Source: Podarcis filfolensis
Taxonomy: Eukaryota
Assembly: GCA_964270895.1 (NCBI GenBank)
Contig: OZ185437.1
Strand: one strand, 5' to 3'
Length of the DNA stretch: 64,000 nucleotides
The notes beneath the pieces were generated by a model. It searched no databases and was not told the DNA's origin. It worked only from the letters and a program-made list of their open reading frames with translations. Every line of letters begins with the position of its first letter. Position 1 is the stretch's first letter. This document shows, piece by piece, positions 1-64,000 of the stretch. The position numbers were made by a program, and so were the translations under genes.

Positions 1-164
1 TGAGGACCTGTTCAAATTCTCACACATCCATGCAGCTCACTGGGTGATTGTGGGTTGCCTTTAATCACTTCTACATTTGTTCTGTTTTAAGCTGTTTTAA
101 TGGAATTTTATTGTGGATTGCCCTGCACACCCTTTTGGAATGATGGGCAGGTTATAAATGTGAA

Positions 165-280
165 GCAGAATAGCAGTGCCTAATCTTCCTGGCAGGGTTG
201 TTGTGAGGATAAAATATGGGGGAAAGGGGAGAGAGCTATGCATGACACTTTCAGCACTTTGGTGGAAGATGAGTTATAAA
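165..280 (+). mobile_element. Decayed MIR/Ther1 (Squam3-like) SINE 3' core
   Basis: ctggcagggttgttgtgaggataaaat resembles the MIR-type core (acctcacagggttgttgtgaggataaa). Confidence 0.55.
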
Positions 281-407
281 CTTAACAAACAAACAAGCAA
301 ATACATAATAATGATGGGTACATAACTGCTATAATCAATTGTATTTTATTCAAAATACATTAATATTTCATATGGCTTCATATTTGTACATGTATAACTT
401 ACATATA

Positions 408-657
408 CAGCTGTACCTTGGATCCCAAACACTTTGGTACTTAGCTGTTTTGGCTCCCGAACACCACAAACCCGGAAGTGAGTGTTCCAGTTTGCGAACG
501 TTCTTTGTAACTCGAACATCCAATGGGGCTTCTGCAGCTTCTGATTGGCTGCAGGAGCTTCCTGCAGCCAATCAGAAGTCGCACTTTGGTTTTCGAATGT
601 TTTGGAAGTCGAATGGACTTCCGGAACAGATTCTGTTCAACTTCTAAGGTACAACTG
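408..657. mobile_element. Tc1/mariner-Tigger type MITE
   Basis: TIRs cagctgtacctt / aaggtacaactg, TA on both flanks (406-407, 658-659), perfect internal 19-bp inverted repeat at 538-578. Confidence 0.85.
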
Positions 658-700
658 TATAATGGACATCTACAGAGGGTCTGTTCATAAAGTGTATCAC

Positions 701-763
701 TTATTATTATTATTATTATTATTATTACTGCTACTACTATTACTATTACTATTCTTATTTATT
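701..763. repeat. (ATT)n/(CTA)n microsatellite
   Basis: Directly visible. Confidence 0.95.
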
Positions 764-2758
764 ACCTGTCATTCACCATAAGGTCTGGACTGACCCAGCA
801 GGGCTCACCTTATATAATTCACAATTCTTTAGTTTAGTTTATCAAATTTGTTGATTGTTTTCCACAACCAGAGAAAATAACTTACAGAACAAGAATCAAA
901 AAGAAAAAGAAAGAAAATACAGTGTGCTGTTTGCAGAATATTCCTCTACTGTTGGTGGCCTTGGACTTATGAGGATCTTGAATGCCAAAAGGTGGCAGGG
1001 AATTGGCAGAACACAATGTGCTAAGGAGATTTCAGTTCCTGGTCACAGGTTCCAAGGTAACAGGCTAATTCTTAGAAGAAACAAGAGTTGCAGTTTCTCC
1101 AGTCCAGCTAATTCAAATATGTCAATGTTGTCATCATAATCATCACTTCTCAGTGTTTTCCAGGTAAATGATGTACAGTTTCTAGTTAAGAATAGTTTGC
1201 CAATGAGTCTGTACATGAAAACTCACTGTGGAATCTGGGAGTCAACATGTGTTACTTGTTTCCCTGTTGAATTCCATCCTCAAGGTTATCTGGAACAGGT
1301 TGCACCTAGCTAGATGCATGTACAGTTTTAGGCTTCTGGCCTTTCCTCTTAAGGCATTACCACACTTCATTGCAACCTAGATTGGGCAGTGACCTTTCTG
1401 CTTCCTCTTCTCTGGCTGGTGTTTCTTGGAAATTAATCTCCAGGCTTACTGATACAGTCACATCCCTGCATGTTGCCTTCTCTCCCTTTTGCCTTTCCAG
1501 AAGCCCATTAGATTTGACACTTTGTTCTCAAATTTCAAAAAGTAATGTGGGCACCTGTTTTAATCATGTTGGAGCCCCATTTAGCTGTTGTTATTGCAAC
1601 TGACGAAAATGCCTTGTAGTGTTGTGTCATTCCCCTTTCAGCCATAATGCATATGGGCTGCAATAGGAACTAAGAAGGACCCAGGAATGCTGCAGCCACA
1701 CCCTACCTGGAGAGCTGAGGGCATCTCAGTCCACTTCTTAGTAAAGATATATCTCTACGGGTATATCTCATGATCTCTTGCATCCTTTGCAAGCTCTGTT
1801 GTCTTTTGAGCATTGCATGCTCCACCCATCTGGTTTGTTCTCTCAGTCTATGTATTATTTTAGCATTATAAACCCCTCAAGGCAGGGTTCTGGCTTATTA
1901 GTTGTTCCAAATAACACAGTTCAGCATTTTGCACCGGCATTAAAATGACTGGGAGGATTCCAGTGTGTATTTCTACATGCTGCCCAAGAGCAGCCCGAGA
2001 GATCTGTTGTTGCGGCTGTTGCTGTTGAATTCCTGTCATTTTCACTTGCAAAGAATTACTCTCAGCCAAAAAGTCAACAGCTTGGAGTTTTCCTATTACC
2101 TTCCTGTTACCTTTTGAAAATGCGATCCTATCTGTGTTTTACACCCACAGTTGGTGCAGACTGGTCTATTGGAGAAAATGGCGTACAGCCCTACCAGCTC
2201 CGCTCTGCCTGTCTTGCTACTTACAGCCAGTCCAGAGGGTCCTGGCTCTCAGCTTTCTCCACCTTAGTCTCAATGTTGCCATTATAGAACTCAACAGGGA
2301 GGAAGATGGGGACAGAACTAGAATTTGTTGGATCATCTGCTCATCACTGGCTCTGGCTCCACCTACTGCTGACCTGTCTTCCACCCTGCCAGTCCCAATG
2401 GGCACCAGCCACTGCTGCCCAAAGCCCGGGCATCTTTCATTAATCTTACACTGGCAGAGCACCATGTCACACAGGCAGGGTAGCAGCAGTTCCTTTGTGC
2501 TGGCTTCTGTTGCAGGCCTAAGCCTTATGTCCATGAGACTTTGCTTTCAATTGGAGAGTGGCAGGGTGGAGGAGGGGTGTAATGGGGGAGGAGTATGCCT
2601 TAAACAGACTCTTCACTCTGCAGAAGAGGTGGTCTAAGTTAACATACATCCATTGAACTAAGCGGAGAAGCAAAGGGTTGTGCCCCAAGCTCTACTTCAG
2701 ACACAACGGAAAACGGGGTTCTGATAAAAGCCCTCATCAGGCATTTCCCCTGTACATA

Positions 2759-2986
2759 CCCTGTTTCCCCGAAAATAAGACAGTGTTTTATATTAATTTT
2801 TGTTCCCAAAGATGCGCTAGGTCTTATTTTCAGGGGATGTCTTATTTTTCCATGAAGAAGAATACGGTACACATACCGGTATTCCGGGGAGGCCTTATGT
2901 TCGGGGGATGCCTTATATTACAGTGAGAGGCAAAACTGGAAGTAGGTCTTATTTTCGGGGGATGTCTTACTTTCGGGGAAACACGG
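2759..2986. mobile_element. Tc1/mariner (pogo/Tigger-like) MITE
   Basis: TIRs ccctgtttccccgaaaataagac / gtcttactttcggggaaacacgg with TA flanks; internal copies of gtcttattttc-ggggatg. Confidence 0.85.
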
Positions 2987-4094
2987 TATACATGTATATA
3001 ATGAATGCATTGCCCACAATGATGACACAGCCCCTTGCTATCAGTGTGTTTTTCACAGGTCTAAAGGGAGGGGAGAACTGGGGGCATGCAGTTGTTCCCA
3101 TACTGTGTTGCGACAGATTCACCTGTCCATATCAAAACAAGATGAAAATGTAGCTACACCTGTGGGCATTGTGCTGTTCTTCCAATCTTCTCAAGAAAGC
3201 GGGACTTGCTGCAGTAATAAGAAAGACAGAAGCAATTGGAAGACCTACGAGGCTTACAAATGGATGATGATACCCCACCCCCACCCCATGACAAAATGCG
3301 ACTGAAGGAGGCATAGTGATTCCACACTGAACGTCTAGTGTGGAAGCAGCCTACATAGGATTGCAACAATGTTATGCCAATAGAAGCCCTAGCATAGCAG
3401 CCGCCTGGCATACTGGAACCATAGGGTTACCCTGCCTATCAGTTTGCCAGTCACTATTAACTCCTGCTCTATTCTGCCTCCAGAGTTGCTATGTAGGTGT
3501 TGCTGATCATTGTCGATGTGTTTGTACAGTGCCTCGTGCGGCCATCTCCATTTTAAGCAAGGCTAGTAATCTCGCATATTTATGTGACCGACTGCTATAA
3601 TAATTATAGGGTGTTTTGAGTTTCACTTTAAATAATGGTTGTGAGCGACTTTGGATTACTTGCAAAAAGAGAGCTATGTGAACATGAAAGTCCTGAAGGG
3701 CAGACTTTCCAAAGTGTAAGGGGAGGCTACTCCAAAGAAGAGGGAAGTCTTTGTGAGAGTTCATGTAAACCTCTCCCTGAGCCCCACCCCCACCTCCTTT
3801 TAGTGGTTCCCTTTTAGCCCTGATTGGCCAAAGCGGGTTGGGGAGAGGATACCCATCCATTCCTTTCTAGTCAATCAGTGGGGGGCAGAAGCCCCAGCTC
3901 CTTAGAACCACTCTTACTGCCATGGAGCTGCTAAAACAGCAGAGTTTTACCATCTTATTATGATCCTTCCCTTAAAAAGATTTGGGTGGCTTTGCCATCA
4001 CATTTTAGTTTTCCAGGATAACATTCGTTCCAGGAAAACTGACAAAACATCTGTACAGCTTTCTCCTCCACGGAAGGGAAGGGAAGGGTTAAAC

Positions 4095-4347
4095 CATGGG
4101 TAGGCAAATTAAGGCCCGGGGGCCGTATCCAGCCCAATCGCGTTCTAAATCCGGCCCACGGACAGTCCGGAAATCAGCGTGTTTTTACATGAGTAGAATG
4201 TGTCCTTTTATTTAAAATGCATCTCTGGATTATTTGTGGGGCATAGGAATTTGTTCATTTTTTTATTCTTCAAAATATAGTCCGGCCCCCCACAAGGTCT
4301 GAGGGACAGTGGACCGGCCCCCTGCTGAAAAAGTTTGCTGACCCCTG
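4095..4347. mobile_element. hAT-type MITE with intact 8-bp TSD
   Basis: TSD ggttaaac at 4087-4094 and 4348-4355; imperfect TIRs catgggtaggcaaa / tttgctgacccctg. Confidence 0.9.
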
Positions 4348-4429
4348 GGTTAAACTCACCCCTCTTCATCCACTGTGATCCTGGTAATGTTCAGTGTCTC
4401 CCACTATGCCGTATACATTTGCAAATATA

Positions 4430-4577
4430 TGTTATAGGGAAGTTTTTAATGTTTGATGTCTTAGTGTGATTTGATTTGTTGGAAGCTGCCCAGAGTGGCT
4501 GGGGCAACCCAGCCAGATGGGCGGCATATAAATTATTATTATTATTATTAGTAGTAGTAGTAGTAGTAGTAGTAGTA
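4430..4577 (+). mobile_element. L2-type LINE 3' tail ending in (ATT)n(AGT)n
   Basis: aagctgcccagagtggctggggcaacccagccagatgggcggcatataaa followed by a microsatellite at 4532-4577. Confidence 0.7.
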
Positions 4578-5990
4578 ACACCTAGTTTGACCTTTCACTA
4601 TGCTGGGGATGCCTGAATAGTTTCTTTTTATTTGAAGTGACTCACACTGTCTATGTTTATGAATTCCTACTATAGAAGTTTCCCATGCAACCATCCTTTC
4701 CATGTGGATTTGAATCAAGTGTGGCGAGAAGGTGACAAATCAATAACACCAGTTCCTACAACATGAAATGGATTTGGCAAGAAGCCAAAACTTTAAGCTG
4801 TACATCCCAGAGAGCAGGAGTTCATTGATTCTTATTGACAGGTTATAGAGGAAAATTGGGCCAAGGACTGGAGTGCTATTTTTGCCTTCTACATCCCTTG
4901 AAAGCTTTGGACCACAGGTGAGATGGATAGTGCAAGTATTTTCTCCTTGCAACTCAGCTCACCATTCATCAAAATAGATTTCAGGGTGTACAACACAAAT
5001 TACATAAAAAGTGTCACGGGTGATATCCAGCTAAGTCATACTTGGAGTTGATTTCAGTGGATGTAATCTGAGTATAAACTGCACTCATGAACTATAAAAC
5101 AATACAACCAATAAGTGCAAATAAAAATTACAAAGTAGGTTCTTTCAATCCACAAAAAGCCACAAATCTTCAGTTAGCACCAAAATGCTACATGTGTTGG
5201 CATGCAAGCATCCTTCCACAAATGGATGTCTCATGTCTTTGCATAAGGCATGTCCCCTGAGAATGGTACATGGAGTCAAGCCTCCTTTGAAGATCTAAAG
5301 CCATAGTAGGGCATGGCAAGATGACCTTTAAAGATCATGACATGTTTATAATGCAAAGCATATTGGATGGTTACTTCCTCAAATACTTTTCTTCTATTGT
5401 CATAAATAACAATCATCAACAGTACACTAACCACTGGAGTTTAAATTTGGATTGAGGTGCTGTTGTTTTTGCTTACACTCAAACTAAAATGCATGTTGAC
5501 CTGTTTCTGACCCCAAGAAAAAGGAGGATTTTTTTCCATTATGCAACACTTTCGACCAGCTTACATAATCTGAATTAAAAGTATCAATGCTCACCAAGAC
5601 AGTTCATTAAGTGCTCTAAAGCAATGCCTTGGCTGTTTCCAGTGTTTTTACTTCCAGCAATGTGAAATTTCTGTGCTGAATATAGCTGCAGTTCTAGGCA
5701 GCTAAAGTATATAGAAGCCTTCCACACCAACTGAGATGCTGATTTGCTATTTCTTTGACTTAAGACACTAGTATTGTAGGCTTTCCATATATTTGCATAA
5801 TCAGAAGAGAAAAGAAAGGAAAGGAAAAGAAATATTTTAATAGGTTAGTTTCACAGTACTGCTATTTACTCAGTATTCCAATACCATTAGTCATTTAATC
5901 ATAGGTCCTAGGGTAAAAAAAATAACAAAAGACTATGGCTCTGCTCCAAGGCGTTTAACACACAAACAAAAACTTTTATATATAAAACTA

Positions 5991-6232
5991 CAGTAGTACC
6001 TCAGGTTAAGTACTTAATTCGTTCCGGAGGTCTGTTCTTAACCTGAAACTGTTTTTAACCTGAAGCACCACTTTAGCTAATGGGGCCTCCTGCTGCTGCC
6101 GCACTGCCGGAGCACGATTTCTGTTCTTATCCTGAAGCAAAGTTCTTAACCTGAAGCACTATTTCTGGGTTAGCAGAGACTGTAACCTGAAGCATATGTA
6201 ACCTGAAGCGTATGTAACCCGAGGTACCACTG
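5991..6232. mobile_element. Tigger/pogo-like MITE
   Basis: TIRs cagtagtacctc / gaggtaccactg, TA flanks (5989-5990, 6233-6234), internal taacctgaag repeats. Confidence 0.9.
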
Positions 6233-9200
6233 TACTATAAAACTACTCTTGGTCTTCTAGGATAGTGATTGCTTTCTGAGAACATTTCTCTTCTAACAGA
6301 AATGATGGGAAAGCATATAGTGGAGACTGAGTGTCACAATGCCCAGGGTTGCCCTTACCACTGCAAGCAACACCACAGAGGGATATAGGAGCAAAGGCCT
6401 GCCCAGAAAATTGCTGTCATGGCCCTAACAGTATGGCTGGGGTCCATACTTGTATCCTAGGGCAGCCACTAAGGCCCCAGTCTTTTGCAAAGAGCTGGTA
6501 TTAAGATCTTCCCAACATTTACCCCCAGTCCAAGACTATGAGCAATGCAAGGATCTGACCTCCTTTTTAATTTCTGACATTTCCAACCTAGTGTTACTTT
6601 GGAGCATTATGAAAATTTTAAAAGGTGGTTAGACCCAGCTGCCCACAGCTGCTTGGAGTGCCACCACTGCAGTTCGGCCTACTGACAGAGCAGAGGCCCA
6701 CCACTTTGACCCAAGCTCCTTCAGATCCAGAGGCAGCCCCACAGAGCAGAGTTCCATTCCCAGCCTTGTTTATCTTGACAACTGCCTAGAACACGCCTCC
6801 GTTAGACAATATCAATGGTTGATGAGTGATGTTTCCTGCATTCCGGATGAGTAGCTTTATGGTTGTTGGACTTTAACTCTCATCAGCCTCTACCAGCATG
6901 GCCAATGGTTGGGGAAGATAAGAACTATAGTCCAGCAACATCTGGAGAACCAGAGGTTCCCACATCCCTGAACTACATGCTACCTCAATTCCAGCCAGTC
7001 AAAATGGGTTCCTCTCAATGCCTTCTGAAAGCAGCTAGTTTTCAGATGGCAGATTTCAGACTGGCTTTTCCCGCTTTCAGTTCCACCTCTCTTTGTCTCA
7101 TAAATAAACAGGCATGACATTGGCATTTTGATTTTTTCCTTTAGGTCCTAAAGAGCCAAAGTGCATGTTACCCTAAATGCTTCTTACACTGCAGGTGTGG
7201 GTGTGTTTTAACTGCAGCTCATTCATTCATAATTTTATTATGATCAAAGACCAGCTCGCAGGAGGCTATTCAATCCAGATCTAAAGACCAGTGGTGTGGA
7301 AGAGGATTCGATCCTTTGTCCCCACACCTTGATTTCAGTGAAATCCTCCCTGCCATTTCCCACCCACACCCCCAAATAACAGCTTCCCTTACAGGTCACA
7401 TGATAGCTTTGGGGAAGAAATTTCCATCAGAACCATGATATGGGCATAGACTGTTAAGTTCAAACCACTTCCCCCACATGGGTGGTTGCTTTGAAAAATA
7501 AACACACAGGCGCAATTACAAAGACACATTTAATGTGATGAATAGTTTGGTGAGATCTATACTGTGACTGCCACATAGATGCCACATAGTGAAATCCTCC
7601 CTGCCACACAGATGGCAACACAGACTGTTGTAAGTATAGCTGGATAAGGCAAATTGCATGTATAGAGAAAAAGATAGGTGTCCACTTTATATTAGTACGT
7701 ACTCTGTCTAGCACCTACAGCATTCTCTAAATGTCATAAAGGTAGCCAATAATCAAACTGTCCTCTTATCCCATATCTCCTGCCTTTAAAAGTAACAACA
7801 TCAAATTCACCTCTGTATTGGGCTAATACCCAGCCAATGTTTTTACATTCAGAAGTGCTCTGTGATGAAGGTAGACTAATCCCATGCTTTGATGAAATTC
7901 CATCACCCTGTGGATAGCATCAACAGTATCACAATAGATACAGTGAGCTGAAATGGGTTCCATTTTATTGAGTAGCCAGTGTAAGTAAATAAATGCAACC
8001 AGCCCTTCCATAGAACTTCACTCTTTATGTAGCAAGAAATAAACACCCAAGGTCACTTCCAGAAAACCTGTTTATTGAGTATTCATCCTAATTTGTTTGC
8101 ACAAAGTTTGCAGAGACTGTTGGCTATTTATTGAGCATTGAATGTAGTTTGTTTGTGAAGCAGTTAAATGAAATTGCTTCAGCTAATGTTATCCCACACT
8201 TTCCAGTGCATTTCCCCATCACTTTCCTTATCAGAAAGGCTTGGAGGGAAGCAGGATCATTGTGCAAAAGCTCCAAGTCAGCTTTAGTTACACAACCTGT
8301 ATTGGCTGGTGTGTCGTTAAATGCCCCTGAAAATGACAAGACTCCAGCAAGGAGACCCTGAGAAACATGAACCCAAGCAAGCAGATTCACTCTTCCAGCT
8401 CTTCTGGCAGAACTGCAAGGCCCGTAAAGAGAAACAGCTGGCCCTCCAGATGCTGCTGGACTGCACTCCCATCCTTGCTGATCACTGGCCCTGCAGGCTG
8501 GGGCTGATGGGAGTCCAACAACAATGGGAAAGCCGCAAGCGCCCTATCGCTTCTCTATAGTTTACCACCAGGTCTTTTTAAAGCTGAATTGGATTATAGT
8601 GGACACCATGACTGAGGCTGCATTGAAGCAGCATTTTATTCTGTTTTCCTAATGTTTCCTTGGCCTGATAATTTCCATGTTTTATGTGATCTTTCACAGA
8701 ATGTAAAAGTCACTTTTGGAAATCTAGTGGAAATTTAGCACTCGTTTCTGTGCTAATTGTTTGCAAGCCAGTTAACCCAGAAAATTGTGAGAGTTTTAAA
8801 CTGTGATTTTCATAGTCTTCAAGGATCATGCCATGTCGTAAAACAAATAAAAAAGCCACTGTTCCATAATGCAGCAAGTATTGCAGTTAAAAGTAATGTT
8901 AGAAACCAGGACAGAAATGCTATCTTTATAACCAGGAAAACTAATGCAACAATCCCTGTATCTGAATGCCCCCTGAGTGCAGTAATCACCTACCTTTCTG
9001 CAGGAGGTAGTTTACAATGGACTTGTGCAAAATCTTGCACAATTGTTTCTTTTGTTGATTACAAAGAGGGTTAGCTGTAACCCCCTCCATAGGAAAAAGA
9101 AGAAGCAGTTTTGCTAGTGCTACTATCCCATTGTAGATGCAGAAAGTATCACTGGGCCATTCACTAGTGATTTGCTGAGAAAAAAAATTATCTGGGGCAC

Positions 9201-9871
9201 ATTGCAAAACAGGAGAAAGACACTGGGCTAAATCAATAAGAGGAATGCTAATCAAGGGAATTCCCTTCCAAAACCAGGAAAAAGCAAATCTTGATGCCTC
9301 TTCCTGCTAGAGCTAGAAAGACTACATCATTCACCTGTCTATCATGCTAATGCTTTTTATATACTCCTTATAAATCAGCTCTAAAAGCTTTCTATAAATG
9401 CCAATTAGCAGTTAAGGCAGAGCACAAATTAATCCTAGCTTGAGGACAGCATAGGGAAAGTCAGAGCATGTTCACATTATTACATTTTTTTCTACACTCC
9501 TTTGAAATGCATCTTCGTGAATATGCACTCACAGTCAGTGCAGCCAACATTCATAATAAATTCCAAAGGTGCTGGTACCCTTGGATCACAGAAGGCATGC
9601 TCTTGTGTTTGAATCCATCCCAGTTTTCAGTGAAATAAAAAGGGTTGACTGGCTAAAAAGCAAGTGAAGTAAGAAACACTAAAGGCTCAACCAGATATGA
9701 TGACGAAGATCTGTGGTCCAGATCTACTCCGTTTTGTTTAAGAAGCTAATAGCCTTCCCCAGCCAGGTCCCCTCCATACATTTAGGGCTACATCTTCCAT
9801 ATTCCCCAGCCATTGGCTATGCTGGCCGAGACTGATGGGAGATGTAGTCCAAAACATAAAGAGTGAACAAG

Positions 9872-10801
9872 CTCACAAGCTCACTCTGAAACTCACCTAC
9901 AGGTGGTACCTAACACCAAGAAAACTTGCACTAATACGCCCAGGAACCTCACCAAAATGCTGGAGAGGGTGCACCTCCACAGGCACATACCTCCACATGT
10001 GGTGGGAGTGCCCCAAAATCCCACTATTCTGGACAACAGCCATACAAGAAATATGTAAAATAACTAGGCAAGTATTAGATATCACCCCAGAATTGGCCCT
10101 ACTAAACATCTTCCAAGACGACAATGCCCATTTACACCACAAAGAACTCATAACCCACCTACTTTCAGCAGCCAGAAACACCATAACCAGACACTGGAGA
10201 GACACTGGAGAGACCAATGGTACCAAATAGTATGGGAAACTGCCCTACTAGAAAAATTAACCAATAAACTGAAACTGACACGGGGACAAACAGAAGAAGA
10301 TGCCTTTACCCTGGTATGGCTCCCATTTATCACATACACAGCCCAACAAGACAATGACAATAATCCACCAACAGCATACAAATCAATATGGCTAACCTGA
10401 TCCAAAACACCTACGCACCCCACTCACACACGAAAACAAAGGTCACCACAGCCAATCACAAGCAAACAACCACACCCTAGGCCAACCCCAACCTCTCTCA
10501 CCACCAAAGAAACAGAAATGAACAGCATGAGCAACGCTGATAGCAAACCCTACATACATTAAGCAAAATAGAAACATCGCCACCCGACCCCACCCCCACC
10601 CATCTTCCCCCCCTCCACCCCTTTCCCCCCCCTAATGTCTCAACAAATGAAACTGATTTGTAAAAATGTTACATGGAAAAAATACGAGAGACATTACACA
10701 TACTTCTGTAAAACAAGAAAACCTTTAATAAAAAAAAACAGAGCTCTGAGGAGGAAAGAAGAGCCCTGATGCTGAAGGTGGAAAAAAATAAAAAATAAAA
10801 A
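9872..10801 (+). mobile_element. 5'-truncated L1 LINE (ORF2 C-terminus, 3' UTR, polyA) plus 3'-transduced segment
   Basis: ORF 9835-10230 contains the L1 ORF2 cysteine-rich motif KCWRGCTSTGTYLHMWWECPKI and continues by frameshift to a stop near 10400; AATAAA plus A-run at 10727-10738; 14-bp TSD aaagagtgaacaag at 9858-9871 and 10802-10815. Confidence 0.9.
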
Positions 10802-10823
10802 AAAGAGTGAACAAGGTTATAGT

Positions 10824-11208
10824 GCCGGATTTATGTATAGGCTAAGTAGGCTGAAACCCAGGGCCTCCAAATCTAGGGGGCCTTGCCAGCCCTCCCGCTC
10901 CCCAGCGGGCAGTCTCCCCTCTCCCAAAACTGTAAACCCAAGACTTCGGGCAAGGGCAGGGCAACTCAGGCCCAGCAACTATTTGACTCAGGGCTAGCCA
11001 GTGGGGGCCAGTTTGAAGCAGTGGGGCGCAACTTGATTTTTATTTTTATTTTGTAGGGCCTCCGTTCACAGCCAAAGTCTGCAAAATCTTATAGATATAA
11101 ATAAAGTCCATCTAGATTGCCCTGGTGCAACCTAGGGCAATTGCCCTAGGGCCCCCTTATGAGAGGCCCGTGGAGCCCAATTGCTCCAATTGCCTTAAGG
11201 TCAGCCCT
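10824..11208. mobile_element. Probable non-autonomous DNA transposon (MITE)
   Basis: Imperfect TIR-like ends agtgccggattta / aaggtcagccctg and a GC-rich self-complementary interior. Confidence 0.45.
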
Positions 11209-12778
11209 GATGAGACTGCACAGGGGTTGGACTGACAAGCCCTGCACCTGGTGTCACCATTCAGAGTACAGACTCATGGACTTGTTGTGGAAATAAAGGG
11301 GGGGGCACTTACTGGAAATCAGTTTTGTCACCTCTCCCCCCAAACCCCGAGACAATGAGCCCAGCCACCTTTTATTCACAGTCACATAAACACTACACTA
11401 TAGCATGGCCATAAACTTGTACGTTCAACCGCTGAAATATGCACCCAATATGTAGCAATGGAGATTTCTGTTACTGCTCCAATCCAAGATAGCCCTCTCT
11501 CTGATACAGAAATCTGTGGGTGCAGAGGCAAGCTGTATACCTACTTTTAAGCTCACAAAGCCCATCACTTCACCCTAAATAATTGGGGCAATGGGGGGGG
11601 TTGGCTCTAATAGTGCAGCTGAACTATGTGCAGTGGTGGAACAGATTTTGAAGAATACATTACAGATGAAGCCCTAACCCAATCAACTCCAAGGCAGCTT
11701 TGCTGTCAGCTTGAAAAGAACATGAATTATAACCGAGACAAGCAATGTGGCCAAGCAAGCGCTGCTGGAGGCAATTCCACTTTCAAATCAGAGAGCAATT
11801 TTTTAATTAAGCAGCTTCAAGGTTGCATTAGCATGTTTATTATACTGCTTGAGTAACATCACGCATTTTTTAAAAATGCTTTTCCTTTCCAGAAGCTTGA
11901 ACAGAATGCATAACATCCTGTCTCCTTGTTTCCCTTTTTCTTTCTACCTCTGTTCCTCTCCAGTCTCTACACTTGAGCTCCTTCCCAAGAATTCAGCACA
12001 GCATTTTGAAGTCCCAGCAATCTGGAGCTTCAAAGTACTGCATCACCTGATGTCATTGTGACCTCAGGTAATGGACAGGTGAGGTGCCATGCCCACCTAT
12101 CAAATTCTGATGAGGTTGGGTGAGATAAGGATCTGGCCCACTGGCAATATCCAGTCCCCACACCCCGCTCTACAGGATTGTTCCCCACATTGGATTATTT
12201 GTATTATGCAAAGGCACATATGACCATCCTGGTGCCTTATTTTGTGTGTGTGTGTGTGTGTGTGTTTTGTTTAATGCTCCTTCAGGAAAAGGCAGTTGAG
12301 ATGAAAAGGCTGGGGAACAGCATAACTCTTGTTCATAATTTTCACAACTCAAATACCACCTGGCTTCAGGACTTCTTCTGCAGGGTTTGCAAACATATGC
12401 AAACAAGTAAAATCCACTGTGGGGAAGGGAGGCAATCTGGAGTGAGGAAATCTCAGGTGGGGAAAGGGATAAGCTCTTGAACCCCCAACCCACCCCACAC
12501 ACATACTTTCAAGTCAACCTGTTCTGAAGGTTTCTTTGGTACGTATTGTCATGTGCAGTCAGCTCAAGACCAGCCAGTCTGAAGCATTAATGCCACTGGA
12601 CAGGGTGTAAATCTTAGAAATAATGTATCATAGAACATTAGCCAGTTACTTTTATCACTGTAATTTCAAAGCTTATGTTGACATCTTGCAATACTTTGAA
12701 AGCAACTGTTTCTTGTCCTCAGAGTTTAAACAGTTGCCATTGCTCACTAATATGGAAGGCTAACAGCCTTAGATTCAC

Positions 12779-13030
12779 ACATAAGAACATAAGAAGAGCC
12801 TGCAGGATCAGGCCAGCGGCTCATTTGCAGATAAACTACATCTGTGATGGCTGTTGGATGCTGTTCTCAGAGTGCCAACCAGATGCCAATGGCAAGTCCA
12901 CAAGCAGGACATGAGCTCAAGAGCACTCCCTCGTCCCACTATTCCCAGCAACTAGTATTGAAATCCCCCAGGGATCTGCCCCCCAGTGAAATGTTTCGTG
13001 TCATCGCCAGCCAGGCATCTTTACTAGACT
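12779..13030 (+). mobile_element. CR1-type LINE 3' fragment
   Basis: cataagaacataagaagagcctgcaggatcaggcc...ccaaccagatgcc motif; related decayed copies near 23385, 30365 and 32945. Confidence 0.6.
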
Positions 13031-14437
13031 ATGACACTTACCTTCTGTCTGGCTGAAAATAGGAGCACAGGTAATCACAGGCAGTTAACATGGACAAACA
13101 ACAAGTGGCTTTCCCCTGTGATTATTCCTTGTAGAGATAACTGTGTTATCTGTTTTTGGAAAATGAACTAAGCTACAAAAGAAAAGTGGCTTCTCAAATG
13201 AGAACCAAAAAAACCCCCCAACCCTGCTGGATATCGTTTCGTGTCACCGGTACCAGTAAAAGTTTGAATGAAGACAAAACAAGAGTTTTTACAGCATTCC
13301 TTGTTTTTATTCTAACATTGGTGGTGCCATGGAGTCTGCACACCCATCTCTCCCCCAGGGCTTTTGCAACACTTAATGAGAGTTCTGAACTCACAAATGA
13401 TATGTACCTGTGATGCAAATGGATGCCAATTGGTTCAGCATCAAATTATCTCCACTTAGGTCCTCGAGAGGAAGATTGTAAACATGCATCAACTCAAAAC
13501 GTGTAAACAGAACCAGTAGTTCAATATGCTTGTCGTCTGATATTTTAAGAGAGGTGGGGCGGACCCTCATTTCTCAGTGCATACTTGCTCAAAACTCCTC
13601 TGAAGACAAACTGTGCCATGCATCATGTATCATTTATGGTGCCTGTAGTTCTCATGTTCCTCAGCAATTCTGCATGTAAAGAAATGTCAAATACCTAAGG
13701 CCTCCGTGTCAGGAATCTGGCCTTCCCTATCACTGCAGCCATCGCTGATAAACAGTGCATGTGCCACAAAAGGCCTATTGGAGAGAACACTGGACATGAT
13801 CATACATGGGTACATTCAACACATGTACAGCTGTCCACCCAATCTGTACCCCACATCAACTTTTAAATCCACCATGCGTTCACATTATTATTTCTATAGA
13901 CTCTTTGTACATGTGCAAAGCATAGCATCGGAGCAGTCTTATGCACTCCTTTTATATGGATGAAGTAAAGAAGAAAGCAGGTGTCACACGCTCCCTCTCC
14001 ACCCTGAGTAGCAGCCTATGGGGCAGGTTGGTGCTGCTCACCTGGCTTCCCAATGCAGACTTCACTGCTGGTATCCAAAGAGGGGGTAGGGAGGTGGCAG
14101 GGAAGTCGGTGTGGGCAGAGCAGCAGATCCAGTCCAATGCTCCTGCTCCTGCCACTGCACCTGTACCCCACTGACCTCCCCACCACCTCATCACTACCCC
14201 TCTCAGTTACCAGCAGTGGCTTCCACTATAATAAGCAATGCAGTCCCACCATGGTCCACAGGCCACGACTGACTCTTCGAACCTTGGGGGATGAGGGTTC
14301 TGAAATACACAGGGAGTCTATACAAAAAGAGCAGACTCTCCACTGCACAGAGTCACCCTCCAACTTGGGATGGGAGAGGGAGAGGGTGGGGCTGGCATGC
14401 TCATCTTCACTTACTTTTCCTTCCATCCATGCATCCA

Positions 14438-14450
14438 AGTTAGTTAGTTG

Positions 14451-14488
<38 letters not shown>
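14438..14488. repeat. (GTTA)n microsatellite at the tail of a minus-strand L2/CR1 3' end (to ~14690)
   Basis: Directly visible; adjacent to a LINE-tail-like sequence. Confidence 0.85.
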
Positions 14489-14801
14489 ACACCACCCTTT
14501 ATCCGAAGATCTCAGGCTGGTTCACAGTGTAAAAATACAATATAAAAACACAAAATACATAATGAACACAAGAACAAGAGAAACCAACAACCCTCCCTCC
14601 CTCCCACAAACACGTTTAAAAGGATATAGAATGTTAAGTCTATTTGAAGTCTATTTGAAGAGAAACATTTTTGCCTGGCTCTGACCAAACCAATTCCTGC
14701 TTAGCTTCTCCAAGGATGTTGCAACCTATGTGCCTCCATGTAACCCACAAGTTCTCTGCAGCATGGAAATCTGATTCTTAGTTTGCTACACACATTACTC
14801 T

Positions 14802-14811
14802 ACACACACAT

Positions 14812-14867
<56 letters not shown>
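14802..14867. repeat. (CA)n(GA)n compound microsatellite
   Basis: Directly visible. Confidence 0.95.
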
Positions 14868-14869
<2 letters not shown>

Positions 14870-15691
14870 CTGTTGATATCATTTTAGTTAAAATGGGAGC
14901 CTAACTCTCCACCTCTTTTAAGAACTGGATATGCGGAAATAGCCACAGGCTGGGGCATTTTGGCATTGTAATCCTGTCAATCCATTTGCACTTTCCAAAC
15001 ATAGCTTTATTGTGAAAGTTAACAAACAAAGCAGGCAAGATGGGGAGGGGAAAGTATGAGCAAGAATAGAAGATTTCAGCAGGCAAACAAAGAAACAATG
15101 AAAGGGTGTGTTCTCCCTCCTGAAAAAAGTCCTTCAAAGGGTGTTAGCTGCAAAGATAATAACACCAATGTCTCCCCTTTAAGGTAGTAAGTCCTTTTGT
15201 TCAGCAAATAACATGGAGATAACTCATCCCTCAGTGTCACTGTTTCAAACACATTTAAATTAACCCTTCTAATACCACATCATCTCAGAAGTGTCTGTGG
15301 AGGGCATATATTGATTGAAAGTGTATTGTATTGTAACTGTATTGTAACTTTTGAATAAATGTTTTCTGAATTTTTTATTTAAAAAATTAACCCTTTAAAG
15401 GCATCAAATTGCTCTCATATTCACAATTCATCAGTTGCAACTCCTATATCATCACCATCGCCAAATAATTAATTATAATAATAGTTTATTTTATTACATT
15501 TATATGCTGCTTGATTGTAAAAAAAAGAAAAAGCAACCTCATAGCAGTTTACAAAAATATAAAACAATAAAATTGATAAAAACTTAGAACAATACTTTAA
15601 AACATACCAAAGTTAAAACAGATAAAAATTATCTCAGTTCAATAATAATAAACACTTGGTTGTCACCTTTGTACAGAAATCCTATACTCAG

Positions 15692-16010
15692 TAAAAGGTA
15701 AAGGGACCCCTGACCATTAGTCTAGTCGTGGACGACTCTGGGGTTGCCGTGCTCATCTCGCTTTACTGGCCGAGGGAGCCGGCGTTTGTCCGCAGACAGC
15801 TTCTGGGTCATATGACCAGCATGACTAAGCCACTTCTGGTGAACCAGAGCAGCGCAAGGAAACGCCATTTACCTTCCCACCGGAGCAGTACCTATTTATC
15901 TACTTGCACTTTGACGTGCTTTCAAACTGCTAGGTTGGCAGGAGGAGACTGAGCAACAGGAGCTCACCCCATCGCAGGGATTCGAACCGCCAACCTTCTG
16001 ATCGGCAAGC
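15692..16010 (-). mobile_element. Sauria SINE (lacertid type), 5'-truncated
   Basis: aaggtaaagggacccctgaccattag...gattcgaaccgccaaccttctgatcggcaag; near-identical to 30534-30896 but missing the head end. Confidence 0.95.
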
Positions 16011-16574
16011 GTTACGTATATAGATCAGGTCATCAGACTATGATTCCTACTGGATTTGATAGCAGGAAAACACGGTGCTGTAAAAGCAGCAGGATTTGTG
16101 CTTGGGGAGTGATTCGACTTTTGCTGTAGTCATCTTTTCCTAGTTTTTCAGTGATTATTACGTGGAATACTCTCAGCTCACATCCTTAGGATGAAATGGC
16201 TGACTCATGTTCTTATTTATCTGAGTGTCTGAAGAAGGGAGCATTGCGGGAGGATGGGAGTCTAGTCTCCTTGCTGGGTTAGCATTGTCTGAGGAGCTCA
16301 TATGTCTTTCCCTGTCACAAATACTTTAAACAGCAAATCCAGGACCAGATGCCCATCACCAGACCCTGAGTCTATAAGAGGACCATTTTATCTGTATAGT
16401 TGCATTCTTAGGTTTTCATTGATTGGTTGCTATACCTGGTTTTGCTTTTGTAAATCGGTTTGGGTCACCTTTGTGAGGAAAGTGACTAATATATTATTGC
16501 TGTTGCTGGTGTTATGAGAAGAGGAGGCAGAGCAAAGCACTAGCCCCTTCTTCCATCTCCCAGAGTAGATTGCC

Positions 16575-16673
16575 ATTAAGTCCTGTTCAATCCCCTGCAA
16601 TGCAGGAATCTTTTGCCCAATGTGGAGCTCAAACCCACAACCCTAAGATTAAGAGTCTACCAGCTGAGCTAGC
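16575..16673 (-). mobile_element. tRNA-Lys-headed SINE with CR1 tail, internally deleted
   Basis: Reverse complement reads tagctcagctggtagactcttaatcttagggttgtgggtttgagctccacattgggcaaaagattcctgcattgcagggg. Confidence 0.75.
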
Positions 16674-16934
16674 CACAGAATGTTGAGTCATCCTAGATGT
16701 AGGGCAGTGCAGAGCTTGCCCTATGTCTATCACTGTCACTGCATTTTCCATCGTTTCCTCATTCCTTAGTCATTTTGGGCCTCACTGAGGAGCTGCTTAA
16801 GAGATCTCAGTTGTCTACATGTGTAGCCCATCAACTGCTTTGTTTTTAATCTGTTGGCAAACTCAGTCCTTTTTGCTTTGATGTGACAGTACACAGAACA
16901 GCTCAACCAATGTAACTAGCACCGGGTTCTGTGC

Positions 16935-17075
16935 TTGGGAGTAGCCAGTGTGCTACCCTCCAGATGTTTCGGACTACAATTCCAATAAGCCCCAGCCAGC
17001 ATGGTCAATAGAGAGGGATGATGGGAGTTGTAGTACAGTAACCCCTAGAGGGGCTTGCACTGGCTACCCTTGGCT
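16935..17075. mobile_element. Palindromic hAT-like MITE (actacaactccc...gggagttgtagt family)
   Basis: Self-complementary; related copies at about 6845, 8425, 9755, 22751, 26830, 33380 and 53628. Confidence 0.7.
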
Positions 17076-17577
17076 TCCCTACTATGCTGGCTTGTGGGTG
17101 TATTCTTAGCATATTAGGAGCATAGGACTATTATCAACATAGCTGACTGTAAAGTACATTTGGGATGGCAGACAGATAAAAAAAATAATCTGAATAAACT
17201 ATCTTCCATCTTCATCATGCTTCCATATCCAATTCTACACTGTGTGCATTGTTGTACACAGATTCTTTTACAGAGCAGGCTGCCAGGGCTTAATTTATGA
17301 CCCAGAAACTTTGTGTTAAAAAAAGGGGTGTGTGGCAGAGTTGTGAAATGCTGCTAAGAATGAGCCTTGTTGGCCTCCCATGACCCCCATGAATCTCCTG
17401 GCAGGGTTGCTTAAGGTCATCTCATGATGTGTCATTGTCTTAGGAATTCATATTTCTCTCAGGTCACAACCCTTCCCCCCTCTACTGTTGACTGTCACAG
17501 ACCTAAGTAAGGTGAATCTGCACTGTATGCCTTCAAACCTTTCCATAGCTTGCCTTGTTCTCTTGCCTAGGAGAAGT

Positions 17578-17706
17578 GGAGCAGCTCAGCTCACTGGTAG
17601 AACACAAACACTTAGCATGCAAGAGGGCCCAGGTTCAATCTCTAGGCTTCAGTCTGCAGCCGTGGAGACCTTTTGCTGTTTGCTGTTGACAATACTGACC
17701 TAGATG
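17578..17706 (+). mobile_element. Decayed tRNA(Ala/Cys-like)-derived SINE
   Basis: A/B-box remnants (agctca..tggtaga; ggttcaatc) and tail gacaatactgacctagatg; related copies at ~23236 (+), ~49195 (+), ~40855 (-). Confidence 0.6.
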
Positions 17707-20700
17707 CATCTGTTCCATGAATTCCAGAGATGACCGTAGATTAGCAGTAATTATTTAATTGTCTAAAAGTGACTGCATATAACAGCCCTAACAAACTCGC
17801 TAATGCTGACCTTTCTTGTGTTTCAGTTCTACATGTAAGTTCACTTTCTATGCCATACTATACTATATAAGGCATCATCTATATATGCAGGATCATATCT
17901 TACTGCAGCACTATTGGTCTAACTTCTTTTTTCAGACAGGAAGCTATGTCCCTAAGCCTTCCATGGAGCATGCGGAGGAGGTTAAGGAATGGGTGGGTGG
18001 ATCCAACTCTATTTTGTATGTTGTTGTTGTTGTTGTTGCTGCTGCTGCTGCAAGGGCTCTAGCATATTTCATGAACCCAGGAAGATACAGAGAGGTAATT
18101 TGACCCAGATAGGTTTTGTTGAAATAGGCCCAATGCAAACTGGAAAGGTTGCACCATGAGGCTACCATGATCTTCCATTGTTGCCTGACCAGGTCCAGCC
18201 TGAGGAAGAAGCTTGTGCAACTGGTAGAACATGGGCTGAAACTGTTCCAGATTCCTTCACATTAAAAATAGGCCTGCACTGTGTTTTCACCAATTAAAAA
18301 CAACAACCACATCCTCATTTGCTTATGATTTTCATGCATTGTTCACCATTTCTTTTTCCAACATGCTGCTTGTTGCACTATACGTTTGAAACACTGGCTC
18401 CTACCAGAGGTGATCCCAGCCAGCCTGGGGTCCTCATAGCTGTGTCCATACATTGTGTGAGGATAATTAACAATGTGTTCACATGCTTCAAATATGTTGA
18501 TAACCCCAGCTGAGACTGTTGAATTTCCCCTGGTAAGTAGTTTATAAGTACACAAGGACGACCTTAAAGGGCAGGCACTAGCAAAATACACTGAATACTG
18601 TACTTACTACTGTACATTCAAAACATCAGGTCATATAGACAACTTCCAGAACAGTTAGCCCTAAAAATTTAATAGTCTAGTCAAGAATATAGTGTTCAGT
18701 GCAAAACGACAAGTGTCTAGATTAATCTAGAAGCTGTCTAGATTAACTTTATACCAAGGAACTTATTTTTAAACTATATCTCTCCCTGTGAATGCTTAGA
18801 AGAATATCTATACATCACACACACACACACACACACACACACAATGACATGTAACCTCTGGGAAGGTGATACAAAAAATAAATAAATCTTTTGAATGACT
18901 CATTATATTTCAGACAATCCAATTAACATTCTGTACTGTCTTTAATATTTCTTATTAACTCATTCATTCAGTTCTGAAAGATTATCTGCTCATCCTACCA
19001 GCTACTACTTTTAAATTAGTTCTGCAATCTCATACACATGTGCTCATAACCCTAGTCATGATTTTCAGGAGGAAACAGTCATTTTGCTGCTAATATGCTT
19101 GTCCATACCTGCCACAGAATTTCCCATAAATTCCACTCACTAAATGTTTATGCCATTCTGACTCCAATTTCACAGCATATTTGTTCATTTTCCATCACTT
19201 ACATTTTTGTTTTCAGGCAGACAGATGTCTCACTTACCAGAAATTAAACGCTTCATTTCCCTGTTTTTCATTTAATAGGCATGTGTGACAACTGGCCAGT
19301 TTTTGAAATGCAAAACATAATGTCAGCAAAAAGAAAGGGTATGTCTGTTGCTGCCGTTGGTCTGACTTGGATTAACTGCTCTTCCACCTCCCCCACTACA
19401 TGTTGTGAGAATGAATGTCCACAGTCATATTTTCTGACCTATATACACATTTACTTCTAGTAGGCAATAGATGAATTTGTCAAATTTTGGTTGATCTCAG
19501 TTTCTCATTTTTTCCAATCATAAATTCAGTTTGCAATTAGTGTTATTTTTAGGTCCTCATGAAAACCCATCAGCATTTTAGTGCAAATTCCAAATCCAAA
19601 AATATTTCCACCCACTGCTAAAAAATGTACAGGTTTTTTTGTATGTAGTTTTCACCAATATGCAAATTTTTGCAAATATATATCTGTATCTCCCAAAACC
19701 AACACCCATGGGTCAAAAAACTGCTCGGAGAGAGGAAATGCCACAAGAAATCTTACATAGGGGAAGTGAGTGGCAACCTCTCCTGTGGCCTTGAATGAAC
19801 TTTCAGGCCAGATTGCTTCCTGTAGTTATTTGGGGAGGTTGACATTACTGGGCAGTTTGACCCTCAGTGGTGACAATCCTGCCAAAAACTATTTACTTTC
19901 CTTTTAGGAGGAGCTTTGACAGGTAAGAACTTCACGCCTTTCATAGTTCAGAAGTGGAGAGAATGTTATAATTTGTGAGACTGTCATTATATGAAATTAT
20001 AACCTGACAGACCTGTTGTGACATTAAAATGACTGGCAGAGCTTGTTTTGCTTCTTTTGCAAAGAGCAATTTCACTTCTCTGTCCCTACATGATCTATAA
20101 ATCTCACTTTGCGAGATTCTTCAGTACCACACTGTTCACTGTGTTAAACAATAACAAACTCAGGAGCAAGAAAAACTGATTTCTATCACCCATAAACATT
20201 AGGTACACATGGCATAAACTTCCTTATTCTACATAATTTCTTCTTCTACTGCTAGTTATTAGGAAGGGAAGCATATGAAGACTAGGCTCTCAGCTGATGG
20301 AAATGCAGCTTAGCTTCTCCAACACCCTGCATGCGATCTTTGAAGTTTTAGCTGGTGTTGCCCATCTTCTCAACCAAAACGATATGAAATTCCTTTAACA
20401 AGAGATTTGTAAGGCTGCTGAATTCTGCATCCAAGTATCGGATTTTGTGGCTGTCCAGCACAAGCGCAGAACTGCATGGAATAAAATACAAATTTTGGTA
20501 ATACTGGGTTCATAAAGCTAGATGGAGATTGCTCTCCTCAGATCACTTCCTGTGCATACCTAGTTAATTACTGCAGGTGGTGTTTGTTAGTAGCAAACTT
20601 ACAAAACACCACCTTGCTTTGCCTATTCTGAGCTCCCATTTCTTCCCTGGGAAAGGAGAAGAGGCAACATACTATTATAACGAGTTTTCATGCTGGGTTT

Positions 20701-21789
20701 GAGAGGGTGACAAGCGAGGTCAGAGTCTCTCTCCACACTGACAAAGGGAGTGGCCACAGGGACAGCATTCTCACTTTGTTCAGAAACACACAAGAAGATC
20801 AGAAGCAGTGTTCGTAGATTTAATCTAACAAGTAGGACTCGTACCTAGGAAACTATTAATTAACAGCAAAAAGCATTTGCTGAAGAACTGAAAATAAATT
20901 CTGGAGATTTTCAAACCCCCCCCCCCAACTTTCAGTCTTAAAAAGGGTCTCCAATGTGGTTTATGGAAAAAAGAAAAAAATACCACAAGACAAAGTATTA
21001 AAAAGCAAAAAGAGCAGAATTTAAAAACCCAATCTAAAATAAAGAACCATTAGAAGCTAAGCAAAATAAAAATGTTTTTGCTAACTGCCTAAAAGGAATG
21101 GGGTCAACCTGACCTCCTTAGGGAGGGAATACCATAATGGGGTACTGCCACACTTTGTAATATATTCTCCAAACCCTAAACTGTGGCTAACGGTATCTAC
21201 AGTCCGTTTAAACAAGACAGCTTTGTACTCCATGGATTGAAGTTGACTCATTTCAGACAAACCATAGTTATCATTCACCACAGTTTGTTAAGTGCAGATA
21301 ACACAATCAGCTTTGGAATATTTTAAACTGGATACAAAAGATTCCAAAGTTTGGCTCTGCTAGAGTGTGAGGCATTGCCCTGCTTTAGCATGACTTCTGA
21401 CCCAAGGCACTGTCTCGTCATGTCCTGTTTTTAATGACATAGTGAGCTGTACTCTAGCTGAGTCTTGGGGAAAACATGCACCGTTTGTAACCCAAAGGCA
21501 GCTAACTAGCTATGCATATGGCCGACTAAGGGCTCGCTAACCCTTGGCTGTGTTGCTTGATTGGAATTGCAAAAACAGGAATGCATCTGTCAGGCTTGTG
21601 GGCAACATTCAGTCTCATGGGGTCACAAGTTATTCAGGCATGTGTGAGATAGTTCAAAGTGCTCCAAGTCCCCCATGCAAACTAGCTAGTGGTGACTTTG
21701 ATAGATTTCTTCTTCTTTTATCAATGGCTACATCAAGAAACAATTACCGGTAAGCTTAGGTGTGTGGGTATTTTACTCTCAGTTTCCAT

Positions 21790-22130
21790 GTGATCAAAAG
21801 TTAAGCACATCTTTGCCAAAGGAGCTTCTAACCAGGGCCTTTTCTACTGCTGTTCCCAGGTTGTGGAACTCTTTCCCTAGAGAAGTTCACCTGGCTCCCC
21901 CTCTCTGAAGCTTCAGGAGAGCTCAGAGCTGCTAAGACCTTTTTATTTCACCACGCTTTTACTACAGGTTAAAGTCCTGTCTATTTGGTGTTTTTTATGC
22001 TGAATTGTTTTGTCCTGCTCTTGGTTTTATTGCATGAAATTGATTTTCATGATTTGGACTGTGTTTTAGGTATTTTGTGAACTTTTCCTATGCACTGCTT
22101 TGAGTTTCTTTTATAAAGGAAAACAGAGTG
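21790..22130 (+). mobile_element. L2 LINE 3' fragment
   Basis: Translates RAFSTAVPRLWNSFPREVHLAP (L2 RT C-terminal motif) followed by a T-rich 3' UTR. Confidence 0.75.
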
Positions 22131-22158
22131 CGATTAAAAAAAACAAAACTAACATAGT

Positions 22159-22338
22159 GGTCACATCCACACCATGCATTTAAAGCACACGGCATCCCCT
22201 AAAGGATCCTGGGAACTGTAGTTAATCCCTCACAGAGCTACAATTCCAAGCACTCCTAACAAACTATAGTTTCCCGGGATTCTTTTGGGGAAGTTGTGTA
22301 CTTTAAATGTGTCTTAAGGGTACGGTGTGAATGTAGCC
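22159..22338. mobile_element. Palindromic MITE (PIF/Harbinger-like ends)
   Basis: TIRs ggtcacatccacacc / ggtgtgaatgtagcc and internal inverted repeats. Confidence 0.65.
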
Positions 22339-22659
22339 AGTATTTGCAGAAAAACTCAGTTTTCCTCTTGCAAGCGGGAATTTAAGGTTCCCTGCAACAT
22401 CTCACTTCATGTATCCGGCATTATTCTCAAAGATAACTGTGGAAATTAGCAATTTAAGCTTTGAAGTTTCTGAGTTTTCTGCTTGCTGTTCTTGAATTTG
22501 GGGTGATTAACTTGTTTGTGTAACTTGTGGTTGGCTGTCTGCACATCACATGAGCCACAGGAGAGGAAAGAAAGCATCTGCTTCTATTTTAGTCAAATCT
22601 GCCAAAACAAATGAGGCAAAATGCAAAGTCTATTGTCAGTATTCATTGGCAGGGTGTAT

Positions 22660-22661
<2 letters not shown>

Positions 22662-22700
<39 letters not shown>
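22662..22700. repeat. (GT)n microsatellite
   Basis: Directly visible. Confidence 0.95.
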
Positions 22701-22706
<6 letters not shown>

Positions 22707-22750
22707 TCAAACTTGGCACAAGAATATGAAAACACTTGGTTGCTTTACAC

Positions 22751-22880
22751 CAAGGATGGGGATCCTGTGGCCCTCCAGATGTTATTAGAGTCTATCTTCC
22801 AGCAGCTCCAGTAAGCCTGGCCGATGGTGAGAGCTGGAGAAAGTGGAGGGCATTTGGAGGACAGCAGGTTCCCCATCCTC
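22751..22880. mobile_element. hAT-like palindromic MITE
   Basis: TIRs caaggatggggatcctg / caggttccccatcctc. Confidence 0.7.
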
Positions 22881-23809
22881 ACCTTTCACTTTTCACTTGG
22901 AAATGGGGATGCATAAGAATAGCACTAGACAAACATTTTCAGGAATAAATTTGGTGGCATTGTACAGATGAAACACACTGCCTTTCTGACAAGACTACAC
23001 TTGCTCAAGTTATACCAAGACAGGAAAGGTGAAATATGGGCAGTGCTGATTTCCTGGATGTTATTATGCTAGGAAGGTTTCTTGAACAGGAATTCTATTG
23101 TTCTGTGGCACCTTTAAAATGCAAACACTCACATCTTTCTGGGAGGATATATTTTACTATATTGTCCCTACCTTGCGGATCATAGACACCATGAATCAGT
23201 GTGTTTGCTTTGTTGGCATCCTTGCCTGTACATGCAGTGTGGTAAACACCTGCTTTTCTTGCATAAGGTCCAGTGTCAGGCATCTTAAAAGAACTTGGGT
23301 AGGAGGACTGAGATTCAGCCCTTGGGAAGATACTGCTTGTCAAGAGTACACTGTTTTGGGATACACAGACCGATTGTCTGAACAAAGAACATAAGGACTG
23401 TCTAGTCAAGAATCAAGTTTCCCACAATGGACAGCCACATGAAAAGCCCACATGAGGACACAATGCATTTTTGCATTCCCCTAGGCACATTTCCAATGTC
23501 CTCGTGAAGAATATGGAAACATCCTTCAGTTCTGTCTTTGGAGGAATACTGATATGGGATCAATCCCCCAGTTTTGTTCTGGCCATGGTAAAATGCAGTC
23601 TAGCTTGGTTGCTTCAGCAAACTGGCTAGCTTAGTATTCCTTTACCTGCAGCCATGTGTGTGAGAGAGAGGAGCTGACTTGTCTCCTCTTCCTTCTGCGC
23701 CCTGTAACAGGCAAAATGTAAGCTGATAAATTAGATATTCAGGTCCTTTGCCAATGCAGGTCCACATTCATTCAAACTCTATATTTCTATGGACCACTGC
23801 GCATGAGCT

Positions 23810-24160
23810 TTTAAAAATAATTTTATTTATATAATTAATTTTACAACATACAAAAAAATTTAAAAAGATAAGCTTGAAAAGCAAACAATTTATCATATAT
23901 ATCTTATTTAGACTCCCCTCCCCCTCTTTCTGTGGTTCCTTGTTTATGCAATACTTTACTGCATTTCCAAATTAAACCAATTTATTATTTATACCCTATG
24001 TTCCATATAGATATTTTTTTTACTAACGTGCTTATTTTTAATGCGATAATTTGTACACCCAAATGTCTGTATCTGCAGTGGCAGCTTGTAACATTTTGAC
24101 TTGGTAGTGCTGCAATTTTTAACCTTGCTGTTTTTATCACAGTAGGACTTGTACAACACT
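23810..24160 (-). mobile_element. Decayed L1/Tx1-type 3' tail
   Basis: T-rich start and gactcccctccccctctt...ccttgttt, resembling the reverse complement of the 3' UTR of the 45873-47949 element. Confidence 0.5.
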
Positions 24161-26056
24161 TTTTTTAGGAAGATGGATAGATTTCTCAATGGCTGTTAGC
24201 CCTGGTGGCTAACTGGAAAAGTCCTGAAGCATTATGCCAGGGAACAGAAACCTATGGCCTTCCATCTGTTGTTGGACTTCCCCTTCCATCACTGGCAATA
24301 CTGGCATGGGCTGATGGAAGATGGATTTCAATAATTTTTGGAGGGCCATAAGATATTCACCGCCTTTGACTACTGGACACAAACATGGCATGACCATGCT
24401 GGGAGATACTAGAAGCATCTATTTGGCCATTGTGTGACAGAGAATCTTGGTCCTGGTAGGCCTTGTTCTAATCCAACAAACTAGTGTTTGTAGTCATTGT
24501 GCTTGAATTGCTCTAAGCAGAGTTATATAAATGTACCAAGTAAATCAAATTATATCTTTGTGTGTAGCTGCAATTTTGCTGTTGCTTGCTAGAGTCAAAG
24601 AAGACAATGTCATGTCAAGGGCGAAAATTGTTACTGAATTTGGCAGCAAGATAAAAGCATCAACAGGCCTCATTCCTAAAATAGTCAAAACATTTCCATC
24701 ATTATAAGTCACCAGACTTATTTGTCAATGGAAAGAATGTGTTCCTGCACAGATGAGAGAGAAATAGAGGAAGCTAAATGCAGGAAGGCACAGGGATTTC
24801 AGTAAAAAAACATTCCAGACAGTGTCTGTTCCTTATGGTTCCCTCAAAAGGCAAGACCTTACAAGTCATTGCCATAAAGTAAGAGATGGAAGGACATACT
24901 GTGCAGTCCATAACTTGGGTCAAACTACTAAACAAACATTTATCCTTCGAGTCCAGCGGGACAAAACACATACCTGGGGAAAAGAGGTGCTTCCCCACTC
25001 AACTGCAGTGTAGACTGCTTGGTCCATGCTGTCCCCATCATCTGAACCAGTATGTATACTGGTTGCACAATGAACACCCTTCAGAAATATTGTGCAGGTA
25101 TGCCAGTAATGTTTGATCCTATCTTGTGTCATGCATGCTGATAGCAATGGGACTATTTCCTTAGTTCCTTAGTGCACATGCACCCACAGATGTTTCCCCT
25201 AAGATCCACAGGGCCCTTTCCCTCTACTGAAGTTCAGCTTGAAAGAAGTGTCCTATTGTAGCCAATAGAATAGGTTGTGGTCTGTGCTTGGGGTGGGGGG
25301 TTGGTGCCCACAACAGTTTCTCCAGTTTGTAAATGTGCCCACAGGCCCCAAAAGGTTGGCAACCTCTGCTTTTGTATCTGTCATGTGTTGTATCCACAGA
25401 ATATAAGACTGTAATCAAAGCAAGTAGAAATATTACTTCCTTTGCCTCGGTAGTACATACCAGTATGTGCAGGTATTCCTAACCTTGTCAATAAACCAGG
25501 ACACTGAACACAATCAGAGAGAGTTCAGGGTCATTTCAGGTAAACAGGGTTGTTCTTGGTTTGCTATAGGCTTTTGTGCCATAGGACATAAATTATTTCC
25601 ATAGAGGAGGAACCTTTAAGTGAGGCTGTCTGCCAAAAAAATGATCATTGTAAAAAAAAAATTACTTATGTTCCTGGGTGCTCCTTAAATAGCCCTTCAT
25701 TGCTGTCTCACTTGAGCTTGAAACTGTGAGAAACAATTTGTATGGTCTTCACAGCCATCGTTTACAAGGAACTTAATGAGTCACTGTCTCAGGCTGCTCC
25801 CTTGCATGCAAGCATTTGTTCTTTTCAACTTCCTTCTTTTTTGGGGGGGAAATTCTTAGACACGTATTCCAAAATGTACTACTTTCCTTATGGAGAAATA
25901 AACATTTCTGGGGCATTAATGAGGTACACATATCCAAGTCAAAAAAGTTTACTGATGATGTCTCAATAGACAAACACAAATGAAATAACTCCATGCTGAG
26001 TGAAGAATTGTAGCCACGTGTTTATGTTCAAATGTCCCATACTTATTACTCAATAA

Positions 26057-26181
26057 CATAGAATCATAGAATTGTAGACTTGGAAGGGACCCTGAGGATC
26101 ATCTAGTCCAACCCCCTGCAATGCAGGAATGTGCAGCTGCCCCATACAGGAAGTGAACCTGCAACCTTAGTGTTATCAGCA
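26057..26181 (-). mobile_element. tRNA-Ile-headed SINE with CR1 tail, 5'-truncated
   Basis: Reverse complement reads tgctgataacactaaggttgcaggttcacttcctgtatggggcagctgcacattcctgcattgcagggggttggactagatg...tctatgattctatg. Confidence 0.75.
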
Positions 26182-26995
26182 AGAGGGAATAGTTTCAACA
26201 AAAGTTTGTGTTCCATTTATGAATATTATGTGGACGTATGAGATGGGAAAATTCAGAGAGATAGTCATTTTAGTCTGCTGCTACAGAAGCAGCAAGAACA
26301 AAATGTTGCATCCAACTAGGTTTTAATCAGAGTAAACCCCTAAAATTGATGGACCTAATTTATTCAAGCCCATTAATTTCAGTGGGTTGTATTCAAAGCA
26401 GCTAAGGCCATTGGTGCAAGCATTTCTCTTTGTACAACAGGATATTCTCCCTCTCTCCTCCCTCTAAATCCCTTCTGGGGTTTTCCCCAACTCTCCAGAG
26501 AATTTTTGGGAACAGTGAAAGGTGTGCACAGGGAGTGGAGAGGGGGAAATCCCCTTGCGTAAGGATTAATCCTTGTGCTAGCATAAAAACTAGTTGAATA
26601 CCACCCAGTGGGTTTACTCTGAGTATGACTAATGTTGGATACAAGCTAAAAGAAGATTGTGGCACCTTAAAGACCAACACATTTATTATGAAGCAGATTA
26701 GAGTCCAGTTGTTTTTTAAGTAAGAAGAGTACAGCTCTTGTAGATAGGAATTTCAATCCAGCAAGGGTTGTTTTGTGTGCGTCACCCTGTTGGATGCAAT
26801 CTATGCTGCATGCAAAGAACTGTGAAAGTCCACATAGCAGTGGTGGGGAACATGTGACCATCCAGATGTTGCAGGACTGCAACTCACATCATCCCTGATC
26901 ATTAGACATGCTGGCTGGGGTTGATGGATGTTGAAGTCCAATAATATCTGGAGGACCACAGTTTAGCTCCTTAGTGACAGAGAAATCATCAGGAG

Positions 26996-27140
26996 TGACA
27001 GTAGCTCAGTCAGTAGAGCATGAGCCTCTTAAGCTCAGAATAGTGGGTTCGAGCCCCACGTTGGGCAAAATATTCCTGCACTGCAAGGATTTGAACTAGA
27101 TGACCCTCACAGTCCCTTCCAACTCCACCAGTCTATGATC
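26996..27140 (+). mobile_element. tRNA-Lys(CTT)-derived SINE with CR1 3' tail (not a functional tRNA)
   Basis: tagctcagtcagtagagcatgagcctcttaagctcagaatagtgggttcgagccccacgttgggc matches tRNA-Lys with mismatched stems; runs directly into the CR1 tail ttgaactagatgaccctc..cccttccaactc. Confidence 0.85.
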
Positions 27141-30100
27141 ACCTCATTATTCATGTACATATTTCACACATGAATAGAGCCACATTATGGAAGCCACTAT
27201 GCTAGGGTTAATGAACACCAACTACCACTCCTACAGCACCTCTGAAAATATGTTGCTACGCACTAATCACAATGTTGCCAACAACACCCCCAAAATAAGT
27301 ATGCATGGCATGCACCAATTAATGCCTGGCAACTACTCCATCTCACACAGCATCCAATGAGGCAGCCAGCCAAAAACCACAAGACTACCTTGAGAATCAG
27401 CTACTATAGTGCTGAGGGTGGAAGGCCTGCACAGATATCCCAAAAGCTTTCCAGAAGAAGGAGGCTTGCTGTGAAAACAATGGCTCTGTGGCAATCCACA
27501 TTCCACAAAACACATTTGTATCACTGTCTCAGTAAAAGGAAGAAGCTTTTCGCAAGCAAGTGCAATAAGGGATATGAAAAAATGGGCACCACCACAATGG
27601 TTCCCATTCAGCAAGGCAAGGGCAACACAACAGAAAGCGTGGGTTTGAGTGGGATATGTATGGGATGTGGCAACTGTTACAGAGAGTAACATGCCAGCCA
27701 AAGACAGGGCAGAAAGACCAATGCTAAGAGCATCCACAGTCACCAGGGGCCAAGAAGTGAAGGTGCTAAAACAAATAATGCATTGCAGGAGCCTTGCATG
27801 GGGGTTGGGAGAACACCAAGAACAAGACATGGAGGGAAGCAAGGGGCATAATTCAGTCTGGCAAGCTGATATAATTGCTCAGATGGAACACTTGAAACAG
27901 CATGCTAGCAAATGCCAGCCATAAAGGCTTGGCAAAGAAAACATAAAGGTCAGGAAGATTCTTGTAAGTCCACATGCACTGCTGTAAATACACATTATCA
28001 GCTTTAGATTTCATGAAGTGTCAAAGTTCCTTCTCCAACCTCCTCAATCTTTCCATAGATGTTTATGGCAGAAGAAAAGGTATAATTGGGAAGAAGCAAG
28101 TGGATCTGAAAACAATGATCGACTGAGTAGCAACAATAATTCTTTGGCCATTATTCATCTGATAGAAGCCTATACTTGCAGTTCATAACATATCTGAACT
28201 GCCCTGCTGACCCAGCTTTTTGATGTATCTAGCCATTGTTCTGCATTTAACAATTACCAGAAAATGTTGGTGCAATTTCTGCCTAAAGCAGTAATAGAAA
28301 TGAACAGGTTACCATTGTTCTAAAGTCTGTCTTCTCAGTAGGTATGATATTGAAAACATTGCCATCATGACACAACGTATTTCTATTTTAAAAATTGAAT
28401 GAGTCTTTTCATATTGTGATCTGAAAACAATCTGAAGGCATGCACAAATTTTAATCTGGGAAAAGTAACCATATGAATCTATCTGTGTTACTGAGCAGTA
28501 TTTAAGATTTATACTACCTTCTCATTATTCAACAGGGTGGTATCCAACAAAGTAGATCCGCTAGGACAAGGATTTCCATTTGCACAACAGAAGGATCCCA
28601 CCCTCTCTTCTCCCCATGTGCCCTCATGGCCTCCCTAAATCTAGTCTAGAGGTCTTGGGGAAACCAGCATGGTGGTGCGGGGAGATGAAACAGGAGAGAA
28701 GTTCTGTTTTCATTTTTGACCAATTAATAATCATTTTTGCAATGAACAAGTGGTGGGGATCTATTAAAATGTTGGTCTCCAAACACATGATGGATTTTGC
28801 AACCATTTTTTAAATTAGGCACAGCTAACCAAACCTTTGCATCTTGTGCAAATTATAGTAGCTATATGTTGGACTACTTCCTTTGTTTCCCACCATTTTG
28901 TCACTGAGAAATCATTGCTCATTGAGGGAAATATTGGTTGCATGAAATATCCACCCACACTTCACCCGCAGTGAACTTTAAAAGTATTTATTTCAATATA
29001 AGAAACTGCACTCTTCCCTAATTCCCAGGAAAAAATGCATACATGTGCTACTGCTCATTACTGTATATGACTAAAAGTGACAACACGGGTGAATTACTAG
29101 TATAGTTTGTAAAGCCTGAGTTTTTGTTTCAGTTTTCCCTTATGTTTTCAAATCTACTCTTTACTTATTTAAAATAAAATTTAAAACAAAACAAACATAA
29201 TTCTAAAAACAAAGCACAGCCTAATCTGAATAAAGCAATAGGAACAATTATTTTATGCATTACTTGGGGCATCCATATAGTTAGTGATAAACATTCTAAA
29301 AAATTGCAGAACACTCAGAACTGTAATGCACAACTAGAAAGACCTCTTCCATACATTCAATTTTTGCTCTAGTCATTAAAACATGAATTGATAGAGCGAG
29401 CACATAATCCACTGAGGCTGCCCCTGCCTCTTAATTCATGCTGGCAGTATGTGGAAGTTCATATTTTGCTTTCGTACAGCCTGCAGCTCTCTTCTTTTGC
29501 TGTCAGTGATATCACTACTGCAGGTCCTCACCACTGAGCAAACTGGGGTCACCCAAACTGCACAAGAGATGGAGTGAGAGCCAGTTCCCATGGCAAATTT
29601 GCCAGGAATGGAGACTGAGCATTTGACTTGGGGCAAAGATGTGGCAACTTTGGACTTATCCACACCTCCATTTGCCTTACTGCTTTCCTCCGAGGAAACC
29701 CAATCTTTAGGGTTCCTGCCTAATTGCTGTTTGTTCTGATTTAGCACTAAAGAGTGGGTTTTCTAGGGGAAAGCAGCAGGGCAAAAGTAAAACCTTTTGG
29801 ACCCATGCCTAAAAAGTGCAAGACAAGCGGGAAACCACTCAGACCTGTGCTTTCTAGGCATGGAATAAGCAGGTGAGCTCTTGGTTTCAGAAAGGGAACA
29901 GTGCAGAAAGCAGCCGAAACTTTATCATGCCTCCACAAATGTAGGCCAAGTGGGTCATATGCTGCAGCATTCAGATGGCATCTACAGTCTGTACTAAACT
30001 CTGCACAGATTCCCTTTAACTGCATTCCAGCCACAACTATTTTGGGCAAAACTAAATCCAAGTTCAATTATTTGTGTCTTGCAGTTTGGCAAGGTACCGT

Positions 30101-30533
30101 AAATAAGATTAGGACTCTGATCAAAATCAGTGAGCCTTAAAAGTACTATGGTGGATCATGTGCAGTGTCATATGTGAGCCTAAACCTCTATTAGTTGAAT
30201 TCTGATTTTGCATGTTCACACGCTTAAATCAGCAGGAAAGAGCTCAGCTTTGGCTTGAGTCTACATAATCATTATGATCATCATCATTATTAAACATAGG
30301 TGAGTGACCAAACATTAAAAAAAAAAAATCTTCCCATACATTTCTCAACACCCTCAAATTAAAGAGCTTGCTGGATCAGGCCAATGGCCTATCTAGTGCA
30401 GCATGCTGTTCTCACAGTGGTCTGCCATATGGTCTTGCTTCTCCCATAGCCTCAGCCTTGGATTCCAGAAAATCAGGCATGGCTCTGACTTCCTGGCTTC
30501 TGCCTGCTTCTAGCCTGCACTCTATTTTGGCCT

Positions 30534-30896
30534 TAAAGGTAAAGGTAAAGGTAAAGGGACCCCTGACCATTAGGTCCAGTCGTGACCAACTCTGGGGTTG
30601 CGGCGCTCATCTCACTTTATTGGCCGAGGGAGCTGGCGTACAGCTTCCAGGTCTTGTGGCCAGCATGACTAAGCCACTTCTAGAGAACCAGAGCAGTGCA
30701 CGGAAATGCCGTTTACCTTCCCACCAGAGCGTACCTATTTATCTACTTGCACTTTGACGTGCTTTTGAACTGCTAGGTTGGCAGGAGCTGGGACCGAGCA
30801 ACAGGAGCTCACCCCATCACGGGGATTCGAACTGCCAACCTTCTGATCAGCAAGTCCTAGGCTCTGTGGTTTAACCCACAGCGCCACCCGCGTCCC
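30534..30896 (-). mobile_element. Full-length Sauria SINE
   Basis: Minus strand begins gggacgcgggtggcgctgtgggttaaaccacagagcc (tRNA-like head) and ends in an (ACCTTT)n tail. Confidence 0.95.
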
Positions 30897-33379
30897 TTAC
30901 TTAAGGGCCCTTACTTAAGGCCATTACCAAGAAGTTGACCTGGCTACTTCAACAATTGAATCCTCTGTTAGATTTTAACCATTGCCAGATCCAGAACTCC
31001 AGGGAATAGAAGGGATTAGGGCATCATACAAAGTACCGTAAAACCCCACTCCCAGCAAGATCACAACAATATATATAATTTGTATGTGCTCCTTGAAGTA
31101 AGGCTTGGGGTACAAGAGTGGCTATTGAATTACTGCACTTTAAAATCAACCACTACACCACTGGTAGCACCTGGGAAGCAGGCCTTGAGAAGTCAGAAGA
31201 AATGTCCTTAAAATGGAACCGGGCAGGATTTTTGCAGCATTTCTGCATCCTTTCCTGATAGTTTTCCCTGTGGTTTCTTCAGAAGAAAATGTGTCCAAGC
31301 ATAATCACCCACATAAAGACACTAAGTGCCCTGAGGTTAGATTAGCCCTACATGCACATGTGAAATTGATGAGGCTGTTTGGCAAGAAAACAGAAAGTTT
31401 GGTTTCCTGTCTTCTCAAAGCCGTGTCCTCCGGTATTTAAGGAACTAATAATGCTTGACTTTGGCTGGCGGGAATCAAGAAGGGGTGGGTCAGTTTTCAC
31501 ATGCAAATCCTGGCAGTTCTTTGAAAGCTTGCACCACAGAGTCATCTGGTCTGGCTGGTATCTTGTGTGTGGCTGAACAGAGATAGGACCAGCTTGATAG
31601 CAATTGTGCTGGATCAACCAATCAGGGACATCCTGCAGATCAAATTAGATAGGACACATGACCTCTGTGAACAGAATCATACACACACACACACCACTTG
31701 ATTGCCTTGCCACATTTCCAAAGGAAACATGAATCCTGGATCAGTGCCTGGAACTCCTGGAATCTCATACTGCTCAGAGATTGGGGTGGCATGTAACACT
31801 ATGAAATGTGTTAATGGACTGAAGTGACTAGAAACCCTTCGGGCTTTCAGAAACTTTAAGAAGAGTCAACATTTATTGTAAATTATGCTCAAAATTCATG
31901 TGTCACAAATTAATTATTCACACTTGCGCAATCTGACAGGAAGCTTGTGAAAAGTACAGTAAGAGGAGATCATGCCCACTCCATGGCAACTTCTCAGGAA
32001 GCACTGCACTTAACTCGCAAGCTTGCTGTTCTTGTGAAACAGCATGAACACAAGGAAATATGGACAGCAGAATGCAGTCAGCACAGAATGCAAATGGCCT
32101 GTTTTTTTGTTGTTTGTTTGTTTTGTTTCTTTGGGTTTTGTTTTTAGAATAACATGTACTAATGCAGGATAGGAACAAGCTTCTAAGTGACCCTCTTGGA
32201 AGAGCCTGTAGGGCAGGACAAACTGTTCTAGCGCAATAGGCACAAGCCACCACCCATCTTAAGTGCAGTTATAAACTGTCAATATAAGAAGACCACAGGT
32301 CCAAGCTAAAGACTAATCTCAGCCAGTTCAAAGCCATGAATAGGCTTTCTTCAGCTTTTACAGACTTCCAAAGAAAGTGCTGAAAGCTTTGCTTTTGCAG
32401 CCACAACTTCAAAGGCCTGAGAGTAAGCCTGATCCATAAACCTCTAGGCGCATTTCCAGCAGTGCTTTTCCTGAATCTGCTCCTGCTCTGGTCTATCCAG
32501 TTCACTGGTGCTGCTCCTTCCTCTTCCTTCTCCCACCATATATGTCAGAGTAGCACCTGGGAGGCAGTCAGCTGGCCACATCTGAATGTTGGTGAATATG
32601 CCTAGTAGGCAGAGTTAGAACAGATGGCACCAGGGCTTCGCAACTTTCCCTTCCCCCACCCTGGGCCTTGATTGCCTAGGCCTCTGCTACTAAAATCTGT
32701 TAAGTCTAAATAGCTCTCACTCCTCACTTATCTTTTCCTAATATTTGCAGATGCCTTGTCTGTGCACTTTGACCTTATTTTGAAATCTCAACAAGGACTT
32801 AAGTGGTACAATTGAACTGGCTTTCGTGCAAAGGAGTGGAGTCAGTGAGTCAGAAGGATGACTCATAATACAGACCCGATTTTTCATTTACGCCAGTTTA
32901 AGAATGAATAACTTCATTTTGTTCCTTTGGCTTTAAGGGTACTATTAAGAACATAATGAGAGCTTTCTGGATCAGGGCAATGGTCTATCTAGTTCAGCAT
33001 GCTGTTCTCACAGTGGCCAACCAGATGCCTATGGGATGCCTGAAAGCAGAACTTGAGCACAACAGCCCTCTTCCCACTTGTGATTTCTAGCAACTGGCCT
33101 TTTGAGGCATATTGCATCCAATGGTGGAGATATTTTGCATATTTTTTATTCAGCATGTTATGTGCTACATGTGAGAGAGGAGACTGATGTTGCTGTAGTA
33201 ACCCTGTGCAAAAGTGTCCTGGCAGGATTGTTGCATCAATCTAGTGATTTCTCATTCAGATGCACAAATGAAGCTTCTTCAGTAGTAAATATTATTAAAC
33301 TAGAAGTGCTTGCAGACAAAAGGGAAGGATTGTGGGAACAGGGGAATTGGGAGGGAAAGGCCTTTCTACTATTCTGAGA

Positions 33380-33515
33380 GTTCGGCAGCGCAAAACCGGA
33401 GGCTCTCCAGATGTTGGACTCCAACTCCCATCAGCCTCAGCAGCTTGAACAATGCTCAGGGATGATGGGACATGGAATCCAGCAATGCTTGGAAGTCTGC
33501 AGGATTACCCATTCC
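33380..33515. mobile_element. hAT-like palindromic MITE
   Basis: ctccagatgttggactccaactcccatca...gatgatggga family. Confidence 0.6.
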
Positions 33516-36500
33516 TGGGAAATTGAGCGTAAGAGCAAAGTGTGCCTTCTATTTTTAATTCAGAGGGAAAACAGTGGCCCAGGTATCAAAGCATTGGGGA
33601 AGGGTGCTCTAGAATTTAGAACAAGATCAGCTTGCCTTCAGCTGTGTGTTGATCCTATCTATCCAAGGGCTCAATCTGCTTTTCAAAGCTTTACAGCCAA
33701 ATGATTGGAATGGGGCTTCCATACATAGTTGATTCAGGTTGAGCTGGCTATTTTTGTTGTTGTTTTTAAGTTTTGTGTGGTTCTTGTTGTGTATTTATTA
33801 TATGTTCATAGATTATCTTTGAGGGCTCTTGTCAAAAAGTGAGACACAACCACTATGCAAGTCAGAAAACAAACACAAATGCTATTACCATAGTAAAAAT
33901 ACAGACAACAGGAAATCTAATATCATGAAAGTAGTCTGTCACCCACCCACATTCTTTTCTCTATATTCAATAACGTAGCATTGTAAGAATTAAGGAAATA
34001 CCATCCTTATCAAAATGAACTAGATTCATTCTCCGCAATCCCCACTGATAATCTTTTGTATTAGCTGTTGAAGACTCTTGCAACATTATGATTCATCATC
34101 AGTGTGACATTTATCTACCACAGAGGAAGACCTGTATATGCATGGATAACTGAGTTGCTGCATGTATTTTTCAGGAAGCAGCTCCAAACAGGATTCTAGG
34201 TTCTTTCCAACTTCTGTTCAAAGTCTGTGTATTTCTCCTTGGAGAGAACTGCAGAGTCTCACAAGGTCTGTCAATAGCTCCGGAATCTAATATGAAAACT
34301 GTATGTGAGCTGAGAAATCAAGTGTTAAGAGAATGGCTCCACTTACTGTCGATCAGAAACTTTCAGTGCCCCTGTACTCTTGTAAAATGAACCTACCCCA
34401 TCCATCTGCACTGTCTGTGTATCAGTGCCTTAGTTACTTCCCTCTGAATTGTGTTTAACTATTCAGTTAGCCATGCTAATGCATTGCCTTTCCACTATTT
34501 TAGTCAGTTGAGGTGGGTTAAGTTAGACTTCTTCAGGAGCTTCCATCTCTACCCACATTTTCTGCCCCTATATTGCAACATAGATTAGCGACTACTACTG
34601 GGCTTTCATTTTGCCTCATAACTGACCAGGCTGCAGTTAATCCAGCCATACCACTGCCATGAAAAGCGCCAAGCAAGAGGCACTATCAGTGTTCAAGAGC
34701 ACATTCCAACCACGCAAAAATACCCAAGGAGGTGTGAAGTGGAGATGGTGAAAGTGTGGCCTAAGGAGAGGGGATGTGGCTGGAAAAGGACTGTGGTGTG
34801 AGCAAGAACCAGGTAGGGAAGCCTGGAGATCCACATTTGGTTCCTGGGTCCATCCCTGATTTTCAGATTCCACCAACCCTGCTTCTCCATTTATACCACT
34901 ATTCCAGCACAGACAACACTGAAACAGATTCTTCGTTCTGACCCAAATGTTTCATGGAGCATGAATCTGACAGCTTTGCCCTTCTCAGCCACATACAGGT
35001 AGAGAAGAAGGAAGTGGCATGTCTTACAGGCCCCTGCACCTGCTATACGATTTTGGAAGAAATTGGAAGAGAAGGAGGAAGAGGTCATGGTTGATGAATC
35101 CAAGCAAGATAGCAAAATGTGACAGAAGGAAAGAGTATGCCTGAGAGCTCTCATCACCAGAGGACACTGGGGACCATAGAACTGGGGTTTTGAGACATGG
35201 CTGGGGATTTGGGCAGCAGGTGAGGCTTGTGAAATAAATGGTCAACGTGATTATGAAGGTCGTGATGGAGCCAGAGAGTGCTTTGGGCACATTTGTGACT
35301 GAGGCAACATATTCGGTTATATGGAGTATATGAAACCTATATGTTTTGGGAGACAGGAAGATATCAAAGTATTACTACCATGTAATACTACCCTTGATGT
35401 CAAGTAGCTATTGAATGTGATGGTGATGGTTTTGATTGCATGCTGTTAAATAGGATTGGACACACTGCTATGTCCCGTCCATCTAATTTTGAAAGTCCAA
35501 GTGAAAGAAAGTAAGAAAGGATTCAGCTAAATAGTTGCCCTAGCAGCAGCCAGCACAATAAGTCCTGCTAGCACAACAGGGCTTTTCTTCCTTCTTGTCT
35601 CCACCATAGCCCACGCCACCCCAATCTTCTCTGAGGAATCAGGAAAACCCTCAGAACAGTTGTGGGGAGGAGAGAGGAACTCATTCCATCAGGCAAGCAA
35701 AAACGCTTGCACTGATGGAACGATCTCTCGAATTCCATCCTTTCTGTTGTACCCAGTGTTAGTCCCACTCAGAGGAGACCTGTTGAAATCAATGGGCATG
35801 TTTAGTGCTTTAGAGCTATTACTTTCCGTGGTTCTACTTGGAGTATGACTTAATTGGCTATAACCCTTTAAGAACAATTCATTGTATGTATGACATTAGC
35901 TTTATTTATTTTTTAAATCCAATAGTTACACCTGTCTTACAAAAACAATTATGACACTAGAGGAAAATGTCATGGGAATGGAAGTTTGGCTGGATACATA
36001 TTACAAAACCCTTTGGACTTCCCGAAAGTATTCTGCTTTACATAATTCGCAACAGATTTTTAGATTTACAGGAAACATTCTTCTAAAACACATCAGATTG
36101 CAATATTTTTCCATGTCGACAATTTAGCGTATTCCCCAAAGAGCCTTCGCTTTGCCCACCACCCCTTCCTTCAAGTCGTCTTCTCCCAGTTGCTCATAGG
36201 ATTCCATTATAATTGGCACTGAACTGCCTTTTGCTTCAAACCACTTTCCCCTCTGGCAGTGAAATCGTTTTGTGAAGTTGACAAAAATGGAATTTGATCT
36301 GCCACAGTGTGTCTGCATTTTCCTAATGCATTCTGGTAAAGCAAGCAATTGCATCATTACAAACCTGCAGTCAATTCAAATGGATTTTCTCAGCTCTACT
36401 TTACACTTTGAGACTTCCTGAAAAAGCACAGGGCAAGTTCATGTACAGTACATGCCAGAATTTCCCTGAAAGTCCTATTACTTTCATAATTCCAAAGTGG

Positions 36501-37109
36501 AATTAAAAACACTTGGCCAAGCTAGGCTAACAGACAGCTGCTTGCAATTAGATGAGACATTACATGCAGTCTCCTAACCAGCTTCCCAACCTGCAAAACT
36601 ATAGCAGGAACAATAAAGGATTATAATTTCGAATTATATTTTAGCATAACCTCTTTTATCATGCGGCATACTCCCATAGGTCTTTCCTTATAGGTAACTC
36701 ACAGACCACTTACATTAGAATAACCACATTCATGTCACAAAACTATTCTCCCAAAAGATACAACATAGAAAATTCCTATAATACATTCAGAAGAAAAATT
36801 GCTTGTACTGAACTTGTTTGTTCTCATTTCCATGAACATAGGCTGGATTTCTGGTCAATTGGAGATTATAAAATAAACTTTGAAAAGATTATCCCTCCTG
36901 TATCCTGTGAAAATCACTTAGAGTGAACATTACCATTCTTTTAGGGGAAGTGCTGATGTGGGACTCTGAAAAGGATGACTTTGGACATAAGACATATCAC
37001 TCCAATGTCTTCAATTTTTATATGATAGCTTCTGCAGATACAACTGTATCTCTACTATAAGCCCAACCCACTCCATAACACACCAACAACCACATCTGAT
37101 GACATTAGT

Positions 37110-38010
37110 TTTTATCCCTTCAGAAATGGAACCTACAATCTATGTTTTGTAGTTTAGCCAAGCCTGGGTAGGATCTGTGAACAGTGCAATTCCTGTCACA
37201 AAAGCCTTCTCTACCTTAGATGCATCAATGACATATTTGTCATCTGAAGTTATGGCTTCAAAGAAACACTTGAGCAAGCCCACCATTACTTCAATTACTT
37301 TTACCCCACCATCAACCTGAGCCTGGTCCACACAAGGGTTTCATTTTCTGGATACTTCAATGAAACTTCAATAACAGACATATAAAATAACCATATACGT
37401 AGGAAACAGACTGATACGCATCCTTCCAGCTTCCATCCCCTATGCACTACTAAATCTATTGTCTACAGCCAAGCCCTATAATGCAGTCTGGTCAGACACA
37501 TCAAACAGAGGTTCACAACTTAAGAATCTGTACCAGGCATTCCTCAAACTACAATACCCACCCAATGAAGAGGGGGACACACCAGCAAGGTCAGACTAGT
37601 GCAAGAGCAAGCTATAAACAAATTTTATAAATATTTCAGGGCAGACACAGGGAAAAAAATGACTGGCCGCTTGTCACTTATCCTTCCCAACTGAATCTAT
37701 TCAACCATATCATCCATAACCCATCCTGAGTAATGTTACTTGCCTCTCACGCACCTTGGGTGATAGGCCTGTAGTTGCTTACAGAGAGTCTCTTAACCTA
37801 AAAGAGCTACTCACCAGCAACACAGGCCACATAGCAGGGAAATGGACACTTGGAGCAACCCCTGCAGAAGACCCAAGTGCCAACTCTGTTCCCATGTCTA
37901 TTCTGGCATACCATTGCAGGACCTAATAATGCCATCCATTATTCCGATGTTTGTTCACCTGTTCACCTTCCAGTGTGATATGCACGCAACATCTACAGTC
38001 CCACGGGGAA
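37110..38010 (+). mobile_element. Decayed Penelope-like element (RT and GIY-YIG region)
   Basis: Translates YLRCINDIFVI*SYGFKETLEQAHHYFNYFYPTINLSL (Penelope YIDDIF core), then a KSIVYSQAL-like stretch and PCRRPKCQLCSHVYSG (Cys motif preceding GIY-YIG); stops and frameshifts throughout. Confidence 0.85.
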
Positions 38011-41000
38011 CACACTGGCAAAGCAGACCCCTTCAGCCAGCAGGATTGAGCCTTGTGTTCACCAGCTGGTAAGCAGAACATACAATCCTGCTGGGTGCTC
38101 CTTGCCAACTTGTTCCCTGCAGGGGATCCTGAATAAAATAGTAGATTCTCTCAGACCTCTAACCAGCACTGCACATGCCAAAGCAGCAAGCTTTTTACAT
38201 GGTAAGAACCAAACTAGGCAAGACACTAATGTGGAATCAAGTCAGGGTTAAATAAATAAATAGTAAGGGGGTGGTATATGAGACATTTGAGACACTTGAG
38301 GATGATTTAATTCTGGATCACAGCACACAAGAAAGGTGGGTTTGACTCCTTCCTTTTCTACCATGACTCTGATTAAAATTGTCCCCTGAAGCCAATCTTA
38401 TCCCCAGGAACTTTCTTTGGTTTCTAGTTCAGCCCTAATTTGCACACCAAAAGTTGTCCTAGACCTAGAAATTTGTCTTACTAGTAATCTGATTATTTTT
38501 TATGCCTTGGTTTTAAATATATTCTTGGTTTTAAATATATTCCTTTGAACCTGCATGAGCTTTCAAATAATGCAAAAGAATAAAACATACATGGGCATAG
38601 CCGGGGGGGTAGGGGGCAGTTGCCCAGCCAAATCAATAAAAATACATAACAAACTAACTAACATACACAAGTTATTTAAAATGAATGTGGAAATGGCCAT
38701 CAATTTGTGGCCTCAGCAATCCAATGGATGTGGTCTTTGGATAGGCAGTATAAAAAGATGACACTTGCTCATATCTATGGAAGCCATTCAGCTATGTTAT
38801 ACTCTGAGCAGGTCCATTAAAAATAATTAGCATGACCAAGTTAGGTCCATCAATTTCAATAGGACTACTCTGAGCAAAACTTCACTGAACAGTTACCCTA
38901 GGACTTGATTTCAATGTGAAGGGTCAAGTGACCTTGAAGTATTGTTTGAATAAATCTTTTTCTGCACCAGACTTCAGACCTTACCACAAAACATGATCTG
39001 TGGTAGCATTGGACTTTTCATCTGATGCAACAAAGACTTGGTTCCCAGACAAAGGCCTGGTTTCAGCTAACATCGACACCACTTTCACCTTCCACTTTTT
39101 AAAGAAAGTGCTGATTGGCCAAGTTTCATTTCGCACACAAAAAAGCCACTTTCCTTTAAGGGTGGAGTAGGGTAGATGGCAGAATTGAAGAGAATTTGAG
39201 ATTCAAACAAGCTGGGCTTGTTGCAGCCTTTGTAAAGTGAAGCTGTTCACTTCCCTAATTCAAACAAAACCACAAGATGATATCAGCAAAGCAGTAATGT
39301 AAGCAAATCCCCAGTTCAAAAATCATACTTACTTTCAAAAATACAATGTCACCCTAAGGTCTTGTCTTCTCTTTCTTTGTAGTAACCAATTCAGATCCCG
39401 TGTACACAGAATTATAAACAACACATGGTCTTGTGGCACCATAAAAACAAATAGATTCATTGTGGACTCAGCTTTCATAGACTAGAGCACACTTTATCAG
39501 CTGCATAAAATGTTATTCTTATTTATTTATAGAATTTTTATCCTGCTTGTCTTCATTTTTTTGTTTTGTTTTTTCAAAAGGCTCCCAGCTCACTAAAAAT
39601 CACAGGCTTACAATCTTAAAAAAATTACACAAAGGAAAATGTATTGGGAGGTAGGAGGGAAAAACTGGCAGTAAGAATTGTTCAACAGTGGAACAGTCTC
39701 CCTTGGGTTTCTGCCTTTGAAGGTGTTTTGTTTCTGATTTTTTGATGTTGAAAACTAGTATCAATGAAGATAACATTTTTAGTTTGTAAAACATGATATT
39801 TGAATAGAAAACTAAAAATTAATTAAGTGACCTTCCCCTAATGAAAGTTGTATAAATATTTCATATATAGATAGCTGTGCATTAATAATTGGAGACTACA
39901 GTACTTAGTTAAATGGAGTAAACTGTAATTTTTATGTTCAGTTGTTTTAATTGAAAATTCATTGGTTATGCTGGAAATATTAGCAGTTTGCCTATGTTTC
40001 TAGCATCTCTGCTGGAAAAAAGTATTTCCTAATGCTATATCTGTAACTCCTTAAAGCAAATTCCCAGGGGGCTTTTTCTGTTACTCCAAATGTGGATACT
40101 AAAAAGATGTTTATCAAGTTCAAAGCTAAGCTAGATACTCTCTCTCTCTTGTCATGATGTTCAGGGTATGAACCACAACATCTGATTTTGATTTTTTTTA
40201 AGCTGATAAGTTTTTTCACATCTTTGTAAATGAAATTGCCACTCCAGATATCTCAATTTGGGGGTGGGGGTGGGGATTTGTAGCCCTTTCAGAGAAGGAA
40301 AAACACCGATAGCTTATTCAAAAAGCTTAGCCCCCAAAGCCAGTCTAGCTAACTAGGGCCTTAGAACCTAATCCTTGAAAACTCCATCTGGAAAATGTCC
40401 TAATTCCATTACTTACTCTTCACAAGCATCCGTCTTTTCATTTTCCCTATAACCATTAACTGTCCTCCTTGGCTTTCCAACTGTTTGACCCCAATATGTT
40501 TACACCAAATTAAGCCTCATTGGTTTCAGTGGGACTCACTTTCAAGTACTGTTAAATGTGTCATGTACTTCACTTCCTGAATTGTCTCTTAAGGCCCAAA
40601 CTAGACATTATGTGTGCAATTTGTCATCTTCCCACATAATTTTACTCTCCTGATGTGGGGAAGAAGTCTGATGTGCATCAGGGCTGCAGCACAGACAGCA
40701 TATACCGTGGCCCCAATCCAAATCCCCTCCTTTGAGCTGTTAACCACAGATAGAGAAACAAAGAGGTACGATGCTAGCAAGAATTATCTACTAGGAGCAG
40801 AGGAATGTGCCATAGAATGTTAGGCCATAATATACTTAGCTCAATTTATCTATGCTAACTAGAACTCCAGGATTTCAGGCAGGAATCTTTTCTTAGCCAA
40901 CCTGGTTGAACCTGGGGGATGAAGCAGAGACTTTTTGTGTGTGATTGGCCACTAAGTTTAGTGGAGAACCTGCAGGGCCCAATGTGGCCTCTCCAGCCAC

Positions 41001-43089
41001 ACCCTAGAACTTGGCCCAAGCCATCTATTTCACACACACACCCAAGTTCTTTTGCCTGGTTAGAACATAGCTTTCAGCTCTGGTGATGCTTCCTGCAGTG
41101 GGGAATTGAGAGGGGTATGTAACTGAGTGTAGAAACTAGCCTCCCGTACAAAGGTAAAATTTACTTGTGTTGCTTTGCCCACTTTCACCTCAGGCCCTGC
41201 CCGCCACTAGCATGTGGCCCTCAAAAGATGGCTCAGAAGGGAATGTGGCATTGGGGCTGGGGGGTGGAAATCCCTACCCCTAGACTGAGCAAATGCTTAT
41301 AAACCATAGTTATACTGAGGACAGTCCTCACCCCTGGCTTATATTGCTTGCCAGCCCCACCTATGTTCCTCCATCCCTACTTTACCCAAATCTCTGCTGT
41401 TGTCTAAAACCACCATTTGAAAACCTGCCTTCTCTTTTGCTCCCCTCCTCCACCCTGATGTCATGCAAATCCAGGATTGGGATGAGGCACCACAAATCCT
41501 CCAGTTCTCTGACTTCATCTAAATCAAGCTTTGTGACATAGCGCAACAAATGCTCCAATGGGGGCTGTGGAATGTAAGTCTTACATTTTTATGTAAATAG
41601 GAATACAAGTTTATGGAGAGTAGGAACCACAATATTCAGTAACAGTATATCTTTGGAGAGCATCTGCTGTCCACAAATTACAGGGGAGCACTGCTTGTCA
41701 GCTTCCATACCCTGAGGCCTCTGAGTCGCCTTTTGTCAGATTTAGCAAGGCAGTCCTTCTGTTTGGGCAGCATACAACATGTCTGTTTTCTTGTGTGCGG
41801 ATGTTCCCTCGAAGCACTTCCAAAGCTTGACAACAAGAAGGAATGATATTTGGGTATATTCATGAGTCAAGGGCTTATGGAGCTGAGCAGGTGCTTAGGG
41901 TTTCTCAGCATACCCATGTCTGACTAGCAAACAAGAGATGGATACAGATTTTACCCATATTGAGATCTCGGTCCTGGGACAGTGTGGCAGTGGTACCACT
42001 TCTGTAAATGAATGTACATTGGAATTCCCCTGAAAATACTTCCCTGTTGAGTAGGATGTTGTTGTTGTTAGTGTTTTATTCTAAGGGGATATTTTGTATA
42101 TGCTATTTCTACAAGATAAGAGTGGGGGAGGGATCCTCCATTGCTCAAGGCACAATCCTACACCGAAATACACCAAAGTGTATTCACTAGAATTCTCTTT
42201 CTAATAAGTAAATTTCGGTTTGCAACAACTAAGACAAATCTTGCACTCTCACGGGGTGAAACTAATTGAAACTTGCAACAAATGTTGTCAAGTAGACTGT
42301 GAAGTCAACAATGCCCTTGTGGCAGTGACACAGTCACCCATGGCTGTCAACCATATAAGGCCCAGTTTATTTATCAGGACTTTGGGGGTCCCCAGTGCAG
42401 CTCTCATCGCCCCAACCATATTTCATACAAGTTACTAAACATGTAATACAGAGGCAAAAGCTAACTTAGCAAATGGTTGACACTACATGTCCCAGCATTC
42501 CCTCCTGTTAAATATTAATCAGGCACCACCTCTGCTGTCTTTTTGGTCCCTACTGAAGGCCATCATTTTTCAACAAGCCTTTTCTAATAACTCTCTTAAT
42601 AATTCAGTACTGGGGGACTCAGCAATAACAACTGAAACCCCTAGTGTGGCAGACTGATAAAATAAATACAGACATGCTGCTTCAAAACAGAGAAACTAAT
42701 GAACCATAGTGGTTTTTCCCCCATTTCCCAAGGGCACTTTTCAAGCCTAGTGAAAGTTGCACAGGAATGCACACAAATCAAATTCCAAGTCCCTGCCAAT
42801 TCTCTTGACTGTTCACTTTTCCAAGTAACTTATGACTAAGTGTTTGGTTTTCATTTGATAATAGAAGATGAACATACAACTGTTTCTCTGGTTAGGAATC
42901 TGTTCCAACAGAGTTCTTAAAACACAAAATATTAAATTGTTGCTCTTCTTAGAGCACATTAGTCTTTAGTTAATATAAAGTGTAACTTACAACTAAAATC
43001 CTCCTCCTTTTTTTTGAGAATTCAAAAGAGGGCCACACTTAAAGAAACAACAACCAGGTAGATATTGAATAAATGACAGAGCTATCATC

Positions 43090-43330
43090 TTAGCCACTGT
43101 TACAGCTAATGACAGTAAGCCTTTATGAGAAATATCCAGCATATCTTCTTCACAAGGGAATCTTATCTCGCCATACTTCTCAAACCCTTTGAGACTGTCA
43201 ACAAACATGTCATTATGACTAATCCAGTAAGAAGCCATTATATACTAAATTTTCACCAAAGGCTCATAAGAAAACTTAGCACTCATGGGATAAGAAGACG
43301 GATTCTGTTATGGATCAGTAACGAATAGAA
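43090..43330 (+). mobile_element. Decayed CR1 RT fragment
   Basis: QHIFFTRESYLAILLKPFETVNKH...HQRLIRKLSTHGIRRRILLWISN resembles CR1 QHGF..KSCLTNLLEFFE..HQRLL.KL..HGIRG.VLLWI.NW. Confidence 0.8.
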
Positions 43331-44886
43331 ATGTTGAAGGTAGTCAGAACAGAAAGTGACTGAGCATAAAATGTTTGGCTTTAAGGCTACCATTCTTCTT
43401 TATGAATGCAGACTTCAGTGGTGGGGTTTTATATGCATGGGGCAGGGGACACAGAATATAAAAATGCAGAAAATCAGGAATTACATTGAGACACTAAATA
43501 AAGATTAATTATTTTGTCACGCTCAAAACAGTAGAGATTTGAGATTATCTAATGAAATTTGCAAAAGGTTCAGGGCTCATAGAAATGACAATTCATGTTG
43601 TACACCAACTTACAGAATTCGGTGCTAAAGTGCCACCAGCATAGTTCACTTTCTAAAAATCTTTTGACAAATTGTACGCTATAAATGTCCACACAGCTAT
43701 GGCAGCTCAAAATAAAACTTCCAGAAACTGTGCATAAATTATATCTCTGGTTACCAGAAACTGACTATATGGAGCTTTGCTAATTTGCTATGACATTCGG
43801 ATGTCCTTATGGGCACTTTGCCATTTAAATAGGGAAACTGGATTGAATGGTTTGAAGCTGGAGACCCCACAAAGTGCTCCCATCACCTTTTTCCAGGTGC
43901 AATTTGCTTTTGTGAAAAAACCATCTGAGCCATAAATCAAACCTAGTGGAAAGTTTAAAATGTCTTACTATTTATAAATGAGCAGATTAGAATAGCTCAA
44001 AGCATTAAATTAATCTTACAGTGACTATCATTTTTTTTATTTAAAAAAACACTAAATAAATGAGAGGTGCCAATTTAGACATGAATTTTACTGACAGACT
44101 TGAGAAACAGCAATCAAGCTAACCACGTTTCTAGCTAAATCAAAGTTCAGTATAAATTCCTATTGATCTATACATTTGCAGTCAATCTGGCCAAGATTGT
44201 TAGTTACCAATGGACAGCTGCTTATAGCTGGTTTATAATGATTGGTTGGCCACTCCCTATGTTGTTATTCTAATGGGGGAACACAAATTACAGAGTCAAT
44301 AGTTTGAATATGAGTTCATCTGGAGTTCCGACTGGTTCAAATGAGCATTGTGGATTTTATTACACTGACAGCTACATTTGTAGCTATTAGCAAATAACAA
44401 CCCAAAAATAGAGATCAAGGTCTATTATTTTTTTCCAGTTAGTGGCCATCCTTATACTGGGCCTATCTTGGAAATGAGTCATCTTTTCTGCCTCACGCAA
44501 GTGTAAATTTAGTATTGGTTTGGCCTAAATTTCCAGTAATTTTAAATATGAAACTGATTCTATTTTGCACGGGAGGTATTCTTCATTTGAAAACAATGAA
44601 AAATTATCTCCCTGACACCCAAAATGCCACATGCTTTAGTACCTATATAGGTGGCTCTGTCTTTATCACCACAGCAAAAGCACAATGAATTGCAGCATAC
44701 ATTTCTAAGAAGGTTGAAGTAGATATCTCAGGCCACAGGGCCTTGAAAGAGCTCCAGATCTGGCAGTCCTTCTTTCAGGAACCATTGATCTCTGGCATAA
44801 CTCCCATAAATTATATTATGATAGACACATTGTGATGGAAATGTAAGATGTAATAAGATAAAATTAATTTGTCTATACAGTACCTT

Positions 44887-45320
44887 TAGTGATGTATGGA
44901 AGTGGAAGTGAAAGCTGGACCATAAAGAAGGCTGATCGCCGAAGAATTGATGCTTTTGAATTATGGTGCTGGAGGAGACTCTTGAGAGTCCCATGGACTG
45001 CAAGAAGATCAAACCTCTCCATTCTTAAGGAAATCACCCCTGAGTGCTCACTGGAAGGACAGATCCTGAAGCTGAGGCTCCAATACTTTGGCCACCTCAT
45101 GAGAAGAGAAGACTCCCTGGGAAGGACCCTGATGTTGGGAAAGACTGAGGGCCCAAGGAGAAGGGGACGACAGAGGACGAGATGGTTGGATAGTGTTCTT
45201 GAAGCTACCAGCATGAGTTTGACCAAACTGCGGGAGGCAGTGGAAGACAGAAGTGCCTGGCGTGCTCTGGTCCATGGGGTCACGAAGAGTCGGACACGAC
45301 TAAACAACAACAACATACAG
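44887..45320 (+). mobile_element. 5'-truncated BovB-like RTE LINE
   Basis: ORF 44889-45335 (ESWTIKKADRRRIDAFELWCWRRLLRVPWTARRSN...) is the BovB RT C-terminus; (CAA)n tail; 11-bp TSD tacagtacctt at 44876-44886 and 45321-45331. Confidence 0.95.
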
Positions 45321-45872
45321 TACAGTACCTTATAAGGTATTCCTGGATGGAACACCTTTGGGCAGGGACAGCCACTTAGAAACAACTATGCTGCCATTTT
45401 GAGTTCTAGAAAATTTTCTGTATTATAATAAACCTAATGAATGCTCTTTCTCTCCAAAGATGCCTGTTCCATGCATCTCTGTTTAGATGTCCTGGGAACA
45501 TTCCCCAATACATTTTTGAAGGCAAATGTTCCTTGGACCTGTTACAAATGGTAGTTTGGTAGTTTGGTTATCTTGTTGCAAATAGCTTTATAACATCCTG
45601 TGAAATATTTGCCTGCGCTACTTTGACTCACGTTGTTTTGAGGCATATTTACAACTATTCATATCCCTACTGTCTTACACAAACAACATTCAGGTAGGCC
45701 AAACGTGCCTTAGCACATTCTAAAATAATTCCACCTTCAAATAAACTTCATGGCAGGTATTGTGCAGCTTCAGTAGTATCACAGATCTCCAAAAACTGCT
45801 GCATTCCGAAAGTAAAATGTTGGTTTACACAACTAGACAGTTATGTTTACACACTGAAATGTTAAGAAACTA

Positions 45873-47949
45873 GACTTCCGGGTTGGTGCCACTGTTTAAT
45901 GGCGGATTCCCTCCGAGCTCCGGAGGGAATCGGCTCCGTAGCGTTTGGGTCTGGCCGCTGCGGCGAAGCGGGGACCCTTAAAATCACAGGCGCGGATGCC
46001 TGTGAACACAGAGACTCGGCGGGCACCATTTGCGCCCCCCCAATCCGCGACGGAGCCTCTTTAAAGGCTTCGGAACGGAGGCAGGGTAAGGCGTGGTGCT
46101 GAGAGTACTCCCTCGCCTACGGAGTGAAGCCGCAAGCCATTGACAGAGAGCGCCAACTTCTTCTAAGAGTGATTGGATCCTAAAACATCAACCCGTGAGT
46201 AATACGGAGATTGGAACTTTAAAAAATTTCTTATTCTGGATTTGGAACGAGCGGGAAGGGGCTAAAAAGGAAGTCCACCCCCCCCCTCTTTGTAAACAAC
46301 TTAAAGCAAAGGACTGGGCAGCTAAGGTCGAGAGAATCTGTTTTTTGCTTTTCTTAACAAAGATCCTGACCTCACGGTTTGGACATTATAAGAAGATATT
46401 CTGGAGGATAAAAAGAATTTTGGGAGCTGAAACTACACCCCCCCCCTAGACCCGGGAACGTCCGATGAGAAAGCCTGTTGCATGGAAGATTTTGACAGCT
46501 GTCAAGTGAGCTGCTAGTCAGCTAGTTGTCAGCTGGAAAAAGAGAACATTGTTTCTGCTGTTTTTGCTGGTTTATTCGGGATAACTTGTTGAAAATAAGG
46601 TTGATACAAAATAACTGGACTTTTGGTTTTTGAGCTGAAAGGAAGATTAAGGAATTAAATCCCCCTAGAGGGGTAACAAGGATACTACATTACAAAAATG
46701 GCTGGAGTGTCTAAATTCCAAGCAGAATTGGACAGAGCACTGGTTCTCTTGGGAAACTTACAAGATGAGTACGATGCTTTGTCTACAGAGGTATCGCTAT
46801 TACACTGGACAGTAAACAACAGCTTGGAGTCTGATAAGGATTTGAAACAGGAAGCCTATTCAACTGAACAAATAAATGAAACCGAAAGCGTAGACACGAT
46901 GGAGCAATATGTTCTTTTTGAAGAAAACGAAGGAGGAGATGGAGGTTTGTAGGAGTCAAAGGAGAGCTACAATATGAGGCCTGACATGATGATAAAAAAG
47001 GACAATAAAAACTGGATGCGGAAAGCCTGGTTTGATTGGGAATTTGGAAAATGGAGAGATCCTCTTTTGAGGAGATCTGAAGACCTGAGGATTATAAATT
47101 TGTTGAAGGTGGAAGCTGGAGCTGTGGGGACATTTGGATTTGAAAGAAATTTGAAACAAGAGTTGGAATACCCCATAGGCTTTGCTTTTGCTTTTAAGTA
47201 TGGAGGACTGGCTAGAAGTAACACCGATTCTGTTGGGCCGGAGCCCCTCCGAGACCTGGGGCTTAACATCAAGGTCTATCAAAGAGACCGGCAGAAAGGA
47301 ACTGAGAGAGACATAAGGGCCTCGGACCTGAGATCTCCAGGCTAAATAAATAATATAAAGACTGATGGATATTGGTTGGGGACTGGAACCGGGAGAAGGG
47401 TGGGTGGAGGTTGGGAATCCAAAGGGTACATAAGGATAATTTGCATTGCTTTATTTGTTTTATATTTTGTTAGTGGTAAGGAAATTGGGTAAACCGTGGA
47501 AGGGAAATTTTGGTCGACCTTAGGAAAAAGGTTTAAGAATAAATTAATGAAGTATAAGTATTGATGAGTAATTTCAATAAGGTGAAACTGGTTTTTTTTT
47601 TTTTTTTAAATTAAGTGAAAATAAGGCTGTTAAAAATAAATGGAGGAAATGGAAAAAAGAAATAAAGTAAAATAACAGTATGTTAGAATAAATGTTTAAG
47701 TTAAGGTGAAGAAATAAGTTAAGGACTTGCTGAATTGACAATTTAAATTGGAATACAAGAAGGGGAGGTGTGAGGAGGTCTGAGAAACAAGGTTGAGGAA
47801 AATAAGTATCAGAAACTGTATGTGTTTTTTCTATTTTTCTGTTTAGTTTTGAATATGCTTTTTTGTGTTGTTTTTATTTTGTTTATTTTTTTTGTTTTTG
47901 TTTGTTGTGTGTTTATTGAAAATACCAATAAATATTTAATTAAAAAAAA
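45873..47949 (+). mobile_element. Full-length 2.08-kb non-autonomous L1-like retroelement (half-L1/HAL1-like), no reverse transcriptase
   Basis: 16-bp TSD aaatgttaagaaacta at 45857-45872 and 47950-47965; CpG-rich 5' UTR starting gacttccggg; AATAAA at 47927-47932 plus polyA; one interrupted ORF; no RT or endonuclease motifs. Confidence 0.85.
46698..47345 (+). pseudogene. Retroelement ORF (~215 codons, putative ORF1-like) interrupted by one TAG at 46950-46952
   Basis: ORFs 46698-46952 and 46974-47345 are in the same frame, separated by a single stop plus 7 codons; strong Kozak context (aaaATGG); amphipathic N-terminus. Confidence 0.6.
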
Positions 47950-50900
47950 AAATGTTAAGAAACTAAGCTATGTCAGAGTTTAAAATGTCAAATGGCAGGT
48001 AACCTGGGAATCCACTTATTAATTTGTCAATAGCTTAACTGTTTAGGGGTAAAAAGAACTTACAAATGTAAACAAACAGTTGCTTTAACTTAAGTGAGAC
48101 CCTCCTTTGCCCCCAGGATCAGCTCCAGGACATTTGCTGGGAAGCTTTCTTTATCTCCTGACAGTGTGAAACACTTTACCTGCAAATTGACTTGTGTGTA
48201 AAAGGAAGCCATCATTCATGCTAATGGACCCCCATCAGCTTGCTTTCACTATATCATGATACCCTAGAGCAGAATTGTGAAGCCTTTTAAGCCCAGGGCT
48301 TAGCAAAGGTTTTAACAACTCTAAAATGCTAACCTTCATTTCCATACACATTTCAAGGCACTATACAACACACTTCTGTGTAAACTATTTTTTAAAGAGT
48401 TTCTGCTGCAGGCTTCTTTATGACTAATGCACTGTTCATGTCTTTTTTATAGCCAAAACTCAAGAAAATGCAGATATGTTTGTTTTATATAAAATGTGTT
48501 GGAGTTCTTCAGATAGCAAGCAATGGCAGACAAACAAGATCACCTCTCATTCCAGATGAATTAATCTGAATAATGTCCCACAATAAACACAGAAATAATG
48601 GGTGTATTCAGCTATGCTCTACTCAGGGTAGACCCACTGAACTTAATGGACTTAACTTAGCAATGTTCCTTAATTTCAACAGGTCTACTCTGTTGAAATT
48701 AATGAACAACGGGTTAATTAATTTCAACAAGCTGTGTTCCCTGGGGAGAATCGCAGGTCAGACAGAGAGCAGTGGAGGACTGCATTCTGCCTGTGGGCCC
48801 GAGACTCTCCACAAATCCAGATTGGAGTGGGGGGATGCAGGTGCCTTGGGGGGCAGGTGAGGCAGCAAACAGACTTAATTGGCCAGCAAATTTTAAAACC
48901 TTTTTGAATTGGGTTGCATTTAAAATATTTATATGCTACTCTCCCGCTTGGAAATCTGCATGGTGGTTTTGCAAACAAACTGCAAATTTAAATAGGCTGC
49001 AAATGAGAAGTGCCAACTTAAAAAAATATCCATTTCCTTCTGTAGAAAATAAAGAATGCACTTTCTACCATGATACTTGTTTGCAACATATGCCTGCATC
49101 ATATAATGACAGAGTATGCTTCCCTGGCGCTAGTTTTGTAAAAGTTTGTGTCAAAGTTTATTTACAATTGGAAAGGGGACAGTGCAGACTTTCATCCCCT
49201 ATGCATTGGTTCTCCACCCTTGCTGTAGAAGAACCCAGATTCAATTCCCTGCATCTCCAGAAAAGGCGAGGAAAGAATATGAAACTCTGAAGACTTCCTG
49301 CAGGTCAGTTCCAACAGTACTTACCTAGATGAACCACTAGCCAGCTTCCTATTTTGCTGTATGAAGAACGTAAACAACATGTGAGCATGGCTTTGCATGG
49401 TCATTGTGAAGGAAATCAGACATCACAAAAAGTATATTTTGCAAATTACAAAAGTAGTAGTAGTAGTAGTTTGTATCTATGCTATTTGTCTTAATAAACT
49501 CCAAAGTAAATGAGTCATGGACTGCAACCCAAAACTATGCATTTTGTCCTTTTCTATACAATGAGTCATTTTATTTTTATTGGTTTGGGCACTACAGAAC
49601 TGCTGTCATGGATTAATTTATTCCAGAAGTGTACTTCTTAGATTCATTTTCCAGAATGAGAGTTACTTAAGCCACTGTTAGTGCAATCCACGTGTCTATT
49701 CAGAAGCAAGCCTCACTGAATTCAGTGGGACTTATTTCCAGAATGTATGCAAACAAAGCCAGTAATGGTTACTAACATGGTAAAATATGGTCTGTTTTCC
49801 AATAAGTTGTGAAGATGGACCTGTGCAATAGCAACAACAACTGGGATGATAAGGGACATTTGGAATTTAGCTTTGAGCTTATTGCACCTGTATACTAAAG
49901 TACAAATCACCAAATGGTTGCAAAATCAGATAAGGGCTTAAAAACAGTGTGTTTTAATGGTTTACTGTCTAGAAATTGTGTCAGAAAATAAAATGTGATA
50001 TGGAAAAGGGAAATACAAATCCTACAGGGGGAACATGCAATTAATTCCCTGTGTTTGCTAATAGTATTGACTTTCATATGGTTTTTAACATTACTGGAAG
50101 CTTACACTAGAACCCTTTTCCCCCTTTGTAAGCTTTGGTTTTCATATTTGCCTTGATTAAATAGTCCCTGTGTTTTCTTTTGCATCTAATCTCCATGTCA
50201 TAATTCTCTTAGTAATATATCTCTGGTTTCAGTTTTCCTATTACAGCATATGGATTTATCTTGTGAGAGCAATAGCTACTTCAGTTGTGAATTATGTTGA
50301 CCTGAATTTCAAAACCAGGCAGTGCACAGTAGAGACGTGTTTGCACTGTGTCTCTGGAATACTGTGAGGACACTATTCTCCATGGGTGGAATCCAATGTT
50401 GCCAATCAAAAGTTTGCATAACAGCTTTTGATCCCAGATAAGCTGATGCCTCCACTAACATAAGAGGAGAGTAAGTGATTTCTGCCATTTCCCCCTTCTC
50501 TCTATAGGCCTGCTGCAGCACCCAGAAAACTATTCTAGAGGATCAAGTCCTCCAGAATGTGGAAGGTGGCTGCAGGAGGGAAAGCAAACCAGAGAACGTT
50601 GCCTCTCCAACATTACGATGGCATAACCGCCCACTGATCAAAAGCCATTATGCAAGTAAAAAAACAGCATTAGATTCCACCCAATTGGATGAGCCCAAAG
50701 ATCAACAACTTTGCCATTGACAATGGCAGTGATTGACCCAGGTCCTTCTAGCAAGAAAACACTGCAACCTGGCAAAATTCTGGGTCAGCTGCCAACATGC
50801 TTGAAAAGGTTTCCCACCATTCAGGGCTTAGTGAACTGTAGCTCAGGAAGGTTTGTCATATGTCCATTTCTGGCATATGATAGACAACAAGATTCCTACT

Positions 50901-52387
50901 TACAGTAGTACACGTTAAAAGAAAATTGTGTTGCTTTTATTAGAGCTCTTTACATGCTCATGTCAAAAGCAGGTAGTACACAAGAAGTATGACACCACTG
51001 AAGGAAATCTAGGGCATTTTCACATCTGAACCTTAACTTGAATTGTGCATTAAAGGTCCACTGTACACTATAATTTGCGTGGCTTAGAGTGTTAAGCTAA
51101 ATTTGGTTTAGAATATAGCTTTGATTTGAGAAGCCCAAATGCTATTTGTAATATTATGGCTGAAAATTGTCCACTGTATAGACAGTTCTATACCATAGTT
51201 GCACACTACCCTGTTTGATAGTGCATCAGTCACCATTTGATCAATGGGAAGCTGAGGTTGGGAGAGAATGACCTGTGTGATACACTCAAATGAATAAATA
51301 GCCCAAGTGCAAATTATATTCCGTTTGCATCCAAAGTTCTCCTGCTGGAACAAGCTGGCTCTTACCTACTAAAAGTCCAATTATGGTGGACAAAATGGAA
51401 GGGGGGGAAATACTATATGAGTGAAGGTTGGTACCAAAAGCAAAGTAGGAAAGGAAACATTTGAATAGCTATTGAAACATAAATCATGCAATGAATTCAG
51501 AACACAAAAGTTATATTTAGCTAGAACCAGTGTCATACAGTATCATGAGGAGATCATTTGTATTTACTAACAATATGTGCATTCAGAATCCTGAAGCCTA
51601 ATAGATTACCCTGAGCAAATCAATGTCTGTGATTTTCTTGACAATCTGTGAGGTAGGTTAGAATGAGAGATAAAGATTTGGCCAAGGTCACCCAATGACC
51701 TTTATGGCAGAATTAAGGATTTGAAAAGGAATGAACACCCAAGTTCTATCTTGCACACTCCAATGACTCTAGTTGTAACTCTGAGAACAGCATATTTGGA
51801 GTGATCCCATTTGACAATATGTGAGGTAGGTTAGAGAGAAATTAGGTAATACCAATATGCTGCTTTTTTAGTTCCTTGGATGAAGGGTGAGATACAAAGG
51901 GGATGAATAAAATATAGTGGGACCATTATATTGTAAATTTGAAGGATACATGAAGATAGTCGCCAAACTGTTAGGATTTTTCCCTTACCCAAAGAAATAA
52001 TACACTTTAGGTACATATATTTACTACTGTAAATGCAACATGGATTCATTCTCAGTTTTTTAAAAAACAGGGACATATGGCTGGATGTTAATGCTGGGAT
52101 GAACCCTATTTAATATCAGCATTAACTCTTTAGAAGCAGTTGCTATTGTAGTGACATCTGGAAGAAACCTTTAAATAGATTATTTTCTAACCTGGATGAA
52201 GGATTCATCCAGCATTTGTAGCCAATACAAATATTGTTGTTGTGTTTTTTTTAAAAGTATTAGTTTTGTGAATATAAATAAAAGCCATAAACAACCATTC
52301 AGGAAGTAAATAGTCCATAAGTAAGTAGCAGAAAGCTACTGTTTTCCAGAAGGAAACATAAATGCCATCTTTATTCATACAAGATTG

Positions 52388-53020
52388 GTTGGCATCCACC
52401 TGGAAGAGTACACCTTCGGGGGTGAAGTCAAACTGTTGGAGAGTTACAGTGCTTTCTGTGGCTGAAGAGTATGATCCGGGAGAGACCTGTTTTGTTGCAG
52501 CTGGGGCAGGTGAAGGCGTCCAGTTCTGCTGATACCAGTGTACTACGGTGTTTCTTCTTTCTGCACTCCTCCCAGCGGACATTCCTCCCCTCACTGCTGT
52601 GGTTACATGACCTGACTGGTTGTCTCTAGGTACTGCAGTTGTCAGCAAGGGATTCCCAGCCTTCATATCACATTTGCAGACATCTCTGTAATACAGAGTT
52701 GGTCTGCCAATTGGCCTGTTGCCTGAAGCTAGCATGTGCTTGGGGATCCTGCCATCTTCCATTCTGTAGACATGACCAAGCCAGCGTAGACGTCACTGTG
52801 ACAGGAGTGCAAACATGCTGGGAATGTGTGCTTGGGAGGCACATCTGTGTTTGAGACTCCGTCCTGCCATTAGATGCAATGCAGGTGGAAGGCACTGATA
52901 TGTCACTCCTGGCGGGTGTAAGTTGCCCACGACTCACTTCCACAAAGCAGTGTGCTTGACATTCAAGCCTGGTAGACCTTCATCTTGGTATTGGTCATTG
53001 GCATCACATTCTCTCATACG
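52388..53020 (-). mobile_element. Decayed RTE-clade LINE 3' fragment (non-BovB)
   Basis: Minus strand translates TNTKMKVYQA..., a WQDRVSNTDV-like stretch, then MEDGRIPKHMLASGNRPIGRPTLYYRDVCKCDMKAGN. Confidence 0.85.
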
Positions 53021-53627
53021 TTTTGGAGAGACTAGCCATAAATTCCCATGAGGGAAAGACAGGTGAAAATTATATTCTGTTCTTGCAGGAGAGGTAATAA
53101 AGCTACTCCAGACATAAGATATTACCACCTGAATTCAACATATTTCAGTGGCTTCATTTGGGAACATCACAATAGAAAACAAGAGGAATTAGTTGGGGGG
53201 GGAATTATGAATTATATGTTCATTGGAACCATTAGAAAGTTTAATTAAAATGTCTTGGCGAGAATATGCCAGAAATCCAGAAAATGAATATCACACACAA
53301 GAAGCCGAGATCAGCCATTGTCTGACATGGAACAGTTTGTGCTCTCAGTTCTTTGTCTTTTAGAGCTGACAGTGGCCACAATCAAACACAGAGATGCTTA
53401 ACCTCAATAGTTTTCTTTGACTTAAGAGTGCTTAACTCTGTGTTGGATTGCGGCCAATGCAGCCTTGCAATTCACATTCTTCTGTGAGTTAAAAACTGTG
53501 CCCGTGCTTTTAAGAAGGAAAAGTTCCAGTGCAAACTGGATGCATGTTCCAGTTTCCCTTTCTATAGGCAATTAGATATGATGGTCTCTCAAACAGCAAT
53601 AGGTTCTGGAACTATATGAAGCTAGAC

Positions 53628-53770
53628 CAGGGGGTAGCCAGATATTACTGGACTACAACTCCTGTCATTGCTCACCATTGAATCCATGTTATATGGGTTG
53701 CTATACCACCTGGGGCTGATGGGAATTATAGTCCAACAACTTCTGAAGAGTACCATGTTTGCTACCACTG
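53628..53770. mobile_element. hAT-like palindromic MITE
   Basis: TIRs cagggggtagc / gctaccactg; actacaactcc...gggaattatagtcc arms. Confidence 0.7.
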
Positions 53771-54138
53771 GACTATACTGTATTTGCATGTCACAAAGAC
53801 AACTTCTTCTGAACAGGAAAAAATAGATAAAAACTATTTTCAGCTACTGCTCAGCATTTCTTTGTGGCATGTACAGAAGATGTGGGTATTCGTCTTACAC
53901 ATTACATCAATGAGTGTATATTTGAGAACTGCAGTGAACTTCAAGAGGTGACAATGGCCTGCAGTACTGAAGACCTTACCATCTAAAGTGAGGATCCAAG
54001 GCATGTCTGGCATCAGGGGTGGGCACAGGGAGGTAACGGCTGAGGCCAATAGTCCAGTAGAGGGCTCACTACCAAAACTGGATCCTGGATTTGCCACTGC
54101 TCCTCAAGGCTGTTGCTGCCTCTCCAATTGCTCTCTCC

Positions 54139-54218
54139 GAGTAATCTCTACACACTTTGTCCACCCTCTCTCTCTCTGTGTGTGAGTAATCTCTACACAC
54201 TTTGTCCACCCTCTCTCT

Positions 54219-54259
<41 letters not shown>
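54139..54259. repeat. 45-bp-period tandem duplication followed by (GT)n
   Basis: gagtaatctctacacactttgtccaccctctctct starts at 54139 and again at 54184; (GT)n at ~54225-54259. Confidence 0.9.
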
Positions 54260-54260
<1 letters not shown>

Positions 54261-56301
54261 ACTGAGCCTAGAGGGAGAGGCAATAGGCAGCAGAAATTTT
54301 AATGAGGAGGAGGTGTGTGCCCCTGGGTTAGAAGGCCATGAGAGCAGCTTGATGAAGCTCCCCCTCCTCCCCCCCAAAAAACTGGAATTGGGAATGATCC
54401 CCCAAACCATGCACCAGTTATGTGGTCCCAAGGGGTTTTATATTTCTTTTCCTTTAAGAGGGTGTTTCAAAAATTATTTGCGAAATCTTAAGTCCAAAAT
54501 CCCATTGAGCTATTGCAGGTGCCTTGCAGGAGTCTAAAGAGCTCTTGGGATCCTGGCCCAAGTACTTTTTCCTGTTAATAACTGTGTGTACTGAAAACGC
54601 CTTGCTATCATCAGCCATCTTCAAAGCATAGGATCCTTTCACACCATTTCATAGGTTTCCCCTTTCCAGCAATAAAAAAAGGATGCTATAAAAGTCATGA
54701 TTTAAATGATATATCACAATTTTATAGACTTGAAAGTTAATTTTGCCTAGAAACATTTTATGGATGTTGGAAACAAAGAGCAGGGGGAAGTAAGGTTTGC
54801 TGAGATCAAAAACTTTCTTTCCCTAGAGAGATTTAAAGCTCCCTCCTCTCCTCCCTCCCCCCCCCCCCGTTCTTTGCTATGGTATGTTGTGAGCACAATC
54901 ACCCCAAGATGAAGTCTACAATATCGAAAGATTAACAGGGGGGGGAATGCTTGTAAAGGGATGGATTTTAGCTGTTCCGTGAATAAAAGAGATTATGTTC
55001 AGTTTCTACTACAAGGGAAGTATAGGAGCAGCTAGCCGAGCTGTTTTGCTTAATTAGTTTCATTACAAGATGCACTAAGACTATTAGGTGAATATTAGGC
55101 TGTTTCTAGGTTTGAAATGGACAGATGTTAGCAAGATTAAATCAAAATGCTCTTCACTCCCATAAAGGCTTTTATATGCTCAAAGGAGCTCAACACTTCA
55201 TTTTCTCTAGACATTCCCCGGTTTCTAAACATCACTATAAATCTCTCTTACTGGGAGTTAAATTGTGCTGCTCATCTCATTGACTTAAAAGGCCTCATTG
55301 GTCTCATTAGTCCAACAAACAGGATTTGCTCCCCCTTGTCTCACTCTTAAAGTCTGGTCATTTCTCCTCTTGAAATGTTTATTTACCTAGTTCCCTGCTA
55401 AATGCCAATCTGATTTTCATCCTAGCTGAACTGTGGCTATTGCATAAACATTACAGTAAAATATTTGCTACACTCCATAGAAAGCGGAAGATGATTGCTA
55501 AAATAAACATGAACCATATGAAGTTGTGAAGGTTGCTCTTTGTATTTTTCCCTCCCTGAGGAAGATGGAATTACAAATGTAGAAAAACTCCTGAACTTAA
55601 GAGGTCAAAAAAGAAGAAAAAGAAGAAGTAATCAATAGTAGAACTGACAAGAATAAATATGTTCCTTAGAATTATGATGATATTATTACAACATATAAGG
55701 AGTTTAGCTTAATATGCCTTCTTATCACTACCTCATCAACTTTCATAAAGGTAGCTCTTCAATGAAGTATCAGCATTGTGAAATACTGAAAGCTTGAGGT
55801 GTCAACAGGAGAAGTAACTCGAATACAATGTAATCACTGAAACATTAACTGTAAGCAATTATATGCATAAAGTTATTGTATCGTGCATGCCACTTTTTGC
55901 CATTATGTGCAATTATAAGTAGCCTTAACCAAACAAAAGTTGGCAAGTATTTGCTATAACTAAACACCATACACATTTGAGTGAATATGTATAGGATTGT
56001 TTTGTAAATGTGCAATCCTAAACACGCCTAATAACACAATGAGACATGTGTTTAGAAGACGTCTCTATTCAGAAGAGACAAGCAAACAACTTTGCTGCAT
56101 GGGTCTTCTTTAGCAATTCTTTCTTCTTTTTTATTATGGCTGCTGTTTTTCCCTCGTGTTAGGAATAATCAAAGAACAGTAAAACAAACCACCGCCACCC
56201 CAAGAGTGGGTAGATTACTGTGAGGCCAGCAACCCTTAGAACAACACAATTCTAATCACTTATCCAAATGAATAAACAAATAGTTTAAAAAAAAAATTAA
56301 G

Positions 56302-56402
56302 CAGAGGTTGGTTGGCCATCTGTCATGTATGAGATTCCTGCAGGGGTTTGGACTAGATGACCCTTGGGGTTCCTTCCAACTCTACGATTCTATGAGTCTA
56401 TG
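56302..56402 (+). mobile_element. CR1 LINE 3' terminus
   Basis: cagaggttggttggccatctgtcatg...ggactagatgacccttggggttccttccaactctacgattctatg. Confidence 0.8.
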
Positions 56403-58454
56403 AAATTTACATTAGTTAGAAAATACTGTAGTGTGAGGGAGGTTCTATCACATCTTCTTTAGCTGTAGACATAATAAATATATACCAATCTGTTTTAAAT
56501 GTTGATCGTTTCATTTCAAACCCATCTCAAACTTTAGTTTCTTAGTCATTTTTTCTATCAAAGCTAACTGCCTTACAGTATTTTTTTTAATGTCATCTGG
56601 CAATGAATGCTGCTTTTACCTTTACCCAATGCTGCTTCCAGAAATGTCCAAATACCTTTCTACTACTAACCTAGCTGCCAACAATAACTGGCCAATAAGA
56701 TGTTGGTAGCCATGGTGAAAAATGAAGCAGGCCAGTTTTTATTTCAGATAAATTAATCCAGAATACCTTTTTCTTTGTTACCACCCATCATGAGCTCTAG
56801 CTGCACCAGCAACTGGCATGCAGCCCATGACAGACTATTCCTAAGATAATGTGGCCCTCAACAGACAAAAATGCTGCCCTTGCCTTTGCTAGAAAATACA
56901 GATTTTAAGTTTCAATACATTATTGCATTGTAATGTAAAAAATCTCTTAACTAAACTGAGTCTTCTTTTCAGCTCACCCTAGAAATAGAGGTGGATTTTG
57001 GATCAGGACTTAGGGTTGAGTAGATTTGTATTTAGTGAGTATTTGGCTTTCAAGAATGTTTCAAGTGTAAGGTGACTAAATAACACCTTGTGGTCTTGGG
57101 GTGCAAAGCAGCAAAACAAATAAACCCAACTGGTAGCAGCTAAAATGATTATTAACCTATTATTAACCAGCTGTCGTTCACATGAAAACAAAACAAGAGG
57201 AGACACTAGCATATTGTAAGATAATTGCCTTGAAAAGTAAGCCAATGAAAGATGTGGAATTATCAGGCATGTTTCTTTTCTTTTTTTGCATGTTTACACA
57301 CACACACACGTGCACACACACACACAGCGCATTCAAAATCCTTCAGTGAAATACACCATAAAAAGCTTAAAAATAATTTATGTCTGTGCATTTTAATAAA
57401 ATATAATGCTTTGAAAAGATTGGTTACATTTTGCCTAGCAGAGAGTGTGGTGCAGTGACCATCAGGTTTTGTTAAATGATTAATGCTATTAAATGATTAA
57501 ATCTTTTGAAGTACCAATTCCTGCTGAGTATAAACAGAAGGTGAAACACTTTTAAATCAATTACCTGATGATAGTGGAATAATCTTCTTACTTTAATCAA
57601 AGCAATTACTGTATGTCAAGGCTATTCATTTAAAAGGTTTCCAGGATCAGACCCTCTCTTCCTCGGGTGCTCAAACTCACACTTTCAGTGATAGAATAAA
57701 CATTTTCTGTATATTTTCTGCATTATGTCTGAAAATAATAAGTGATATATTCCGGAGAGTGGGATAGCAAATGTATGAGTTCATCTGCCACTAGCCTGGT
57801 TGAAAGTATTTTAGCCAGTGTCAAAAGTACTGTGAAATTAGTGCCTTAAGCCCAAAGGGGATTTTGACACGATGACATCCACCCACATGCCACAAGGAAG
57901 ACTGATTTTGAAACTGAAAGAAGTTTCAAAAGCACTTTTGAATGTGGCATAAGTGGAATAAACTGGTGCACTGAGAAGACTGCAAGGCTGCATACAGCAG
58001 CTCACCCACTCATACTTGGGTCAAGTTACCAACAAAATTCTAGCACTGTAGACAGTTTCCTGTGAGCACAATCCAATGAATAAATATCCTAATCAAAATA
58101 AGAAAGTTTTTTTTTCTAAAAATCTTTGTGTGAGCCCAAGCAGTTCTTTATTATAGGTATTCCATACATCAGTGCACGTAAAGCAGAGGTGTAGAATCAA
58201 GTGGTGCTGCTGATGCAGTTTAAGAGTGAGAGCACAATACAAGAATTACCAGCAATGAATTGCTCATTAGGTGACATGTAGGTGGGAAGCACAAACCAAA
58301 ATATCATGATGCTCCTACCACTTTTCCATAACTATACATAATGACTTATAATGCAACTGGAAAATTAGCGTAGAGCACTGAACATATTGTGAAGTTCTTA
58401 TTGCTTGCAATAAATTGCTAACTAACTTTCCCCTGTTGATCTCTTTTTCTTTCT

Positions 58455-58645
58455 CCCAGGGATCTTGACAAATATTGCCGAGAGTGTTCCTGTTGCAAAC
58501 TTGTGCTATGGGTTTCTACAGGGCACTGTTTTGCCTCCAAGTATATTTAACAATTTATAAAACAATTTAATCCTCTGTGAAAAGGCTCACCTTGAAAGCA
58601 TCATCATTAGTGTCTCTTCAATATGACCCCAGTATTTTCTTTAAA
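58455..58645 (+). mobile_element. Decayed L2/CR1-type RT fragment
   Basis: ESVPVANLCYGFLQGTVLPPSIFNNL resembles the RT motif (C)YGVPQGSILSPMLFNIY. Confidence 0.6.
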
Positions 58646-60054
58646 AAGCAACTCCTTAAAAAAAAAAATAAAACCATGAAGTGAAGAGATTCGCAAGTGC
58701 TGAAACTCCCTGATCTGCCTGCTCTCGCTCATCATCACCTGTTATAGCCTGAAGCATTTGTAACATTCACTAGGATCCCCCCCCCCCCGCGCACACACAC
58801 ACACTGCCAATTACTTACAGCCCAGGCCAGTTTAATAACCACCTGAAAAGAGAAGCGGCCTGCCAGAGAGGCCAGTCACCTTTCACCTGCAGAGCCCTTG
58901 TTCCCCTGTCCACCCTGAACCATTAGCTCTCCTTAGCAGAAGAAAACACAGGGGTATATTGTATTCTCCTGAATCCATTCATCAAAGGCAAGGTGGGTTC
59001 TCCTCTGTGAAGTGAGGTGATCTATTCTTCTTTCCTATCTCTTACTGTAACCATAGGAACTGCTGAAGAAGTTATTGCAGCAGTAAAATGGCAGGAGGGA
59101 AGGACGGGAGTTTCAGTTTCCCAGTTCCTATAATAAGAGACTGAGATCACTGAGAAAAGCAGAGGCCAAACATTTCAAGATCTGTATCTGAACTACCAGT
59201 GGTTTCTTGGCTGTTTGCAATTAAAATACTATAAACCTCTTCACTTGCTCCTTCTTCCTTATTTGCAAGCTTGCTTCTGCCGGCACCTGGATTGCTCTTT
59301 GTGGCAGATGGCAGGTGGAAGTTCTTGCCTCACTATGTGAGAATGTGATGGCTTTGACAATCTTCTAGTCCCTTCCAACTCTATAAACACCACGCTATAC
59401 ATAGTGTATATAGGCCTGTAGCTTCAGTTTACTGTTTTATCCTTCTGTCCAACCCAGCTTCCTAAAATCATTCCATATTTTATTAACATTCACTCTCTTC
59501 CCTTTAATTACTCTGCACATTCGCCCAAACGTATGACAATGCACTGAGAGCAAGATGCAGCACTCTCTGTTTCAAGAGCTGAGACTGACAAGTTGGCTAG
59601 CAACATGTAATGCACTTTTACAGCTGAAAATATTTTGGAAGTTAACGATCATATGACAAAAATGTATAAGTTAATGAAGTTGTCTGGAAATTCTTTGGCA
59701 GGACACATTAGCAGACATGTCAGAAATTCTTTGGGTTTTCTTTGCCAACGGACTTGCTCACTTAACATGCAAATCAGGCCCTTTTTACACAGGTTTGAGA
59801 GGTCTGAACAATTTGGTTTTACCTTGCAATATTCATGCAGGGAAATTGCTATCAGGAATATGCACTCTATTTGCTTAGACTGCTATTTACTACATCGTCC
59901 GAAATGAGTTTTTAAAATGGTATAGGCAAACCACTCTTTCTCATAAAAAGTAACGCCCATCAGCTGGATCCAGAGGTTGGAGGGCAGATTCTACATCAGG
60001 TATTGACTTGTAAAAAAATATAAACAATCATTTTCTCAATGACAATTTACTTAC

Positions 60055-60139
60055 CAATGGTATGGATGTAGCCATATGGTAAGCCAGACATCTGCAGTCT
60101 CCTACAAGTGCTAAGGAACAGCTCACCACACTTCGACCC
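60055..60139 (-). other. Putative second exon (85 nt)
   Basis: Acceptor ...ttccctgaatttaaaatcag| and donor TTG|GTAAGT; contains ATGs at 60091 and ~60075. Confidence 0.35.
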
Positions 60140-60589
60140 CTGATTTTAAATTCAGGGAAGCAAGGGAAGTGGCAAGGCAAGGTTTTCTCCCTACTTGGCA
60201 GGACAAAACAGTAGTAAAATAGTAGTAATAAAATAGTTAGGCATACACGTGGCTGCATCTGTATGGTTGCCTGTATTCATTCACCCTTCTTTGTGGATGA
60301 TATATATTCTCCCAGAGCCAATTCACACCACAGAACTGCAGAGAAAAGTACGTGGGCTCAGTAGACTGGGGTGAAGGCAAGCTTGGCAAGGCTGCGAAGT
60401 GATGCTCAATAAAGGACCCTCAAAGGTTTGTTATGGATGAAAAACATAACAAAGAAGACTGACTTTCTCTAGCCATAGCTCTGTCGAAAGTGCACATTTG
60501 ATGTGTGTTTGAGGTTTTTAATAGTGAATTCTGTACTGTATGTTCAAAATGAGTAAAATCCTATGGTTGTGCAACTAATGTGGGGGGAG

Positions 60590-61270
60590 CTCCTCACGCT
60601 CCAGTTAGCGAAAAGGCGCGATCCGAAGACTAAGCTTGGCAATCTCTCCCCTCTCCACCGCCTCCGCTCCCACTAGTCCTTGGGAGGTGACAGCGCGCCT
60701 TTTTCCGCCTGATTAAACCAAGCGTCCAACTCGCGTTCTCCTTGATAAGGGGACCCGCGCGCTATTAAGGCCCCTCAAGTCCGATTTCCCGCCCAGGCAG
60801 CGAGGCGCCCCTTGATTGGCCGCCCTCGGCCAAGTTTACAAACCTTCAGGCCGCTTAGCAGAGCCGTTCGCTCCGAATCCCTCTCCGCTCTGCCACTTAC
60901 GTTTCGCGCGAAAAGGTGTAAGGGATTCTCGTCAGCAGCAGGCGGTGAGCGCTATAAACGGCTCTTCCCGCCTCCCACACAAATCGCCCCAGGTCGAGCG
61001 GGTCTTTCTTTCCACCCCACGAGCGTAGAATTTTGGCCTCTTCTTGTTTGCTCGCCCCCTCCCTAACACTATTGGTATGAATGACACGGGGCGTGTATTT
61101 TCCGTCGCAGGGTTGGACCTTGCTCCGTTTACCAAGCGCTCCTCGCTGTTCGCGCGTCTTTTCCCCGCACGTTCTTAGGAAGGAACGCGGGAAGATTTTC
61201 CCGCTTGCCAGGCAATCGCTAGATCAACTTTTCTTTGAAAACAGCAACTGCTACGAGGGGTAGGAATTGC
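60590..61270. promoter_or_regulatory. CpG-island promoter with a cluster of E2F-type sites and a CCAAT box
   Basis: Sharp CpG enrichment; TTTCCCGCC 60785-60793, ATTGG 60815-60819, palindrome TTTCGCGCGAAA 60902-60913, TTCCCGCC 60965-60972, opposed GCGGGAA/TTTCCCGC 61187-61204, TTTGAA (CHR-like) ~61234. Confidence 0.75.
60901..60975 (-). other. Putative non-coding first exon (5' end unknown)
   Basis: Consensus donor AAC|GTAAGT (intron begins at 60900) inside the CpG island. Confidence 0.4.
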
Positions 61271-61929
61271 TTCAAGCCGAAAGGCGTTCAAATAAAGCTA
61301 TTAAAATGATGATGATGATGATGAAGATGATTGGGGGAGGTGCACCGCCCTTTCGAAGCCAGTAAAACACCAGAAGCGCCACTGGGCTGTGGCCCCGTTC
61401 AGGCGCTAAACAGGCACCATGTTATGTCAAGGCTGGATTATGATTATACTGTAATTATAATGATGCAACCGAAGGAAATGGACCAGGCCTGGGTGTGCCA
61501 GCGGCCCTCGATCATCGTTGTTTCACCCTCCGGTGTCTCTGCCCCGGGTGGGTTGGCCGAAAAAATAGCCCTTGCCACCTCACTGACAGAGGAAGGGCTT
61601 GTGTTCAGTCTACCAGACGAGATGACCCTAAAGGCTGCGCCCCACTCGCCCCGGAGCAGCACCCTTGCGATTCCTCTGGCTTGAGACTTGAGGAGATTCC
61701 AGACTAGAAACACCGCGTGGCCGGCGCGCAGAGGCGACAGTGGAGATGGGGAGACGGGGGACCAAAGAGGAGGCGGCTTCATCACAGCACTGCCAATAAG
61801 CTTGCGGGGGAGGGGGGACCTACCGCGGATGTAAAGCAACTTTCAGGCTTGTTTCCTCATCCCCTGGCGCATCCCGGCCACGAGGCTGAACCAAGGACCA
61901 CGGAGCCTTGGCGAATCATTGCCACTGAA

Positions 61930-62053
61930 CAATATCGGGGGGGGGGGAGGGCGCAGGCGCGCCCCCTAAATCAAGTAAATAAATAAGTAAATAAATAAAA
62001 ATACTTAGCTCGGTTCTGCCTCCCCCCCCCTTCCATACCCTGGCTACGCCCAT
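61930..62053 (-). mobile_element. MITE fragment inside the CpG island
   Basis: Ends ccctggctacgcccatg (TIR catgggcgtagcc); related fragment starts at ~38589 (catgggcatagccggggg). Confidence 0.55.
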
Positions 62054-62089
62054 GGATCCGCCGGCGAATCAACTGCGGAGCCGTCCCTT

Positions 62090-62360
62090 GAAATAGACGG
62101 GCTTCTCTCTTCATTTCGGTCCCCTTTAAGAAGTGACATTTTAATGACAACCGCTGGAGTCGTCAGATTGCAAGGGCTTTTGTATTCGCCACATGTTTAT
62201 CGAGCGCTGTCGTTTCTGTTGCCTTTTAATTAGACGCCAATGAGCAGGCTGATAGAACGGAGGGAGCTCCTTTCCCCCTTCCCCGCCTATTTATTTATCT
62301 ATTGTATATGGGCGGGGGGAGTAAAGAACGTGATATAAATATCCAGGTTTCACCCATTCT
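62090..62360 (+). promoter_or_regulatory. Second promoter-like module (CCAAT, GC box, TATA-like)
   Basis: gccaat ~62236, gggcggggg ~62310, gatataaat ~62332 in canonical order; CpG-retaining, non-repetitive context. Confidence 0.45.
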
Positions 62361-63868
62361 CCTAAAGGCGCCCAAGTTTCTGGTTGATTTCAATGGAAAA
62401 GGTTTAAGCAGGTGCCCAGCTCTCTTGTGAATGGGCCGCTGTGCTTGTGCTGTAAACATTTAAGCTTCACGTTGAATAATCCCAAACTGCACCTTGCACA
62501 TTTCGTAGCCGCGCTATTTAACCCCCACCCTGTATATAAGGCGGAGGGTGATGAGAATAGGATGCACACTTCAGGCATCAGATAAACTGATATATACTGC
62601 GAAACTTTTGGCATAATACATTAAGAAGCCACAAAACACTTTCAGTGCAATTCTATATATGTCTACTTAGAAGTAAGCCACAGTGAGTTCCGTGGGAGTT
62701 ACTCTCAAGTAAGCGCGCGTAGTTAAACAGGTTTAACTCTCACTGAAACTGATGGGACCTTAAAGTGCTTCAGTTTGACAGGATGCCCCAGATGTAATAT
62801 TTATTATTTTAAATATATATGCCACAACATATGAGAAGGAATAGCCCTAACAATGACTACTCTCCCCGTCCAACTTTCCCGTCTTGCGCCAGACACCTGC
62901 AGGCCATGAGGACGTTTTTCAATGTGTTTTTCTATATCGCTGGCAGTGAAATGGCATCCTTTCTGTCCTCTTCGGAGCAAGGCAAGAAGTACAACAGCGC
63001 AGCTTTTCTTGATGTTCAACTCCTCATCTGACAGGCAGAATGGGTTTATTCTCGGCTATATCTGGGGAATACTGTAGTTGTCCCCAAGTGAAATATGTTA
63101 GCCTGTTACTTGTGTCCATGGAACTATCTAGCAAAAAACGCTGTAATAGTTACATTAAAATACATTTCGCTTGGATTTTCTTTTCCTGATGCAGAGTTCT
63201 GTCTGTGCCACTCCGGAGTATGTGTATACCAAATCTTTAAAATTTAAAAGCTGATCCGTGAAAAGATTAACCCTCCCCAGTTCTCTCTCAGCCTGCTTCT
63301 GGCGAAATAGGTTTTTTTCCCCTTCCCCACTTGAACCTAAGGCATATTTGTTTTTCTCCTAAAATTGTTTTAGTATAATCAGGGAAGTTTGTAGGATGCG
63401 TGGTTCTGCCCTTTCAAAGCATGTTTGCGGGAGAAGGGAGGGTTTTAATCCGGTTTAGCAGGGAAGTGGGATACGTGGGGCTTCTTCTGGGTTATTAAGC
63501 AATGCAGAGTTCCAGTAACAGGGATGGAGAATCTCTGAAGAATAAACGCAAACGGCAGAACGATTGTCCGAGTGAAGCGACAGCAGATCCTGCTAGGACG
63601 AGATCCAAGCTTGGAAATATGCAAAATAAAAACCAACCCACGCTTTGAAGTTTATCGTATTCCCTCTAAAGTGCTGCCACTCAGCATTCAAGAATGTTAG
63701 CAGTTTAAATGGAAACCGTTTCTGCCCGTTATTCTGTTATTAAATCGAGGTGGGGAGACGCTTTGCAATTTCAATAGAAAGGAAGATTGAAATGGCGGGG
63801 GTGGGGAGAATCTCGTCATACTGATAAAATTATTAGATAGAATTATTTGTGTGGAGCATCTACTCGCG

Positions 63869-63932
63869 TTGCAGGGGGTTGGACTAGATGAGTCTTGAGG
63901 TCCCTTCCAACTCTGCAGTTCTATGGTTCTAT
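63869..63932 (+). mobile_element. CR1/SINE 3' tail
   Basis: ttgcagggggttggactagatgagtcttgaggtcccttccaactct...ttctatg. Confidence 0.8.
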
Positions 63933-64000
63933 ATATTTACCGTAAATTCTATAGCACTTACAGTGCAAAACGGCTACCTAGAATTTGAGGAAAGGGGGTG

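Follow-up and report, generated by a model that had tools for sequence, protein, structure and literature searches.

A stretch of 64,000 nucleotides (the window) carries a short retroelement that lacks reverse transcriptase (RT) and still has a reading frame of its own. What kind of element is this, and what is the frame kept for? The second question reaches beyond this locus, for why half-L1s (HAL1) keep ORF1 is an open question, commonly answered by their need for an RNA chaperone of their own.

Boundaries, copies and insertion marks

An earlier note, made from the letters of the window, had described a complete element of ~2.08 kb with a perfect 16-bp target-site duplication (TSD). A sequence check of the window agrees: the element occupies 45873-47949, which is 2,077 bp between direct repeats, and the repeat AAATGTTAAGAAACTA is present at both ends with a 100% match. 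Its parts are as follows.

45857-45872, plus strand: left TSD, 16 bp, matching 47950-47965 at 100%
45873-46697, plus strand: 5′ UTR, its first ~440 bp CpG-rich and homologous to the 5′ UTR of a resident L1 clade
46698-47345, plus strand: ORF, 215 codons plus TAA, an internally deleted ORF1p derivative
46698-46832, plus strand: N-terminal helix, codons 1-45, under constraint, corresponding to the first coiled-coil heptads of ORF1p
46833-47132, plus strand: codons 46-145, remnants of the coiled coil and of the first half of the RRM, neutral with the frame kept
46950-46952, plus strand: premature TAG, codon 85, private to the window copy (0/29 other loci)
47310-47345, plus strand: C-terminal motif ASDxRxPG-stop, codons 205-215 and the stop, conserved; its source is the tail of ORF1p in one L1 subfamily
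47346-47949, plus strand: 3′ part, descended from the end of L1 ORF2 and the L1 3′ UTR, with AATAAA and a short poly(A)
47950-47965, plus strand: right TSD, 16 bp, same as the left copy

Both AATAAA and poly(A), as noted earlier, could be located. The former lies at 47927-47932 and the latter belongs to an A run at 47942-47952, of which the final three A fall within the TSD, so that the tail proper is short. The 5′ UTR had been called CpG-rich and undecayed and the copy probably young. Indeed, the CpG observed/expected ratio is 0.99 in the first 400 bp of the element vs 0.17 in the 5 kb upstream, and relatives are 97-100% identical; this region presumably acts as an internal promoter. The absence of RT also stands, since ORF2 is missing inside the element and just its final part survives, as 3′ UTR. 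The window copy as it is contains no stop-to-stop sense frame longer than 130 codons, and a Pfam search of its frames found no family in the four (of four) tested. The frame of about 215 codons, said to be broken by a TAG, is a true one, but the TAG is not a feature of the family: the frame is open in 29/29 other loci, and the TAG is the sole base substitution unique to the window copy among 30 loci.

The searched genome measures 1.51 Gb. All 40 scored DNA matches are full-length and 97-100% identical to the window element. Among the 30 loci fetched, 29 have a TSD of 15-21 bp (L010 has none) and 29 an open frame; L006 and L007 represent one insertion duplicated together with its flanks, and copy counts are somewhat inflated by such segmental duplications. 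Mean pairwise identity is 99.1% for the 30 best matches and 98.5% for nine copies chosen by position. A protein search, biased toward intact copies, gave 2,807 candidates, of which the 150 scored are all 99-100% identical and 149 stop-free. Exact words from the ends of the element occur 162 times for the 5′ 30-mer of the window subfamily and 590 times for the 3′ 31-mer, which is common to this subfamily and to close sister subfamilies (controls 0). The 162 exact 5′ ends exclude a unique copy, and the element belongs, as had been proposed, to a young multi-copy family with L1-type insertion marks.

This family is part of a larger group. Starting from a database protein 43% identical, many further subfamilies were found in the same genome, 45-97% identical to that protein and sharing a common anatomy: the same 5′ motif, a 5′ UTR of 0.8-0.95 kb, a frame of ~200-225 codons and a total length of 1.93-2.2 kb. 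A TSD could be called in 29 of 41 subfamily loci, three of these being just 8 bp and doubtful, and ORF2 was found in no family copy, TSD-bounded lengths being 1.93-2.2 kb. At the level of the superfamily, a degenerate version of the 5′ motif has 2,354 matches in the genome (control 0). So as not to select copies by their protein, we sampled by position 80 of the first 81 matches on contig 1, skipping one already contained in a neighboring sampled stretch. Among the 80 there are 49 ORF-type loci, 27 loci of a 1.69-kb sister family, one L1, two short loci and one unclassified. A TSD is present in 65/80; 64 TSDs have a median length of 17 bp, begin A-rich and are preceded by T. Overall, TSDs measure 11-23 bp and targets are T/A-rich. 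Poly(A), TSDs of 11-23 bp and T/A-rich targets are marks of L1 target-primed reverse transcription. Of the 80 sampled matches, 79 (the unclassified one included) did not score as L1, which suggests that non-autonomous elements account for some thousands of the CpG-rich 5′ ends of L1 type in this genome.

Several other arrangements were observed. In the window, a 155-codon stretch at 44868-45333 (plus strand), 0.5 kb upstream of the element, presumably resembles the C-terminal part of RTE/Bov-B reverse transcriptase, and other LINE fragments lie at 9742-10228 and 52207-52792. Elsewhere, many identical family and L1 copies are clustered on contig 19, and short tandem series of family/L1 copies occur on contig 7 (13.03-13.10 Mb) and contig 8 (24.3-24.4 Mb). 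A 5′-truncated copy of the 1.69-kb family is nested in inverted orientation within the 3′ UTR of L044, and in L115/L184, L107 and L129 the ORF is interrupted by insertions measuring ~0.2-1.1 kb. Finally, L112, L120 and L146 (1068, 590 and 425 bp) are intact at 5′ and cut at 3′, with TSDs of 16-18 bp and without poly(A); they resemble tailless retrocopies, which have been reported for green anole (PMC5322556, excerpt).

Relationship to L1 and to ORF1p

That the element is a non-autonomous derivative of L1 is almost certain. In sixteen L1 loci, the first 450 bp and the 3′ end can be matched to the family, with a DNA identity of ~70-75%. More precisely, the first ~440 bp of the 5′ UTR are ~70-73% identical to L1 loci L086, L091, L093 and L182, and positions 1830-2046 of family copy L002, at the 3′ end, are 74% identical to L093. 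L086 is an intact relative (ORF1, 348 aa; ORF2 frame, 1,249 aa), and L182 is the L1 locus closest to the basal subfamilies. A further autonomous-type L1, whose 5′ UTR is homologous to that of the family, carries RVT_1 (E 2.7e-38) and Exo_endo_phos (E 3.7e-11). It is full-length with a frameshifted ORF1 and is found ~200 bp behind family copy L080 in the same orientation (contig 2, about 3.53 Mb), beginning at L080 oriented position 3524. The long ORFs downstream of L069, L071, L074 and L080 were considered as family parts and discarded, as they are other sequences outside the TSD.

The 20 ORF-bearing copies compared (20/20) have a common end of the frame, which falls within the ORF1 tail of an L182-like L1: the stop codon of the family ORF sits at an ORF1/ORF2 deletion junction. 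The sequence behind this junction is clearly the ORF2 end in basal subfamilies and more changed in derived ones, and the simplest reading would be one origin for the deletion joining ORF1 tail to ORF2 end. It had been considered that the element could turn out to be just an internal deletion of an L1. As to origin this is the case; however, the deletion is old and has since diversified as a lineage of its own. Given the shared junction, the many subfamilies and the 162 exact 5′ ends, the element amplifies as its own family and not as one-off deleted L1 copies. The 5′-UTR tree and the ORF trees disagree, with L103 and L041 placed differently and L1s falling among family members, which suggests exchange of 5′ UTRs between lineages.

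The window protein looks new because the L1 ORF1p profile gives it a score of ~0 bits. It is nonetheless linked to L1 ORF1p via intermediate subfamilies, the basal L077 scoring 103 bits. In the other direction, a profile of 23 family proteins recovers 16/16 L1 ORF1 frames at 29-65 bits, shuffled or reversed controls giving at most 5.0, and hhalign of the family against L1 ORF1p returns a probability of 98.5% (E 4e-15). Judged by these profiles, the family protein is an internally deleted, fast-evolving L1 ORF1p derivative and not a new protein. The earlier note had found it not obviously a canonical ORF1p: a whole ORF1p is indeed absent, but the idea of an unrelated or undescribed protein does not hold.

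The frame of the window element starts at the second Met (M46) of L1 ORF1p. According to the profile alignment, the parts of the donor protein that have gone are the N-terminal residues 1-45, one heptad, RRM residues 196-235 (about 40 residues, half of the RRM), CTD residues 278-294 (17 residues) and most of the tail. The donor L1 ORF1p itself matches human 2LDY in sequence (E 2.5e-7) and has a predicted coil-RRM-CTD fold, for which Foldseek returns 2YKP (E 7e-11) and only human ORF1p among the top ten. In the AF2 model of the family protein, built from a shallow alignment, residues 1-40 are the sole confident part (pLDDT 76-91); mean pLDDT is 48, with values <50 at 149/215 residues, and no beta strand is predicted. 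Net charge is zero or negative in 33/37 family proteins and reaches −10 in the window subfamily. An ESM Atlas search gave no lead (best score 0.79). Pfam on family relatives gave nothing meaningful and a PF02994 search of the genome gave no signal anywhere; these blanks are uninformative, since Pfam misses the donor ORF1p too and the PF02994 controls were also silent. Two Podarcis database proteins described as TRIM39-like (P0016, P0017) combine a RING with 68% identity over three quarters of L1 ORF1p, and could be either gene-model fusions or a real capture.

Selection on the frame and its possible role

Codon models gave a dN/dS of 0.60 on 23 copies and 0.63 on 37 (2ΔlnL 74 against 1), values taken from single intact copies and thus inflated by post-insertion changes. 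For L1 ORF1 the value is 0.19 on nine copies, and 0.14 for RRM-CTD. The constraint is unevenly distributed along the 37 copies: dN/dS is 0.38 in codons 1-45 (2ΔlnL 81.4 against 1), 0.90 and 0.93, with no difference from 1, in codons 46-145, 0.70 and 0.63 in codons 146-204, and 0.23 in the last 11 codons (205-215). The five other frames of the same alignment range from 0.87 to 1.46. The Trp-rich middle that had drawn attention earlier is present, but it lies in the part that evolves neutrally (dN/dS 0.93). The same two ends, helix and tail, are conserved in 12 database proteins at 25-44% identity to the query, and A, S, D, P and G of the ASDxRxPG motif are invariant in all 12. Named database relatives of the family and of the L1 proteins are from Podarcis. 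Four of the 12 proteins are just 30-50% identical to any subfamily sampled in this genome, so the family may extend to other species.

The state of the frame among copies picked by position points in the same direction. Out of 49 ORF-type copies, 30 are open (with some doubt about the usual start in L117), 15 are disrupted by stops or frameshifts and four are truncated or interrupted; L103 and L156 align poorly and their frame status was read separately. No lesion is common to any two of the 15 broken copies, and indels shared between copies are in frame. Inside the young window subfamily, shared variants are 2 N/5 S (binomial p 0.02 vs expectation) and private ones 23 N/16 S; the contrast is not significant (Fisher p 0.22), private N being also somewhat low, and we count this weak test against our best explanation. 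Purifying selection keeps the ORF open and is confined to its two ends, the N-terminal helix and the C-terminal motif; an intact frame under purifying selection is what the earlier note had proposed to look for.

The 1.69-kb sister family went further down the same path. Its members are flanked by TSDs, end in poly(A) and possess L1-derived 5′ and 3′ parts without a long ORF; there are 451 exact 5′ ends genome-wide vs 162 for the window subfamily. The 27 loci sampled on contig 1 (L105 and L106 among them) form two very young subgroups, with identities of 99.5% and 98.9% within and 81% between. The ORF region is broken by deletions and frameshifts and the C-terminal peptide is lost, and yet the sister outnumbers the window subfamily; at least one lineage can thus dispense with the tail. 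An ATG-led frame for the helix core RTGYLLGKLQN exists in 24/24 full-length copies; in one subgroup it begins at the old start and has 25-27 codons, in the other it begins at a new start in the same frame and has 30-51. The core belongs to the top 3% of windows, as one of four peaks of conservation, and between the subgroups its 13 codons differ by three synonymous changes and no other. Such a comparison, being a single one with three changes, is suggestive of selection on the mini-ORF peptide; constraint at the nucleotide level would be an alternative. A search for the core with mismatches yielded 556 matches, and the first 100 listed are all exact, with no older subgroup among these. In the 5′-UTR tree the sister stands next to the window subfamily (99/96) on a long branch, and its helix core resembles that of the L041/L044 clade.

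How might the frame serve its element? Mobilization in trans by ORF2p of intact L1s is likely in view of the L1-like target-site composition and of the intact relative L086 in the genome, and HAL1s are said to depend on full-length L1 (PMC5322556, excerpt). We propose, with a probability of about 0.5, that the family protein is a docking adaptor and not an RNA chaperone. The fact that just the two protein ends are still conserved makes a role as hook or adaptor likely, and a chaperone is disfavored since half of the RRM is gone and its remnant neutral. The history, as shown by the sequences, begins with one deletion that fused the tail of ORF1 with the last part of ORF2; further deletions took the N-terminal region of ORF1p and the RRM and CTD segments mentioned above, and the lineage then split into many subfamilies with the frame kept open. 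In our proposal, the protein would no longer package RNA. It would act in cis, during or just after its synthesis, a benefit in cis being indicated by selection against broken masters; its helix would join loose N-terminal heptads of L1 ORF1p assemblies and bring its own mRNA to ORF2p. More speculatively, the C-terminal motif might slow the ribosome at the stop codon, holding peptide and mRNA together. This stall would explain how the peptide acts in cis, and the sister lineage manages without the tail. With its private TAG, the window copy would still make the helix and not the tail.

The adaptor is favored by the match of the helix to metastable heptads, by the co-assembly of ORF1p coils and by the action of truncated ORF1p through this region. 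The motif came ready-made from the L1 ORF1p tail and may have other reasons to persist, for instance phosphorylation at Ser-Pro, which weighs against our proposal. A 2A-like reading of ASDxRxPG-stop was set aside: the 2A (StopGo) motif is D(V/I)ExNPG/P, the spacing differs and no Pro follows. Against the adaptor as a whole we also count the higher abundance of the sister without long frame and tail, and the drift of the helix, at about 0 bits with the L1 profile, is hard to square with sequence-specific co-assembly. From the literature, human ORF1p N-terminal heptads are metastable and may link trimers, and in isolation they are monomeric and unstructured (PMC5940361, excerpt), the latter property speaking against the adaptor; distinct ORF1p coils form heterotrimers (PMC10588031, excerpt); and truncated human ORF1p acts on L1 in trans via its N-terminus and coiled coil, suppressing it (PMC5605252, excerpt). 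A complete form of the proposal, in which the ORF is a nascent-chain tether in cis, would have the helix grip ORF1p assemblies, the neutral middle serve as spacer and the tail stall the ribosome at the stop, so that the RNA of the parasite reaches the L1 particle with it; the genome would then hold a path from L1 to half-L1, gutted half-L1 and an active element of 25-51 codons. Taken together, so much is rather improbable.

Other explanations account for parts of these data. The act of translation could outweigh the protein, the frame keeping the RNA on ribosomes, safe from decay and near nascent ORF2p, while the conserved ends would reflect start and stop context or avoidance of harmful products. 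We regard this as a tentative possibility: the middle 100 codons remain always in frame despite a dN/dS of 0.9, the sister thrives with a short frame, and mobilization of SINE and L1 is thought to need ribosomal localization (PMC11260458, excerpt), but 45 codons at 0.38 with their heptad pattern kept go beyond context effects, as do residues invariant across proteins of 25-44% identity. It is unlikely that the protein works in trans as a poison or decoy that disables L1 ORF1p trimers and frees ORF2p for other RNAs, including those of the element, or helps the host. The suppression of L1 by truncated human ORF1 proteins that retain N-terminus and coiled coil (PMC5605252, excerpt) and the loss of half of the RRM would fit, and the mini-ORF sister could be such a free rider; yet a benefit in trans also serves broken copies, so broken masters should spread, and the 15 broken copies have no shared lesion.

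Two further readings concern the RNA itself and an ORF1p with its usual function. The ends could be conserved as RNA or DNA elements, the coding signal being a by-product. A predicted hairpin of eight pairs covers the last codons and the stop, all wobble changes keep its pairing, two fourfold sites there hardly vary, and the sister keeps DNA remnants of both ends. Nevertheless, compensatory changes are found in 0/8 pairs, 13-86% of synonymous recodings of the same peptide are as stable, the final ten codons show 27 third-position changes vs 15 at first and second positions, and the loop Arg is an invariant residue with a synonymous change present. We find no support beyond the peptide for the hairpin as a selected element and consider this reading very unlikely. 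Least probable of all, and hardly credible to us, is an ordinary HAL1 whose protein would remain an RNA chaperone despite its deletions. Coding capacity of guinea pig HAL1 ORF1p has been reported as long maintained (PMC3627910, excerpt) and an ORF1-only reporter needs functional ORF1p (PMC11260458, excerpt). Here, however, donor residues 196-235 and 278-294 are missing, the remnant is neutral as against 0.14 for L1 RRM-CTD, the protein is acidic, and the AF2 model, weak evidence with its shallow alignment, has no beta strand.

Comparison with known elements

With L1 ORF1p (human 2YKO/2YKP/2LDY; lizard L086 and L182) the family protein shares a common ancestry, the N-terminal coil, first RRM half, part of the CTD and start of the tail being alignable. 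It differs by the absence of the N-terminal basic region, a shorter coil, partial deletion of RRM and CTD, and a higher dN/dS (0.63 vs 0.19). Unlike an autonomous L1, the element possesses neither APE endonuclease nor RT. The adaptor that we propose finds a functional analogy in the nascent-chain tether of XBP1u, where the mRNA is brought to a partner by an exposed upstream segment together with a conserved C-terminal stretch roughly as long as the tunnel (PMC6624018, excerpt). There is no homology with XBP1u, the conservation in the present family runs up to the stop codon, and an arrest would be hypothetical, deduced from conservation and position. If the tether reading is true, one genome shows how L1 can lead to a parasite with almost no coding content.

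As the HAL1 features tested are present except for a whole ORF1p, we classify the element by sequence as a HAL1-like variant and not a canonical HAL1 member. HAL1 elements have ORF1 only and arose several times in mammals (PMC5753468 and PMC3627910, excerpts). Like them, the present family is L1-derived with ORF1 and without ORF2, has poly(A) and TSDs, kept its coding capacity for long and presumably depends on L1 ORF2p. Unlike them, it is a lizard family whose ORF1p is gutted and selected at both ends only, and one of its lineages has shrunk to a frame of 25-51 codons. A search of the article literature (including the excerpts of PMC4161310, PMC5203782 and PMC11260458) found no reptile HAL1; the family may be deposited in Repbase or Dfam under some name. 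Of an ordinary kind otherwise, the element is unusual for an ORF gutted yet selected at both ends and for a sister lineage cut to one helix. The family deleted the chaperone core, yet its frame stays under selection. This natural deletion series points to how little of ORF1p may be needed for an RNA to capture ORF2p in trans.

Among bipartite non-autonomous LINEs, HeT-A, HAL1 and Ag-Sponge form an ORF1-present class, whose proteins likely multimerize with those of the partner; those without ORF are, in the excerpt of the same article, reported only from RTE, Ingi, Vingi and R2 (PMC5786205). The 1.69-kb sister suggests that L1, too, can yield nearly non-coding bipartite parasites, a case not listed for L1 in that excerpt. 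Like RIME, Bov-A and the Vingi/R2 derivatives (PMC5786205, excerpt), the sister consists of 5′ and 3′ parts with TSDs and poly(A); unlike these ORF-absent elements, it comes from L1 via a HAL1-like stage and keeps a mini-ORF.
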